Assembly: GCA_963665815.1 (NCBI GenBank)
Contig: OY762463.1
Coordinates: forward strand, 2,304,001-2,368,000
DNA length: 64,000 nt
Direction: 5' to 3'
Source: Candidatus Cloacimonadales bacterium
Lineage (GTDB): Bacteria; Cloacimonadota; Cloacimonadia; Cloacimonadales; JAIOQZ01
In this document: piece by piece, positions 1 to 64,000 of the stretch
How the letters are laid out: each line of letters starts with the position of its first letter
Numbering within the stretch: the first letter of the stretch is position 1
Notes under the pieces: model-generated
Seen by the model: only the letters and a program-made list of their open reading frames with translations
Told to the model about the DNA's origin: nothing
Database searches by the model: none
Made by a program: the position numbers and the translations under genes

Positions 1-725
1 CGAGATGTTTTGCCGATAACCACTTTCATGTTCTCATTGATCCTGAAGTGTCTTCCCAGACGCAGAAACGATGCATTGACCGGATCAAGCATATTGTTCT
101 CACGCAGATCAACCAGCTTTGATTTCAGCCCTGTTTCCGTGAGAAGACAACCACCACCCGGATTAGAATACTCTTCTATGCCAAGCTCATCTGCAAGTTC
201 CATCTGACGTTTTCTGCTGCGTCCCTGAATATCCAGCATTTCTTCTTTATTCACCCAGCCTTCTCTGACAGGCAATGTATCTGCTATAAGCCTTTGGCAT
301 AAAGGCCTTACAATCAAATCTGCCACACCGCTGATTTTCTTTACTGCATTCATGGCATCAGCTCTCTGAGACATTGGTCTTTGTCCCAAAACTTCTCCGG
401 ATATAAGAAACTGAGCATCATATTCCTTCAGCAGTTCACCTGCTTTACGGAACATGATTCCATGACAGTCGATGCATGGATTAAGACTTTTGCCAAATCC
501 ATATCTGGGATTTTTCATCATTTCGAGATGTTCGTCGGTAAGGTCTATTACTTCAACTCTGATTCCGGCATGCTGCGCAGCTTCTTTCGCCTTTTTTGGT
601 CCGAAAAAAGGTGTTTTAAAAAATATGGGTATAACTCTATATCCGAGTTTCTGCATATATTTAACGCTCAAAACACTGTCCAGTCCACCGGAAAATAATG
701 CCAGAGCAGAATATTCTCTTTTCAT
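1..725 (-). CDS. ThiI/MnmA-like tRNA thiouridylase (PP-loop ATPase), 3' end runs off the window
   Basis: Not in the ORF track. Manual translation from ATG at 725 gives MKREYSALALFSGGLDSVLSV...NPCIDCH...ISGEVLGQRPMSQ...PGGGCLLTE...LGRHFR, i.e. the PP-loop SGGLDS plus the conserved Cys and GQRPMSQ motifs of this family. Confidence 0.85.
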   Translation of the reverse strand, partial: MKREYSALALFSGGLDSVLSVKYMQKLGYRVIPIFFKTPFFGPKKAKEAAQHAGIRVEVIDLTDEHLEMMKNPRYGFGKSLNPCIDCHGIMFRKAGELLKEYDAQFLISGEVLGQRPMSQRADAMNAVKKISGVADLIVRPLCQRLIADTLPVREGWVNKEEMLDIQGRSRKRQMELADELGIEEYSNPGGGCLLTETGLKSKLVDLRENNMLDPVNASFLRLGRHFRINENMKVVIGKTS

Positions 726-780
726 ACTCTTCCTTTCACTATCAATTAGAGATCTTTGTTTCTCTCAATTTTACAGAGTA

Positions 781-809
781 ATTAAACTTGTAAATGTTAA
801 TAATGTCAA
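781..809 (-). promoter_or_regulatory. Putative sigma70 promoter of the ThiI-like gene
   Basis: The minus strand reads TTGACA-17 nt-TTTAAT, about 55 bp upstream of the ATG at 725. Confidence 0.5.
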
Positions 810-1046
810 GTATGAATAATGCTCATATTTTGAGTCGTATCGACACTGACAGCATTTTCTTAAATATGTTAATTCCAGATAAAATGTTCTACAATTGTTT
901 ATTAATGACAGATATGTCTACATTTAATAATCCTTAATAAATAATGGTCATCCTGATTTATTCGGATTATTACAATGATGAACTGTACCTTTTTGTATTT
1001 ACATTATTATCTTGCTATATTGATATTATTTTATTTTTTTTGCATT

Positions 1047-1613
1047 ATGACTGAAATGATTGAAATAATTCTTATCGCAATTGGGCTGGCTATGGACGCT
1101 TTTGCAGTGTCAATAAGCTGTGGAGCCGGATTCAAATGTTTTGACCTGAAATATGCTCTGAAGATAGCATTTCTTTTTGGTTTATTCCAGGCTGTTATGC
1201 CTTTAGCCGGCTGGCTTCTGGGATCTACCTTTATAGGCTGGTTTATCGGCTACACACACTGGGTTGCATTCGGACTGCTGTTCCTTATCGGGATGAAAAT
1301 GCTGATAGATGCAGTTAAGGAACTCAGGAGTAAAGAGGAAAAACCCGAGTTCTGCTATCCTAAAAAACTGTCTGTGCTGCTTGGGCTGGCATTAGCCACA
1401 AGTATAGATGCTTTTGCTGTCGGACTCAGCTTTTCCATGCTTAAAATGACAATTATGTCTGCTGTCATTATCATTGGAGTAATAACTTTTATTTTGTCTT
1501 TCGCAGGTAAATATATAGGATATAAGATAGGACATATCTTTGAAGATAAGGTCGAAATAGTGGGAGCTTTGATTCTCATTGGAATAAGTATAAAAATAAT
1601 AATTATGAGGTAA
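1047..1613 (+). CDS. mntP: Manganese efflux pump MntP
   Basis: Two copies of the repeat motif (LAMDAFAVS and LATSIDAFAVG), FQAVMPLAGW, about 6 TM segments. Start moved to ATG 1047 (1056 also possible). Confidence 0.9.
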   Translation: MTEMIEIILIAIGLAMDAFAVSISCGAGFKCFDLKYALKIAFLFGLFQAVMPLAGWLLGSTFIGWFIGYTHWVAFGLLFLIGMKMLIDAVKELRSKEEKPEFCYPKKLSVLLGLALATSIDAFAVGLSFSMLKMTIMSAVIIIGVITFILSFAGKYIGYKIGHIFEDKVEIVGALILIGISIKIIIMR

Positions 1614-1616
1614 TTC

Positions 1617-2423
1617 ATGGATAAATACAATGTTCTTTTTGCATTTGGACTGACACTTTTTGCCGGACTTGCTACCGGTATTGGGAGTGCACTGGCATTT
1701 TTTGCAAAAAAAACTAATACAAAATTTCTTTCCACTGCTCTTGGTTTTTCTGCCGGAGTTATGATTTATGTATCATTTATTGAGATTTTCGTCAAAGCAA
1801 AAGATGCGCTCTCTGCATCACTGGGAGCAACAAAAGGATACTGGTATACAACACTGGCGTTCTTTGGAGGTATGCTTTTTATTGCATTGATAGATAAATT
1901 AGTACCTGATTTTGAAAACCCTCACGAAATCCATGGTGTGGAAGAAATGGATAAGAAACGTGATAAAAAAGGCAGCCTGCTTAGAATGGGTATGTTTTCT
2001 GCATTAGCAATTGCTATTCATAACTTTCCGGAAGGTCTGGCAACTTTTTCTGCTGCCCTCAAAGAACCTTCACTTGGTATTGGTATTGCCGTTGCGATTG
2101 CTATTCACAATATACCGGAAGGTATAGCTGTTTCAATTCCTATTTATTATTCAACCGGAAGCAGAAAGAAGGCTTTTGTCTATTCATTCCTTTCGGGGCT
2201 TTCCGAACCTGTTGGAGCTCTGGTCGGATTCATACTGTTAAAAGCATTCTTCAACGATATAGTATTTGGTTTATTGTTCGCCGGAGTAGCAGGGATTATG
2301 GTATTTATATCTCTTGATGAGCTTCTGCCTACAGCTCATAAATACGGAGAACACCATCTGGCAATCTACGGACTTGTGGGAGGAATGGCAGTCATGGCTT
2401 TAAGCCTGCTGATGTTTGCATAG
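1617..2423 (+). CDS. zupT: ZIP-family zinc/divalent metal transporter ZupT
   Basis: [33 protein letters not shown] and SLDELLP motifs. Confidence 0.93.
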
Positions 2424-2537
2424 GTTAGTACAGGAAAAGCAGTTGATATAGTTTACTGGAGTTTATACCGTAGCTTTTCCCGGTTCTTTGGAACTCAGGG
2501 AACTTATATATCTAACATTTTTCAGTAGGTTAAGCCG

Positions 2538-2577
2538 GTTGAGTCCCGATGAAGTCGGGAAAGAAAAATGTTTCAAC
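2538..2577. repeat. REP-like palindrome
   Basis: Hairpin TCCCGA-tgaag-TCGGGA inside a GTTGA...TCAAC outer stem; intergenic. Confidence 0.35.
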
Positions 2578-2765
2578 ACAGCAGATAAACACCCATAGTT
2601 CCTGTCAAATCGAGAAGGAATACTGTAGACAGCTAAACTGCAACAATACCAGTATTACATCTTTATAAGAAAAATAAAATGCTTTACTTTTTTGAAAGCA
2701 CAAAAGAGATAAGGTCAAGAACTGACAGATATGAGATGCAGATAAGAAGATATTAGGGAGGACAT

Positions 2766-4691
2766 TTGAAAAACTACGTTTATGCCGGATTCTGGAGAAG
2801 GATACTGGCGTTTAAAATTGATGCAATCATAGCATTAATAATCTCATTAGTAATTATCAGATTGGTATATCTAAAAACCTATTATGCGTTGTTAGCTCAA
2901 TACCCCAATTATTATTTCTTTCTGATCATTCCTTTTTTTGTAGTGCCATGGTCGTACTTTATCTTTTTTCAAAGGTTTGCCGGAGCAACCCCAGGAGGAC
3001 TCATAACAAAGTTAAGAGTTTTAAACTCAGAAACTGGAATGAAGCAAAGTATAGCTATGCTGTTTCTCAGACAGCTTATATTCTGGTTCATATATCCTTG
3101 TTCAATTTCAGTATTCTATGACTCAAGAAAACAGGGACTTCATGATAAACTATCTAAAACAATTGTAGTGATGAAGTCTAATAAACCAAATGTTTACTAT
3201 CTTTCATTTCCTACTCATCAAGAAGCAAAAGACAATAGATTATCTTACTTGACGAACATAATAGCAATAGTAATGGTTATAGTCAATTTACTTTATTTCT
3301 ACTGGATTAACCATGATGACAGACTGTTGCCTGGAGCTCAATTCTGGTTAGCAAAAGAGGAATCTACCTTAATGCCAGCCGAAGACAATTTATTATACTA
3401 TTTGGTTGGATTCGGGAAGACAAATGATGATAATTCATTTGAAACAGGAAAAAAAATCGTAAGAAATAATTTAATTTTGAGTGAATTAAAAATACAGCAT
3501 ACACGAAAAATGGTAAGAGAAATGAATAGTTATGGTTTCCCTCCTACTACTCCCGACAGTCTTAGGAACCTGGAATCCATATTAAAGGGAGATGCATTCC
3601 TCGACAAAATAAATGGGTTTGATGAAAAAAGTATAGAGTTTGTTAAACGAAACAAGGGCTTCTTCAATCAAAAACTTCTATGGTTCTCAGAGCTTAAACA
3701 TCAAACAGAAATTATCATATCCAAAAATATTTATTATGATGATATTCTGCAATATGATGCTCTAAGTTTCCAACCTTATCATGATTTTCATATTTATATA
3801 AGACTTCGGCTTATAAGCTATCTTACAGACGAAGGTATACAAACAAGTGAGATTTTATCATTCCTTGAGGATTTACAAAGAATCTACACATTAATTATTG
3901 TGAATACAAGAGATCTTTATACTACTAGATATACAACTTTTGCATATCAAAATGTCATCAGATTTTACGGTTTACTTCTGGATTCTGATTCAGTTAGTAA
4001 AAAGCAATTGAATGATTCTATATTTAATCTAAGAACACCAACATTAGATTATGAGAATTATGAAACAAAAATCAGACACGAATTCAGAAATAAAATATTT
4101 GAATTGCTTTCTTATATGTGTGGAAGTGATGCAATATTTAAGCGTGAAAGATTATATGTAACTGAAAAAGAACTCAACTCATTGAATTGGTCAAAGTTCA
4201 AACCAAATAAAACAATAAATGTATATTATAGAAACTTCTCGAATATACTCAAAGGCAAAATTAATGATGATTCTGATATTGTTAAGTTACCATTTACATT
4301 CTTAAGCCGATTAAACAATATAGTTGGAATAGCCGGTACCAATTCTTCATATTATAATGTACATGATTTGAGAAATACAGAGAATACCTTGTTAAATCTG
4401 CAAAGCATGAGCAACCTCCTTAAGCTGAAAGCCATGATATACAGAGACCATGTAAAAGAGGAAAACATTCAGGAATTCCTGAACACTCATGCTGATTCAT
4501 TATATGATGTGCTTACAAGAGAGCCAATGAAATGGAATTCTGATGAACAGGAAATCTACTTTGGTGAGAAAACAGAAACACCAGAGGAGTATGAAGCTTA
4601 CCTTAAAATGGAACGTGATGAAAAGAAAAACAGACGTTTTAGAACATCGCGACATGAAAACCCGGATGCTTTGAAACTATATTTTAATTAG
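2766..4691 (+). CDS. RDD-domain membrane protein with large extracytoplasmic C-terminal domain (paralog 1 of 4)
   Basis: N-terminal YAGFWRRILAFKID...ATPG...LRV...RKQGLHDKLSKTIVV is an RDD signature, followed by an extra TM helix and a ~450-aa soluble domain. TTG start after GGGAGG. Confidence 0.8.
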   Translation: MKNYVYAGFWRRILAFKIDAIIALIISLVIIRLVYLKTYYALLAQYPNYYFFLIIPFFVVPWSYFIFFQRFAGATPGGLITKLRVLNSETGMKQSIAMLFLRQLIFWFIYPCSISVFYDSRKQGLHDKLSKTIVVMKSNKPNVYYLSFPTHQEAKDNRLSYLTNIIAIVMVIVNLLYFYWINHDDRLLPGAQFWLAKEESTLMPAEDNLLYYLVGFGKTNDDNSFETGKKIVRNNLILSELKIQHTRKMVREMNSYGFPPTTPDSLRNLESILKGDAFLDKINGFDEKSIEFVKRNKGFFNQKLLWFSELKHQTEIIISKNIYYDDILQYDALSFQPYHDFHIYIRLRLISYLTDEGIQTSEILSFLEDLQRIYTLIIVNTRDLYTTRYTTFAYQNVIRFYGLLLDSDSVSKKQLNDSIFNLRTPTLDYENYETKIRHEFRNKIFELLSYMCGSDAIFKRERLYVTEKELNSLNWSKFKPNKTINVYYRNFSNILKGKINDDSDIVKLPFTFLSRLNNIVGIAGTNSSYYNVHDLRNTENTLLNLQSMSNLLKLKAMIYRDHVKEENIQEFLNTHADSLYDVLTREPMKWNSDEQEIYFGEKTETPEEYEAYLKMERDEKKNRRFRTSRHENPDALKLYFN

Positions 4692-4731
4692 GAAGGATAT
4701 AATGAAAAACTACGTTTATGCCGGATTCTGG
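4413..4731 (+). repeat. ~319-bp direct repeat, copy 1 (3' end of RDD1, spacer, 5' end of RDD2)
   Basis: Near-identical to 6355-6673 (offset 1942); about 8 substitutions seen by eye, all in the first half. Confidence 0.9.
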
Positions 4732-6633
4732 AGAAGGACATTAGCTGTTTTAATCAATATGGTTATTGCAATGATTTTTCATGCCGTTTTTTTGAATTTC
4801 GATACATATATTTCTATTGCTGGACAAAGACCAATTCTGGTGGATGTTTTAAATATTGCCCTAATGTTCTTTTCATGTATTGTGTCTGTTCTGATGCTGC
4901 GTTTTCTGGGAGCAGATATTGGCGGATTGATTCTCAAGATGAGAGTTGTGAATGCTGAAACAGGCAATCACCAATCTGTAAAGAACCTGATTATCAGGTT
5001 TTTCATGCAGTACTTCAATTTCCTCAGTTTTGTTTCCATATTTTACGATTCCAGAAAGCAAGGTTGGCATGACAAGGTTTCTTCATCTCTGGTTGTAGTG
5101 AAGTCCGGCAATGAACAGGAATACAGAATTGAGTTCCCTACATTTTCAACGGATAAGGATAGAAAATTCAACTTCTTGATTTATATTTTTACAATACTAT
5201 TTGCTCTCGTCAATACTGCATTTTTAACAATCAGCCTGCATGAAGATTCTTTATTACCGGAAGCTGCTGCATGGATAGGTGAACACATGGAGAAAGAAGA
5301 AAATCCTGAGGATAATGGATTCTACTATCTAATTGGCTTTGGAATGACTACTGATGTAAACCAGTTTGAGAAAGGGTATCAAATAGTTCAGGAAATAAAT
5401 AAAAAATCACTGGAAACTAGAGAAAAAGTAAGAAATAGACTTATGGGAAAGGGACCTAATCCATTTTCCGTATTTCCGAAAAGACAAAAGGAAGAGACAT
5501 TTTTCCTCGAAGAAGATGAACTTGTGAAACACTTATGCAAGGTAAAATATGATACTACTATGTTAGATTCTACTAGAAAATACAAGAAAGATTTAAGTCG
5601 TATACTGAACAAATTCGAGTCTTTAGATTCTCAGATAACTAGAATTACGGATCAGAAAACCTTTATTAATACTGAATGGCCTAACTGGGAATATACTACT
5701 CACAAGAGCTTGATATTACTTTCGAATTATCTTGAGTTGAAGATTATGTTAAGATTAAGTGAGTTTGATAAAGATAATACGTCCCTTTTTGAAACCCTGG
5801 ATATAGTTGATGAAACCGGGAGATACATTCTGAAAAACTCAAGCAATGAGTATCATTGTTTGGTATCCGGTATAATTGTAAGGTATAAATCACTTGTTCT
5901 TGAATTATTGTTAGATTCATACAGAAATTCTTCGGCTATAATCAATCAAATTCTGGAAATGGAAAACCTTACTGATGATCATGTAAATTTGCAAAATATT
6001 GCCAAAAGGATATTTTTAGAAAAAGTTAGTTCAGCTTTCCTACCTGTAAACGGTAAAAATGAGATATTCCTTCGTGATGAATTTTTCATGAGACAAAACG
6101 AAGTCTCCACATTTTACTGTAGATTTTTTAAGCCAAACAAATACATTAACAGTGAATATAAATATTATAGCTTATTATGCAATTTACATTTAAAAAATGG
6201 AGAAGAAATTGAGAACTTTAATGCTGATAGTATACTGATTAAAAAGAGTGACTTCAACCTTCTGAATAATCCTGTAAGTGTTGCTTATCATGAAAATAAA
6301 AGGACACTTAATGTTACAGTATTAAATATATTGAAAAAGGAAATGAATCGGATTAACCTCCTGAAACTGAAAGCCATGATATACAGAGACCATGTAAAAG
6401 AAGAAAACATTCAGGAATTCCTGAACGCTCATGCTGATTCATTGTATGATGTGCTAACAAGAGAACCAATGAAATGGAATTATGATGAACAGGAAATCTA
6501 CTTTGGTGAGAAAACAGAAACACCAGAGGAGTATGAAGCTTACCTTAAAATGGAACGTGATGAAAAGAAAAACAGACGTTTTAGAACATCGCGACATGAA
6601 AACCCGGATGCTTTGAAACTATATTTTAATTAG
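4702..6633 (+). CDS. RDD-domain membrane protein (paralog 2 of 4)
   Basis: YAGFWRR...RKQGWHDKVSSSLVV; the last ~90 aa are nearly identical to paralog 1. Confidence 0.8.
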   Translation: MKNYVYAGFWRRTLAVLINMVIAMIFHAVFLNFDTYISIAGQRPILVDVLNIALMFFSCIVSVLMLRFLGADIGGLILKMRVVNAETGNHQSVKNLIIRFFMQYFNFLSFVSIFYDSRKQGWHDKVSSSLVVVKSGNEQEYRIEFPTFSTDKDRKFNFLIYIFTILFALVNTAFLTISLHEDSLLPEAAAWIGEHMEKEENPEDNGFYYLIGFGMTTDVNQFEKGYQIVQEINKKSLETREKVRNRLMGKGPNPFSVFPKRQKEETFFLEEDELVKHLCKVKYDTTMLDSTRKYKKDLSRILNKFESLDSQITRITDQKTFINTEWPNWEYTTHKSLILLSNYLELKIMLRLSEFDKDNTSLFETLDIVDETGRYILKNSSNEYHCLVSGIIVRYKSLVLELLLDSYRNSSAIINQILEMENLTDDHVNLQNIAKRIFLEKVSSAFLPVNGKNEIFLRDEFFMRQNEVSTFYCRFFKPNKYINSEYKYYSLLCNLHLKNGEEIENFNADSILIKKSDFNLLNNPVSVAYHENKRTLNVTVLNILKKEMNRINLLKLKAMIYRDHVKEENIQEFLNAHADSLYDVLTREPMKWNYDEQEIYFGEKTETPEEYEAYLKMERDEKKNRRFRTSRHENPDALKLYFN

Positions 6634-6673
6634 GAAGGATATAATGAAAAACTACGTTTATGCCGGATTCTGG
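6355..6673 (+). repeat. ~319-bp direct repeat, copy 2 (3' end of RDD2, spacer, 5' end of RDD3)
   Basis: Matches 4413-4731. Confidence 0.9.
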
Positions 6674-8533
6674 GACAGATTTATAATGTATTTGTTCGAT
6701 GTAATGATTATTGCAGGGATTAACTATCTGTTTTCTATCGTGTTCAAGGTAAATAACGGTTTTATGTATCAACCCGGTACTATTGCTGCTTTTTATGCAA
6801 AATTTTATGTTATATTCCCCGTAATCTATTTCCCTGTTATGTGGATTCTATTCGGTGGTTCTATTGCATATCTTTTCAGACAGATTAAAATAGTTGATGC
6901 CAGAACCGGGGAGAAACCACCTTTCTGGAAAATGATTATCAGATATATCACATTCCCAATATCAATACCGCTTTTAGGTCTTGGAGTGCTCTGGATGCTC
7001 TGGGATTCCCACAACCAAACCTGGCATGATAAGTTTTCCGGAACAATTGTGGTTAAGAGAAAAACTTTTAAACGAAAAGATCTTACTGTAGAGAACATAG
7101 AAAATCTGGTCGATGAGCAGAAAACAACTTTTCCACTTCCTCCTGCTCCAAGAGATAAAACTTTATGGAAGGTTGGAATTGTTTTTGCAGTAATATCACT
7201 CTTTGCCTGTGCAGGTATATCCTACATATTAAACTATGACGAAGAATTATCTTCCAGTGCCGGTGAATGGCTGTATGAGGAGCCTTTTGTAGAAACTGAT
7301 CCTCAGGATAACGCTTATTATTATTTAGTTGGATTTGAAGCTTCAAAAGACCAGAGTGCTTTTAATGCCGGATTTGATTTTGTGAATAATGAAAATGATA
7401 TTGTATCTGGGAGAGCTAAAAGATCTCAATTCCCTGATGAAAATTCGATTATAAAAATCTCCCCTATTGATGAAGGTAATTTTGGTCAGGATGCTTATGA
7501 TGCTCTGAAAAATCCTGAAATATTCCAAAAGTTTATGAGCAAAAACAGAGATAAACTTAACTCCTATTTCAGTGATAATACTGTCCTCATAAATAGACTT
7601 AATCGAATTTCAGCCAAGTTGGAAAAAGGTTATTATAAAGAAACCATCATCGACGAGGCTTCTGTTAAAATACCGGTACTCGTTACATACATAACCACGA
7701 TAAGATTTTTACTCACCATTTATGCGGATGATTATGTACATTCTGACAAAAAAGAAGCGTTAGAAAAGATCGCAGCTTTTAAGGATGACGGATTAACTCT
7801 TGTCCGTGAATCTCAATCCATCCTGACATATCTGATTTACAGGACAACTGTGCTGCTTACTCTGGACACCTACAATCTCCTTCTTGAACTTGATCCGCAA
7901 AATAGCCGGTTACATCAGGAAATTAGTAATATATCACCTATCTCTCAGGAAGAGATGCCTATGCAGAAAATTGCAAAGCATGATTTCAGATATTATTCAT
8001 CATATTATCTCAATATGTTTAATCCAAATAAAACAATCTACTCAAAAGATAAATTTCACATCTCGGAAGATGATGTGGTTCATAGTAAATCAATAATCTT
8101 CAAACCTGGAATGACATTGAATCAGGAATACAAGTATTCCAGGAATATGGAGGAGCTATCTTCAGTTCAGGGGAAAGACTTCTATAAGAATTTTGCTAGA
8201 TTAAGTGCAATACACGAAAACACAGTATTTGACTATATCAGAAACCCTTTCGGCTCTGCAATTGTGAATATCGCCAGACCCAGTAACGGAGATTACTACA
8301 TAACCAAACATGACATCAATGGAAGAATTACCTTATTGAAACTGAAATCCGAAATATACAGTAAAAAAATTGCTGAATCTGATGTAGCTGATTTCATAGA
8401 AGCAAATAATACTGAATATTACAATCCATTTACATTAGTTCCAATAAAATTCAATGAACAATCAAATGAAATATACTATCTTGGACCGGATGAGAATTTC
8501 AATCCAAGTCGAAAACTATCGTTATCATTTTAA
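6644..8533 (+). CDS. RDD-domain membrane protein (paralog 3 of 4)
   Basis: YAGFWDRF...IVDARTGEKP...QTWHDKFSGTIVV; C-terminal YNPFT...IYYLGPD. Confidence 0.8.
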   Translation: MKNYVYAGFWDRFIMYLFDVMIIAGINYLFSIVFKVNNGFMYQPGTIAAFYAKFYVIFPVIYFPVMWILFGGSIAYLFRQIKIVDARTGEKPPFWKMIIRYITFPISIPLLGLGVLWMLWDSHNQTWHDKFSGTIVVKRKTFKRKDLTVENIENLVDEQKTTFPLPPAPRDKTLWKVGIVFAVISLFACAGISYILNYDEELSSSAGEWLYEEPFVETDPQDNAYYYLVGFEASKDQSAFNAGFDFVNNENDIVSGRAKRSQFPDENSIIKISPIDEGNFGQDAYDALKNPEIFQKFMSKNRDKLNSYFSDNTVLINRLNRISAKLEKGYYKETIIDEASVKIPVLVTYITTIRFLLTIYADDYVHSDKKEALEKIAAFKDDGLTLVRESQSILTYLIYRTTVLLTLDTYNLLLELDPQNSRLHQEISNISPISQEEMPMQKIAKHDFRYYSSYYLNMFNPNKTIYSKDKFHISEDDVVHSKSIIFKPGMTLNQEYKYSRNMEELSSVQGKDFYKNFARLSAIHENTVFDYIRNPFGSAIVNIARPSNGDYYITKHDINGRITLLKLKSEIYSKKIAESDVADFIEANNTEYYNPFTLVPIKFNEQSNEIYYLGPDENFNPSRKLSLSF

Positions 8534-8547
8534 ATAGGGATTTGTTA

Positions 8548-10446
8548 ATGAAAAACTACGTTTATGCCGGATTCTGGGACAGATTTATAATGGGACTGCT
8601 TGATCTTATTATAGTTCTCGGACTGATTTATGTTATTAAAACTCCGTTACATGTTAATTTCTTTTCCATATACTCGAAAGAACTGTCTCAGTTTTACACA
8701 GTCTGGTTTATCAGAGCAATACCGTTTCTGTATTATATTGGAAGCTGGAAGCTACTGGGTGGAACTCCTGCCAATATTGTAAGACAGGTCCGGATTCTGG
8801 ATTGCGCCACAGGTGAAAAGCCTTCCCTTGTAAAGCTGTTAATCCGATTCCCGGGAATGTTTGTATCAGCACCTCTTCTTTTTCTCGGGTACTTCCAAAT
8901 GTTGTGGGATTCCCGTAAACAGACCTGGCATGATAAGCTTGCCGGCTCGGTTGTAGTAAGGAACAAGACTCACAAGAAAGCTGAAATCAGTATTGATGAC
9001 ATTGATAGTATTGCTGCTGAAACAGGATTGCAATTCCCAATAGAACCGTCCGAAAGAGATGTTTCACTCTGGAAGTTTGGAAGATTCGTTACTGCGATCT
9101 CAGCCGTGCTGTTTGTAATGTTCTGTATCTACTGGTTCAGGGATGAACCGCTGTCTCCGGGAGCTAAGCAATGGCTGTCTGAGATAGATTATGAGATTGA
9201 TGACCCTTACAACAATGTGTATTACCATCTGGACGGCTTTCAAGCTCCTGAAGGAATGTTGCCCTATATATATTCTAGAGAGAATGCCGAAATAAACAAT
9301 AGAAATGTATTAAAATATCAACAAAATTTAGGTGTATCAAAAGCTGATGAGATTCCGTTTGAGGAAGAACTAAATAATGAGTACTTTCCAGTGAATGATT
9401 TTAAGAAGCTTGCATTAAATCTCAAAGATCCTGATTCACTTTTTTTATACTGCACTCAAAGAAAATCAGATATACTAGCCCTTAAGCAGAAGTATTCATT
9501 TCTTGATGAGCGTTACAAGAAAATTGAAGAGCTTGCCACATCTGGTACATTCAGAAACCCGTTTATACCATCACCTATTACGAAATTGCCTATTTTCATG
9601 CATTATGTTTCTTATCTACGTATGCAAAACCATTTTAATTCTCTTGATTATATTGAGGGATCAAGAAAAGACGCTGTGAAAAATCTACTTAGGAACTTAT
9701 CTACAAATATTACATTAACAGAACAAGCACCGGACTTAATATCAAAGCTGGCTTTGTCTATAGCGGTCAGAGATCATATAATAACTCTCTGCCACTTATT
9801 GGACTACAATTCCAGTGATTCATGTATACATACTGAAATCGACAAAATGAACTATTTAAGCAGTGACTTCACTGATATGACCAAAGTGTTTAAGTCTCAA
9901 TTTTATGAGCAAATTGCTACTTTACTTACTACATACACATCTGTAAGAAAGCTCTACTCAAGAATACCATTTGAAATTACAGAGGAAGACATTAATTATG
10001 GCTATCTTCTCTCTCATCGACCTGGAGAAACTATAAATCAAGAATACAAGATGCTTGCAAGCTTAGCTGAGTTTTCCAAACTACCCGGTGATGAGTTTGT
10101 TCATAAGATTAACAGAGATTTCATTCCTCAAAGGAAAACTATCGATGCTCTTAGAAACTTGCCTCTGTATATTATTACAATTGCCGTTCCAGACTGGAAT
10201 GAATACACAGTGAAACTGCATGATATCAATGGCACAATTACTCTGACAAAACTCAAATCTCTTATCTATCAAAACAACATTAAGAAAAGCAGTTTAGATG
10301 TTTTCCTTGAGGAAAATAAAGAAAAGCTGCATAATCCATTCAGTGATGAAGCGATTCAATTCAATGCAGAAACGAATGAGATTTACTATACCGGACCTTA
10401 TCAGGAAGACCATAAAGATTACAGGAGTGTTAAACTCACATTTTAG
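8548..10446 (+). CDS. RDD-domain membrane protein (paralog 4 of 4)
   Basis: YAGFWDRF...GGTPA...RKQTWHDKLAGSVVV. Start set at ATG 8548 by alignment with the paralogs. Confidence 0.8.
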   Translation: MKNYVYAGFWDRFIMGLLDLIIVLGLIYVIKTPLHVNFFSIYSKELSQFYTVWFIRAIPFLYYIGSWKLLGGTPANIVRQVRILDCATGEKPSLVKLLIRFPGMFVSAPLLFLGYFQMLWDSRKQTWHDKLAGSVVVRNKTHKKAEISIDDIDSIAAETGLQFPIEPSERDVSLWKFGRFVTAISAVLFVMFCIYWFRDEPLSPGAKQWLSEIDYEIDDPYNNVYYHLDGFQAPEGMLPYIYSRENAEINNRNVLKYQQNLGVSKADEIPFEEELNNEYFPVNDFKKLALNLKDPDSLFLYCTQRKSDILALKQKYSFLDERYKKIEELATSGTFRNPFIPSPITKLPIFMHYVSYLRMQNHFNSLDYIEGSRKDAVKNLLRNLSTNITLTEQAPDLISKLALSIAVRDHIITLCHLLDYNSSDSCIHTEIDKMNYLSSDFTDMTKVFKSQFYEQIATLLTTYTSVRKLYSRIPFEITEEDINYGYLLSHRPGETINQEYKMLASLAEFSKLPGDEFVHKINRDFIPQRKTIDALRNLPLYIITIAVPDWNEYTVKLHDINGTITLTKLKSLIYQNNIKKSSLDVFLEENKEKLHNPFSDEAIQFNAETNEIYYTGPYQEDHKDYRSVKLTF

Positions 10447-10491
10447 TTGCATACAGATGATTAGAATCAACTATCAGTTTGACAGGCTCTT

Positions 10492-10516
10492 GTAGAGGCA
10501 CAACATCTTGTGTCTC
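10492..10516 (+). repeat. GTAG-type REP-like palindrome
   Basis: GTAG overlapping the stem GAGGCACAA-catc-TTGTGTCTC, the layout of GTAG-family REPs. Confidence 0.45.
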
Positions 10517-10796
10517 AGAATAAGTGGTACGCATGCATCTGTCTTCGTTGTAAATACACCAGACAAATCCTTGTCTGCAAATACAGCTTCAACAAAAAAA
10601 TGCTCGAACGGCGTTGTAAGATAATTATATTAAAATTGATAGAGTTAGATAATGCGAGCAGGGATGCTTCACATCGTTCACATTGAGACAACCGGTCGTA
10701 TTTCTCTATGCGCTAAGGTCTACCTGCATTAATTTGTTTGGCAATCATCAATATTTATCATATTTTATTATATATAATAATCTTATGGAGACGTAA

Positions 10797-11456
10797 ATGA
10801 ACAATCATAAATTAGAATTCAGATATAATGATAAGATTAAAGCAATTATTAAGGATGAAGAAGGTATAAATGATGCAGACAAGATAACTAAGATTATCCT
10901 GAAATATAATCTGCTTAAGGATTTTCAGCAAAGTATTGAATCCGAGACAAGAAAACTTTCTCGAAAAATAAAAGACCTTTCCAGACAAGCATTTACTGAC
11001 CCCAACATTAACATGCACAATAAAAATTTTCTGGATCATAAACTTGATGTGCTTATTAATGATCTAGATAACGACGGACCTTTATTTAGTATCGTAATCT
11101 TTGATGTTTCTGAAGTTTACAACAACCTTGATTCAGATGATTTTAAGTTTATGAACAAGAATATCTCAACAAATCTTTCCATGCAGACAAGAGACATAGA
11201 TATCATAAGTACAATGGACGAAACTCATTTTGCTTTAATCACATTTACAATAGAAGAAAACTCGCTTACAGGCTATGCAGACAGGTGCAAGAATGTTATA
11301 GCAACTACTATTACAGATTTTACGGACACTGAAGGTGGTGTTAAGGAAAATATCTTTTACGGTTATTCCATCTCCAGATACTCAGATACTACCACCTCAC
11401 TTCTGGACAGAGTAATTAACGAAACCCGGAAGGAAAAAGTAAAGGCAAAAGTTTAA
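10797..11456 (+). CDS. Degenerate GGDEF-domain protein with N-terminal coiled coil
   Basis: AFTDPNINMHNKNFL (DxLTGLxN-like), IVIFDV, and RDIDIISTMDETHFALI aligning to RxxDxxxRxGGDEF. Confidence 0.65.
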   Translation: MNNHKLEFRYNDKIKAIIKDEEGINDADKITKIILKYNLLKDFQQSIESETRKLSRKIKDLSRQAFTDPNINMHNKNFLDHKLDVLINDLDNDGPLFSIVIFDVSEVYNNLDSDDFKFMNKNISTNLSMQTRDIDIISTMDETHFALITFTIEENSLTGYADRCKNVIATTITDFTDTEGGVKENIFYGYSISRYSDTTTSLLDRVINETRKEKVKAKV

Positions 11457-11899
11457 CTCTCTGAAGTTTAGACCTTGGATTCACTGTAGTTACACATTTA
11501 TTCCATATTGCATTAACTGGTTATTTTATTGTTGAACTTTATCTTATCATGCCTCTTTGATTAACTCTTAAATTTCTGAACAATTTTCGTCAAATTTCAC
11601 TGGACATAATTCTCATATAGATTAAGAGCTTTGCATAATAGCAAAATCGAAAAGCTTCGGTGAAAGAAATTCGATGAGATTTAAGAATTCATCAAAAAAA
11701 CATTCAGAGGAGTTCGTTTTGAGCTGGAATCTGATGAATACTGAAATCGAGTCAACTACTCCTGTTAAGTAAAGCTCTCAGATTACTTTTCTGCTATATT
11801 AGTTTTATGTAATTACTGAAAAATCGGATAAGTTTTATTGAAGTAAAAGCAGAGTTACTACAGACTGAAAGATTCATATAATCGTAAGGTGTTATTTTT

Positions 11900-13057
11900 A
11901 TGAAAAAGAAAATTATCTATATTGTGTTGGTTATTGTTACTGCTTTTTTTGCATATCGTGTCTACAATCTTGTAAAAGACAAATATTTTGCATCTACTGG
12001 TAACAACAGAAGAAATCAGGCTACAGCAGTCTATGCAGAAAATATCCCATTAGGCAGTATATCTGACATTATTGAGCTCAATGGAGACCTTAAAGCGTTA
12101 TATTCATACAAGCTGAAAGCTGAAGTATCAGGTACCCTGAATAAAATCAACTGTGAACTCGGTGATCAGATTGATGAAGCGAAAACAGCTGCTTTTATTG
12201 ATGACCACGAGTATATACTCAGGAGCAGAGAAGCAGAAGCTCAACTGAATGTTAAACAGGCAAAATATAATCAGCAGAACAGTAAAAAGAAAAATGCCGA
12301 AGCTGATTTTCAAAGAGCCCAGTCCCTGCATTCCCAAAGTTTCATATCCGACTCGGAATTCGAAGAAGCAGAATATGACTACAACACTTTTATTGCAGAC
12401 TATCATACAGCCGGAGCTGAATTAGCTGCCGCTCAGGCACAGTTCGATCTGGCTCAGACAGATTTGCACAAAACCAAACTCAGAGTTAATAAAAAGGGTA
12501 TCGTTGCAGAAAAGTTCTATGATATTGGCAGCTACATCAGTGCCGGAAGTTCTGTATTCACAATTGTAAACATCGACACTATTATTGTCAGGACATCCAT
12601 CTCAGAAAAAGATTATCCGAAAGTGAACCGGGGTCAGTCTGTGGAAATCCATATTGATGCTATGCCGCAGAGAAAATTTACCGGCTATATCTCAGCTATT
12701 GCACCGGTACTTAACACCGAAACCAGAATGGCAAATCTGGAAATTAAAATAGAAAACAAAGACAAATCCCTGAAACCGGGTATGTACTGTACAATCAGAA
12801 TTTATGCTGAAGAAAAATCAAATGTTCCACTAATACCTAATAATGTAATTGTGAAAGTTAATGATGTATCCGGAGTATATTCTGTTGATGAAAAGGAGAT
12901 GAAAGCAATATTCGTACCTGTAAAACTTGGTATTATCTCAGAAAAATACTCAGAATTGCTCTCACCTGTTATAAATAACAAAATCATTACATTCGGACAG
13001 TTCCAGATCAAGAAAGGTTCATCTGTTAAGATCACAAATGAGAATGGTGGTAAATAA
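11900..13057 (+). CDS. RND efflux periplasmic adaptor (MFP) subunit
   Basis: N-terminal TM anchor, AEVSG lipoyl half, alpha-hairpin, G.ISAIAPVLNTETR and LKPGM motifs. Confidence 0.92.
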   Translation: MKKKIIYIVLVIVTAFFAYRVYNLVKDKYFASTGNNRRNQATAVYAENIPLGSISDIIELNGDLKALYSYKLKAEVSGTLNKINCELGDQIDEAKTAAFIDDHEYILRSREAEAQLNVKQAKYNQQNSKKKNAEADFQRAQSLHSQSFISDSEFEEAEYDYNTFIADYHTAGAELAAAQAQFDLAQTDLHKTKLRVNKKGIVAEKFYDIGSYISAGSSVFTIVNIDTIIVRTSISEKDYPKVNRGQSVEIHIDAMPQRKFTGYISAIAPVLNTETRMANLEIKIENKDKSLKPGMYCTIRIYAEEKSNVPLIPNNVIVKVNDVSGVYSVDEKEMKAIFVPVKLGIISEKYSELLSPVINNKIITFGQFQIKKGSSVKITNENGGK

Positions 13058-13059
13058 GA

Positions 13060-16000
13060 ATGAGTATTGCAAGAGGTCCCGTTGAACGCCCGGTGCTGAC
13101 ATTTATCATATTTCTGATAATTGTTATACTCGGTATAATATCATTCTTTCGTTTACCTATAGATCTTATGCCGGAGATTACATATCCGACAATCTCAGTG
13201 GCAACAAGCTATCCGAATGTTGGTCCTCAGGAAATTGAGGAACAGATAACGCGAATAGTCGAAGAAGCAATTGCTGCTGTTCAAGGGGTTAAAGAAATTA
13301 CTTCTACATCCACAGAAGGAAGCAGTTCCGTGAGAATATCTTTCGAGTGGGGTACAAATCTGGATATTGCAGCGAATGATGTAAGAGACCGCATTGACAG
13401 AATTCTCTCCAGACTACCCGATGATGTAGACCGTCCTTCTATCCGCAAGTTCGACCTCTCTGCATTCCCTGTTCTGATTCTCGGAGTTTCCGCAGAAATG
13501 GATCCACTTGTTCTGAAGCAGACAATAGAAGATCAGATTAAGTACAGACTGGAAAGAATAAACGGAGTAGCGTCTATTGATATCAGAGGTGGGTGGAACA
13601 GAGAAATCAGTGTGCGGCTTTCATCTGAAAAAATGCAGGCATACGGGATATCAATTACAGAGATTCAGAATGCGATTGCCAGGGATAATGAAAATACTCC
13701 TGTCGGACTGGTTACCAATGGTGGAAGAGATTTACTGGTCAGGACAATGGGACAGTTTACTTCATTAAATGAATTGAAAAACGTTGTCGTCAGGAATGTT
13801 GATCAGCAATCCGTAAAGCTCTCAGATATTTGTGAAATTGAGGATACTCACGAGGAAATAACACAGATACACAGAATCGACAATAAACCTGGTTTAAGAA
13901 TATCCATAAGTAAGCAGTCCGGAGCTAACACTGTAGATGTTGTGAAAACAATCAAACATGAGCTGAAAAAAATAGCTCAGGATTATCCTCAGATACAGCT
14001 TGTACCGATAATCGATTCATCAAAATATATCAAGCAATCTATCAACAATGTCGGTGTATCCGTATTTGTGGGAGGTCTGCTTGCCATAGTCATTCTTTTC
14101 CTTTTTCTCGGGAACATCTCCAGCACGGGGATTATTGCAACTGCGATTCCGGTCTCTGTTTTAGCTACATTCGGACTTCTCTACTTCTCTGGTCTCACTC
14201 TCAACATCATGACATTTGGAGGTCTTGCTCTTGGAATAGGGATGCTTGTAGACAGCTCTATTGTTGTTCTGGAGAACATTTCCCGGCACAAGGAGAAAGG
14301 AAGTTCGGTAATTAAAAGTACCTTGCAGGGAACCTCTGAGGTCTGGTCTGCCATTCTTGCCAGTGTTCTGACAACTATCGTAGTATTCCTGCCTGTTATA
14401 TTCATAAAAGGTATGTCCGGTGTCATGTTCCAGCAGATGGCTATAGTGGTGAGTTTCTCGCTTCTGTGTTCACTTGTTGTCTCATTGACTCTTATTCCGA
14501 TGCTCAGTTCAAGGTTCATGTCTGAAAAAAGTGCAGATGCTAATAAAGCAGGTACTCTTCCTGCAGTAAAATTCGTTTCATCCCTGTTGAAAAAAGCAGA
14601 AGACTACTATCTGAAAATCCTGAGATTCTCACTTCTTAACCGTAAATATATTCTGATAATTTGCGGACTGTTGTTTGCTGTTTCTCTGTTTATGATTACA
14701 CTGATTGGTGTGGAGCTCATGCCGGAAACAGATGAAGGTGAGGTTCGGGTTGACCTCGAAATGGCTATTGGGACAGAACTGGAAGATATTGACGCCATGA
14801 CAACCAGAGCAGAAAAAATCGTCAGTGATAACGTACCTGAGCTTGTTTCGATGATAACCAGAATAGGAAGTGGAGGGTGGAGAGCTCGTGGAGGACACAC
14901 TTCTCAGATCAGGATATCTTTACCTGAGAGAAACAATAGGAAACGCAGCAGCAAGGAAATAGCTAATGACTTAAGAAAGAAGCTCAGCAGTCTTGTTGGA
15001 GTTAAAATCCGAACCAGAGCAGCCGGTGGTTTATTCATTATGCGCATGGGAACATCTTCTGATGATAATCTCAGCGTTGAAGTACGTGGCTATAACCTTA
15101 AAATTGCTAATGATCTTGCCAAAAAAATAGATGAAGCTGTCCAACAGGTTACGGGAATTACAGATACAAGAATCAGCCGGGAAGAAGGGAATCCTGAACT
15201 GGTTTTGCATATAGACAGAGAAAAAGCTGCTGACTCCGGTCTCAGTATAAGTGATGTGACTGATGCTCTGCAAACTCTAATAAGCGGATCAAACGTTTCA
15301 TACTACCGTGAATCAGGAAAGCAATTCCCTATATTTGTTCGTCTGAAAGAAGAAGACAGAACATCTATGAAAGACATCCTGAATTTGTCACTGCAGAACA
15401 GGAATGGAGACTATGTTATTCTGAGTAATATAATATCTACAGAAACTTCAGAAGGTCCGATCAGGATCGAGAGGAAAAACCAGGAGAGAATCATAAATAT
15501 CACAGCCAACTTTATTGGTCGCGATATGGGATCAGTTATAAAAGACGTGCGCAAGGCTATTAAGGACATACCTGTGCACAAAGATTTCTCTATTCTTTTT
15601 GGTGGAGATTACGAAGAACAACAGAAGTCTTTCAGGGAGTTGATGTTTGCCTTTGCGTTGGCGATTGTGCTCGTATTTCTCGTTATGGCAGGTCAATTCG
15701 AGTCGTTCCTCGATCCCTTTGTAATCCTGTTTTCAGTACCAATGGCGCTGATCGGGGTTGTGATAACTATGATCTTCACGAATACAGTATTCAGTATGCA
15801 GGCATTGATAGGCTGCATTATGCTGGCAGGAATTGTGGTAAATAATGCTATTTTACTCGTGGACTATACGAACAGACTGCGCAGAGAAAGTGGTCTATCC
15901 CTGCAAAGCGCTATTGAAACAGCAGGACTGGGAAGGCTGAGACCTATCCTGATGACAACTCTGACGACAATCCTCGGGCTGCTGCCAATGTCTTTTGGTA

Positions 16001-16143
16001 TTGGAGATGGCGGCGAAGCTCAGGCTCCTATGGGAAGAGTTGTTATTGGTGGACTTATCAGTTCAACACTTATTACTCTGGTTCTGGTTCCGGTAATCTA
16101 CAGTATATTTGAACAAAGACTAAAGAAGGAAAATTCTACGTAA
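13060..16143 (+). CDS. RND efflux permease (AcrB/AcrD/AcrF family)
   Basis: 1027 aa with LPIDLMPEI, GMLVDSSIVVLENI, GIVVNNAILLVD and RLRPILMTTLTT. Confidence 0.95.
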   Translation: MSIARGPVERPVLTFIIFLIIVILGIISFFRLPIDLMPEITYPTISVATSYPNVGPQEIEEQITRIVEEAIAAVQGVKEITSTSTEGSSSVRISFEWGTNLDIAANDVRDRIDRILSRLPDDVDRPSIRKFDLSAFPVLILGVSAEMDPLVLKQTIEDQIKYRLERINGVASIDIRGGWNREISVRLSSEKMQAYGISITEIQNAIARDNENTPVGLVTNGGRDLLVRTMGQFTSLNELKNVVVRNVDQQSVKLSDICEIEDTHEEITQIHRIDNKPGLRISISKQSGANTVDVVKTIKHELKKIAQDYPQIQLVPIIDSSKYIKQSINNVGVSVFVGGLLAIVILFLFLGNISSTGIIATAIPVSVLATFGLLYFSGLTLNIMTFGGLALGIGMLVDSSIVVLENISRHKEKGSSVIKSTLQGTSEVWSAILASVLTTIVVFLPVIFIKGMSGVMFQQMAIVVSFSLLCSLVVSLTLIPMLSSRFMSEKSADANKAGTLPAVKFVSSLLKKAEDYYLKILRFSLLNRKYILIICGLLFAVSLFMITLIGVELMPETDEGEVRVDLEMAIGTELEDIDAMTTRAEKIVSDNVPELVSMITRIGSGGWRARGGHTSQIRISLPERNNRKRSSKEIANDLRKKLSSLVGVKIRTRAAGGLFIMRMGTSSDDNLSVEVRGYNLKIANDLAKKIDEAVQQVTGITDTRISREEGNPELVLHIDREKAADSGLSISDVTDALQTLISGSNVSYYRESGKQFPIFVRLKEEDRTSMKDILNLSLQNRNGDYVILSNIISTETSEGPIRIERKNQERIINITANFIGRDMGSVIKDVRKAIKDIPVHKDFSILFGGDYEEQQKSFRELMFAFALAIVLVFLVMAGQFESFLDPFVILFSVPMALIGVVITMIFTNTVFSMQALIGCIMLAGIVVNNAILLVDYTNRLRRESGLSLQSAIETAGLGRLRPILMTTLTTILGLLPMSFGIGDGGEAQAPMGRVVIGGLISSTLITLVLVPVIYSIFEQRLKKENST

Positions 16144-16891
16144 GCACTACATCTATCCCGATAAGAATAATGACGGCAAATACTATCAGGAAAAGGCATA
16201 AAGTATATGTCAGCAGGATTTTCAGTATCCTCAGGATGATATTTCCCGAATTGAAAAACTGAGCATAAGCAAAAAGCGAATACAGCAGTGAAAGCAACAT
16301 AGGTAAAAACTGTAGCCAGATGTTTTCAGGCTCTTCGGCTGCATATATTATAGTGAACAATACGAAAATAAAGATCTGCTGTGCTATAGCGTATATATTG
16401 AATACCAGATGTTCAAAGTAGTTATAACCTGATTTGAAAAAGACCATTCTGGATGATAAAGCCAATATTGGGCTTACCAGTAATGCAGAATAAGCAAAGT
16501 TTTTCCCGAACCAGCTCAAAATCCTGAAACTGCTGCTAAGAGCATTACCGTCATGCTGCAATCCGCCGATTATTCCGCTTAATGCATCCCCGAAAATCGT
16601 TCTTCGCCCGATTATAAGTGATAGAATGACATAAATTGCTGATGCCAGAAACAGGTATGTGACAGGTTTAGTATATTTAATCCTCTTTCCCATGAGGTAG
16701 TTTCTTACGGCAGCACCGGGACGATAACACATTTCCCTGAATGTAAACGGGAATCCTCGATTAATCTGCAAAGCTGTTGATGAGAAATCCGACAGAAAAT
16801 GCCTGAAACTGATTCTGCTGATTTTTTTTGACTGACCGCAATTATTACAGAAATTACCTTCGAACTCGTTGTTACAATTCTTACAAACCAT
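16136..16891 (-). CDS. DUF3667-like membrane protein with N-terminal zinc ribbon
   Basis: CKNC...GNFCNNCGQ, RPG...YLMGKRIKY.KP..YL, YNYFEHLVF. Start moved to ATG 16891, which has an AAGGA RBS. Confidence 0.75.
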   Translation of the reverse strand: MVCKNCNNEFEGNFCNNCGQSKKISRISFRHFLSDFSSTALQINRGFPFTFREMCYRPGAAVRNYLMGKRIKYTKPVTYLFLASAIYVILSLIIGRRTIFGDALSGIIGGLQHDGNALSSSFRILSWFGKNFAYSALLVSPILALSSRMVFFKSGYNYFEHLVFNIYAIAQQIFIFVLFTIIYAAEEPENIWLQFLPMLLSLLYSLFAYAQFFNSGNIILRILKILLTYTLCLFLIVFAVIILIGIDVVLT

Positions 16892-17055
16892 GTTATCCTT
16901 ACCTGTATTTAATACCAGTCTTGATATATGAAACAGCTCAAAGATTGTCAACAAGATTTAGTTTGGTATCTACCTCCTTCATTTACTGTGTGTGAAAACG
17001 CAAGTTATCTTAAAGTTAATGGTAATTTTTGTCGTTTCTTTGTTCAAAGCATATC

Positions 17056-17130
17056 CCCTTCGACTCCGCTCAGGGAGCTTTTAAGTCATAGCATATCTAT
17101 CAGTTAAGTTGGTTGGGCGGAGTCGAAGGG
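17056..17130. repeat. Inverted REP pair (REPIN/BIME-like)
   Basis: CCCTTCGACTCCGCTCA (17056-17072) and TGGGCGGAGTCGAAGGG (17114-17130) are inverted copies, 16/17 identical. Confidence 0.65.
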
Positions 17131-17203
17131 ATTAGTTTAAAATGATTAAAATGACAAAATTATGTTTTTACAAGCAATGTGAGCTTGGGCGATTGGAATA
17201 AAG

Positions 17204-17232
17204 AAAAGCCTGTCAGATTCCTCCGGCAGGCT
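17204..17232 (-). terminator. Intrinsic terminator of the SBP gene
   Basis: Hairpin AGCCTGTC-agattctcc-GGCAGGCT with an adjacent A-tract on + (U-tract on -). Confidence 0.6.
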
Positions 17233-17255
17233 CAGATATCGGTTGCATTTTTTGT

Positions 17256-17978
17256 TTAGTAAGGATATTGTGTGTATCCCGATTTTTCATAAAGCTTTTT
17301 CAGTTCACCACTCTTTATTAATTCTGCCATTCTTGTGTCCCAGATTTTAAGCAGTTCCTTACCGCGATCTGTTCCAACGAAAGCAACAAAAAGTTTCAGT
17401 TTAAGCAGTTCCTTAATTTCCACTTCACCCTTTAGTTCAGGGTTCTTATTAAGAGCATCTCCAATCTCAACAGAGGCATCAATAAGAACATCAAATCGGT
17501 TATTCTTGAGCATTTTCAAACCGCTGACACGATTATCAATCTCTTGAAATTCAGGTTTGAAATCGAAGTATTCATCATAGCCGTAGCCTCTCATCCAGGC
17601 GAGTCTCTTATCTTTAAGAGAGCTGATACCCTTCCAACCCGGGCATTTTCCCTTGATGAAGCAGGCGGAAACTTTATCTGTATCAAAATGATGTTCCGGG
17701 AACACAGCAAATTCTTCTTCATCTGCATAAGCTCCAACCCAGGCATCTTTCGATCCTGCTTCAACTTCATGGACTCCTCTTGCATAAGGAGCACTGCTGA
17801 TATTGACTTTGACTCCAGCCGGTTCAAATACAAGCTTAACCAGATCCCAGTAAAGACCTGTTCCGTCGGCGTTGGTTGCACCTTCCCATTCTTCACTTGT
17901 GATATTGATTTCAGTAACTTGAGCAAATAAGCTAACAACAGCAATAACTGCCAATAGCATGAAAACTGACTTTTTCAT
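17256..17978 (-). CDS. Orphan solute-binding protein (family 3, polar amino acid type)
   Basis: Signal peptide; GLYWDLVKLVF, PYARG, RGYGY, GLKMLKNNRFDVLI, GELKKLYEK. Confidence 0.75.
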   Translation of the reverse strand: MKKSVFMLLAVIAVVSLFAQVTEINITSEEWEGATNADGTGLYWDLVKLVFEPAGVKVNISSAPYARGVHEVEAGSKDAWVGAYADEEEFAVFPEHHFDTDKVSACFIKGKCPGWKGISSLKDKRLAWMRGYGYDEYFDFKPEFQEIDNRVSGLKMLKNNRFDVLIDASVEIGDALNKNPELKGEVEIKELLKLKLFVAFVGTDRGKELLKIWDTRMAELIKSGELKKLYEKSGYTQYPY

Positions 17979-18129
17979 AATACTTCCTTCTATGTAGTAT
18001 GTTAAACTATAATGCTACATGTTAATATATTAGCAAGCAATTTCTGGCAGAACTTGAATTGAGTTACGCATTCCCGACATTAAAATGGCTAAAAATAAGG
18101 GACAAAAACTTGTACCCTGACTAAAATAC

Positions 18130-18160
18130 AAAAAGCCTGTCAGATTTCCCTGACAGGCTT
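18130..18160 (-). terminator. Intrinsic terminator
   Basis: Perfect stem AAGCCTGTCAG-atttcc-CTGACAGGCTT with an A-tract on its left. Confidence 0.75.
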
Positions 18161-18214
18161 CTTAACAATTTATGAATTAATGTCAGATTGTTTCTACATT
18201 AATTGACATTCTGG
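18156..18214 (-). repeat. 59-bp direct repeat (displaced copy of the atpC 3' end plus downstream sequence); att-like
   Basis: GGCTTCTTAACAATTTATGAATTAATGTCAGATTGTTTCTACATTAATTGACATTCTGG is identical to 26730-26788; it encodes the AtpC C-terminus RMSINVETI* on the minus strand. Confidence 0.92.
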
Positions 18215-18232
18215 GGAGGCAAATATAAGGTA

Positions 18233-20587
18233 TTATTTCAACATTATCATTTTGTTTATCAGCGATGACTTTTCTGTTTTGACTTTATAGAAATATACTC
18301 CGGATGCTACGCTCTTGTTGTTTTGGTCTGTTCCGTTCCATTTTATTGTATGATATCCGCTTTCTTGATTTTTATTTATCAACTGCTTAACCTTCTGCCC
18401 CTTAATATTATACACTTCAATACAAACATTGCCTTCTTCAGGAAGACTGTATGATATGGTTGTGGTTGGGTTGAAGGGGTTAGGGTAGTTGTTAGCTGTA
18501 ACTTTTGTGTCTCTAAAATCTGAATACTTATTGAAATTGCCCACAGGCTGCCACTCATAACAGCCCATATCTACAGTACTGCCGTATGTTCTGGTGTTTC
18601 CTGCCAGATCAAGCAGTGGGAAATTACTGCCTGCTACTGCTCCGGCATCCACGCAGGGACTTGTTTCCTGCAATTTGTAATAGTCTGTGCTTGTGCTGTC
18701 TCCTCCGACAAACTCAGGCAAAACATCAATATTGGTGTCTTCGTAAGTAAGTAGATGCTCGTTTTCTTTGGGTATTACCATAACTGATTGCTCTCCACCT
18801 AAAATCAGATTATTACTAATCGTGGAGGAGTTCTGGTGATCTACAGTACATATTGCTATTTCTCTGGAATCGTACATAGAATATGGATTGTAGAAAATAT
18901 TATTATATACGTAAGAATTATTACCCACAATTTCAAACTTAACAAGCTGATCCTGAAAACTGATATAATTATTAGCAAATGTATTATTCCTGACATATGT
19001 GTCACCATAAATAGAACCAATATACCCCACAGCCTGTGCGTTGTATGATATATTGTTTACTACAAGGTTGTTATCAAATACAACAAGACTGTCTCCAAAC
19101 AGAACAAAAGCATTTTCATTGAGAGGAGCATAGCTTGTATTTCCATTGAATATACTGTTGGACACATAAACAGAGTCTGCTGTTACCCTTACTGCATTAT
19201 CACAACATTCTATATGATACTCTGTTACCTGATTACCGGTGAACTCGCAATTGTCTATTACTGCTTTGCCAATCCCAGACATAAATAAACCGGAATTACT
19301 ATCCGTTGATCTACAATTAAGTATTTTAACGTTTCTCAATTCAGCAGACTCGCATCCTTCAATCATTAATCCTGCAAAATTTCGAGCATAGCAGTTTTTT
19401 ATGACAACATCATCTAGTTGTATCTTCCTACCATTATGCCCTCGGAAAGTCAGTCCTTCACCTACGGGATTTTCTATAGTTAACCCTGATATTTCAATAT
19501 CTTTGTATTCATACATTGCATAAACAACACGTCTATCTGAAATATACCCACCAAGATAAGTGACATCTGAGCCTGCTCCGGCTAATCTGCAATGACTCTT
19601 CAATACAGGAGTATTAAATCTATCCAGAAACTGGAGCGAATAATCTCCGGCTGCAATATGAACAGTTTTGGGATTAAGACTGTCTGCCGCCAAAAGCTTG
19701 CAGGCATCTACAATTGAATACTTTGGATCATCGGGTGAAAGTCCGGAGTTAGCATCATCTCCATCCATTGATACATACAAATCTGCATTTACCGGTGTTA
19801 TGTGTCCTCTGAGAATGTCAAACTGCATGGGATTTCCTGTATATGATGAAAATAATCTACTGTAGTTTGCATAATATCGGGATGCAACAGCTTCACTGAA
19901 CTTATCAAGATAAATCATTATTACTTTATCATAATTTCGGGGAATATATCGAATTTCAATATCCATACCTCCATATGCCATATTATTGTATATACTGCAT
20001 CTGTTCACAGAAGAAAAGATCATTTCTGAAGTTAATTCTGGTTTATAACAAACTCCCCCCCCTGACCATGAGAAATTATCATGTATATCAAGCCCGGCTA
20101 ATTCAATATCTACTTCACCGGAAATATAAATTCCTCCTCCAAGATGAGTAACTTTATTTTCATAAATATCACAATTTGTAATCTTCATATTGCCATCTGC
20201 ATTAATACTGATGCCACCACCAACGGGACTAACTCCTCCGTAACCATTGGTAATTGTAAAACCTCTTATTTCTGCATTGTTTACCTGCTGTCCCCAGATT
20301 TCTATTACCTTGCCGACACCACAACCATTTAGTATGGTTTCTGCAATATAATGATTTTCTCCGGTTAGTGCTTCCATTGAATAAAGTTTTATGCATCTAC
20401 CGTTAAAATTAAGATTTACTGCATAAAATCCAGGATATACAAGTACAATATCACCATCGGATGAGCTGTCTATCGCCTGCTGTATATCGGTAAAATCTCC
20501 GCTGCCATCAAGGTTTACTGTATGTGTTAAACTTAACAGTATCAATGGTACTAGTGTAAGTATAAGTATTGCAAGCTGCTTTTTCAT
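18233..20587 (-). CDS. Secreted parallel beta-helix (pectin-lyase-like / DUF1565-like) protein with FlgD-Ig/T9SS-like CTD, paralog A
   Basis: Signal peptide; DFTDIQQAID...GDIVLVYPG, GGGI repeats, YVSMDGDDANSGLSPDDP, SPCVDAG...DLAGN.R...VDMGCYE; C-terminal NYPNPFNPTT CTD. Confidence 0.8.
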   Translation of the reverse strand: MKKQLAILILTLVPLILLSLTHTVNLDGSGDFTDIQQAIDSSSDGDIVLVYPGFYAVNLNFNGRCIKLYSMEALTGENHYIAETILNGCGVGKVIEIWGQQVNNAEIRGFTITNGYGGVSPVGGGISINADGNMKITNCDIYENKVTHLGGGIYISGEVDIELAGLDIHDNFSWSGGGVCYKPELTSEMIFSSVNRCSIYNNMAYGGMDIEIRYIPRNYDKVIMIYLDKFSEAVASRYYANYSRLFSSYTGNPMQFDILRGHITPVNADLYVSMDGDDANSGLSPDDPKYSIVDACKLLAADSLNPKTVHIAAGDYSLQFLDRFNTPVLKSHCRLAGAGSDVTYLGGYISDRRVVYAMYEYKDIEISGLTIENPVGEGLTFRGHNGRKIQLDDVVIKNCYARNFAGLMIEGCESAELRNVKILNCRSTDSNSGLFMSGIGKAVIDNCEFTGNQVTEYHIECCDNAVRVTADSVYVSNSIFNGNTSYAPLNENAFVLFGDSLVVFDNNLVVNNISYNAQAVGYIGSIYGDTYVRNNTFANNYISFQDQLVKFEIVGNNSYVYNNIFYNPYSMYDSREIAICTVDHQNSSTISNNLILGGEQSVMVIPKENEHLLTYEDTNIDVLPEFVGGDSTSTDYYKLQETSPCVDAGAVAGSNFPLLDLAGNTRTYGSTVDMGCYEWQPVGNFNKYSDFRDTKVTANNYPNPFNPTTTISYSLPEEGNVCIEVYNIKGQKVKQLINKNQESGYHTIKWNGTDQNNKSVASGVYFYKVKTEKSSLINKMIMLK

Positions 20588-20608
20588 AGGTTTCCTTCTT
20601 TTGAAATT

Positions 20609-20772
20609 CTCCTCTATAAAGAGGAGTACTCCGCTTTGCGGAGGGAGGTGTGTCTCACACCTTCCGAATGGACTTTGTCCTTCCGAATGGTGTGAGATAT
20701 ATTTATTTATTATTGTTAAACCTCAGCCTGTCCTGACTAAATCAGGACAGACAGCTCCCTGTATAGGGAGCA
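20609..20772. repeat. Composite palindromic (REP-cluster-like) intergenic element
   Basis: Hairpins CTCCTCT/AGAGGAG, CTCCGC/GCGGAG, TCTCACACC/GGTGTGAGA, CTGTCCTGA/TCAGGACAG and GCTCCCT/AGGGAGC. The first two recur at ~23153-23195. Confidence 0.55.
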
Positions 20773-20777
20773 CTCTT

Positions 20778-23132
20778 TTATTTCAACATTATCATTTTGT
20801 TTATTAACGATGATTTTTCTGTTTTGACTTTATAGAAATATACTCCGGAACCTACGCTCTTATCGTTTTCGTCTGTTCCGTTCCATTTTATTGTATGATG
20901 TCCGCTTTCCTTGTGTTCATTTATGAGCTGTTTAACCTTTTGGCCTTTAATGTTGTAAATTTCAATACAAACATTGCTTTCTTCAGGAAGACTGTATGAT
21001 ATGGTTGTGGTTGGGTTAAAGGGGTTTGGGTAGTTATAAGCAATTAACTTTGTGTCTCTAAAAGCTAAATCCTGATTGAAATTACCCACAGGCTGCCATT
21101 CATAACAACCTATATCTACAGTACTGCCATATATTCTCTGGTTTCCTGCCAGATCAAGCAGTGGGAAATTACTGCCTGTTACAGCTCCGGCATCTACACA
21201 GGGACTTGTTTCCTGCAATTTGTAATAGTCTGTGCTTGTGCTGTCTCCTCCGACAAACTCAGGCAAAACATCAATATTGGTGTCTTCGTAAGTAAGTAGA
21301 TGCTCGTTTTCTTTGGGTATTACCATAACTGATTGCTCTCCACCTAAAATCAGATTATTACTAATCGTGGAGGAGTTCTGGTGATCTACAGTACATATTG
21401 CTATTTCTCTGGAATCGTACATAGAATATGGATTGTAGAAAATATTATTATATACGTAAGAATTATTACCCACAATTTCAAACTTAACAAGCTGATCCTG
21501 AAAACTGATATAATTGTTGGCAAATGTATTATTCCTGACATATGTGTCACCATAAATAGAACCAATATACCCCACAGCCTGTGCGTTGTATGATATATTG
21601 TTTACTACAAGGTTGTTATCAAATACAACAAGACTGTCTCCAAACAGAACAAAAGCATTTTCATTGAGAGGAGCATAGCTTGTATTTCCATTGAATATAC
21701 TGTTGGACACATAAACAGAGTCTGCTGTTACCCTTACTGCATTATCACAACATTCTATATGATACTCTGTTACCTGATTACCGGTGAATTCGCAGCTATC
21801 TATGATTGCTTTACCAATACCATACATGTATAGTCCTGATTTGCTGTCTGTTGCCCTGCAATTCAGAATTTTCACATTCCTTAGCTCAACATAATCGCAA
21901 TCTTCAATCATTAAGCCAGTAATACTCCTGTCATAACAATTTTTTATGACAACATCCTTTAGTCTCACAGACTTACCATTATCCCCCCGAAAAGTCAATC
22001 CTTCCCCGACAGGATTTTCTATTGTCAATCCGGATATTTCAATATCCTTGTATTCATACATTGCATACATAATACGTCTTTCCAATAAATAACCGCCAAG
22101 ATAAGTGACATCTGAGCCTGCTCCGGCTAATCTGCAATGACTCTTTAATACAGGAGTATTAAATCTGTTTAGAAACTGAAATGAGTAATCTCCAGCTGCA
22201 ATATGTATAGTTTTGGGATTAAGACTGTCTGCTGCTATAAGCCTGCAGGCATCTACTATTGAATACTTTGGATCATCGGGTGAAAGTCCTGAGTTTGCAT
22301 CATCTCCATCCATGGATATATACAAATCAGAATTTACAGGAGTTATGTGTCCTCTGAGAATATCAAACTGCATGGGATTTGCTGTATATGATGAATATAA
22401 ACTACTGTAGTTTGCATAATATCGGGATGGTATAGCTTCGCTGAATTTATCAAGATAAATCATTGTCACCTTGTCATAATCGCGGGGAATGTATCTAATT
22501 GATAAATCCATTCCTATGTACGCCATATTATTATATATACTGCATCTGTTAACTGAGGAGAAAATTAGTTCCGTAGTTAACTCGGGTTCACAGTATATCC
22601 CCCCCCCCCCCCAGGAGAAATTATCATGTATACTTATCCCGGAGAGTTCAATAATTAAATCTCCAGCAATAAAAATGCCTCCTCCAACACGCTCAACTCG
22701 GTTATCATATATTTCGCAATTAGCAATCTTCATATCACCATCGGCATTAATGCTGATACCTCCCCCCACAACGTGATCTTCTCCATATCCATTAGTAATT
22801 GTGAAACCTCTTATTTCTGCATTATTAACCTGCTGATCCCAGATTTCTATTACTTTGCCAACCCCACACCCATTTAGTATGGTTTCTGCAATATAATGAT
22901 CTTCTCCGGTTAGTGCTTCCATAGAGTAAAGCTTTATGGATCTACCGTTAAAATTGAGGTTTACTGCATAAAATCCAGGATACACAAGTACTATATCACC
23001 ATCGGAAGAACTGTCTATTGCTTGTTGTATATCAGTAAAATCTCCGCTGCCATCAAGGTTTACTGTATGTGTTAAACTTAACAGTATCAATGGTACTAGT
23101 GTAAGTATAAGTATTGCAAGCTGCTTTTTCAT
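20778..23132 (-). CDS. Secreted beta-helix protein with FlgD-Ig/T9SS-like CTD, paralog B (contains a G14 tract)
   Basis: Same length (784 aa from ATG 23132) and architecture as paralog A; offset 2545 bp. Confidence 0.8.
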   Translation of the reverse strand: MKKQLAILILTLVPLILLSLTHTVNLDGSGDFTDIQQAIDSSSDGDIVLVYPGFYAVNLNFNGRSIKLYSMEALTGEDHYIAETILNGCGVGKVIEIWDQQVNNAEIRGFTITNGYGEDHVVGGGISINADGDMKIANCEIYDNRVERVGGGIFIAGDLIIELSGISIHDNFSWGGGGIYCEPELTTELIFSSVNRCSIYNNMAYIGMDLSIRYIPRDYDKVTMIYLDKFSEAIPSRYYANYSSLYSSYTANPMQFDILRGHITPVNSDLYISMDGDDANSGLSPDDPKYSIVDACRLIAADSLNPKTIHIAAGDYSFQFLNRFNTPVLKSHCRLAGAGSDVTYLGGYLLERRIMYAMYEYKDIEISGLTIENPVGEGLTFRGDNGKSVRLKDVVIKNCYDRSITGLMIEDCDYVELRNVKILNCRATDSKSGLYMYGIGKAIIDSCEFTGNQVTEYHIECCDNAVRVTADSVYVSNSIFNGNTSYAPLNENAFVLFGDSLVVFDNNLVVNNISYNAQAVGYIGSIYGDTYVRNNTFANNYISFQDQLVKFEIVGNNSYVYNNIFYNPYSMYDSREIAICTVDHQNSSTISNNLILGGEQSVMVIPKENEHLLTYEDTNIDVLPEFVGGDSTSTDYYKLQETSPCVDAGAVTGSNFPLLDLAGNQRIYGSTVDIGCYEWQPVGNFNQDLAFRDTKLIAYNYPNPFNPTTTISYSLPEESNVCIEIYNIKGQKVKQLINEHKESGHHTIKWNGTDENDKSVGSGVYFYKVKTEKSSLINKMIMLK
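22599..22612 (-). repeat. G14 homopolymer in coding sequence
   Basis: 14 consecutive C on +; read as TGG GGG GGG GGG GGG (WGGGG) in frame. Confidence 0.85.
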
Positions 23133-23242
23133 AGGTTTCCTTCTTTGAAATTCTCCTCTATGAAGAGGAGTACTCCGCAATGCGGAGAGAGGTGTGAGAA
23201 AATTATGTTTTATGTAGCCACACCATTCGGAAGGGGAAAATA

Positions 23243-25765
23243 CTATTTCAACATTATCATTTTGTTTATTAACGATGATTTTTCTGTTTTGACTTTATAG
23301 AAATATACTCCGGAACCTACACTTTTGTTGTTTTCGTCTGTCCCGTTCCATTTAATTGCATGATGTCCACTTTCCTTGTGCTCATTCACCAGTTGTTTTA
23401 CCTTTTGGCCTTTAATGTTGTAAATTTCAATACAGACATTGCTTTCTTCAGGAAGACTGTATGATATGGTTGTGGTTGGGTTAAACGGATTAGGGTAGTT
23501 CTTACCGGTAAAGGAATAAGCTTCCGGAGCTTCTTCTTCCTTGTAATCATGCTCAACATAAGATATTCTGACTCTCTGATGCTCAGGACTCAGTCTGATA
23601 TCCTTCTCCATATACTTTTTCTGTTCCGCATCATAAACTTGCAGATTCTCTGAGAAAACCTCTTCACGTTCTCCATACCATTTTACAATATCAATATTGG
23701 CATCATAAAGGTCATCTGTAACATATGCGAATACTGCAGCATCCTGACCATGAACAACAGAAGCACCAATACATTCACCATTGGCATATACAGCAATTTC
23801 CTGAGGAATATCATCCGGAGCGAACTCAAATACAAATGTATTATAATCAGCTTGTTCAGTATAGTCAAAATAATTCAGATCCGTATCTGCCTCAATATTA
23901 TTGAAAACAGTAGTAACAACATTTCCACCACCTGTGGATACAAAGCCTTCATCCCAGATGAATGACGCAGGGTTTTCAGTTTCAACCACTATCATATCAC
24001 CGTATTGTACGCCATCATAATAACTCTGGTTTGCCACACCTTCCCAGGTGATAATCATCTGAGAAAACAGACTGTCTCCTATAATTTCTACGTGTTTTTC
24101 GTAAGACCAATATTGACCATGAATTCTCTTAAGCTGGTTACCTAAAGTACCACCAAAAGCTGATACTGGAGAAGTTGATGATTCCGAACCATAATAGCAC
24201 ACCCAAGTTTCTACTTCACCAAATGGTATGCTTACCGGCTCATCATTTCTGATACATACTCCATGATAATTATTGATCGCTGCTCCATTATCAATCTGAA
24301 CCTTATAACCTTTGTACTGCTTGATAATTTCAGATTCATCATCCCAATATCCACCTTCATTTTCTGATGTTGTTACAATCATTGCTTCATTATCATAGTC
24401 TGGAGTCTGGTAACTGAATTGATGAACAGTAAATGGGTCGTCATCATCCATAAACTCAGCAAAGAAACCATCCAACTGGTCATGATTACCAATTGGATCA
24501 ATAACGGGGAAACCAACCCAGAACCAGTTCTCGGTTTTAGGATCATCAGTATCAAACTGGTAGTTAAGGCGTTTGTCGTCAAACTGGTATGCTCCAACGT
24601 CAACTGTAGTTCCATCAGTTGCAAATACATTACCTATACAATCTGATTTCCCATCGTTATCCCAGTTTAAAGTATAATCACCGTTATCAGGGTCAGTGAA
24701 ATAAGGATCAGTAATTTGAGTTAATCCTGCCGGATATGTCACACTTTCATCTCCGCTCAAATAAACGGAATTAGTGTATGTTCCTGTTGATGGTGGATAT
24801 TCAATAATGCTGTTTTCGCAGGTATTTACTCCGCAAATAATTGGTCTCCAGGCGCTATCATGTAAAAGTGTACTATTTTCAATATTGATTCCATTGGTTA
24901 GGAACTGGCAGGGAGTTCCAACATAAGTTTGGATACGATTATCATAAGTAACTACTTTTTCAAACGTTGTTGTACAACCAGTTCGGCAATTACTCACAAT
25001 AGAACAAGATGTATTATCAGGAATTACACCTCCAGTGTACAAAGGTCTGCTGAAACAATCATGAATGTGAACATTCTCAAGAGTGATATCTGCATTACCT
25101 ACCCCAAAAACAGCTGCACCTGTTGGAGCAGTTCCATTCTCAATACTGAGATTTATTAGATGAACTTCAGCGTTCTGAACTCCCACAACAGATTTGTAAG
25201 CATTTCCTCTTAATATAGTCAGTCCCGGTCCTTCTCCAATTATTGTCAGATCTTTATTCGTTATTCCGCAATATCCGGTATATGTTCCTGATGGAAGTGT
25301 AATTGTATCACCGCTCGAAGCATTGCTTATCAAGGTTTGCAAAGGACTTACCATGTCGGCCGGAAACTGACTGATATTATCAGTTATTGAACCTACAACA
25401 TATTCCACATTGAACTCATCTGTTTCATACAAGACAATACTATAATAACTGGTTCTTACACTTCCGGTATTATTGGAACCGTTAATGTCGAAATCAAACG
25501 TAACACCCCAAAAGTTAAAAGATACACCATCAATTGTTAACCAGTTTGAGTCTGTTGTAACTTCGAATCTTTGACAGTTGTCCGGGATTCCATTTAAAAA
25601 ATCATAATCGATTTCAAAAGATGTTGATGTTCCTGTTGTCCAGAATGGACCTGTAAAGTAATTTAGTCCTGGAAATTGGTCATAGCGATATGGACTGCTG
25701 AATGAAATACTGAATAGTCCAATTGCTAATCCAGTCAAAATAAGTACGAGATAAATTTTTTTCAT
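23243..25765 (-). CDS. Secreted multidomain protein (beta-helix-like region) with FlgD-Ig/T9SS-like CTD
   Basis: Start at ATG 25765 (AAGGAG RBS, signal peptide MKKIYLVLIL); LQTLISNASSGDTITLPSGTY, DPYFTDPDNGDYTL; NYPNPFNPTT CTD. Confidence 0.75.
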   Translation of the reverse strand: MKKIYLVLILTGLAIGLFSISFSSPYRYDQFPGLNYFTGPFWTTGTSTSFEIDYDFLNGIPDNCQRFEVTTDSNWLTIDGVSFNFWGVTFDFDINGSNNTGSVRTSYYSIVLYETDEFNVEYVVGSITDNISQFPADMVSPLQTLISNASSGDTITLPSGTYTGYCGITNKDLTIIGEGPGLTILRGNAYKSVVGVQNAEVHLINLSIENGTAPTGAAVFGVGNADITLENVHIHDCFSRPLYTGGVIPDNTSCSIVSNCRTGCTTTFEKVVTYDNRIQTYVGTPCQFLTNGINIENSTLLHDSAWRPIICGVNTCENSIIEYPPSTGTYTNSVYLSGDESVTYPAGLTQITDPYFTDPDNGDYTLNWDNDGKSDCIGNVFATDGTTVDVGAYQFDDKRLNYQFDTDDPKTENWFWVGFPVIDPIGNHDQLDGFFAEFMDDDDPFTVHQFSYQTPDYDNEAMIVTTSENEGGYWDDESEIIKQYKGYKVQIDNGAAINNYHGVCIRNDEPVSIPFGEVETWVCYYGSESSTSPVSAFGGTLGNQLKRIHGQYWSYEKHVEIIGDSLFSQMIITWEGVANQSYYDGVQYGDMIVVETENPASFIWDEGFVSTGGGNVVTTVFNNIEADTDLNYFDYTEQADYNTFVFEFAPDDIPQEIAVYANGECIGASVVHGQDAAVFAYVTDDLYDANIDIVKWYGEREEVFSENLQVYDAEQKKYMEKDIRLSPEHQRVRISYVEHDYKEEEAPEAYSFTGKNYPNPFNPTTTISYSLPEESNVCIEIYNIKGQKVKQLVNEHKESGHHAIKWNGTDENNKSVGSGVYFYKVKTEKSSLINKMIMLK

Positions 25766-26167
25766 TATTTTCTCCTTCTGTGGAGACGAGAAAAAACTTG
25801 CACACAAATCATAATCCTGCAATGATGTATTCAGGAAATGGGTTTGTTGCGGTCTTCTTGCCGGAAGCTATTGTTTGCATTCTCATTTCCGTTTATTGAT
25901 ACTATAATATTGTCATTTTGAAATGGAGTATTTAAGAAACCAGATTACTACATTAAGAGAACCTTACTCAGGGAAAAATACATACTTATAAAGAAACACA
26001 ACTACATATCTGCAAGAATTCAAAATATTGTCTAAGAGCTTTTATCTGTTGAAACTGTAGATGAATTTCATCGAAGCTCTTTTAATTCTACACCGATATA
26101 AAACTTTCCATTTGATCAATTGAGAACAAATCTGGGGGAGGCATGTCAAGGTATTTTTGCGTATTTT

Positions 26168-26580
26168 GGAATCCCCCCGTTTTTTCTTGAAAATCTGACT
26201 TCAAGATAACTGGAAGGATTTTATCAGACATTTCTTAGAAAAATGCACTATTCATTTTCTTTGATGCCAAAGAAAACGAAACAAAAGAAAATTGAGAAGT
26301 TGATGAAATTGTAAATTTCATCAAAAAGCACTCTTTTTAAAATGTATTTCCAGTAAACTGGAACCATGAATTTTCCCTAAAATCCTTCCAAGGCTTCAGG
26401 ATTTCTTAACGGTTAAATTTATTATACAGTAAAAAAGAGAAAATGCTATCATCAATGCAAAACAATCATACTTAGTTCAAAGCTATTACATTGATTCATA
26501 TTTTCCACTGATTTAATGTTTCAAAACTTTTATTTATAATAAGTTATACATACATTGTATTTGGTTTTCGGGGGGATACC
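26168..26580. mobile_element. MITE-like non-autonomous element (~413 bp)
   Basis: Terminal inverted repeats GGAATCCCCCCG / CGGGGGGATACC (11/12). Flanked by direct repeats gtATTTTTGCGTATTTT (26151-26167) and taATTTTTGCGTATTTT (26581-26597). No ORF; internal segments recur at 42640-42875 and 57764-57960. Confidence 0.7.
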
Positions 26581-26701
26581 TAATTTTTGCGTATTTTCAT
26601 TTAATTTTTCAGCGGTATGCAAATCAATCTGTTATTGCTCATAACCGAAATATCAATACGATTTCAATGAAAGTATGTAATCCCTCATTTTAATTATAAG
26701 C

Positions 26702-26733
26702 AAAAAACCCCATCGAATTTCTCCGATGGGGCT
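26702..26733 (-). terminator. Intrinsic terminator of the atp operon
   Basis: Hairpin CCCCATCG-aatttctc-CGATGGGG followed by a U-tract on the minus strand, just after the atpC stop. Confidence 0.75.
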
Positions 26734-26756
26734 TCTTAACAATTTATGAATTAATG

Positions 26757-28572
<1,816 letters not shown>

Positions 28573-28586
28573 TTATCATTAATTTT

Positions 28587-29435
28587 CTATTGTAAAGCTT
28601 CTGCACCGGACGAAATCTCAATAATTTCTGTTGTAATTCCAGCTTGTCGTACTCTGTTATATTTAAGTGTAAGCGCTTCAATTAACTCTGCTGCGTTATC
28701 TGTTGCAGAATCCATAGCAGTCATACGAGCGCCTTGTTCTGCCGCAGATGATTCCAGCATGATTCTCCAGATTTCCACATCACCGAACTTATGAGCAAGC
28801 TCTTCGATAATAGTCTTTTCATCCGGTTCATACAGATAATCAAGTGTGCTTATTTCATCAGTTTTAAGTGGAACAATCGGGAATAACTGTTTAACAATCA
28901 CGTTCTGTTGAATAGCTGATTTGAACTCATTATACAGAACATTCACTTTTGCATATCCTTTTTCCAGGAATAAGTTAAGCAGGAATGTTCCAATTTCTTT
29001 GGAATGAGTAAAATCCATTTCATTGAACAGATACAGATATTTTTCAATCACGTTATCAGTTCTTTTCTTGATATGATCAAACCCTTTTTTTCCAAGACAG
29101 ATAATGTCGGCATCAGGGTTCTTTATTATGTATTCATCAGCTCTTCTTATAATGTTTGAGTTAAACGATCCACACAATCCACGGTCAGATGTAACAACTA
29201 ACAAAGCTTCTTTCCCATCTTTCACTTCGTCGAGTAAAGGATGACCAGAAAAAGAGTTTTTGTACTTTATACTTGCAAGCATATCATTAAGCATGTTGGC
29301 ATAAGGTCTTGCTTTCACAATCCTTTCCTGAGCTTTTCTGAGTCTTGCAGCAGCAACCATTTTCATTGCATTGGTTATTTGCTTAGTACTTTTAACACTA
29401 TCTATTCTGGTTTTAATCTCTCGTATATTAGCCAT
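28587..29435 (-). CDS. atpG: F1Fo ATP synthase gamma subunit
   Basis: ITNAMKMVAA, SDRGLCGSFN, RMTAMDSATDNA, RQAGITTEI. Confidence 0.98.
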   Translation of the reverse strand: MANIREIKTRIDSVKSTKQITNAMKMVAAARLRKAQERIVKARPYANMLNDMLASIKYKNSFSGHPLLDEVKDGKEALLVVTSDRGLCGSFNSNIIRRADEYIIKNPDADIICLGKKGFDHIKKRTDNVIEKYLYLFNEMDFTHSKEIGTFLLNLFLEKGYAKVNVLYNEFKSAIQQNVIVKQLFPIVPLKTDEISTLDYLYEPDEKTIIEELAHKFGDVEIWRIMLESSAAEQGARMTAMDSATDNAAELIEALTLKYNRVRQAGITTEIIEISSGAEALQ

Positions 29436-29455
29436 GGATATTCCTTATTGTCTGA

Positions 29456-30955
29456 TTAAAACTTTTCCAGTACTTTTTCGCAGATTTCTTTCATTTTAGC
29501 ACGAACTTCATCGGTAATTTTACCTTTAACAAGCTCGTTCATGAAGTCTTTATGTTGCAGGTCAAGTGTATTGAACAGTTCTTCTTCAACTACCTTGACA
29601 TTATCTTTTTCAATTTTATCCAGCATTCCGGCATTGGCCATGAAGATAATAAAGATCTGTTTAGCTACTGGAAGCGGAGAATATTGTCCCTGTTTGAGAA
29701 TCTCAATAAGTCTCTCCCCTCTTCTGAGCTGAGCTTGTGTAGCTTTGTCAAGGTCTGAACCGAACTTGGCAAATGCTTCCAGATCCGCATATTGTGCAAG
29801 GTCAAGACGAAGCTGACCAGTTACACCCTTCATTGCTTTAATCTGAGCGCTACCACCCACACGGGATACAGAGAGACCCGCATTAATAGCAGGACGTACA
29901 CCGGAGTGGAAAAGTTTGGAACTCAGATAAATCTGACCATCTGTAATAGAGATCACATTTGTCGGGATATACGCTGTGATGTCATCTGCCTGTGTTTCAA
30001 TGATAGGCAATGCTGTAAGCGATCCGCCACCACAATCTGCACTGAGTTTGGAAGCTCTCTCAAGAAGTCTTGAGTGAAGGTAGAAAACGTCTCCCGGATA
30101 TGCTTCACGTCCCGGAGGTCTTCTGAGAAGGAGTGATAACTCACGATAAGCAACAGCGTGTTTGGAAAGATCATCATAGATAATCAGAGCATGCTGTCCT
30201 TTATCACGGAAGTACTCACCCATAGAGCAACCTGCGTAAGGTGCAAGATAGTTAAGTGATGCAGTATCTGAAGCTGATGCGGCAACAATAATTGTATAAT
30301 CCATTGCACCGTGTTTTTCCAGAGTTTTCACGATTTTAGCAATAGAAGATTGTTTCTGACCTACACCAACATACACACAGATAACATCTGTATCTTTCTG
30401 GTTTATAATTGTATCGATTGCGATAGCTGTTTTACCGGTTTGACGGTCACCGATAATAAGCTCACGCTGTCCTCTTCCGATAGGAATCATGGAGTCGATA
30501 GATTTCAGACCTGTTTGAAGAGGTTCCTTCACAGGTTGTCTCTGAATAACTCCAAGAGCTTTTCTTTCTACAGGAAGAGTATCTGTTGTTTTAATCTCAC
30601 CTTTACCGTCAATTGGCTCACCAAGCGGATTAACAACGCGTCCAAGCATTGCATCACCAACAGGAACCTGCAGAATTTTTTTGGTTCTTCTTACGATATC
30701 CCCTTCTTTAACCTTACGTGTATCACCAAAGATAATACAACCAACATTATCTTCTTCAAGGTTAAGAGCCATACCAACAACACCACCAGGAAACTCAATC
30801 ATTTCTCCAGCCATAACATTGTTCATACCATATACACGGGCAATACCATCACCAACCTGCAGAACCTTACCGGTTTCAGCAATGTCAATTTCAAATTTAT
30901 ACTGATTTATTTTCTCTTTCAGAATTGAACTGACTTCATCTGGTTGTATTTTCAT
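29456..30955 (-). CDS. atpA: F1Fo ATP synthase alpha subunit
   Basis: GDRQTGKT and [23 protein letters not shown]. Confidence 0.99.
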
Positions 30956-30977
30956 ACTGACCTCAATTTTCTTTTTG

Positions 30978-31511
30978 TTATTTTCTTAATTTCTGGAAAC
31001 GCATGAGACTGTTAAGAATTGACCCGTCAATGGTCATTGAGTCTGTTTCGGCAACAAAGCCACCGATCAGCTCCTCATGTATTTCTTTTTTCAGGATTAC
31101 AGTTCTATGCAGCACAGATTTCAAATACTCGGCAACTTTCGATTCGGATTCAGGTGTTAAATCTCTTGCAATTTTGAGATTAACAACAACTTCGTCTCTT
31201 CTTTCATGCACCATGTTCTCAATTTCATCAAATATATCAGAAATCAGAATAAATCTGTGTTTCTTTATCAGCAGTTGGAACATTGAGTTCCATTTTTCCG
31301 TATTAACTGTTCCGACTAATACATCTTTTACCAATTCGAGCCTTTTCTGCAAAGGTAATAATTGCGTGTGAAGACTCTGCTCAACTTCAGGATATTGCTT
31401 TAAAACAGCTTTCAGAGTTTCAATGTCAGTGAGTAAAGATTCCAATTGAGCAGTCTCAAAGTTTTCAACTATTGCTTTTGCATAACGTTGAGCAATTAAT
31501 CTTTGTCTCAC
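30978..31511 (-). CDS. atpH: F1Fo ATP synthase delta subunit
   Basis: [14 protein letters not shown]...IDGS; operon position. Confidence 0.9.
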
Positions 31512-31990
31512 TTATCGCCTCTTTCTGTTATAAGCTGATTGATGACACTATCATCAATTTTTGTGTTAATTTCCTTACCTATCACTTTTGAAGATAACGC
31601 TGAAACCATTGCAGCAAGATCTCCCTCAAGACTTCGCATAGCTTTTACCTTTTCAGTTTTAAGCTGAGCTTCTGTATCTTGAAGTATCTTTTTCTCCTGG
31701 TTTTTAGCCATTTTGATGATATCATTAGCCTGCTCATCAGCATCTCTCTGAGCTTTCTGCTTCAGTTTTCTGATCTCTTCAGATGAACCTTTCAGTTCTT
31801 CTTCTCTTTTATGAACCAGAACTTCAGCTTCTGCTTTTGCTTCTTTGGCTTCTTTAATATCTTCAGCTATTCGCGTTTGTCTCTCAGCAAGGAAATTCTT
31901 TATCGGTTTGTACAATAACTTGTTCAATACAAATAAGATAAGAACAAAGTTAAGTACTACGATAATAAGTGAATAATCTATACTGATCAT
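31508..31990 (-). CDS. atpF: F1Fo ATP synthase b subunit
   Basis: NFVLILFVLNKLLYKPI..FLAERQ TM anchor followed by a coiled coil. Confidence 0.93.
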   Translation of the reverse strand: MISIDYSLIIVVLNFVLILFVLNKLLYKPIKNFLAERQTRIAEDIKEAKEAKAEAEVLVHKREEELKGSSEEIRKLKQKAQRDADEQANDIIKMAKNQEKKILQDTEAQLKTEKVKAMRSLEGDLAAMVSALSSKVIGKEINTKIDDSVINQLITERGDK

Positions 31991-32041
31991 ATTTTCTCCA
32001 GTGTTAAATTGCGTTAATTAGTTCTTCTAAATGTTTCGATC

Positions 32042-32296
32042 TTATTTTGCAAATATCAGAAGAAGTGCAATCACGAGAGAATAGATACCAGTAGACTCGG
32101 AAACTGCCTGACCAACAAGCATTGTACGAGTAATAAGACTTGCATTTTCAGGGGTTCTTGCGATACCTTCACAAGCTTTACCTGCAACAAATCCCTCACC
32201 AACTCCTGGTCCTAATGCACCAATTCCCATGCATATTCCCGCACCTAAAAGTGCAGCTGCCTTTTCAATTCCTTGAGCTAATGTAGCTGAATCCAT
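32042..32296 (-). CDS. atpE: F1Fo ATP synthase c subunit, single hairpin, Na+-type site
   Basis: GPGVGEG...ARTPE...[16 protein letters not shown]. Start moved to ATG 32296 after GGAGG. Confidence 0.95.
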
Positions 32297-32336
32297 GAAT
32301 TCCTCCAAGTTTTTTATTATTGTTTATGTTTTTGAT

Positions 32337-33092
32337 TTATTTTCCAGTAAAAATTAATAAGAATGATATTACTAGTGAATAAATAGCCGTTGATTCTGAA
32401 ACTGCTGCTCCGAGAAACATTGTTCTCATGATTGTTGAACGCTCTTCGGGAAATCTGCCAAGCATATCGCAGGCTCTTCCCGCAACGTATCCAATACCGG
32501 ATCCGGGACCTAGTGTTCCGAGTCCGATGGATAATCCTGCACCGACAAAAGCAATAGATGTTGAGATAATCTTAGCTAACTCAATACCTGCAGGTTGATT
32601 TGGTGTTGAATACACTAAAAGAAGTGATACAACAAGTGCAAATATTGATGAAGTCTGAGCAAGTGCCTGTCCAACAAGCATATTGGTCATAATTGCGTTT
32701 CCGTGTTTTGGCATTCTACCAATTGATTTACATGCCTGTCCACCGACGTATCCGGCTCCCATTGCAGGTCCTACTGCTCCAATTCCCACTGCGAGACCGG
32801 CAGCCAGTAATGCTGCAGCTTTGAACCATCCGCCTTCCGGTGTATCAAAACCACCGAAAAGGAGAAGCAATGCAATTACAAGAGAGAAGATACCTCCGGT
32901 ACCGGTAGCAGCCTGTCCAATCAGCATTGATCTGAATATTGAGTCCTGTGCCTTAGGCTGTTTCATTAATGCATAAGCAGCTTCATCTGCAATCACACCT
33001 GAACCTATACCGGTTGTAACAGATGCAATACCAACAGATAAACCGGCTCCCAAAAAACCAGCCATTCTAATTATTGAAGTTGTAATTTCCAT
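32337..33092 (-). CDS. atpE: Triplicated (three-hairpin, 6-TM) ATP synthase c subunit
   Basis: Three tandem c repeats ending GQAATGTGGIF, GQALAQTSSIF and GAAVSESTAIY, with loops KQP, RMP and RFP; lies between atpB and atpE. Confidence 0.9.
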   Translation of the reverse strand: MEITTSIIRMAGFLGAGLSVGIASVTTGIGSGVIADEAAYALMKQPKAQDSIFRSMLIGQAATGTGGIFSLVIALLLLFGGFDTPEGGWFKAAALLAAGLAVGIGAVGPAMGAGYVGGQACKSIGRMPKHGNAIMTNMLVGQALAQTSSIFALVVSLLLVYSTPNQPAGIELAKIISTSIAFVGAGLSIGLGTLGPGSGIGYVAGRACDMLGRFPEERSTIMRTMFLGAAVSESTAIYSLVISFLLIFTGK

Positions 33093-33107
33093 ATATTCTC
33101 CGACAAA

Positions 33108-34043
33108 TTATTCTTCGTTAATTTCAACACCGATATAAGTCAGTGCCAGCATTGTGAAAACAAATGCCTGTACGGTTCCCACGAATACACCAAAAAACAG
33201 TCCAAGTCCAACAGGCAATATAATGAATTTTACAAGTGATGAAACCACAAGTATAATGATTGCTCCACCAAGGATGTTACCGAAAAGACGGAAAGCGATT
33301 GAAACTGCTTTAGCAAGCTCTCCAACAAGATTTAATGGGAATAAAAACCACAATGGTTCTGCATATCCTTTCAAGTAAGCCCCAAAACCTTTTACCTTGA
33401 TTGCCATGAAATGAACGACTCCAACCGCAAGAATACCCATTCCAAGAGGAACGTTCAGGTTTCTTGTAGGTTCCATAAATCCAGGAATAGGAACAAGACC
33501 AATCATGTTACAGCTCCAGATGAAGATGAAAATCGTCACCACATAAGGTGTGAAATGAAGTCTGTCTTTTCCAAGGGTCTCACCTACAAAGTCTTCGAAG
33601 AAAGTATAAATCATTTCGAACAGTATCTGTGGTTTAGACGGTCTGTCAAAAAGACTTTTCTTCACAAGCACTGCTATTAATAATAGTATAATATCAAGAA
33701 TAAGCAGCATTTTCAGAAGCTTGTAAGTACCTATCGGAGTTTTGGTAAATTTCGCAAAGAAATCATAAAGATGTTCGCTGCCGAGTATGACCTTTTCGTG
33801 ACCGTGCTCAATAACGTATTCATCTGTCTGAAAATCCTCCGAAATTCTCTGTTGAAGGTCGAATTCTGTTTGTTGATGTGTGATAACAAACTTGCCTTTT
33901 TCGCCGAACTTGCCTTCTTTATCTACACCAATAACCAGTTCCTTGGTAAAGTTACCGGAAAACCATACCAGTGCAAACTCAATGACAAGAAAAATCAGCA
34001 TCAGAGTCAGCAAGCTGTTCTTTTTCTTTGATTTGTTAGCCAT
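33108..34043 (-). CDS. atpB: F1Fo ATP synthase a subunit
   Basis: PSKPQILFE, NMIGLVP, PTRNLN, SIAFRLFGNI (essential Arg), VQAFVFTML. Confidence 0.95.
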   Translation of the reverse strand: MANKSKKKNSLLTLMLIFLVIEFALVWFSGNFTKELVIGVDKEGKFGEKGKFVITHQQTEFDLQQRISEDFQTDEYVIEHGHEKVILGSEHLYDFFAKFTKTPIGTYKLLKMLLILDIILLLIAVLVKKSLFDRPSKPQILFEMIYTFFEDFVGETLGKDRLHFTPYVVTIFIFIWSCNMIGLVPIPGFMEPTRNLNVPLGMGILAVGVVHFMAIKVKGFGAYLKGYAEPLWFLFPLNLVGELAKAVSIAFRLFGNILGGAIIILVVSSLVKFIILPVGLGLFFGVFVGTVQAFVFTMLALTYIGVEINEE

Positions 34044-34431
34044 TTGATCCTCTATAGTATTTATTATTTTTAAACTGACGGTAAAACTCGTAGATGTATA
34101 TAATTATCTGTGAAGATAAAAGCCCGGCTCCAAAAACCATAATATTGGGTTTCATAAATTTAACGATTATTGCCGAGTACACTGCAAGAAACAGAAAGCG
34201 AAGAAAATACCCTTTTGATGATCTTTTCTTCGTACCTGTAATTCCAAGCTGCAGGCTTCTATATACATCGAAAGCTAACCAAAGGAAAAAAATCAGGCTA
34301 CCCAGACTACCAGTAATCCAGGCTAACGACATTTTAATATCGAATGGTATTGCTATTGTCGCAACTATGATTGTCAAGAAATTAATTCCCGCAATTGTAA
34401 TAATGTATTTTTTGTTTCGCGTTGAAAGCAT
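34036..34431 (-). CDS. atpI: ATP synthase protein I
   Basis: Four-TM small protein with GYFLRF, immediately upstream of atpB. Confidence 0.75.
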   Translation of the reverse strand: MLSTRNKKYIITIAGINFLTIIVATIAIPFDIKMSLAWITGSLGSLIFFLWLAFDVYRSLQLGITGTKKRSSKGYFLRFLFLAVYSAIIVKFMKPNIMVFGAGLLSSQIIIYIYEFYRQFKNNKYYRGSNG

Positions 34432-34501
34432 TGTTTATCTATCCTGTATATTCGTGTTATCTCATTCTATGTTCTTTCTAAATCCATAATATATAATGAA
34501 G

Positions 34502-35074
34502 TTATCTATTTTGTTTGTCAAACTTTATTAATATTGCAGGATCAATTTTTTCACCTGACTCTATTATCTCAAAGTGAAGATGAGGATCTGTACTCTTTCC
34601 AGTATTGCCTACAAGCGCAATTACGTCATCAATATACACATACTCTTTTAACTTTACAAACACTTTTGACGCATGTGCATATTTTGTTTTATATCCGTTC
34701 AAGTGATCAATTACAAGATAATTTCCATAAATTTCATCATAACCTTTATCAACAACAACCCCCACTGCAGATGGAACTATCTTTGTTCCTGTAACCGCAG
34801 CTAAATCAATTCCTTTATGTATATCGGAGAATCGCTGACTGACGACATACTTCCCGTAAACAGGAACCTGACGGGGAATACTGTCACTATAGTCATTATA
34901 ACGTTTCTTACCTGATCCGGATTTATTCGATACTGTACTTACCTTAAAATTTTCCAACTCTCCTGTAAGTTGAACAATCTCTGCTTTCTGTTTGCCGACA
35001 AGGCTGAACTGAAAATAGACTGCCCCAATCAGTAATACAATAATTAAGAGAAGTCCTGCCAGTATAACTTTCAT
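34502..35074 (-). CDS. M23 family metallopeptidase with N-terminal membrane anchor
   Basis: HKGIDLA, YGNYLVIDH, YAH and GNTGKSTDPHLHFEI. Confidence 0.92.
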   Translation of the reverse strand: MKVILAGLLLIIVLLIGAVYFQFSLVGKQKAEIVQLTGELENFKVSTVSNKSGSGKKRYNDYSDSIPRQVPVYGKYVVSQRFSDIHKGIDLAAVTGTKIVPSAVGVVVDKGYDEIYGNYLVIDHLNGYKTKYAHASKVFVKLKEYVYIDDVIALVGNTGKSTDPHLHFEIIESGEKIDPAILIKFDKQNR

Positions 35075-35075
35075 A

Positions 35076-35924
35076 TCACTTCAAAAGTTTTTTCAGAAGC
35101 TGTATTCTCTCGTCTTCATTCTTATAGAAGAATGATATTTTGCCTTTGCTGTTCTTGTCAGCAATTTTTACTTTGAATCCAAAGTTCTTCTTAAGTTGAA
35201 GTTCCATCTCACCTAGAACAACTTTTTTCCCTTCAGGTACTTTAGGAAGCTCAGTTTTGTCAGGAGATGCCAGAAATTCTTTTGCTGCTTTCTCGGTTTT
35301 CCTTACAGACAGCTCATTCTTGATAATAAAATCTGAAAATTCAACCTGATTCTCTTCCGGTAACGTAAGTATTGCTCTGGCATGACCTGATGATAGTTTC
35401 TGCCCTCTGACAAGCTCCCTGACCTCAGGATGTAGCTTTAAAAGCCTGAGAGAATTAGTTACAGTCGCTCTGTCTTTACCAATGATTTCCGATATCTGGG
35501 CATGAGTTAAAGAGAATTCCTCATGAAGCTGCATATATGCCTCTGCCTCATCCATAGAGTTCAAATTCTCTCGCTGTATGTTCTCAATAATTGCAAATTG
35601 CAAAAGTTGTTTCTTAGATACACTTCTTATTATCACAGGAATCTCACTGAAGCCTGCCAGCTTGGAAGCTTCCAGTCTTCGTTCTCCCGCAATCAGTTCA
35701 TATTGTGAATTCTCACACTTAGAAACGATTATCGGCTGAATAAGCCCGTTTTCTTTTAATGACTGTGCCAGTTCCTGAAGTTTTACCTGATCGAAAACTT
35801 TTCTCGGCTGATATCTGTTGGGTCTTATTTTACTTACATCAATTGTTGTAATCCCGGTTGTTCTGTCCGTGGATTCCGGCCCCGATTTTATCAGAGCATC
35901 AAGTCCTCTTCCTAATCTACTCAT
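35076..35924 (-). CDS. parB: Chromosome partitioning protein ParB
   Basis: LGRGLDALI, PNRYQPRK, IAGERRL, IENIQRENL, HTH region, GHARA. Confidence 0.96.
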   Translation of the reverse strand: MSRLGRGLDALIKSGPESTDRTTGITTIDVSKIRPNRYQPRKVFDQVKLQELAQSLKENGLIQPIIVSKCENSQYELIAGERRLEASKLAGFSEIPVIIRSVSKKQLLQFAIIENIQRENLNSMDEAEAYMQLHEEFSLTHAQISEIIGKDRATVTNSLRLLKLHPEVRELVRGQKLSSGHARAILTLPEENQVEFSDFIIKNELSVRKTEKAAKEFLASPDKTELPKVPEGKKVVLGEMELQLKKNFGFKVKIADKNSKGKISFFYKNEDERIQLLKKLLK

Positions 35925-36679
35925 CTTTTTATCACTTCCGCCGCAAATTGCAAATAATTGCGCGCGCCTTTGGATGTTATATCATAATGAAAAATTGATT
36001 TACCAAAACTCGGTGCTTCACTGAGCTTTACATTTCTATGTATAATTGTGTTAAATACTTTTTCCCTGAAATAGCGTCTTACTTCTTTTGCTACCTGATT
36101 TGAGAGATTTAGTCTTTTATCATACATTGTAAGCAGAACTCCCAGAATATTCAGGTCAGGATTAAGATTTTTCTGAATAAGATTTACAGTATTTAAGAGC
36201 TGACTTACTCCCTCAAGAGCAAAGTACTCACACTGAATAGGTATAAGTACATCTGTACACGCAGTAAGAGCATTAACCGTAAGTAACCCGAGAGAAGGAG
36301 GACAATCAATGATAACATAATCATATTTGTCATTAATGCTCTCTAATGCTTTTTTTAGCTTATGTTCCCTTGAGAATTCTTTTACAAGTTCTATTTCTGC
36401 ACCTGTAAGGTCTATATTGCTTGGCGCTAAGTCAAGATGTTCTATATATGAAGGAACAATAACGTCCTCAATGTTAACTTTTTTAACCAGTGCATCATAA
36501 ATATGTATCTTCAGGTTAGAAGTATCTACACCCAACCCGCTAGATGCATTACCCTGAGGATCAAAATCAATCAACAGGGTTCGTTTTTCATGAATTCCCA
36601 GAGCTGCTGCAAGATTGACTGAGGTAGTAGTTTTACCAACTCCCCCCTTTTGATTCACAACAGTTATGATTTTTTTCAT
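35921..36679 (-). CDS. parA: Chromosome partitioning ATPase ParA/Soj
   Basis: NQKGGVGKTT deviant Walker A, DFDPQGN, IDCPPSLG, EAPSFG. Confidence 0.96.
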   Translation of the reverse strand: MKKIITVVNQKGGVGKTTTSVNLAAALGIHEKRTLLIDFDPQGNASSGLGVDTSNLKIHIYDALVKKVNIEDVIVPSYIEHLDLAPSNIDLTGAEIELVKEFSREHKLKKALESINDKYDYVIIDCPPSLGLLTVNALTACTDVLIPIQCEYFALEGVSQLLNTVNLIQKNLNPDLNILGVLLTMYDKRLNLSNQVAKEVRRYFREKVFNTIIHRNVKLSEAPSFGKSIFHYDITSKGARNYLQFAAEVIKR

Positions 36680-36680
36680 T

Positions 36681-37292
36681 CTATTTAAATACCTTTATAA
36701 GTTTTCTGGTTCCGATAGCCGGATGGCTGACATCAATAATCTTTTTCTTCTTGAAAATGTCAGTATCATCATGATTCTCTGATTTATATAAAATCATGCA
36801 ACCATTGTTTTTAAGTATCCTCATAAGTACTTTTTTGAACTGTGGAAGGATTCTTACGGATCGACATACAATAACATCAAAAAGACCTTCCCATTCATCA
36901 ACAGGACACTCTTCTAATCTGTACGAAACAGGAAAACATGAATCTAAGTCAAGATTTTTGACAATTTTTTTCAGGCATTCTATCTTCTTCTTTCTGGAAT
37001 CAAGCAATACAACTTCAGAGTCGGGATACATAATACTCAATGGTATACCCGGAAGCCCACCGCCAGTACCGAAATCAAGAATAGTTTTTCCTGCAAAATT
37101 ATAATGATCTACAGAGAGCAGAGAATCCATTATATGAATTGTCCATATTTTATCAGGATTTGTTTTACGTGAAACAAGGTTAACCTTCTGATTTTCCTCA
37201 AGCAGTAATTCATGATATCTCTCTATGAGAGAATATTTTCGTTCGTCAGAAAATCTTTCTGAATAGAATTCAGTAAATACTTTTTTAGACAT
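36681..37292 (-). CDS. rsmG: 16S rRNA m7G527 methyltransferase RsmG
   Basis: N.KVNLVS, HIMDSL, LDFGTGGGLPGIPL, LDSRKKK; canonical position upstream of parA. Confidence 0.92.
   Translation of the reverse strand: MSKKVFTEFYSERFSDERKYSLIERYHELLLEENQKVNLVSRKTNPDKIWTIHIMDSLLSVDHYNFAGKTILDFGTGGGLPGIPLSIMYPDSEVVLLDSRKKKIECLKKIVKNLDLDSCFPVSYRLEECPVDEWEGLFDVIVCRSVRILPQFKKVLMRILKNNGCMILYKSENHDDTDIFKKKKIIDVSHPAIGTRKLIKVFK
37161..37176. promoter_or_regulatory. parS-like ParB-binding palindrome inside rsmG
   Basis: TGTTTTACGTGAAACA, a 15/16 match to the consensus TGTTTCACGTGAAACA. Confidence 0.65.
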
Positions 37293-37619
37293 TTTTACTC
37301 CTGAAAATATTTCAGAAAACTACAGTTGAAATGTCAATCAGAAAATATACCAGAAATTTTAATATCTTCTACTATGCTTTACAAGTCAACAATCCAAAAA
37401 GGATATTTTATATTTCCCTTACATGTTAATTAATTCATTTTTTTTGATTAGATAATTGAAATTATACCCTATACTCTGTTAGCCTTATTCGGCAATTTTC
37501 AACATCAGTAAATATAAGTGAAATCTGGGGCACTGAATAATACACTGTCAGTTCAAATATTTTCCATGAAATATTTGACTTAAAAATAAATATACTATCT
37601 TATTGGTAAAGAGGTGACT

Positions 37620-40600
37620 ATGAGATACATTAATATTTTTCTAATTTTTATTTTCTGTTTTCAGCTGCATGCAGTTGTACAGGAATCCGCATCATTAAAA
37701 GACTTTCTATATGGTGAAACCGATCAAACCGCTTATGACAACTTTCAAAGTCATATTATTGAAGGAGTTGATCATAACATTAACGACCACGCTCCTTACG
37801 ATCCGCATACCGATGGATTCGGAACATTCACTGTCCCAACGGATACCGATACTCTGAACTGGGCACAACTTATTCAGTTTTTTCTGGATGAAAACCTGCA
37901 ATCTGCCGATTCATTGATTCAGGAATTAAATCTACCTTATGAAATTGTTGAATTCAATGATACCGATGTAAACAGAAACTACATTATGTTAAGAGAGCTT
38001 GTTGATACAACATATGTTGATACTAACAGCACAGATGGTTATATTGAACGTGGCAGCTTTAACAAAGGCTGGGGACTATACATATATAACCCAAACAGTT
38101 TTTATGATAACATAATTACTACTCCTCACCCAAGCGATGACTTTATCACAATACCGGTTTCCTGCTATGCATTCCAGGAACTCAATGCAAAATACTGGCT
38201 CATAAGCAATGTCAGCCGTGAAGCCGCTCACAGTGGAACAAACTTTACAAATGGTACATCACTATCTGATCCAACCAGAAATTCCTGCCACCCATACAAT
38301 ACTACTTACAAAGCAATTGCCAATAAAGTAAGACAAGAGACAGGCGAAAGAGAATTCTGTGTACAAATTCACTCGTATGACTGGGATAATACCGGTCCCC
38401 ATAGACCTATAGAACTGTCAATGGGACCTTTTAATGATAAAACATCCCTTCCAACCAGAGACTTCAGCAGTCAGCATCGAGATCTGGTTAATTTTACAGA
38501 TGAGATAGTTGTTCCTGCAAATTCGGTGGGAATTCATGACCAGATCAGAGTTGAAGACTACTATTGCATAAATAATGGAACAGAACCAATCTATTTCTAT
38601 GGAGAAAATCAGGACTATGCAATAGATAACCAGATATGGCTTGAAGGGTATCATTATAATGTTCAGATGAGATATACTAATGACAATTATAATGATTATG
38701 AAGTATTCGACCCGTTTTTCCATATTGAAATGCACGAACTTCCTTATGTATATGCGACTAATGATTCGACCTACAGATGGTTTTATGAACAGACCGGTCC
38801 GTCATTTAAATCTAGATTCGATAAAATGTTCGTTTTTTATGCCCCGTGGGTGGATGCCTTAGATGAAGCTATGAGATACTATAACAGGAGAAATGACTAT
38901 CAGACACCTGATGCTCCCCAACTGACCCAGCTGTCAACTCTGCCTGAAATCTCCTGGACACGTGCTGATTGTTATGATTTTGCAACATATCGTATCTTCT
39001 ACTCAGACAGCACAATAACAGATCCGCCGGACAGTACGGTAAGCTATATTGACAGGAACAGCATGGAAACTTTAGCCCAGCCTACATTCAACAGTTATAC
39101 TGATGAAGTAGTTTCCCTTATAGGTAAATATGTCAGAGTTCAAACTGTAGACCAGAACGGGCATGAATCTGACCTGTCCAATGAAATCATTGTAGTATCA
39201 AGCAATGTAAATATCAGTCAATTCAGTATTACTCCCGGAGACAATGGTGTAACAGTATCATGGACAACAACAAGCCAGACAAACAACTCAGGATTTCTGT
39301 TGAAACGAACAGAATATCCATTTGATCAGACTCAGACTCTTTTCAGCTATGTTTCTGATCTGGCAATGCTGGGATACAATCAGGCAGGAACACGAAATTA
39401 TTCAGTAACTGACAATTCTGTTGTAGATGGCGGAATTTATAAGTATTCATTGTACTCTCACAATAGTCAGTTGAATGCTGATGTTCCCCTGTATCTGAAT
39501 CAAGAGCTAAATATTGTACCTTATTATAATCTGGTATTAGATCGAAACGGAGTAACGGAAGAAAGTACATTCGGAATGAATTTCTTTGCTTCGGATGGTT
39601 ACTCAGATGATTTTGATGAGACTACATCCCTGTACAACAGGTCTCAATATGTAGTCTTTACAAGTCCTCCTATGCCAAGATCTTATGAAACAATGATTCA
39701 TGAAGCATTCGATCCAAATGAAGTATGGAAAGAGTGGCCTGTTAAAATAAAGAATCAGTCAGGAGAAAACGGTGAAGTATACATGGATCCTTTACCTGCA
39801 TCAATGCATCAGGGAGGAAGGTTATTCATGACAGACGGTACAAACTGTATCAATCTTCTAACTGATACTTTAGCAGTGCCTAACGGCATCAGTGGGGACT
39901 ATTACACAATGTACTGGGGTAATATTCAGCCAAATATCAGTCAGAACATGGATATTACTAAATACTACCATGCTGGCGATACACTCACATTGAACTGGAG
40001 TTCTGACAGAGAATATATGATTAAAAAACATTATCTGACAGTTATGGACCATTCCGGCACACAAACGCTGGTAGATTCAATCTATTCTACTACTAACAGT
40101 TATGAGATTATTCCGGATGGAACATACTCCGACTCTGTTTTCTTCACTCTTCATACAATACTGTACGACGATGATGAAATTTCAATTGATTTCCCAGTTA
40201 TTCATGTTTATAATAATACACAGAGCTACGCTCTTGAAGAAGGTATTCAGCTACTGAATGTACACAACCTGAACTCAAATATTAATATAAATACAATGCT
40301 GAGCGATCTTGTTCATTTTTACAGTTATGATGACAGTTCTTTCACCCAGCATATTACAATGACCTCTGGGACCTATGCAGTAGAATCTGATCAGACCTAT
40401 CAATTTTCTGAGCAAACTCCTGCATACCCGAATTCCACAAACTCTGTTTTGCTTTCACAAGGATGGAACCTGATAGGATCTCCATTCCCTCATGATTATC
40501 CATTATCTGCAGTCAAAATCATTCAGAATAATCAGGAGACAACTTATAATCAGGCTGTATTAGATGGAATCATTGAGGGTTATGGGCTTGACAATTCCGG

Positions 40601-41441
40601 ATTTATAACTGAAGAAAGAGTTATTGAAAATGGTAAAAGCCTGTGGATTTACAGCTTTGAAGATTCTCTTGAAATGGAATTTACGACTTATCCTGTCAGA
40701 GATTCACTGGAGTTTCAATATCCGGAATACCAGTTTGTTAATGTTGTAGTTTCTGATATGACTGAAGAGAATCAGGATTTATTCACTACAGGTCACTACG
40801 AATATGGTTTTGAAGAGTTTGATATAGGCTTGGACAGAATGTGTCCTCCAGATAACTTCAAGCAGATAAAAGCTTACACATATGACGATGATTATTGTTA
40901 TTTCAGGAATCTGAAGCCTTACATCATCGACATAAACCTTGATACAGAATACAATTTGAGAATACATTCTCCAGCCGGAGACTCAGTTAAACTGTTCATT
41001 GATGATGCTAATTACAGAGTTGAGTATTCATTCTATGTTTTCGTAAACGGACAACAGAGAAGATTGAGATACGGGCAGGATCTGGTTCTCTATAATGAAA
41101 CAGGTACGCTGGATCTGATTTTCAAAATACAGGATTATGTAACATCCAACGATGTGAACACTTATGAATTTGTTCCACTCGCAAACTATCCGAATCCTTT
41201 CAATCCAGAGACAACTCTTAATTTCTCAATCCATAAACCTGAACATGTTGAACTTAAAGTTTATAACTTAAAAGGTCAGCTTGTAAAAACCCTCGTTGAT
41301 GAAAAAATGGAAGCAGGTATTCATAAAGTAGTATGGAAAGGCAGAAACAACAAAGACAGACAAGTCGCATCCGGAGTTTACTTCGTTAAACTGAAAGCCA
41401 GCACAAATAATGATATCAGGAAAATGATATTATTGAAGTAG
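37620..41441 (+). CDS. Large secreted multidomain protein with FlgD-Ig/T9SS-like CTD
   Basis: GAGGTG RBS then ATG 37620; signal peptide; FN3-like segments (VRVQTVDQNGHESDLS, VSWTTTSQTNNSGF); LSQGWNLIGSP; NYPNPFNPET CTD. Confidence 0.8.
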   Translation: MRYINIFLIFIFCFQLHAVVQESASLKDFLYGETDQTAYDNFQSHIIEGVDHNINDHAPYDPHTDGFGTFTVPTDTDTLNWAQLIQFFLDENLQSADSLIQELNLPYEIVEFNDTDVNRNYIMLRELVDTTYVDTNSTDGYIERGSFNKGWGLYIYNPNSFYDNIITTPHPSDDFITIPVSCYAFQELNAKYWLISNVSREAAHSGTNFTNGTSLSDPTRNSCHPYNTTYKAIANKVRQETGEREFCVQIHSYDWDNTGPHRPIELSMGPFNDKTSLPTRDFSSQHRDLVNFTDEIVVPANSVGIHDQIRVEDYYCINNGTEPIYFYGENQDYAIDNQIWLEGYHYNVQMRYTNDNYNDYEVFDPFFHIEMHELPYVYATNDSTYRWFYEQTGPSFKSRFDKMFVFYAPWVDALDEAMRYYNRRNDYQTPDAPQLTQLSTLPEISWTRADCYDFATYRIFYSDSTITDPPDSTVSYIDRNSMETLAQPTFNSYTDEVVSLIGKYVRVQTVDQNGHESDLSNEIIVVSSNVNISQFSITPGDNGVTVSWTTTSQTNNSGFLLKRTEYPFDQTQTLFSYVSDLAMLGYNQAGTRNYSVTDNSVVDGGIYKYSLYSHNSQLNADVPLYLNQELNIVPYYNLVLDRNGVTEESTFGMNFFASDGYSDDFDETTSLYNRSQYVVFTSPPMPRSYETMIHEAFDPNEVWKEWPVKIKNQSGENGEVYMDPLPASMHQGGRLFMTDGTNCINLLTDTLAVPNGISGDYYTMYWGNIQPNISQNMDITKYYHAGDTLTLNWSSDREYMIKKHYLTVMDHSGTQTLVDSIYSTTNSYEIIPDGTYSDSVFFTLHTILYDDDEISIDFPVIHVYNNTQSYALEEGIQLLNVHNLNSNININTMLSDLVHFYSYDDSSFTQHITMTSGTYAVESDQTYQFSEQTPAYPNSTNSVLLSQGWNLIGSPFPHDYPLSAVKIIQNNQETTYNQAVLDGIIEGYGLDNSGFITEERVIENGKSLWIYSFEDSLEMEFTTYPVRDSLEFQYPEYQFVNVVVSDMTEENQDLFTTGHYEYGFEEFDIGLDRMCPPDNFKQIKAYTYDDDYCYFRNLKPYIIDINLDTEYNLRIHSPAGDSVKLFIDDANYRVEYSFYVFVNGQQRRLRYGQDLVLYNETGTLDLIFKIQDYVTSNDVNTYEFVPLANYPNPFNPETTLNFSIHKPEHVELKVYNLKGQLVKTLVDEKMEAGIHKVVWKGRNNKDRQVASGVYFVKLKASTNNDIRKMILLK

Positions 41442-41464
41442 TTGATAAATTAATATAGTTATAG

Positions 41465-41492
41465 AAAAGCAGGCTTTAAGCCTGCTTTTTTT
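41465..41492 (+). terminator. Intrinsic terminator (probably bidirectional)
   Basis: AAAAGCAGGCT-tta-AGCCTGCTTTTTTT. Confidence 0.85.
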
Positions 41493-41776
41493 GTCTATAC
41501 TATAAATTGAGAATCACAAGCTTGCCATAGTTTTTACAGAAAAATTGACGTATTTCATTGTGCAAAGATAAAATGCAGGAGAGAAGGGATTCAAATATGT
41601 TAAAGGAATTATTAATAAGAATAATGGGTACTCCCTGAGAATCTGGTAGAAGCACAATGCTCAAATGCGAACACTTAATGACACAAAGCTTGAGATGATC
41701 GTGGACACAACTTTTCACAAAACGAGAGCATAGCAGAATAGCAATTACAGCATAACATTACGAAATGAGTAAAACA

Positions 41777-41803
41777 AAAACCTGCCGTAGTTACAGCAGG
41801 TTA
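41777..41803 (-). terminator. Putative terminator of the lipoprotein gene
   Basis: Imperfect stem AACCTGC...GCAGGTT with an A-tract on its left. Confidence 0.5.
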
Positions 41804-41834
41804 GTATAGTTAATTTAGTGTTGTGAACCAAAAA

Positions 41835-42488
41835 TTAATAATTTGAAACAAGTGCACCTACTCTTCGAGCAATATATCTTGAATAAGATGTCCTGAATTC
41901 AGAAATAAATTCATCAGTAATATCTTCATCATATTGCATGAAGTAAAATCCACCAAGAAATGGAAGAACACCATATTCAAACCATCCAAGTTCAATCCAT
42001 GTCCTGTCAAACTCAGAATGAGTACACTTATATTTTGTAGGTATTGTCTTAGTAAATTTTGTTTTTTTTGTCTCAAAATCAATCAGTTTTATGTCAGTTA
42101 CTATTTCAAGAGAATAGTTATATCCATGCCAGGCAGGGGTCCAGATAATATACCCCGGAAAACTGATAAGGAAATTAGTCCAGCTTCCTGCGGGTTTCTT
42201 TGTAATTCCTATTTCCATAATATAATCTACAGGATTATTGTCGTCAGGAGCATAGGGATATTCCACTTCAATTTTACCAAGAAGAGACATTTCCAACACA
42301 ATATTATCCATTAATCTGTCGTCGATTGTACCATCGTCAATAATACCGATTTTCAGATTATTTTGCAGATAAGGCATTGAAGCCGTGTAAGCACCATGAT
42401 TCTTAACTCTTAACTGATGAGAGCAACCCGTTGCCAGTAAAACAAAAAACAATAACAATGCAATTTTTGAAGCCATTTTGAAGTTCAT
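41835..42488 (-). CDS. Hypothetical lipoprotein
   Basis: Lipobox LLATGC after a hydrophobic signal; AGGAG RBS. Confidence 0.7.
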   Translation of the reverse strand: MNFKMASKIALLLFFVLLATGCSHQLRVKNHGAYTASMPYLQNNLKIGIIDDGTIDDRLMDNIVLEMSLLGKIEVEYPYAPDDNNPVDYIMEIGITKKPAGSWTNFLISFPGYIIWTPAWHGYNYSLEIVTDIKLIDFETKKTKFTKTIPTKYKCTHSEFDRTWIELGWFEYGVLPFLGGFYFMQYDEDITDEFISEFRTSYSRYIARRVGALVSNY

Positions 42489-42639
42489 TCTTTCTCCTAA
42501 AAAGTAAAATTAGTATTCACATAAACCTACCGAATATTCATATACAATACTTTAGTTAAGTATTTTGATATTCAATATCTGTATTAAACAAATGTATTTA
42601 GTGTGTTTTAAATATGTCAAGTATAAATCATAATTATTA

Positions 42640-42875
42640 GTATCCTGTTTTTTGTTGAAAGTCGGCCTTGAAGATACCCGGAAGGATTTTTCAGGAGATA
42701 TTCCATAGAAAATTGCTCTCCTTAAAGACTTATGAAACTCATGAATAATGTTCCATTCTGTACGGAATTCTGGTGTTATTCTGTAAACAGGAACACTATG
42801 GGACGAGATTTGATCTTTATCAAATCGGATGTGTTAATTACTAAATTTTGCATAATATCTATTCATTTTCTTTGA
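42640..42875. repeat. Degenerate relative of the left part of the MITE-like element
   Basis: 42640-42720 aligns with ~26169-26250; CTATTCATTTTCTTTGA recurs at 42859-42875 after a ~140-bp insert. Confidence 0.6.
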
Positions 42876-43040
42876 GCCCGAATGAAATGATAATTTTTGC
42901 CAAACAACAATAGTATTGCAAATTTTGTGAGAAATATGAAATATTTGAATCGATATTATATTGCACGGAAATAAAATTATTGACAATTATAAATGAAATA
43001 ATCTATTTCTTGTTATTCTTAACAGGCTGGAGAGTAAATA

Positions 43041-44924
43041 ATGGAATGGCTTTCAAACGATAAAGGAAATCTCGTATCTGCAATTGTATTGTGTGTGATT
43101 GCCTTGTTTTCAAGTTTTACTTTAGCAGTCTTAGTTATGGGTGATAAAACCAATGCAAATTCTTCATTTGTTCTGATGCAGGAAACTCATCTGCTTCGAT
43201 CAGGAATAGACAGAGGTCAGAATTTTCTCCGTCTGAACGACAGTTTTACCGATGTATCTTCATATGATCTGGGAGTCAGGTTGTTTGAAATTGTGAGTGG
43301 AAGATCTCTTGTTACATTTGGTGTTAAAACAAAAGTTTTCTCCGGTGTATCAGAACAGACAAATGAGATTATTGCTGCAAAGCGTGGAGTTAAAGCTCTG
43401 GTAAAAGCATTCAAGAAAAGAAAGCGATATGTTGCATTTTCAAGTCATGACGATAACACTGTTCTCAAATTTCGAAAATATGGTGAAAGGAATGTTAGAA
43501 AACAGACTTTTGCCGGATTTATGTATTTTACAAATACTGATACTTCTGTTAACGATGGTCCGGTGTATTTTGGCGGTCGGGATGAATTATGGGGACGCAT
43601 ACACAGTAATACAGATATTTTGATACTTCGTGGAAGTTATCCGGTTTTCCATGACTTTGTTACTTCCTCAGGAGGAATTCTGACCCAGAATGGACAGTCA
43701 GCACCTTTAAGTAATAGATCAGTGTTTAAAAAAGGAGCAGAAGAATATGTACCGGAAATTGAATATTTCCCTTTCGCAACAACTATCAGACAGTATGGAA
43801 ACCATATTACCGGACAGGATTTACTATATGCACGAGTTGAAGGCGTTAACCATCAAATATATTCTGCAACAATAAATGACTTACCTGCTGATACTCTGAT
43901 TGTATACGATTCTTACCCTCCTTACGGACTTGTTGGTGATTCACTTTTCAGTAATATCATAGTGTTCCGTGATACCTCATGGTCTAATCCAATTTCAGGA
44001 ACTTTGAATGATGGTGCAATATTTGCTCATTCTGATTTATGGATAAAAGGCTGTTTCGGAGGCAAACAAACCTGGGGCTGCGAAGGAGATATGTATCTGC
44101 TTGGTGATATAACTCTGGCTAACACTCCTGTTGGTGAAGCTCCAGATGGATATAACGAAACTCTGGATGATTATTCCGGTCCCATAAACAGAACAGATAT
44201 TGTTGGTCTTGTTTCTGAAAGACGAATTTTTATGAAATATGCTTACAATAGCCCTGAGACAGGAGGCATATATTGGGAAAACTGCGGTAATAGCAGCAAT
44301 GGAGATGATGGAATATTTATATATGCAGCAATGGCAGCAATGGGACAGGGAGATGGCTGGTTAGACGGACATTTTTCCTATGAGTATCAATATCCTCATC
44401 CGTCAACTCCTCATGCGTATGACTGGCGGAACACAGATGAAGATTTCATGTATCCTGATTTGCACCTGGGGAAGTATCCTCCGGTCAACAGTCTTCATTA
44501 CTGGCCCTGGCCGGCAAATACAAATACAGGATTTACTTATCCGCAATCATGGCAGGGAATGTCATGGCGTAGTGCTGGAGCTCCCGATTATCCGTGGTAT
44601 AATCCCGTTTTTCCATCAACAGTGATGTACTTTGAGCGTGGCAATGTTAATATTTTTGGATCTATAGCACAATCAAGAAGAGGTTATATTCACAGGTCCG
44701 GTATGGATTTTAATGACTCCGGCTACTGGGACCTTGATGATCCAGCTCATCCAATGATGGGACCGGGAGTTCTCTCCAACGGATATTGGAAAAACTACCA
44801 CTTTGACAGAAGATTCAATACTGTACCTCCACCATATTATCCGGAGGTTAACACAAGGGGAGGCAGCAGCAGCCTTAATGGATTGATACTTTTCAAAGAA
44901 CCTCCCACAAATGATATTTTCTGA
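43041..44924 (+). CDS. PilX/DUF4900-like large minor pilin (paralog 1 of 4)
   Basis: Class III-like leader NDKG|NLVSAIVLCVIALF without Glu5; FAGFMYFT...F.GRDELWGRIHSN; GSIAQ..RG...GY.K.YHFD.RF...PPPYYP. Confidence 0.6.
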   Translation: MEWLSNDKGNLVSAIVLCVIALFSSFTLAVLVMGDKTNANSSFVLMQETHLLRSGIDRGQNFLRLNDSFTDVSSYDLGVRLFEIVSGRSLVTFGVKTKVFSGVSEQTNEIIAAKRGVKALVKAFKKRKRYVAFSSHDDNTVLKFRKYGERNVRKQTFAGFMYFTNTDTSVNDGPVYFGGRDELWGRIHSNTDILILRGSYPVFHDFVTSSGGILTQNGQSAPLSNRSVFKKGAEEYVPEIEYFPFATTIRQYGNHITGQDLLYARVEGVNHQIYSATINDLPADTLIVYDSYPPYGLVGDSLFSNIIVFRDTSWSNPISGTLNDGAIFAHSDLWIKGCFGGKQTWGCEGDMYLLGDITLANTPVGEAPDGYNETLDDYSGPINRTDIVGLVSERRIFMKYAYNSPETGGIYWENCGNSSNGDDGIFIYAAMAAMGQGDGWLDGHFSYEYQYPHPSTPHAYDWRNTDEDFMYPDLHLGKYPPVNSLHYWPWPANTNTGFTYPQSWQGMSWRSAGAPDYPWYNPVFPSTVMYFERGNVNIFGSIAQSRRGYIHRSGMDFNDSGYWDLDDPAHPMMGPGVLSNGYWKNYHFDRRFNTVPPPYYPEVNTRGGSSSLNGLILFKEPPTNDIF

Positions 44925-45206
44925 AATAAACTATTTTACTATTTTTTCAGTTTTGAAAAATGTTAAAATATAATATAACTTACTAATTTACAACGAACTA
45001 AACCCAATTCATTACAAATGTGCTTTTCATATATTATCATAATTGTAAAATACAATATTACGAGAAAAATTTCATATTTGTAACAGCTTGTTAACACACT
45101 CCTTAGACATTTACTCCTGTTTGGCATACACATTGTTATATAATCAGCGAATGTAACTGATGTGGAAATAATGTAGTTTCAAAAATTGATTAAAGAGGAG
45201 AGTCCT

Positions 45207-47090
45207 ATGAAAATTAAACTCAATGAGAATGGGAATTTGGCATCAGCTATTGTGCTGAGTATCATTGCTGTTTTATCAGGTCTGGTTCTTACTGTACTGG
45301 TAATGGGAGATGCCACTCATGCTGAAGCTTCTTTTATCAAAATGCAGGAAACTCATTTTTTGCGAACCGGTATTGATCGTGGTCAGAATTTTATGGCAAA
45401 TGGAGATAACGTGATGGATTTATCCACCGCTGATCTTGGAGTTAGACTTTATGAAATTGAAAGTGGTAATTCAGTGATTACATATGGTGCCAGAACCAAA
45501 ATATCAACAGGTTTACCTGAACAGGAAAATCAGTTAATCATTGCTAAAAGAGGTGTAAAGGCATTAGTAAAAGCATTCAAAAGAAGAAAACGTTATGTTG
45601 TATTTTCCAGTCAGGACTACAATTATACATCACGCTTCAAAAAATATGGAGAACGTAACATAAGAAAGCAGACATTCGCCGGTTTTATGTACTTCACAGA
45701 CACAGATATCTCTGTAAATGATGATCAGGTGAGGTTCTGGGGACGTGATGAGATCTGGGGACGAGTTCACAGTAATACAGATATAATACTTTCGACAATA
45801 AGTCAGCCCTTGTTTCACGATTTTGTTTCTTCTTCCGGTGAAATTGTCATGCAGAACGGTCAACCCGCAAATCTCGAAGACACATCAATTTTCGAAGATG
45901 GTGCTGAAGAACATGTTCCCTATATAGAGTACAATCCTGTTGCCATATCTATTCGGGAAAACGGTAGACATATTGAAGGACAGGACATCTTGTATGTCAG
46001 AGTCGACGGTCCTAATCATGTAATGTGCCGAGGACTGATAAATGATTTACCGGCAGAAACACTTGATGTATATAATTCTTACCCTCCTTACGGACCTGTT
46101 GGCGACTCCCTTATGAGTAACGTAGTTGTTCTTCAGGATACTATCTGGAATGCACCTACAACGAATTCCCTCAGCGATGGAGCTGCTTTTGTTCACTCGG
46201 AACTATGGATTAAGGGAAGTTTTGGAGGTAAGCAGACCTGGGGTAGTGAAGACGATCTGTTTCTTGTAGGAGATGTAACACTTGCAAATACTCCTGTAGG
46301 TGATCCACCTGATGGATATAATGAAGATCAGGATGATTATACCGGACAGGTAAACAGAACAGACTTTGTCGGACTTGTCTCAGAAAAAAGAATATTTATC
46401 AAGTATGCATATTTTAATCCTGAAGATGAAACACTTAGCTGGGAAAACTGCGGAGATGAAACCGATATGGATTCCGGAATATATATTTATGCAGCTCTTG
46501 CTGCTCTTGGTCATGGTGATGGATGGGAAGATGGTTATTTCTCTTACGAATATCACTATCCGCATCCGTCTACCCCACATGCCGAAGATTGGCAGAATAC
46601 GGATGAAGATTTTATGTATCCTGATCTACATTTATGTAAGTATCCACCTGACAATAACTCTAACAGATGGCCATGGCCTGCAAATGGAGGCGGTGGATAT
46701 GTCTACCCTGCTACGTGGCAGGGAATGGCATTGAGAAGTGCCGGTGCACCTGATTATCCCTGGTATAACCCCGTATTCCCTTCAGACGTGATGTTTTATG
46801 AACGTGGGCAGATTCATTTGTTTGGATCCGTTTCTCAAACAAGACGTGGATTTGTACACAGATCAGGAGATGATGTAGATAATGGTTTCTGGAATCTTGA
46901 TGATCCTGCTCATCCAATGCTTGGTCCTACTACTGAATCTACAGGATATGGAAAACAATATCATTTTGATAATAGATTTAATTCAATACCACCACCTTAC
47001 TATCCGGAAGTTAACCTGACAAGTGGTGGAGGCAGTAACTTGAATGGTGTGATTATCTTTAAGAAACCACCTGCAAATGATGTATTTTAA
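45207..47090 (+). CDS. PilX/DUF4900-like large minor pilin (paralog 2 of 4)
   Basis: NENG|NLASAIVLSIIAVL; same motifs as paralog 1. Start at ATG 45207 after GAGGAG. Confidence 0.6.
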   Translation: MKIKLNENGNLASAIVLSIIAVLSGLVLTVLVMGDATHAEASFIKMQETHFLRTGIDRGQNFMANGDNVMDLSTADLGVRLYEIESGNSVITYGARTKISTGLPEQENQLIIAKRGVKALVKAFKRRKRYVVFSSQDYNYTSRFKKYGERNIRKQTFAGFMYFTDTDISVNDDQVRFWGRDEIWGRVHSNTDIILSTISQPLFHDFVSSSGEIVMQNGQPANLEDTSIFEDGAEEHVPYIEYNPVAISIRENGRHIEGQDILYVRVDGPNHVMCRGLINDLPAETLDVYNSYPPYGPVGDSLMSNVVVLQDTIWNAPTTNSLSDGAAFVHSELWIKGSFGGKQTWGSEDDLFLVGDVTLANTPVGDPPDGYNEDQDDYTGQVNRTDFVGLVSEKRIFIKYAYFNPEDETLSWENCGDETDMDSGIYIYAALAALGHGDGWEDGYFSYEYHYPHPSTPHAEDWQNTDEDFMYPDLHLCKYPPDNNSNRWPWPANGGGGYVYPATWQGMALRSAGAPDYPWYNPVFPSDVMFYERGQIHLFGSVSQTRRGFVHRSGDDVDNGFWNLDDPAHPMLGPTTESTGYGKQYHFDNRFNSIPPPYYPEVNLTSGGGSNLNGVIIFKKPPANDVF

Positions 47091-47099
47091 GGAGTTGAG

Positions 47100-47600
47100 A
47101 TGAAAAATATAATGAATAACAAAGGTGTAACTCTTGTAGAAGTAATTGTGATGGCAATAATAGTATCAGTTGCAATGTTAGGGCTTCATATCAGTCTTCT
47201 TTACGCCGAGACTCAGATGGTAAGAAACTACCATGAAAGAAAAGCTTATCTTCTGGCATCAGGTCAGCTTGAGCTTTGCCAGCAGAAAATGAATAACCAG
47301 AATGTTGATCAAAATGTCCGATCTATTTATCTTATGGCTTCAGGTCTTGGATATCAAAACTGGGATGATGATGATATTTACATTGTTGATAACGGAGAAC
47401 AACAGATAATTCCTACTGTAAAAACTTCATATAAAACTGGTATTGACCAATGTAATGGTACGGCTCTTCAGTTTGTACAGGTTACAGCAACCGTGAAATG
47501 GACTGATCCTACCTATAAATACGGTGCGGCTGAACGAACTAAAACAATAAAAATGCAGGAAGATTTCTACAGCTTCTATAAGAATACAGGAGGGGAATAA
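47100..47600 (+). CDS. Type IV prepilin-like protein (PilV-like minor pilin)
   Basis: NNKG|VTLVEVIV prepilin cleavage motif with Glu5; A..LA...LE; VTATVKW. Confidence 0.8.
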   Translation: MKNIMNNKGVTLVEVIVMAIIVSVAMLGLHISLLYAETQMVRNYHERKAYLLASGQLELCQQKMNNQNVDQNVRSIYLMASGLGYQNWDDDDIYIVDNGEQQIIPTVKTSYKTGIDQCNGTALQFVQVTATVKWTDPTYKYGAAERTKTIKMQEDFYSFYKNTGGE

Positions 47601-48289
47601 TGTTTTTAAGGAATAAATCAGGATTCACATTTACTGATCTTCTTGTAAGTGCATCATTAGTTGGCTTGATAACTGTAATTGCAACTGTTGGAATATCTGC
47701 ATTTATCAATGAGTTTAACGAACTTCGTGCTTTTTCCTTACTTCAGGAGCAGGCAATGCAGCTTATGGAAACAGTTCGTTATGGAGAACTTATCAGAGAT
47801 CCGGAAACCAATTCTTCCGATAAAGCATATATGGGCTTTAACGGAGCATACAAAGTCAGATTGACACATGATCTGGCATCCGGAATAGGTAATTATGGTG
47901 GAGCTCGTATGTCAGTTCCAAGCCGGGACAGTCAGAGCAATGAAAACAGTTCAGAATCCGGTGAATATGTAAAATATTACTGGAATACATCCAACGGTAA
48001 AATATACTGCGATGTATCTTCAGCTATCAGAGTACCCGGTAAAACTTATCCTTACCCAATATTCCCACGTTCTTCAGCAAATGATATTGTAGTAAGAGAA
48101 TTCAAAATTTCTCGTGTAAATGCTACAGATGCCAGTGATCCTATGCAGATGGGTGTATCTGATGCAACAACATATTTCTACAGATTAGATCTGTGGGCAG
48201 AAATATACATAAACAGAGCAAACAATAATAAACGTGAAGTTAAATTCACTACATATGTAAGTCGTCCTTTGGACGCCAGTAATTTTTAA
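47600..48289 (+). CDS. Type IV prepilin-like protein (PilW/GspJ-like minor pilin)
   Basis: KSG|FTFTDLLV motif (Asp at position 5); start overlaps the upstream stop (TAATG). Confidence 0.75.
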   Translation: MFLRNKSGFTFTDLLVSASLVGLITVIATVGISAFINEFNELRAFSLLQEQAMQLMETVRYGELIRDPETNSSDKAYMGFNGAYKVRLTHDLASGIGNYGGARMSVPSRDSQSNENSSESGEYVKYYWNTSNGKIYCDVSSAIRVPGKTYPYPIFPRSSANDIVVREFKISRVNATDASDPMQMGVSDATTYFYRLDLWAEIYINRANNNKREVKFTTYVSRPLDASNF

Positions 48290-48653
48290 TCTTTGTAATA
48301 CGGAACCGCTTGTTTAAATGGGGGGAGAAATTTAGACTCTGGTTCCGTATGCATTATCGATTAAAATTTTAATAGTACTTGTAATAATTCTGGAAAATTA
48401 TTATAAAGAATTATTTATAAAGCTTTTAGGAGGGCATCCTATGAAATACATAATGAAATTTGTATCATATTTGAAAATACGGCAGAAAGACATAATAGTG
48501 AAAGAATGTAATTTACTGAAAACTAATTAATTATGAGTTAAAAAACTATTGGTATGAAATATGTTTATAATTTAAATGAAAAATAAACTGATCGAAAATT
48601 TTGTTAAGAAACAAATATCTCTGGTCTTCTATAAAATAGCATGGGAGTGGAAA

Positions 48654-50492
48654 ATGAATAACGAAAAAGGTAATCTGGCAGCAGGAATGGTATTAACAGT
48701 GATAGCTATTCTATCAGGAATGGTGCTTTCAATCCTTGTGATGGGTGACAGAGTTTCTCTTGATAATAATGCAGAATCAATGCAGACTGCCCATTTGTTA
48801 AGAACATCTCTCGACAGAGGATCCATAATACTTAAACATATTGATGATTTTGAAGATGCTGAGGGCATTTTTGAAAGAAAAATTGTTACAAATAAATCCG
48901 AGAACAAAATTTTCACTCTGAAATCAGAAATCAGGCTGACAGGTAACGGCGAGGATACTCCTGATTTCAATATCTGCTCCTTTGTTGAGGCAAACAATGG
49001 CAGAAGAACCAGATATCAAGATATTAATCCTTCAGCAAAATATGCTGAACAAATTTATGAAGTAGAAAATCTGGCAGATTTTTTAATATTCATAGATCAA
49101 AATGTATCACCAAATGATGACCCTATTTACTTTTGGGGAAGAGACGAAATTCACTATGGACATATACATTTGAATACAAATTTATATATCAGGGATCAAA
49201 TTGCCGGATTTCCTCAATTTGGCGGACTGGTTACATGTAGTGGTGAAATATTATACGAAGACGGCAATGCTGTTCCTTTAGACGATCCGGATCTTTTCCC
49301 GGGTGGTGTGTTTGCAAACATTCCTGTTAAAGTATTACCGGAAAGAGCAGAGAAAATCAGAGATAACTCTATCTGGATAGATTGTAACCAAGAACTGACA
49401 TATATAGAGGTACGTGATCATAACTATTACACATGTACAGCTCAGATAAATGATCTCCCTCCCGAGACGTTTACGGTTTACAACTTATACCCCCCTTATG
49501 GTCCTGTTGGAGATTCCCTATTCTCGAATCAGATTGTTTTAAAAGATACAGTATGGACAATTCCATCGCTTCACACAATTAATGATGAATCAGTATTCGT
49601 GAATTCTGATTTATGGATTCGTGGTCATTTCGGAGGAAAGCAAACCTGGGGTTGTTCCGGTGATATGTACCTTGTTGGAGATATTAAACTGGAAAATACT
49701 GTTTTAGGAGAAGCTCCGGATGGATATAGACCGGATGATAATGACTTTAACGGAAATATCAACACTACTGATTATGTTGGTTTAGTCTCAGAACGAAGAA
49801 TCATAATCAAATATGTTTATTCAAATCCAATTGATACAATACTGCACTGGGATAATTGCGGAGATGAAGTCGATATGGATTCCGGAATTTATATATATGC
49901 AGCACTTGCAGCTCTTGGAACAGGTGATTGCTGGGAAGATGGTTATTTCTCGTATGAGTATCAATATCCTCATCCTTCTACTCCTCACACTTATGACTGG
50001 ATGAATACTGATGAACATTTTCTGTATCCTGACCTTCATTTAGGAAGGTACCCGGTGGAAAACAGCACTCATCAATGGCCATGGCCGGCAAATGGAGGTG
50101 GTGGATTCAATTATCCTAATACATGGCAGGGAATGCCCTGGAGAATTGCGGGAGCCCCAGATTACCCGTGGTATAATCCCGCATATCCATCACAAGTAGT
50201 AAAATATGAGAGAGGTTTCATTCATCTATTCGGTTCTCTGGCTCAGAGACGAAGAGGTTTTATACATAGATCAGGTAGTGATATTGATAACGGATATTGG
50301 GATCTTGATGATCCGGCACATCCATTTTTTGGACCATCTACTCCTTCTACAGGATATAACAAAATATATATATATGATTCAAGATTTCTGACTAATCCAC
50401 CTGTTAACTTCCCGGAAGTTAAATCAAAAGCCGGAGGAAGGATATTTAATAAACACAGAGTAAAACATAAACCGGTACCGGGAACTGTATAG
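48654..50492 (+). CDS. PilX/DUF4900-like large minor pilin (paralog 3 of 4)
   Basis: Start moved to ATG 48654 (GGAG RBS): MNNEKG|NLAAGMVL; conserved C-terminal motifs. Confidence 0.6.
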   Translation: MNNEKGNLAAGMVLTVIAILSGMVLSILVMGDRVSLDNNAESMQTAHLLRTSLDRGSIILKHIDDFEDAEGIFERKIVTNKSENKIFTLKSEIRLTGNGEDTPDFNICSFVEANNGRRTRYQDINPSAKYAEQIYEVENLADFLIFIDQNVSPNDDPIYFWGRDEIHYGHIHLNTNLYIRDQIAGFPQFGGLVTCSGEILYEDGNAVPLDDPDLFPGGVFANIPVKVLPERAEKIRDNSIWIDCNQELTYIEVRDHNYYTCTAQINDLPPETFTVYNLYPPYGPVGDSLFSNQIVLKDTVWTIPSLHTINDESVFVNSDLWIRGHFGGKQTWGCSGDMYLVGDIKLENTVLGEAPDGYRPDDNDFNGNINTTDYVGLVSERRIIIKYVYSNPIDTILHWDNCGDEVDMDSGIYIYAALAALGTGDCWEDGYFSYEYQYPHPSTPHTYDWMNTDEHFLYPDLHLGRYPVENSTHQWPWPANGGGGFNYPNTWQGMPWRIAGAPDYPWYNPAYPSQVVKYERGFIHLFGSLAQRRRGFIHRSGSDIDNGYWDLDDPAHPFFGPSTPSTGYNKIYIYDSRFLTNPPVNFPEVKSKAGGRIFNKHRVKHKPVPGTV

Positions 50493-50519
50493 TGTATAGA
50501 TAATTGTACAGGAGGACTT

Positions 50520-52373
50520 ATGATTAACGAAAAAGGTAATATGGCAGCTGGAATAGTATTAGCAGTGATAGCTATTCTATCCGGAATGGTGCTTTCAGTT
50601 CTTGTTATGAGTGACAGAGTTTCACTTGAATACAGTGCAGAATCAATGCAGTCAGCACATTTTTTAAGAACATCTCTCGACAGAGGTTCTGCAATAATGA
50701 ATAACATTAATGATTTAGAAGATTTTGAGGGCATTTTTGAGAGGAAAATCGTTGCAGATAAATCAAAAAATAAGATATTCACATTGAAGTCTGAAATCAA
50801 ACAGGAAAATAAAGATGGGAATCCATCGTCATTTAATCTGTGTTCCTTTGTTGAGGCTAACAACGGCAGAAGAACAGGATTTCAGGATATTAATCCATCC
50901 GCAAAGTATGCTGAGCAGATTTATATGATAGAGAATCTGGCAACAATAGCTCTGTTTCACGACAACGAGATATCTGTGAATGAAGATCAGGTGAGAACCT
51001 GGGTTGGTTTCCAAGGATTCAAGAATGGTGGATATCATGCAAATTCAAGAATTAGAATAAACAATCCTCAACAGCATGCACATGATTATTTTGATGGTTA
51101 TGTAACTTCTGCAGGAAGTATATTATATAATAACGGAAATCCTGCTCCACTGGATGACCAATCTATTTTTCCGTATGGTGCATGTGATCATGTGGCTCAA
51201 AAAGTTCTACCTGAAAGAGCTGAGAAAATCAGAGACAATTCTGACTGGATAGATTTTAATCAGGAATTAACCTATATACAGGTGAATGACCATAATTATG
51301 CTATGTGTACTGCTCAGATAACGGATCTCCCTCCGGAAACGTTTACAGTTTACAACTTATATCCTCCATATGGTCCTGTTGGAGATTCTCTTTTCTCAAA
51401 TCAGATTGTGCTGAAAGACACAATATGGACAAGTCCAACCTTTCATTCAATTAATGATGAATCAATTTTCGTTGACTCTGATTTATGGATTCATGGCAGT
51501 TTCGGAGGAAAACAAACCTGGGGTTGCTCGGGGGACATGTATCTTGTTGGTGATATCATACTGGAAAACACAGTTGTTGGAGAGTCTCCTGATGGCTACA
51601 GAATTGATGAAGACGACTTTAACGGAAGTGTAAATACATCTGATTATGCAGGGCTTGCATCGGAAGGTAGAATTTTGATTAAATATGCTTATAAGAATCC
51701 CGTTGATTCACAGATTCACTGGGATAATTGTGGAGATGATAGTATTGAGGAATCAGGTATTTACATTTATGCAGCACTTGCAGCCCTTGGATCAGGAGAC
51801 GGCTGGGAAGACGGTAATTTTTCCTATGAGTATCAGTATCCTCATCCTTCTACCCCACATGCATATGACTGGATGAATACAGATGAAGATTTCCTGTATC
51901 CCGACCTTCATTTGGGAAGGTTTCCGGTGGATAACAGCTCTCATGGATGGCCCTGGCCGGCAAACTATTCAATTAGTGGAGGTTTCTGCTATCCTACAAC
52001 ATGGCAGGGAATGCCATGGAGAAATGCCGGTGCTCCTGACTATCCATGGTACAATCCGGTATATCCTTCACCTGTTGTTAAGTACGAAAGAGGATGTGTA
52101 CACTTGTTTGGTTCATTAGCACAAAGACGAATAGGTTTTTTACATAGATCCGGGAGTGATCCTATAGATTCCGGTCATTGGGATCTTGATGATCCTGCAC
52201 ATCCATGGTTTGGCCCTGGTACAAACTCTTCCGGATATGGTAAAAGGTACTATTATGACACTCGATTTAAAACAAGTCCACCAATAAATTTTCCTGATGT
52301 CAGATCAGAAACAGGTGATAGAATATTCAATAAACACAGAGTAAAACATAAACCGGTACCGGGGACAACTTAG
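50520..52373 (+). CDS. PilX/DUF4900-like large minor pilin (paralog 4 of 4)
   Basis: MINEKG|NMAAGIVL; shares the C-terminal RIFNKHRVKHKPVPGT with paralog 3. Confidence 0.6.
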   Translation: MINEKGNMAAGIVLAVIAILSGMVLSVLVMSDRVSLEYSAESMQSAHFLRTSLDRGSAIMNNINDLEDFEGIFERKIVADKSKNKIFTLKSEIKQENKDGNPSSFNLCSFVEANNGRRTGFQDINPSAKYAEQIYMIENLATIALFHDNEISVNEDQVRTWVGFQGFKNGGYHANSRIRINNPQQHAHDYFDGYVTSAGSILYNNGNPAPLDDQSIFPYGACDHVAQKVLPERAEKIRDNSDWIDFNQELTYIQVNDHNYAMCTAQITDLPPETFTVYNLYPPYGPVGDSLFSNQIVLKDTIWTSPTFHSINDESIFVDSDLWIHGSFGGKQTWGCSGDMYLVGDIILENTVVGESPDGYRIDEDDFNGSVNTSDYAGLASEGRILIKYAYKNPVDSQIHWDNCGDDSIEESGIYIYAALAALGSGDGWEDGNFSYEYQYPHPSTPHAYDWMNTDEDFLYPDLHLGRFPVDNSSHGWPWPANYSISGGFCYPTTWQGMPWRNAGAPDYPWYNPVYPSPVVKYERGCVHLFGSLAQRRIGFLHRSGSDPIDSGHWDLDDPAHPWFGPGTNSSGYGKRYYYDTRFKTSPPINFPDVRSETGDRIFNKHRVKHKPVPGTT

Positions 52374-52969
52374 ATCTTATAATTTTTTACAATGTTTTGA
52401 AAATCAGCGAAGCTTTTATATTGGAATGTTTTCAGATTAACTTTTTCGGCTGTTTCAATATTTTCCTGTTTGTCATCAATAAACAAAATTTCTTCAGCTT
52501 CATATCCTGATTCTCCGATAAAATAATGATAATATTCAGCATCCGGTTTCATAGAGTGCATTTCATAGGACAGGAAATATTCATCGAAAATCATGATTTC
52601 CGGGAAGTTCTCTTCTATATAGCTGTAATGAAGTTCATTAGTATTAGAAACCATGATAAGCTTAACTTTATCTTTCACAGACAAAAGAAAATCGAAGTAA
52701 TCCGTATTAAGAGTGAATGATCCTGACCAGATATCCATAAAGTCCCTGTATGATATCCGTCCTTGTGCGATACTGCTGACTTCCTTCAGAAATACATCTG
52801 TCGATATTTTACCTGTTTCATATTGCCTTGCCAGACCTGATTTAAGGAACACATCAAGAACTTTTTCCGGAGTAAAATTAAGAATCTCAGCAAATTGTCT
52901 GATCATATTATCGCGATCAAAATCAATTATTACATTTCCTAAATCTGAAGCTATACATTTTATCTTCAT
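52370..52969 (-). CDS. HAD-superfamily phosphatase (YihX-like, subfamily IA)
   Basis: Motif I DLGNV, motif II SNTN, motif III KP, motif IV FIDD..EN. Confidence 0.88.
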   Translation of the reverse strand: MKIKCIASDLGNVIIDFDRDNMIRQFAEILNFTPEKVLDVFLKSGLARQYETGKISTDVFLKEVSSIAQGRISYRDFMDIWSGSFTLNTDYFDFLLSVKDKVKLIMVSNTNELHYSYIEENFPEIMIFDEYFLSYEMHSMKPDAEYYHYFIGESGYEAEEILFIDDKQENIETAEKVNLKTFQYKSFADFQNIVKNYKI

Positions 52970-53189
52970 ATTACAACCTTTTGCAAATTCATCATAACAA
53001 TGACTTTAGAGTTATCATGAGATTCACCTTGTTTTACTCAGTGCAATAGTACAATAATTCATTGTCATTCAATTATGTATGTAAATGCTTCTCACAATAA
53101 AATTTCAATTGCATAAAAACTCTGAGAGCTTATATTGTAAATGTATTTAATAATTACTTTTAACCGATAAAAAGCAATTTTGAGGAAGA

Positions 53190-54374
53190 ATGGAAAAACT
53201 TGGTTTTGGTGTCATAACTCGCAATATTGATTCAGTATCTCCATATCAGGAGTTTCTACAGAATGCAAATCGTTTTGATCATTCAATAAATACATTGATT
53301 ATCGCATATAACAATTCCTATGACGAGAATGTTCTGAATACTTTACGTAATTATTGCAATGTTTCAATATTGAAGGTGGGAAAGGCTGGCGACCTGCTTG
53401 GCAAGCTTGTCGAATCAGGCTTATCTGAAGAAGAAAGCTATTACTTGCTGGGGACACCGCATTGGAGACAGTATGGAAAAGCTGCATACTGCAAATCAAG
53501 AAATCATGTGTTGCTTCAGGCTTTGTTTGAAGATGTAGATATTTTGTTGAGTTTTGATACGGATGTTTTTCCCTGTATTGTTCAGAACCACATAGAAAAA
53601 GATATATATAAGTTTGATGAAATTGATTTTACAGGTCATCACCTGAATGTACTGTCATCTGAGAAAGATGCTGTTGTTTCTACCGGAGATTATACAGGAT
53701 ATTTCATTATTCCACATATGGATTTCTATCATCTGGACGATCTTCTTTTTGGTGTTCAGAAAGAGAGTTTTGAGCACTATATTCGAGAAGTACACACGCC
53801 TGTGATTCAACCGCATTATGGGGATAATATTTTTGTTACAAACAAAATTATCGGTGGAAACATGGCAATTGATATCAGAAAGTTCCGATATATTCCTCCT
53901 TTCTTCTCAGCTACAATGATTTACGATGATGAGTGTATGCTGGGAAGAGGTGAAGATACATTATTCGGGCCAATAATCAATCATAACGGTGGTAAATGCT
54001 ACAATGCAAATATAAAACTGTTTCACAATACATTTGGGAATTTCCCTGTTGCACCGGATATTCAGGAACCGAAGATAAAGAACAGATTTTACTATGCCTG
54101 TACAGGCTGGTTAATCAGAAATCCTTTTTACAACTGGCTTCACAAAGACTATATGGGAGAGAACCATGAGATTAATGATTCCAGACGATTAAAGAGACTT
54201 GTACTGGGATCAGAAGCTGCAGCAGAATACTTTCAGGATAAACGATTTCTGAATCTGCCGGATGTGTTTATGAAAGCAAGAGACAATCTTAACAATCAGA
54301 TAGAATGTTTTCACAAAGTTATGGATATCTGGGATAAGCTAAAAAGAAAACTTGGAAAACTAAAAACAAAATAA
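53190..54374 (+). CDS. Putative GT-A fold glycosyltransferase (divergent)
   Basis: SRNHVLL, SFDTD (DxD), KIIGGNMAI and LGRGEDT parallel the motifs of the downstream GT. Confidence 0.55.
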   Translation: MEKLGFGVITRNIDSVSPYQEFLQNANRFDHSINTLIIAYNNSYDENVLNTLRNYCNVSILKVGKAGDLLGKLVESGLSEEESYYLLGTPHWRQYGKAAYCKSRNHVLLQALFEDVDILLSFDTDVFPCIVQNHIEKDIYKFDEIDFTGHHLNVLSSEKDAVVSTGDYTGYFIIPHMDFYHLDDLLFGVQKESFEHYIREVHTPVIQPHYGDNIFVTNKIIGGNMAIDIRKFRYIPPFFSATMIYDDECMLGRGEDTLFGPIINHNGGKCYNANIKLFHNTFGNFPVAPDIQEPKIKNRFYYACTGWLIRNPFYNWLHKDYMGENHEINDSRRLKRLVLGSEAAAEYFQDKRFLNLPDVFMKARDNLNNQIECFHKVMDIWDKLKRKLGKLKTK

Positions 54375-54385
54375 ATGGAGAAGTT

Positions 54386-56125
54386 ATGAGAACTTATATG
54401 GTAATACCTACATACTGGTCGGGACCTGACGGAAGCTGGGAACAGGGAGACGCAATCTATGATCATCCTACTCCGGTAAATAAAATGGGTACCCTGAACA
54501 GAACTCTGGAATCTATACATAATCTCAATCATAAAGACTTTACTTTAGTAATACTGGGAGCTGTAACAAATCAGATTTATGAGAAGGCAATGAGAGAAAA
54601 CCTGATTCAAATTATTCGGAAAGCTAATCTACCGGTAGACACAATCCTGTTTACAGATACTTCTCTGAATAAGCTGAAAGAAGTGTTCTATAAAGATCTT
54701 GACGCTCCTGATATCCTACAACTCAGAGGATACTCTAACATAAGAAACATGTGTCTGTTCATTCCATATATTCTTGATGCCGAAGTTGCAATCCTGATCG
54801 ATGATGATGAAGTTTTTGAAGATCCTGATTTCTTGCTGAAATCACGTGAATTTATAGGTAAAAGATACTATGGAAACATGATTGACGGTGTAGCAGGTTA
54901 TTACCTGAATGAAGATAATCAATACTACGATAAAGTAAGTATTGTTCCCTGGATGACATACTGGGATCGTTTCGGGCACAAAAGAGAAGCTTTCGACAAA
55001 ATTATTGGTTCTGAACCAAGACTGAAGCGTACTCCATTTGCATTTGGAGGAGCTATGGTCATACACCGAAACCTTATGAGAACAGTCCCATTTGATCCTC
55101 TTATGACCCGTGGTGAAGATACAGATTATGTAATCAGCTCAAGGATTTTCGGATTCAATTTCTATCTCGACAATAAATTGTCTATTAAGCACCTGCCGCC
55201 CAAAAAGAACCATCCAGTCTGGAGAAGATTCCGGGAGGATATTTACAGGTTCCTTTATAACAAGTCAAAATTCGATAACCAGAAACCGCACAAAAATTTG
55301 CACATGGTAAAAGCTTCTGATTTTGATCCATACCCCGGGGAATTCATGAAGGATGACCTGGAAGACAAGATATTTAAAACGAATATCATGCTTGCTCTGG
55401 ATTATCTTACTGATAATGAGATAGAACATGCCAAAGAGACAATCAGGAACATCTATGTTGCCAAGTATGATGCTATCCCTCATTATGATACATTCGACAA
55501 ATATCTGGAGTTCCAGAAAACATGGAGAAAACATCTGGAGCATACAAAGTTATTCGGTTCAATTCTCAAGGATCTCATTACAATGGAAAAAATCGTCAGC
55601 CATGATGTTTTCGAAAACGAGAAGAAAAGCTTTTTTGAAGATGGTGGACTTGATCATGATTTTGCTATAGAGAACATAGAATTATTCAATGATTTCACCA
55701 AGAAAGAGATACGAAAGTTTTTGAAAACAAAGAATATAATTAAGTATAACAAAGGGGATACTGTCTTCAATTGCGGAGAAGTAAATGATGCTGTATATAT
55801 TATACTTGACGGAGTTGTCCAATTATTTAAAAATAAAGGAGACAATGAACCTGTTCTTATGCTTGAAATGTTCAGAGGTGAGCACTTCAATGAAACATCA
55901 ATTTTTGTTTCCGGAGAAAGAAATGTAACAGTGACAGCGAAAACAGATGCAGTATTGATGAAAATAGATAAAAAAGAGTTGCTGGCAATTTTTGATAAAG
56001 ATAAGACTCTGGCAACAAAAGTTTTGTGGAAGCTTGCCAAGAAACTTGGATCCAGGTTGTCGGAAACAACATCGATGTATGCGATATCAAGAAAACAGGA
56101 CTTTGACGTATCTGATACAATGTAA
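54386..56125 (+). CDS. GT2-like glycosyltransferase fused to a C-terminal cyclic-nucleotide-binding domain
   Basis: VIPTY, GYSNIRN, IDDDE, FGGAMVI, RGEDTDY; C-terminal YNKGDTVF..GE..DAVYIILDG.V...GEHFNETSIF...RNVTVTA. Confidence 0.8.
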   Translation: MRTYMVIPTYWSGPDGSWEQGDAIYDHPTPVNKMGTLNRTLESIHNLNHKDFTLVILGAVTNQIYEKAMRENLIQIIRKANLPVDTILFTDTSLNKLKEVFYKDLDAPDILQLRGYSNIRNMCLFIPYILDAEVAILIDDDEVFEDPDFLLKSREFIGKRYYGNMIDGVAGYYLNEDNQYYDKVSIVPWMTYWDRFGHKREAFDKIIGSEPRLKRTPFAFGGAMVIHRNLMRTVPFDPLMTRGEDTDYVISSRIFGFNFYLDNKLSIKHLPPKKNHPVWRRFREDIYRFLYNKSKFDNQKPHKNLHMVKASDFDPYPGEFMKDDLEDKIFKTNIMLALDYLTDNEIEHAKETIRNIYVAKYDAIPHYDTFDKYLEFQKTWRKHLEHTKLFGSILKDLITMEKIVSHDVFENEKKSFFEDGGLDHDFAIENIELFNDFTKKEIRKFLKTKNIIKYNKGDTVFNCGEVNDAVYIILDGVVQLFKNKGDNEPVLMLEMFRGEHFNETSIFVSGERNVTVTAKTDAVLMKIDKKELLAIFDKDKTLATKVLWKLAKKLGSRLSETTSMYAISRKQDFDVSDTM

Positions 56126-56197
56126 CATTGTACCTACTTTCAGGTTGTTGTAAATGAGAGAAATGTTAAAATCAGGAATTCATTAAGGGAGTTGTAT

Positions 56198-57394
56198 ATG
56201 AAAGTATTGCTTGTTAATCACTTCCCACTTCAGGGATCAGGCAGTGGTATTTATACAATGAATATTGCTAAAGAGCTTCTCAATGAAGGACATAAGGTAT
56301 TTGTTATAGATATCGATAACCACATGGAAGTGAATGATAATTACGGATTCCTGAGAGAAACTATCATCTGCGATGCTGAGAAAAATCAGTTCCCGGATTT
56401 GAATTTTAATTTTCCCTGCTTCACTACTCATCCCAGAAGTACAATGACTTATTACGATCTGACTCCTGCGCAGATCAGGACTTATGTCTCAATATACTGC
56501 GAGAAAGTTCAGGCTGTCGTTCAGGATTTTCAGCCGGATATTATACATGCTCAGCACATCTGGGTTGCTCCCTTTGCAGCAGCAACAACCAGACTTCCTT
56601 TTATAATAACCGCTCATGGTACAGACCTGATGGGATTCAAAAAAGATGCACGATACCACCCTTATGCCATGGAAGGTATAAACAGAGCTTTCAAGGTAAT
56701 TACCATTTCCAAGCAGGTACATGAAGATGTGAAAGAACTGTACGGCGTTGGAGAAGATAAGCTTTTCCTGAATCCGAATGGTTTTGATGATTCCATATTC
56801 CATTTCAGACAGACTGACAAAAAAGCTATGATGAAAAAGTTCGGGATTCCGGATAAGTTTACCAAGATCGTCAGTTTTGTCGGAAAGTTTACAGATTTTA
56901 AAGGAATAGATGTCCTGATCAATGCTGCTGATGTTGTGAAAATGAAACACCCGGAAGTTGCTTTTGCTCTTGCCGGAGACGGTGGTCTCAGAAGCGATAT
57001 GGAAGAGCTTGTTCGTGAACTGAAACTGGATAATATTTTCTTCCTGGGGCACCAGAACCAGAACACAATTGCTGATTTATACAGTATTGCTGAACTTTCT
57101 GTAGTGCCATCCAGAGTTGAGCCTTTCGGGCTTGTAGCAATAGAAGCAATGGCTTGCGGAACACCTGTTGTAGCTACTAATGCCGGAGGTTTACCTGATT
57201 TTGTGCATGATAAAGTCGGACGTCTGGTAGAAATGAACGATATGCTCGGGCTGGCGTATGCTATTGTAGATGAACTGGAAGCCGGCACCAAGATAACCAA
57301 AGGAAGAGTAGCAGCTTTATCCGCAATTGAGAATTACTCATGGAGAAAGACACTGCAGAATGTTGTTAAGCTGTATGAAAATGCTTTGAAGTAA
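56198..57394 (+). CDS. GT4-family (GT-B) glycosyltransferase
   Basis: GSGSG, PDIIHAQH, TAHGTD, FVGK...KG, PSRVEPFGLVAIEAMACGTPVV. Confidence 0.92.
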   Translation: MKVLLVNHFPLQGSGSGIYTMNIAKELLNEGHKVFVIDIDNHMEVNDNYGFLRETIICDAEKNQFPDLNFNFPCFTTHPRSTMTYYDLTPAQIRTYVSIYCEKVQAVVQDFQPDIIHAQHIWVAPFAAATTRLPFIITAHGTDLMGFKKDARYHPYAMEGINRAFKVITISKQVHEDVKELYGVGEDKLFLNPNGFDDSIFHFRQTDKKAMMKKFGIPDKFTKIVSFVGKFTDFKGIDVLINAADVVKMKHPEVAFALAGDGGLRSDMEELVRELKLDNIFFLGHQNQNTIADLYSIAELSVVPSRVEPFGLVAIEAMACGTPVVATNAGGLPDFVHDKVGRLVEMNDMLGLAYAIVDELEAGTKITKGRVAALSAIENYSWRKTLQNVVKLYENALK

Positions 57395-57548
57395 AAAAAA
57401 GCAAAATAAACAATTTAAAATGGTAATACTGAAGAACTTTATTAGTTATATTTAATGAGTACTTATAAAATTAAACTGAGCAGATAAAGAAAATAAGTAC
57501 TGAAGAAAAAAAAATTGACAAAAAATCTTAAAATAATATATTTAACGA

Positions 57549-57657
57549 TATAAAACTGAAATTTTAGAGTAAATCTCAATTATAGTTGAAAGACCCAACT
57601 AGCTCTAATGTCTCAATGTACACCCAACAAAAAAGAGCAGGCCCAACCTGCTCTTTT
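57549..57657 (+). ncRNA. Candidate small RNA (~110 nt)
   Basis: Preceded by TTGACA (57515) and TATATT (57537); internal stems TTAGAG/CTCTAA and TAGTTG/CAACTA; ends in a strong terminator. Confidence 0.3.
57631..57657 (+). terminator. Intrinsic terminator (bidirectional-capable)
   Basis: AAAAGAGCAGG-cccaa-CCTGCTCTTTT. Confidence 0.8.
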
Positions 57658-57763
57658 CTATTTTATACTCTTTCATTTCTTTTGCTTGTACGAGGAAGAT
57701 ATACTTTTACCAAGCAAGAAAAGTCTATTATGTTGTTGATAAGTTATGATAATATAATATCAC

Positions 57764-57960
57764 TTCATTTTCTTTGGTGACAAAGAAAACGAAGCAAAAG
57801 AACAATTGTAATAGTTGATGAAATTGTAAATTTCATCGAAAAGTACTCCTTTTCAAAATGTATTTCCAGCAAGCTGGAACCATAAATCTCCCCTGAAATC
57901 CTTCAAAGGCTTCAGGATTTCTTAACGGGAAAATTCATTATACAGAGAAAAGGAGAAAAT
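57764..57960. repeat. ~197-bp dispersed repeat, relative of the MITE interior 26251-26444
   Basis: Colinear with 26251-26444, sharing GTTGATGAAATTGTAAATTTCATC, AAAATGTATTTCCAG and GGCTTCAGGATTTCTTAACGG. Confidence 0.85.
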
Positions 57961-57979
57961 ACAACAAAACCTGTCATTT

Positions 57980-58927
57980 CTATTCAATAACAAATTTATA
58001 AACAAGTCCTTCATCAATCATGGGAATCCAGGCTGCATTGCCAGTTAAATCCCAATTATAATAGATCAGAGATTTCTTCTCTCCCATATCGAGATACCAC
58101 TTTCTTTGTACTTTGTTGTTTTTGTAATAGTATAAATAGCTGATTTCCCGCTTATTATCCCAATTATATGTTATGGGTTGTACAAATCCTTCTTTATACT
58201 GGTAAGGTTTTCCATAAATCGTGGTTGTGGCATCTTCTATGATTTCTGGGGTTTCTAAACTTTGATTGAGTATTTTCCCTGTGTTATCTATAAGAACCTT
58301 ATATGGAGCAAACCTCATTGCAACCAGAAGATTGTCATCTATTGTATTGAAGCTGTACCATCTGTTAAGCTTATTATTATCTTCGTATTTTAATCCATAG
58401 GTTTCCGAAGCCCACCCATGTACATCAAAAATATCTTTCAACGAATCACCTTCAATAATAAATATTTTTGAACCGGGAGCAACAGGGAACCTTGAACCAT
58501 AGAGTGTATTTATACCACCCTCAATGAAAAAAGCAAGATCAGACTTGAATAATCTTTTATATTCTCCGTCTGTATTGAATACAGATATTCTGCTGTTATA
58601 ATTATCTGCGATATATAGTTGATTTTTAAATACTTCAATATCAGCAAACTTGGCAAATTCACCCGGACCCTTTCCTCTCTTTCCAAATTTGTACCGAAAA
58701 TCAAGACTCTCTTCATCAAAAACAAGTATTTCAAAACTTCCTGCATTTCCGGCAAACAGTTTTCCATCGTGATTTTCAATATTACCAATAAACTTGAAGA
58801 AAAAATCCTCACTTTCCTGCCAACCGAGAGAGTCAACCGGAGAGAGTGTTGTTAGTTTTGAGTTGCTTCTTGAGCAACTGACAGTCAAAAGTAATATTAT
58901 TGTTATTAGTAGTATTGTTTTTTTCAT
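57980..58927 (-). CDS. Six-bladed beta-propeller (NHL-like) lipoprotein
   Basis: Lipobox LTVSC; FGKRGKGPGEF, LYIADNYNSRISVFNTDGEY. Confidence 0.8.
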   Translation of the reverse strand: MKKTILLITIILLLTVSCSRSNSKLTTLSPVDSLGWQESEDFFFKFIGNIENHDGKLFAGNAGSFEILVFDEESLDFRYKFGKRGKGPGEFAKFADIEVFKNQLYIADNYNSRISVFNTDGEYKRLFKSDLAFFIEGGINTLYGSRFPVAPGSKIFIIEGDSLKDIFDVHGWASETYGLKYEDNNKLNRWYSFNTIDDNLLVAMRFAPYKVLIDNTGKILNQSLETPEIIEDATTTIYGKPYQYKEGFVQPITYNWDNKREISYLYYYKNNKVQRKWYLDMGEKKSLIYYNWDLTGNAAWIPMIDEGLVYKFVIE

Positions 58928-59970
58928 AATTCCACCTCCAACAACTCCAGTCCGGATGTAGCCATATCTTCCAGAAGCCGCATCATTATTTTGTTATCTG
59001 AGCAATAAACTGCATTGGCTTTTTCAGAAACCAGGACTGATCCTTTATATTTACCGTTAAGATCAAAGAAATGCAATACGTCGTTTTCTATATTGTAAGG
59101 AGCAAGGACTATAAAGCTGTCCTCAGTAAAATCGACATCTGCAAACCCAAAGAAATATTTGGGAATATCACTGAATCGCCAGTTAGAGTTACCTGATTTG
59201 ACTTGTTTACTCCATTCTTCCAGATCATTAATTGATTTCTCATTCCTGTTAATCTTCTTTATAGGCTGATCAATCACTACCTTCTTTTCACCATCTGTGT
59301 TTACAGAATATATCTTAATTCTGTCATTCTCTTTGTCGGATATATACAGCATCCCGTTAAGTCTGTTAAACTTATAATAATAGTCAGGATAGAACGAGTA
59401 GTAAAACTGATCATAAATCTCATCGTAAATCGTGTAGATATTTTTAACTATATTCAAATCTTTGTCAATTTCGTTGAATTCGGTTTTCTGGTTGTAGTGA
59501 TCCTCTTTTTTATAGAACATGTTTTCCACTGAATACAGATGGTTGTCATACTCAAAGATATCAAATCTGTTAAGAACGGAATCTCGATTTATTTTTACAT
59601 TTCTGAGAAATTCTCCTTTCTTGTTGAATACTACCAGGCATTTCTTCTGTCTGTCTACAATGCAGTATTCATTATCCGTTATACAGAATTTATTGAATAC
59701 TGATATTTCTCCGGGACCTTCTCCTTTTTTGCCAAACTTGCAGATAACATTCCCTTCAGTGTCAAGAACAGTAACATAATTCTCAATGCCATTTGTAACT
59801 ATCAGTTTATCATTATCATAATGACAACTATGAAACAGACCCGAAGTTTCCTCATTCAGATATAGTATTCTCTTAAGGTTAATATTGAATTCAGGCTGCA
59901 GGTCATTTTTTTTACTCGTACAGGAAAGTAAAAGAAGAGAAATAAGTATAAGTATAATAATTTTTTTCAT
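58924..59970 (-). CDS. Six-bladed beta-propeller lipoprotein
   Basis: Lipobox LLLSC; FGKKGEGPGEI, VFNKKGEF. Confidence 0.8.
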   Translation of the reverse strand: MKKIIILILISLLLLSCTSKKNDLQPEFNINLKRILYLNEETSGLFHSCHYDNDKLIVTNGIENYVTVLDTEGNVICKFGKKGEGPGEISVFNKFCITDNEYCIVDRQKKCLVVFNKKGEFLRNVKINRDSVLNRFDIFEYDNHLYSVENMFYKKEDHYNQKTEFNEIDKDLNIVKNIYTIYDEIYDQFYYSFYPDYYYKFNRLNGMLYISDKENDRIKIYSVNTDGEKKVVIDQPIKKINRNEKSINDLEEWSKQVKSGNSNWRFSDIPKYFFGFADVDFTEDSFIVLAPYNIENDVLHFFDLNGKYKGSVLVSEKANAVYCSDNKIMMRLLEDMATSGLELLEVEL

Positions 59971-59979
59971 AATTCCTCC

Positions 59980-61116
59980 TTACAATCCATCCACGGTAAT
60001 GTCATATATTTTTATATTGTTTAACTCGTAATTATATTCAAAAATCAGGTTATCCTTAACTATAATCTTTGTGTTTTGAACATCCTCCGGAGATGAGTAC
60101 TTTCTCTCAATAGTATTGATATACACTCCATCAGAATAAAGGTTGAGGTATAATGTGGAATACTCATAGCTTCTGGAAACGGAGACAAATAGATTGTACT
60201 TATCAATAAAACCAATTGTTCTCCATACTCTTTTCTCAAACCACAAAGGATTTTCTTTCACCGATTCCTCTCCATTTATATCCACAATGATTTTCTGTTC
60301 TTCCCTGCTTCTGCCGGGAATGAAGCCCTGTCGTTTAAATGTATACTTGAAGTTTAACAGCTTATCATATACGTCAAAGCTCGGTTCATAATTGTTGCTG
60401 ATTCCTATAATCAATTCATTATCATTAATCACTGTCATTTTCTTGAAGTATTCACCGGAAAGCATCAGTTGGTAGGCTTCCAATTCCAGTTTAAGAATAC
60501 CAGAGTCTTCCAGTTCTCCATTCAGTTTTTTAACTGTATACTGCGTTTTGAGACCGTTATCGCTTACAATTAGCTTTTCACCCATGATGAAGATACTGTC
60601 GTCCCCACAGTTATTATAAATCTGGTTCTCAATCTGCCCTAATCTCGTAAAGTCCATGGTGCTTTTAACAAGCTCAAGGTTCTTATCAATAATAACTATT
60701 TTGCCAAGATTATCGAACAAGTAGATATACTCTGAGACATGAATAACCGCATATTCCTCAAATTCCCCCGGACCGGAACCTTTGAAACATTTACTCTTCA
60801 GTAATTTCCCCTTATTATCAAAAATATATAGTTTTAAATCATGGGCATTCCAGACGTAATACTTGTTATCGTTGAATGAGATATCCGTCATTCTGAAAAA
60901 AGTGGTCTCATCGGGGTGTTCTTCAGTATATCCTTGAATTTCAAGAACAGGTTTGAGCTCAACTTTAAGATCGGGTTTAGCAGGTTCTCCTGTATTGGTG
61001 ATTACTTTTCTACCATCAATATTGCTGATCTCGTAAGAAAGAGTCTTTCTGCTGCAGCTTAAGAATGTAATAGCTACTATCAGAATCAGGGATAAAGTAC
61101 AGAGTCCCGATTTCAT
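59980..61116 (-). CDS. Six-bladed beta-propeller lipoprotein
   Basis: Lipobox TFLSC; IFDNKGKL, KGSGPGEF. Confidence 0.75.
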   Translation of the reverse strand: MKSGLCTLSLILIVAITFLSCSRKTLSYEISNIDGRKVITNTGEPAKPDLKVELKPVLEIQGYTEEHPDETTFFRMTDISFNDNKYYVWNAHDLKLYIFDNKGKLLKSKCFKGSGPGEFEEYAVIHVSEYIYLFDNLGKIVIIDKNLELVKSTMDFTRLGQIENQIYNNCGDDSIFIMGEKLIVSDNGLKTQYTVKKLNGELEDSGILKLELEAYQLMLSGEYFKKMTVINDNELIIGISNNYEPSFDVYDKLLNFKYTFKRQGFIPGRSREEQKIIVDINGEESVKENPLWFEKRVWRTIGFIDKYNLFVSVSRSYEYSTLYLNLYSDGVYINTIERKYSSPEDVQNTKIIVKDNLIFEYNYELNNIKIYDITVDGL

Positions 61117-61482
61117 TGAACCTCTTTTGTCTTAGTTATAAATCACATCTACTGCCCGGTGGAATCATGTATTAATAGTAACTCCACTCCAGCATAAAAA
61201 TCTCATTAACAAAACCAAAGTAAACAAATCATGAGTGAGTCGTCAAAATAAAACTTAAAAAAGCTTTAAATATATTCACTTTGAATTAACAAGAGTTGCT
61301 GGTCTGCTTGGTTTGCTCCACCCTGTGAACCGTTCTCTTTTCCCTCCCGGACTCGGTGAATCATCTTGCCTTTTCTGATTGTTATTCATCAAAAAGGTTC
61401 TAACAGAAATATAACTACAATAGCTATTAGTTTCCTGCTTAGAGATTTCGGCATGTTTTTCCCTGTGTAATGCAATTTTTAG

Positions 61483-62613
61483 CTACATATCCTCATCATC
61501 AAGATCAATATCCGGATAGAGTTTTTTTGCACAATCAGGGCAGATTCCGTGTGTAAGATCAGCATCAGAATTATCTCTGATATAGCGTTCCAGCTGATTC
61601 CAGTACCCATTATCATCACGAATCTTTTTACAGACACTGCAAATAGGGATAATACCCTGTAATCTTTTGATTTTTGAAAATGCATTCTGCAAGTCAGTTT
61701 TGAACTTTTTGATCATCAGCATCAGGATCACTCCTGATATAATCAACAGTACAATATATATTGAGACAATCCAGACATAAAGAACCATCAAATCGCTATA
61801 GTGCGGATTTAAATCGTGTTCTACATACATTGTCCAACCAAGATCTTTCAGCTTATTCTTGTTTATTGAAATTCTGTTGAGACCAAATCTGTTAGTTTCT
61901 TTTAAATCTTTGCTTTCATTCTTGCTGTTATACAGCTTATACCAGGAATGTTTTTCGGCTTCAGTATTGATATACTCATTAGATGATGAAAGAATACACA
62001 CACCTGTCTGATTTACAAAATGAACTGATTCACTGTATTTTTTTTCATACTCCTGCAATGCTTTAACAATATTATTCAGTTCTACGGCAGTCCCAACAAA
62101 AGCAAGGAGTTTACCTGAATCATCATGTACAGCAACATCTGTATATAGAAATGGTTTGTTTTTATCTCCATAGTGATAGCCTACATCAGAAAGAAATGTT
62201 ATTTTATTCTCAAGTAAAATGAAAAACCATTCACCATCCGGAGTTTCTTTTGTGATATTAATACTTGTACTGTCAGAGAAGTAATAATTATGAGTAATTG
62301 CAGATGCAACGAAAAAAGAAAACCCCCAGGATTTTTTCATCCTTCCAAGATAATTGAAAATTAAATCCTTATCATTTTCTCCCTTATCCAGCCAATCCAT
62401 GAGAAATTCATTGTCACTCATTGCTCTAGAAATATGAACTGGCAGCTGTAGCTCATTTATTATATTATTCATACTTTCAAGTTTTTCCAACTCAACTTTA
62501 TTCCTGAAAACAAAGTACTTCTCACCAGAAAAAAAAGCAATGGCAGCACTTATAAATACTACAGAAAACATGATTGCAAACATAGCAATCCAGTATTTCC
62601 TTATGTCTTTCAA
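61483..62613 (-). CDS. Two-TM Cache-like sensor with C-terminal Cys-rich (zinc-ribbon-like) tail
   Basis: TM, periplasmic region (PDGEWFF, DDSGKLLAFVG, FVNQTG, LGWTMYV), TM, then IPICSVCKKIRDDNGYWNQLERYI...THGICPDC. Confidence 0.75.
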   Translation of the reverse strand: MKDIRKYWIAMFAIMFSVVFISAAIAFFSGEKYFVFRNKVELEKLESMNNIINELQLPVHISRAMSDNEFLMDWLDKGENDKDLIFNYLGRMKKSWGFSFFVASAITHNYYFSDSTSINITKETPDGEWFFILLENKITFLSDVGYHYGDKNKPFLYTDVAVHDDSGKLLAFVGTAVELNNIVKALQEYEKKYSESVHFVNQTGVCILSSSNEYINTEAEKHSWYKLYNSKNESKDLKETNRFGLNRISINKNKLKDLGWTMYVEHDLNPHYSDLMVLYVWIVSIYIVLLIISGVILMLMIKKFKTDLQNAFSKIKRLQGIIPICSVCKKIRDDNGYWNQLERYIRDNSDADLTHGICPDCAKKLYPDIDLDDEDM

Positions 62614-62736
62614 TTATCTCCTCCGGAAGAAACAAAAGGATTATTGAGTAAATTATGTCACTTCATACTAAATTTATATATACATAATAAGGATGATTGC
62701 GAAAAAAGCTAATAATAGCTTCATAGATTGAGAAAA

Positions 62737-62768
62737 GACTCAGATTACTTTTTCAGCTATCTGAGTCC
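62737..62768 (-). terminator. Putative terminator hairpin
   Basis: Stem GACTCAGAT...ATCTGAGTC just downstream of the 62793 stop. Confidence 0.45.
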
Positions 62769-62792
62769 TTAACATCTTATAATTCATTTTAC

Positions 62793-64000
62793 CTATTTGT
62801 TTATTCTTTTAACTTCATGTTTCTTCAGCTCAGGTTTTTCCTGAACATTTTGAATATCGCTTCGAGTACCGGAGTTATTCACTGCTACAATGCTATAGAA
62901 TTTTTTCTCATCTCCATTCAGTGGAGCATTCCAGATTATCAAATTACCATGATTCGTGATTGTTCCGGTACCTGTAATATTCTGAGTTACATTATCCGGA
63001 CTGTCACCTGCATAAACGTAATATCCGTCAGCTCCGTTATCTGCCCATAAAATATTCACAGAATTGTCCTGAACGGCTATGCCGATAACTTGCGGAGAAT
63101 CAGGAGTAATAATGATTTGCACCTGAGCAGTATTGGATGGACCGGATTCACCTTCAGTATGTACAGCAGTCACATAATATGTGTATGTACCTTCTGTTAA
63201 ACTCTGATCTGTGTAAGTTGTAATGTTATCAACATACTGAATCAGATTGCTGTTTCTGTAAATATTGTATCCTGAAAGAATTCTGTCTGACTGATCTGGA
63301 GCAGGAACCGGATTATCTGCAATTGTCAGATTGTTTAATGGACGAGGAATATCAGCTATAGGGCTATAAGTAATTCTGGATGAAGAGCCCTGCATTGTTG
63401 TATGCCCAATAATATTCCAGTTATAATCCAGAGTCGGATATTCGGTGTGAAGGCTGATCCAGTTTCCTCCCCAGTATACCAGGTCTCCTTTATAATCTAC
63501 AGCCGGACCACTGTCCCTGCCGGCAGGATAATCTCCAGTAGTATTAACTCTGTATCCAATCCAAAGCTCCTGATTATCAGAAATTGTTACAGGTGAATTT
63601 AGCGTAAATCTGTTCCATGTATTATATGTTGCTGGAACGACCTGTTGGTCAACAATCATTGTCCCCGCATCAGGGGTTCCTGAAACAGTTCCACCAACCC
63701 AAACTCTAATATAGTATTCACTACCGTCGTAACGAGGGAAGAAGGAAACTTCATTAAGAGTTGCTCCATTGTGCTGGGCAAGATCAGCCGTTGTGAATCT
63801 GATTGCAACATCAAAGTCCGCTGCAGCACCGCCACTGGCTCCAATTCCTCCACTACTGACACCATTATCATACCTCATTTCTGATTCTGTAATATTTGGG
63901 GCATCCCAGTTAAGCACAACATCAGTATCGCCTGAAACTGTTGCAGTTAAATTTTGCGGTTCAGCCAGACCTCTACGTACAACCAGACTTAACGGAATAG
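62793..64000 (-). CDS. Large extracellular FN3-domain protein (C-terminal part; 5' end outside the window)
   Basis: The frame stays open to the window edge (...EPQNLTATVSGDTDVVLNWDAP); FN3 motifs GYNIYRN...TYTD...YTYYVTAV...GESGPSN split by an inserted beta domain. Confidence 0.75.
   Translation of the reverse strand, partial: IPLSLVVRRGLAEPQNLTATVSGDTDVVLNWDAPNITESEMRYDNGVSSGGIGASGGAAADFDVAIRFTTADLAQHNGATLNEVSFFPRYDGSEYYIRVWVGGTVSGTPDAGTMIVDQQVVPATYNTWNRFTLNSPVTISDNQELWIGYRVNTTGDYPAGRDSGPAVDYKGDLVYWGGNWISLHTEYPTLDYNWNIIGHTTMQGSSSRITYSPIADIPRPLNNLTIADNPVPAPDQSDRILSGYNIYRNSNLIQYVDNITTYTDQSLTEGTYTYYVTAVHTEGESGPSNTAQVQIIITPDSPQVIGIAVQDNSVNILWADNGADGYYVYAGDSPDNVTQNITGTGTITNHGNLIIWNAPLNGDEKKFYSIVAVNNSGTRSDIQNVQEKPELKKHEVKRINK

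Follow-up and report, generated by a model that had tools for sequence, protein, structure and literature searches.

A three-hairpin c subunit with one carboxylate in a Cloacimonadota F-type ATP synthase operon and its predicted place in a mixed rotor ring

The sole ATP synthase of a Candidatus Cloacimonadales genome is encoded by a canonical F1Fo operon that carries two different c subunit genes. The first, atpE1, specifies a 251-amino-acid protein in which three c hairpins are fused and only the last retains a carboxylate, and the second, atpE2, specifies a single-hairpin c subunit with a predicted Na+ site. We consider it likely that the fused protein is built, together with many copies of the atpE2 product, into one c-ring of a Na+-coupled F1Fo enzyme that would move fewer ions per ATP. 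How many ion sites a c-ring has determines the ion cost of ATP, a quantity that is central to life at the thermodynamic limit, and anaerobic digesters and sediments harbor Cloacimonadota in large numbers.

Results

An F1Fo operon with two adjacent c subunit genes

The DNA that was analyzed (the window) is a 64,000-nucleotide stretch of contig OY762463.1, in which the operon occupies the minus strand in the order atpI-B-E1-E2-F-H-A-G-D-C. Its first gene (34036..34431) encodes an atpI-like small membrane protein that matches Pfam ATP-synt_I with an E value of 2.5e-5, wherein the score of 25.0 bits falls slightly below the cut-off of 25.1 and no NCBIfam match was found. The placement of this ORF upstream of atpB is the arrangement described for Acetobacterium woodii and Clostridium aceticum in passages of an earlier report (PMC7911925). 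The atpB gene (33108..34043) encodes the 311-amino-acid Fo subunit a (ATP-synt_A, E 3.1e-45, residues 112-304), which carries the R-x-F-G-N arginine motif and an N-terminal extension of ~100 amino acids. Downstream of atpE1 (32337..33092) and atpE2 (32042..32296) lie atpF for subunit b (31508..31990; ATP-synt_B, E 1.2e-23), atpH for subunit delta (30978..31511; OSCP, E 1.4e-31), atpA for F1 alpha (29456..30955; ATP-synt_ab, E 6.7e-85, with the N- and C-terminal domains), atpG for F1 gamma (28587..29435; Pfam ATP-synt, E 4.9e-95), atpD for F1 beta (27160..28557; ATP-synt_ab, E 1.2e-71) and atpC for F1 epsilon (26757..27167; ATP-synt_DE_N, E 2.2e-18, plus ATP-synt_DE).

Directly past atpC, on the same strand, is a terminator-like hairpin with a 17-pair stem and a subsequent T run (26701..26738), which is likely the end of the operon. 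Terminator-like sites are as frequent in this region as in shuffled sequence (6 versus 6.0), such that the assignment depends only on how long this hairpin is and where it lies. Both c genes sit between atpB and atpF, and all of their neighbors are F-type (a, b, delta, alpha, gamma, beta and epsilon). The two c genes are spaced by 28 to 40 bases within one operon, and the spacer contains no terminator-like site. The genome, a single contig that is 98.7% complete, holds no further ATP-synt_C hairpin and only the one F1 alpha/beta pair, and no V_ATPase-type c gene was found elsewhere in it.

Three hairpins with one carboxylate beside a Na+-type c subunit

The original prediction held that atpE1 comprises three fused c hairpins and that a scan with ATP-synt_C should return three matches in this one protein. 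Three stretches were indeed found (Pfam, E 2.1e-41), the best of which spans model positions 1-60 of 60, with a total of 140.4 bits against a cut-off of 24. The protein also scores above the cut-off for three NCBIfam F0F1 subunit C equivalogs, and its AlphaFold2 model (pLDDT 96.4) has six long helices, assigned as transmembrane. In alignment, pairwise identity among the hairpins is 35-37%, and they share 40-56% with the short c subunit. Each retains the small residues of the helix-1 packing motif and, in the cytoplasmic loop, an (R/K)-x-P sequence.

Aligning each hairpin to the short c subunit defines the residues at positions 32, 65 and 70, and every hairpin residue claimed previously was reproduced exactly. 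Hairpin 1 (residues 1-85; 32838..33092, minus strand) has S31, G64 and F69 at these positions, and hairpin 2 (residues 86-170; 32583..32837, minus strand) has A113, Q146 and F151, such that neither carries a carboxylate. Hairpin 3 (residues 171-251; 32337..32582, minus strand) has E233, S234, T235 and Y238, with I200 at position 32. The single carboxylate, E233, is specified by the codon at 32394-32396. F-type c subunits are expected to carry a carboxylate in each hairpin, and the presence of one in hairpin 3 only makes atpE1 a divergent, partly ion-blind member of the c subunit family. Moreover, isoleucine replaces the glutamine or glutamate that would serve as the helix-1 ligand, which leaves E233 in an incomplete Na+ site that, judging by these residues, may not be a working one.

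The same positions were compared among 114 relatives. At position 65, hairpin 1 carries E in 61 of them, Q in 41 and G in 12, hairpin 2 carries Q in 113, and hairpin 3 carries E in 94 and Q in 20. The isoleucine at position 32 of hairpin 3 is found in 109.

The short c ORF read from a TTG codon encodes 88 amino acids (32042-32308), but the likelier start is the ATG at 32296, which is preceded at five bases by GGAGG and gives an 84-amino-acid protein. This protein has one ATP-synt_C stretch (Pfam, E 4.6e-18). Its residues E32/V63/E65/S66/T67/Y70 form the predicted two-carboxylate Na+ motif, whose ligand roles are described, along with the same motif in the Fusobacterium nucleatum c subunit, in passages of PMC3692424. 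Among 77 single c genes of the phylum, E65-S66-T67-Y70 is kept in all, and position 32 is E in 73 and Q in 4. Thus, the central proposal of a one-carboxylate, three-hairpin c subunit beside a normal Na+-type c subunit is confirmed at the level of sequence.

Comparison with known rotors

The best solved match of atpE1 is the c1 subunit of A. woodii (4BEM_J), which ranks first in the sequence search with E 2.2e-27 and in the Foldseek fold search with E 3.4e-8, at 41% identity and an rmsd of 1.4 Å over 162 columns. This result strengthens a comparison with c1 that had been drawn from gene order, and the order itself also matches. No solved chain spans all three atpE1 hairpins, and the best TM-score on query length is 0.61. 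In A. woodii and C. aceticum, whose operon and c1 are described in passages of PMC7911925, a fused c gene likewise precedes a single Na+-type c gene within an atpI-atpB-atpE1-atpE2-atpF operon, and hairpin 2 of A. woodii c1 has a glutamine in place of the ion-binding glutamate. Hairpins 1 and 2 of the window protein align with hairpins 1 and 2 of c1, and in both proteins position 70 is F in the first hairpin and Y in the last.

The two proteins differ in several respects. A. woodii c1 has two hairpins, four helices and a mass of ~18 kDa, whereas atpE1 has three hairpins, six helices and 251 amino acids. There is one uncharged position in c1 but two adjacent ones in atpE1, and the glutamate of c1 resides in the first hairpin, whereas that of atpE1 resides in the last and is without the position-32 ligand. 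Their partner subunits also differ, in that the A. woodii c subunit has Q32 and that of the window has E32. The A. woodii ring, seen as a structure, is composed of nine single-hairpin c subunits and one c1 (PMC9171764), and the enzyme has n = 3.3 Na+/ATP (PMC5662883), as given in passages of these sources. By contrast, the number of glutamates in the fused subunit of Cloacimonadota ranges from 0 to 3 across the phylum.

The ligand set of the 84-amino-acid c subunit is that of the c11 Na+ rings of F. nucleatum and Ilyobacter tartaricus (3ZK1 and 1YCE), with E32 as in F. nucleatum, and hairpin 3 of the fused protein matches these two chains with E values of 2.8e-16 and 7.3e-15, respectively. Unlike the rotor proposed here, these rings are homomeric and have one site per hairpin.

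Fused hairpins with fewer sites than hairpins also occur among archaeal A-type proteolipids, of which that of Methanocaldococcus jannaschii has three hairpins and that of Methanopyrus kandleri has 13. [quoted passage not shown] The fold matches of atpE1 that follow 4BEM_J are V-type c and K chains, but the window operon is F-type throughout. We rejected assignment to the V/A-type proteolipids, given that the best NCBIfam V-type K model gives 63.4 bits, far short of its cut-off of 211, and the neighbors are all F-type. No V/A-type chain was found at E 1e-5 in a sequence search of solved structures. Assignment to the N-ATPases, as judged with the membership models TIGR03322/TIGR03306, was likewise rejected. 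TIGR03322 reaches 127.5 bits against 130.85 even when summed over the three hairpins, altF1_A reaches 100.2 against 302.1, and an OSCP/delta gene is present in the operon. N-ATPase operons are without a delta subunit.

The original prediction knew of no characterized F-type rotor of this kind, and our literature search likewise returned no description of a three-hairpin F-type rotor; the 'distribution' section of one review could list such genes. The matches otherwise concerned A. woodii, C. aceticum or E. limosum, or were unrelated, and passages of PMC9324843 do not discuss Cloacimonadota c subunits.

The fused gene is conserved and under purifying selection

A survey of the phylum, which had been proposed as a check, identified full-length atpE1 orthologues in 77 of 151 sampled Cloacimonadota genomes. 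They are present in all sampled families except two, one with two weak matches among 69 genomes (f2) and one with none in 2 (f5). In family f2, all 16 genomes searched have a two-hairpin c gene; at the single locus examined, it adjoins a V_ATPase_I gene. A single-hairpin c gene lies directly downstream of the fused gene, on the same strand, in 75 of the 77 loci, and the two loci that are without it (G021 and G141) indicate that this pairing is not absolute. Directly upstream, a subunit a gene with the R-x-F-G-N motif is found in 76 of 77 loci.

Median dN/dS values for hairpins 1, 2 and 3, calculated from 56 within-genus pairs, are 0.026, 0.040 and 0.040, respectively, and these low values include the carboxylate-free hairpins. 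The open frame, a copy that is 98% identical in a genome of the same genus (G001), the 77 orthologues and dN/dS values far below 1 together rule out a chance frame as well as a misassembly or an unconserved pseudogene, the latter two of which would have undone the original prediction. In a search of sequencing runs, the stretch was found in three DNA sets of one study, and the runs retrieved included no RNA.

The number of glutamates varies from three to none

Across the 77 orthologues, the fused protein carries three glutamates in 8, two in 31, one in 30 and none in 8. At least 4, 3 and 6 independent glutamate changes are required in hairpins 1, 2 and 3, respectively. The one-site state of the window protein is only one of the states in a series that runs, across the phylum, from 0 to 3 sites.

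The orthologues without any glutamate are informative with regard to the rotor. Their dN/dS values are 0.015-0.062 (genus g45), and no other c gene was found in the five such genomes checked. Because a ring made from a zero-site protein alone could not carry ions, the single c subunit must supply the sites in these organisms. That selection maintains zero-site forms where a genome has no further rotor gene points to a mixed ring.

Discussion

A proposed mixed c-ring with adjacent ion-blind positions

We propose that the atpE1 product enters the c-ring of the only rotary ATPase of the cell, beside many Na+-binding copies of the atpE2 product. Each fused copy would occupy three ring positions and supply one glutamate, E233, in a site that is without a helix-1 ligand, and the adjacent uncharged positions formed by G64 and Q146 would pass subunit a without an ion. 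With fewer ion sites than hairpins in the ring, the Na+/ATP ratio would be lower than that of a homomeric ring of equal size. For example, if the ring had 11 hairpins, the number seen in its nearest solved counterparts, one fused copy would leave it with 9 sites and thus would require 3.0 rather than 3.7 Na+/ATP. The ring size and copy number used here are guesses, and from the evidence described herein we infer not only these values but also the presence of the fused protein in the ring, the ion ratio and the direction in which the enzyme operates physiologically. We know of no characterized F-type ring with two or three consecutive uncharged positions. To our knowledge, A. woodii provides the only characterized bacterial ring in which hairpins outnumber sites, with one blind position in eleven.

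Several observations are consistent with such a ring. A GGAGG sequence precedes 71 of 75 single c genes, as compared with 13 of 75 fused genes, and predicted pairing with the anti-Shine-Dalgarno sequence, for which we used a generic sequence, is stronger for the single c gene in 64 of 75. A stronger Shine-Dalgarno sequence at the single c gene fits, as an indirect argument, a stoichiometry in which this subunit is the majority and the fused subunit the minority component. Structure prediction for a complex of the fused and single c subunits gave weak support, with a score of 0.60 compared with 0.01 for the best of three controls, and at least 96% of contacts agree between runs, with a partner pLDDT of at least 84. 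Of 80 solved complexes, 58 reach the mark applied to such scores, as do 2 of 110 mismatched pairs. Among those that pass, scores of 0.60 or less are seen for only 7 of the 80 solved complexes and for both mismatched pairs. Given that a similar complex (4BEM) has already been solved, the score may reflect likeness only. The genome also encodes potential partners of a Na+ cycle, namely a single OAD_beta decarboxylase, two clusters of the Rnf/Nqr type and a single membrane pyrophosphatase.

These same partners bear on the direction in which the enzyme runs. If the fused protein is in the ring, a low ion/ATP ratio could instead serve ATP hydrolysis, such that the enzyme would act in a manner resembling a V-ATPase and pump Na+ to establish a steep gradient in a fermenting cell. 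Established chemiosmotic reasoning holds that fewer ions per ATP allow hydrolysis to sustain a steeper gradient, and one family of the same order has a V-type enzyme instead. However, the decarboxylase, the Rnf/Nqr-type clusters and the membrane pyrophosphatase are candidate primary Na+ pumps, with which a Na+-driven synthase is usually paired, and enzymes with V-type c subunits are capable of ATP synthesis according to passages of PMC9171764. We consider a role as a dedicated pump to be improbable, and in any case this role concerns only the direction of the enzyme and is compatible with a mixed ring.

A different arrangement would be one in which the two genes supply alternative homomeric rotors, either all-fused (e.g. 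four copies, with 12 hairpins and 4 sites) or all-single, depending on conditions, to give two gear ratios. Such a ring could carry ions in principle for the 69 of 77 fused proteins that keep one to three glutamates, including that of the window with its one, and the fused genes of G021 and G141 occur without a following single c gene. This arrangement nevertheless strikes us as quite unlikely. The short spacing of the two genes in one operon leaves little room for separate control, the 8 zero-site orthologues are under purifying selection although they could not form a working ring alone, and the only characterized relative, A. woodii c1, resides in a mixed ring, as stated in passages of PMC9171764.

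The loss of all carboxylates in some lineages would also be expected if the task of the fused protein were not ion transport, and it is probably made in a lower amount than the single c subunit. On this basis, it might nucleate, template or otherwise assist the biogenesis of Fo, or set ring size, and either be missing from the mature rotor or appear in it only briefly. We give little credence to this possibility, given that all three hairpins retain full c architecture (whole-model Pfam matches, packing motif and (R/K)-x-P loop) and are constrained like a working subunit as judged by dN/dS, that an atpI-like assembly gene is already present in the operon, and that in the 4BEM crystal the homologous c1 forms part of the ring.

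Related genes in other phyla and a possible re-gearing of the rotor

Genes for c subunits with 3 to 5 hairpins are also present in F-type operons of metagenome-assembled genomes from Desulfobacterota, Planctomycetota, Hydrogenedentota and Nitrospirota, and our literature search returned no publication on them. In the six operons that were inspected (L084 to L089, of which L087 and L088 were checked with Pfam), the gene order is identical, with atpB, a fused c gene, a single c gene and atpF. The encoded fused proteins are 35-50% identical to that of the window, and differ from it in having two or three inner hairpins and in belonging to other lineages. As far as sequences reveal, the fused architecture is common to other phyla and is not special to this genome.

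Signatures that depend on hairpin position are held in common by the fused proteins of other phyla and those of the window type. The first hairpin has E..T..F, inner hairpins have Q-T-P..F and the last has E/Q-S-T..Y, as parsed by HMM column from 149 multi-hairpin representatives, which may include A/V-type as well as F-type proteins. In a tree of individual hairpins, grouping is by position rather than by protein, with 25 class changes compared with a shuffled mean of 94.4.

Regarding the evolution of the mixed ring, we judge the chances to be about even that the fused protein is a stoichiometric rotor component, that the series of 3, 2, 1 and 0 glutamates records a stepwise evolutionary re-gearing of the F-type Na+/ATP ratio, and that these proteins belong to a broader and so far undescribed family, shared by several anaerobic phyla, of "gear blocks" with 2 to 5 hairpins. 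In its boldest form, the number of gear blocks per ring would vary, and the gear would be tunable.

If the fused protein is in the ring, then the rotors of Cloacimonadota would have two or three adjacent blind positions, and if re-gearing has occurred, an F-type ATP synthase would be proven able to cross arcs of two to three consecutive ion-blind positions. The occurrence of 0, 1, 2 or 3 sites in one scaffold among close relatives would then constitute a natural series. Such a series could be used to test how well the F-type motor tolerates uncharged gaps, and in what way the ion/ATP ratio is matched to energy-poor, syntrophic or fermentative lifestyles.

The gene atpE1 and its homologues are annotated merely as "ATP synthase F0 subunit C", a label that the present result corrects.

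Two adjacent c-subunit genes with different ion sites

The ORF listing places two c-subunit genes at 32042–33092 on the minus strand. The first, atpE1 (32337–33092, minus strand), encodes a 251-aa protein, here called fused c, in which Pfam finds three full ATP-synt_C stretches (E 2.1e-41), the outcome anticipated by the original prediction of a three-hairpin, one-glutamate c subunit beside a normal c. The second, atpE2 (single c, minus strand), carries one ATP-synt_C stretch. Its start is more likely the ATG at 32296 (84 aa), which has GGAGG five bases before it, than the TTG at 32308 (88 aa). NCBIfam groups both proteins with F0F1 subunit C models; its V-type K and N-ATPase c models fall below their cut-offs, and these assignments were rejected.

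Aligned to single c and numbered as in Ilyobacter tartaricus and Fusobacterium nucleatum c, hairpin 1 of fused c has S32, G65, T66 and F70, hairpin 2 has A32, Q65, T66 and F70, and hairpin 3 has I32, V63, E65, S66, T67 and Y70. The hairpin residues originally listed are all correct, and Pfam and this alignment together confirm the observation on which the prediction was built. Single c has E32, V63, E65, S66, T67 and Y70, the ligand set of the two-carboxylate Na+ site of F. nucleatum. There, Na+ is held by E32 and E65 of one subunit and by S66 and the V63 carbonyl of its neighbor, with a water held by T67 and with E65 bonded by Y70 (PMC3692424). Because these ligands are split over two subunits, Na+ sites sit between hairpins. 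The glutamate of hairpin 3 (E233, position 65) belongs to an incomplete site, its position-32 ligand being missing (I200).

The atp operon and its genomic setting

Both genes lie in a complete, canonical F1Fo operon with the order atpI-like, atpB, atpE1, atpE2, atpF, atpH, atpA, atpG, atpD, atpC, directly followed by a 17-pair terminator-like hairpin. The window genome (one contig, 3.96 Mb, 98.7% complete) has no ATP-synt_C hairpins beyond those of the two c genes. Its ATP-synt_ab matches comprise one alpha/beta pair and two proteins of 443 and 430 aa that, on length only, may be FliI-like and Rho-like. Since there is no other ATP-synt_C hairpin and only one alpha/beta pair, the F1Fo operon is the sole rotary ATPase of the cell. 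Usual partners of a Na+ cycle are present as well: one OAD_beta Na+-decarboxylase subunit, two Rnf/Nqr-type clusters and a single membrane pyrophosphatase. One Rnf/Nqr-type cluster (G000:C1:2372567–2373739, on the same contig) lies ∼4.6 kb past the window end, on the strand opposite to the atp operon and ∼35 kb from its start (atpI, G000:C1 about 2338431).

The atpB gene (33108–34043) is long (311 aa), with an N-terminal extension of ∼100 aa in which a single predicted hydrophobic stretch is followed by a polar segment; the Pfam ATP-synt_A match begins at residue 112. Subunit a lengths in the phylum range from 251 to 471 aa among 74 complete upstream ORFs (loci L005–L081, longest-start ORFs), and one group measures about 420 to 470 aa. 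Immediately upstream, 34502–36679 holds, on the operon's strand, a Peptidase_M23 protein (Pfam E 7e-29) and ORFs resembling parB and parA as judged from their sequences only. An rsmG-like methyltransferase ORF lies at 36681–37292. This upstream neighborhood is of the origin-proximal type.

Conservation of the gene pair across Cloacimonadota

A word-indexed search returned 484 relatives of fused c. Among the best 120, 113 are 238 to 257 aa long with 54 to 98% identity to it, and many carry the source names Cloacimonadota or Cloacimonetes "ATP synthase F0 subunit C". The distribution across the phylum, for which a survey had been proposed, was assessed in 151 sampled genomes including the window genome: 81 contain a match to fused c and 77 a full three-hairpin ORF. 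Of the other four matches, two are weak hits in family f2, one (G081) is a two-hairpin form and one (G145) is interrupted by a contig end. All families are positive (f7 in five of six genomes) except f2, where those two are the only matches in 69 genomes, and f5, with none in two.

Within the order of the window genome, the largest family sampled is f2 (loci L091–L093), which is without the F-type fused/single c pair. All 16 f2 genomes searched have a two-hairpin c gene, and in the one locus examined this gene adjoins a V_ATPase_I gene; f2 therefore uses a V/A-type enzyme, and one type of rotary ATPase has given way to another within the order.

Subunit a is encoded directly upstream of fused c in 76 of 77 loci, and in 75 a single-hairpin c follows immediately, on the same strand. 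Two loci are split or rearranged atp operons: in genome G021 (L072, G021:C49) unrelated ORFs and no single c follow fused c, and in G141 (L074, G141:C174) a fused c with the site pattern E-x-x is followed directly by atpA, without single c, atpF or atpH between them. Both genomes have c-like matches on other contigs, that in G021 with internal stop codons. A genome of family f13 (G081; L082, G081:C53:760–1131) encodes a 164-aa form made of the first and last hairpins, both with glutamate, apparently the three-hairpin gene minus its middle hairpin; P0183 is a near-identical representative.

Repeated change in the number of glutamates

Single c keeps E65-S66-T67-Y70 in 77 of 77 genes seen (excluding one further row, the last hairpin of the G081 protein), and at position 32 it has E in 73 of them and Q in four. 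Among the 77 fused c orthologues, eight have three glutamates at position 65, 31 have two, 30 have one and eight have none. Q is nearly universal in hairpin 2, where E is restricted to part of f7 and f13, and hairpins 1 and 3 alternate between E and Q or G. The same pattern appears among 114 relatives (hairpin 1: E 61, Q 41, G 12; hairpin 2: Q 113; hairpin 3: E 94, Q 20).

A tree of these 77 proteins, built with the six site columns masked out (a quick method, midpoint-rooted, with many open forks), requires at least four changes between E and non-E in hairpin 1, three in hairpin 2 and six in hairpin 3. The pattern E-x-E prevails among deep lineages, and the window clade, made up of f1 and part of f4, shows x-x-E. 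What is new here is that the ion-site number of the fused block has changed repeatedly, from three down to zero, within one phylum.

Evidence for a proposed heteromeric rotor

The closest characterized relative of fused c is the two-hairpin c1 subunit of the Acetobacterium woodii hybrid Na+ rotor (4BEM_J). An AlphaFold2 model (alignment of 85 rows) has six helices (pLDDT 96.4, pTM 0.91), and its top Foldseek hit in the PDB is 4BEM_J (E 3.4e-8, rmsd 1.4 Å over 162 columns, 41% identity), followed by V-type c and K subunits. Foldseek found no PDB chain spanning all three hairpins, the best query-normalized TM-score being 0.61. By sequence, 4BEM_J again ranks first (E 2.2e-27), ahead of F. nucleatum c, A. 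woodii c2 and I. tartaricus c. Hairpins 1 and 2 align on those of 4BEM_J, and A. woodii c1 fits the pattern of a first plus a last hairpin (E..F, then Q..Y).

Selection on the fused gene is strongly purifying, with median dN/dS values of 0.026 (hairpin 1), 0.040 (hairpin 2) and 0.040 (hairpin 3) and a maximum of 0.17 (Nei-Gojobori, 56 within-genus pairs). Values of 0.015 to 0.062 were obtained for g45, a genus of zero-site forms with six complete genomes of ∼1.6 Mb, and the five zero-site genomes searched hold no c hairpins beyond the four of fused and single c. A carboxylate-free fused c alone can make no working ring, but its conservation is that of an essential subunit. The persistence of such forms is the strongest genetic argument that fused c acts together with single c. 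Alternative homomeric rings are accordingly improbable, and we give equally little weight to fused c as an assembly-only factor.

A heteromeric ring of fused and single c, as in A. woodii, is the most likely reading, and we consider it probable. Translation signals fit single c as its majority component: 71 of 75 loci have GGAGG ahead of single c and 13 have it ahead of fused c, and in 64 of the 75 predicted pairing with a generic anti-Shine–Dalgarno sequence is stronger at single c. A two-chain prediction of fused with single c weakly supports contact, scoring 0.60 against 0.01 for the best of three controls, with at least 96% of contacts agreeing between runs and partner pLDDT of at least 84. 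Of 80 solved complexes, 58 reach the passing mark, as do two of 110 mismatched pairs, and only seven of the former and both of the latter pass at 0.60 or under. As 4BEM is a like complex, the score may reflect likeness only.

In such a ring most positions would be 84-aa Na+-binding single c, with one or a few three-hairpin blocks each contributing one incomplete site and two adjacent uncharged positions. The uncharged positions would pass the subunit a arginine without an ion, giving the same rotation angle for fewer ions and a lower Na+/ATP ratio. A pump-directed enzyme is an unlikely alternative account. For the A. woodii ring, two reports give ten sites and n = 3.3 (PMC9171764, PMC5662883). 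The heteromeric rotor proposed here would be a variant of that hybrid rotor; as originally predicted it is plausible and strengthened by the comparative evidence. The searchable literature yielded no paper on a three-hairpin F-type c subunit.

A wider family of multi-hairpin c subunits

Of 1.84 billion representatives searched exhaustively, 1573 matched at E up to 0.001, 73 of them at E up to 1e-30. Among the best 150, 149 are new; parsed by HMM, with some proteins being fragments and F-type and A/V-type counted together, 27 have two hairpins, 50 three, 64 four, four five, and four seven to fourteen. In many of them, hairpins outnumber glutamates or aspartates.

Scanning species genomes with one four-hairpin protein identified seven loci, of which L090 ends at the match, leaving its neighbors unreadable. 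In the other six (L084–L089; MAG titles Desulfosudaceae, Desulfobacteraceae (2), Planctomycetales, Hydrogenedentota and Nitrospirales), fused c adjoins single c among F-type neighbors, as checked by Pfam for L087 and L088. Five have the order atpB, fused c, single c, atpF; L084 differs, its fused gene preceding the atpI-like gene.

A FastTree phylogeny of 179 hairpins (78 columns, weak support) requires 25 changes among the first, inner, last and single classes versus a shuffled mean of 94.4, with none of 200 shuffles as low. This clustering by class suggests that the first-inner-last architecture is common to several phyla and not a Cloacimonadota invention.

Among proteins P0180–P0274, ∼43 diverse representative clusters are four-hairpin c proteins of roughly 318 aa; position 65 reads E, Q, E and D or E from the first hairpin to the fourth, which makes three sites per four hairpins. 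The same set includes proteins of 7, 8, 11 and 14 hairpins with every site kept.
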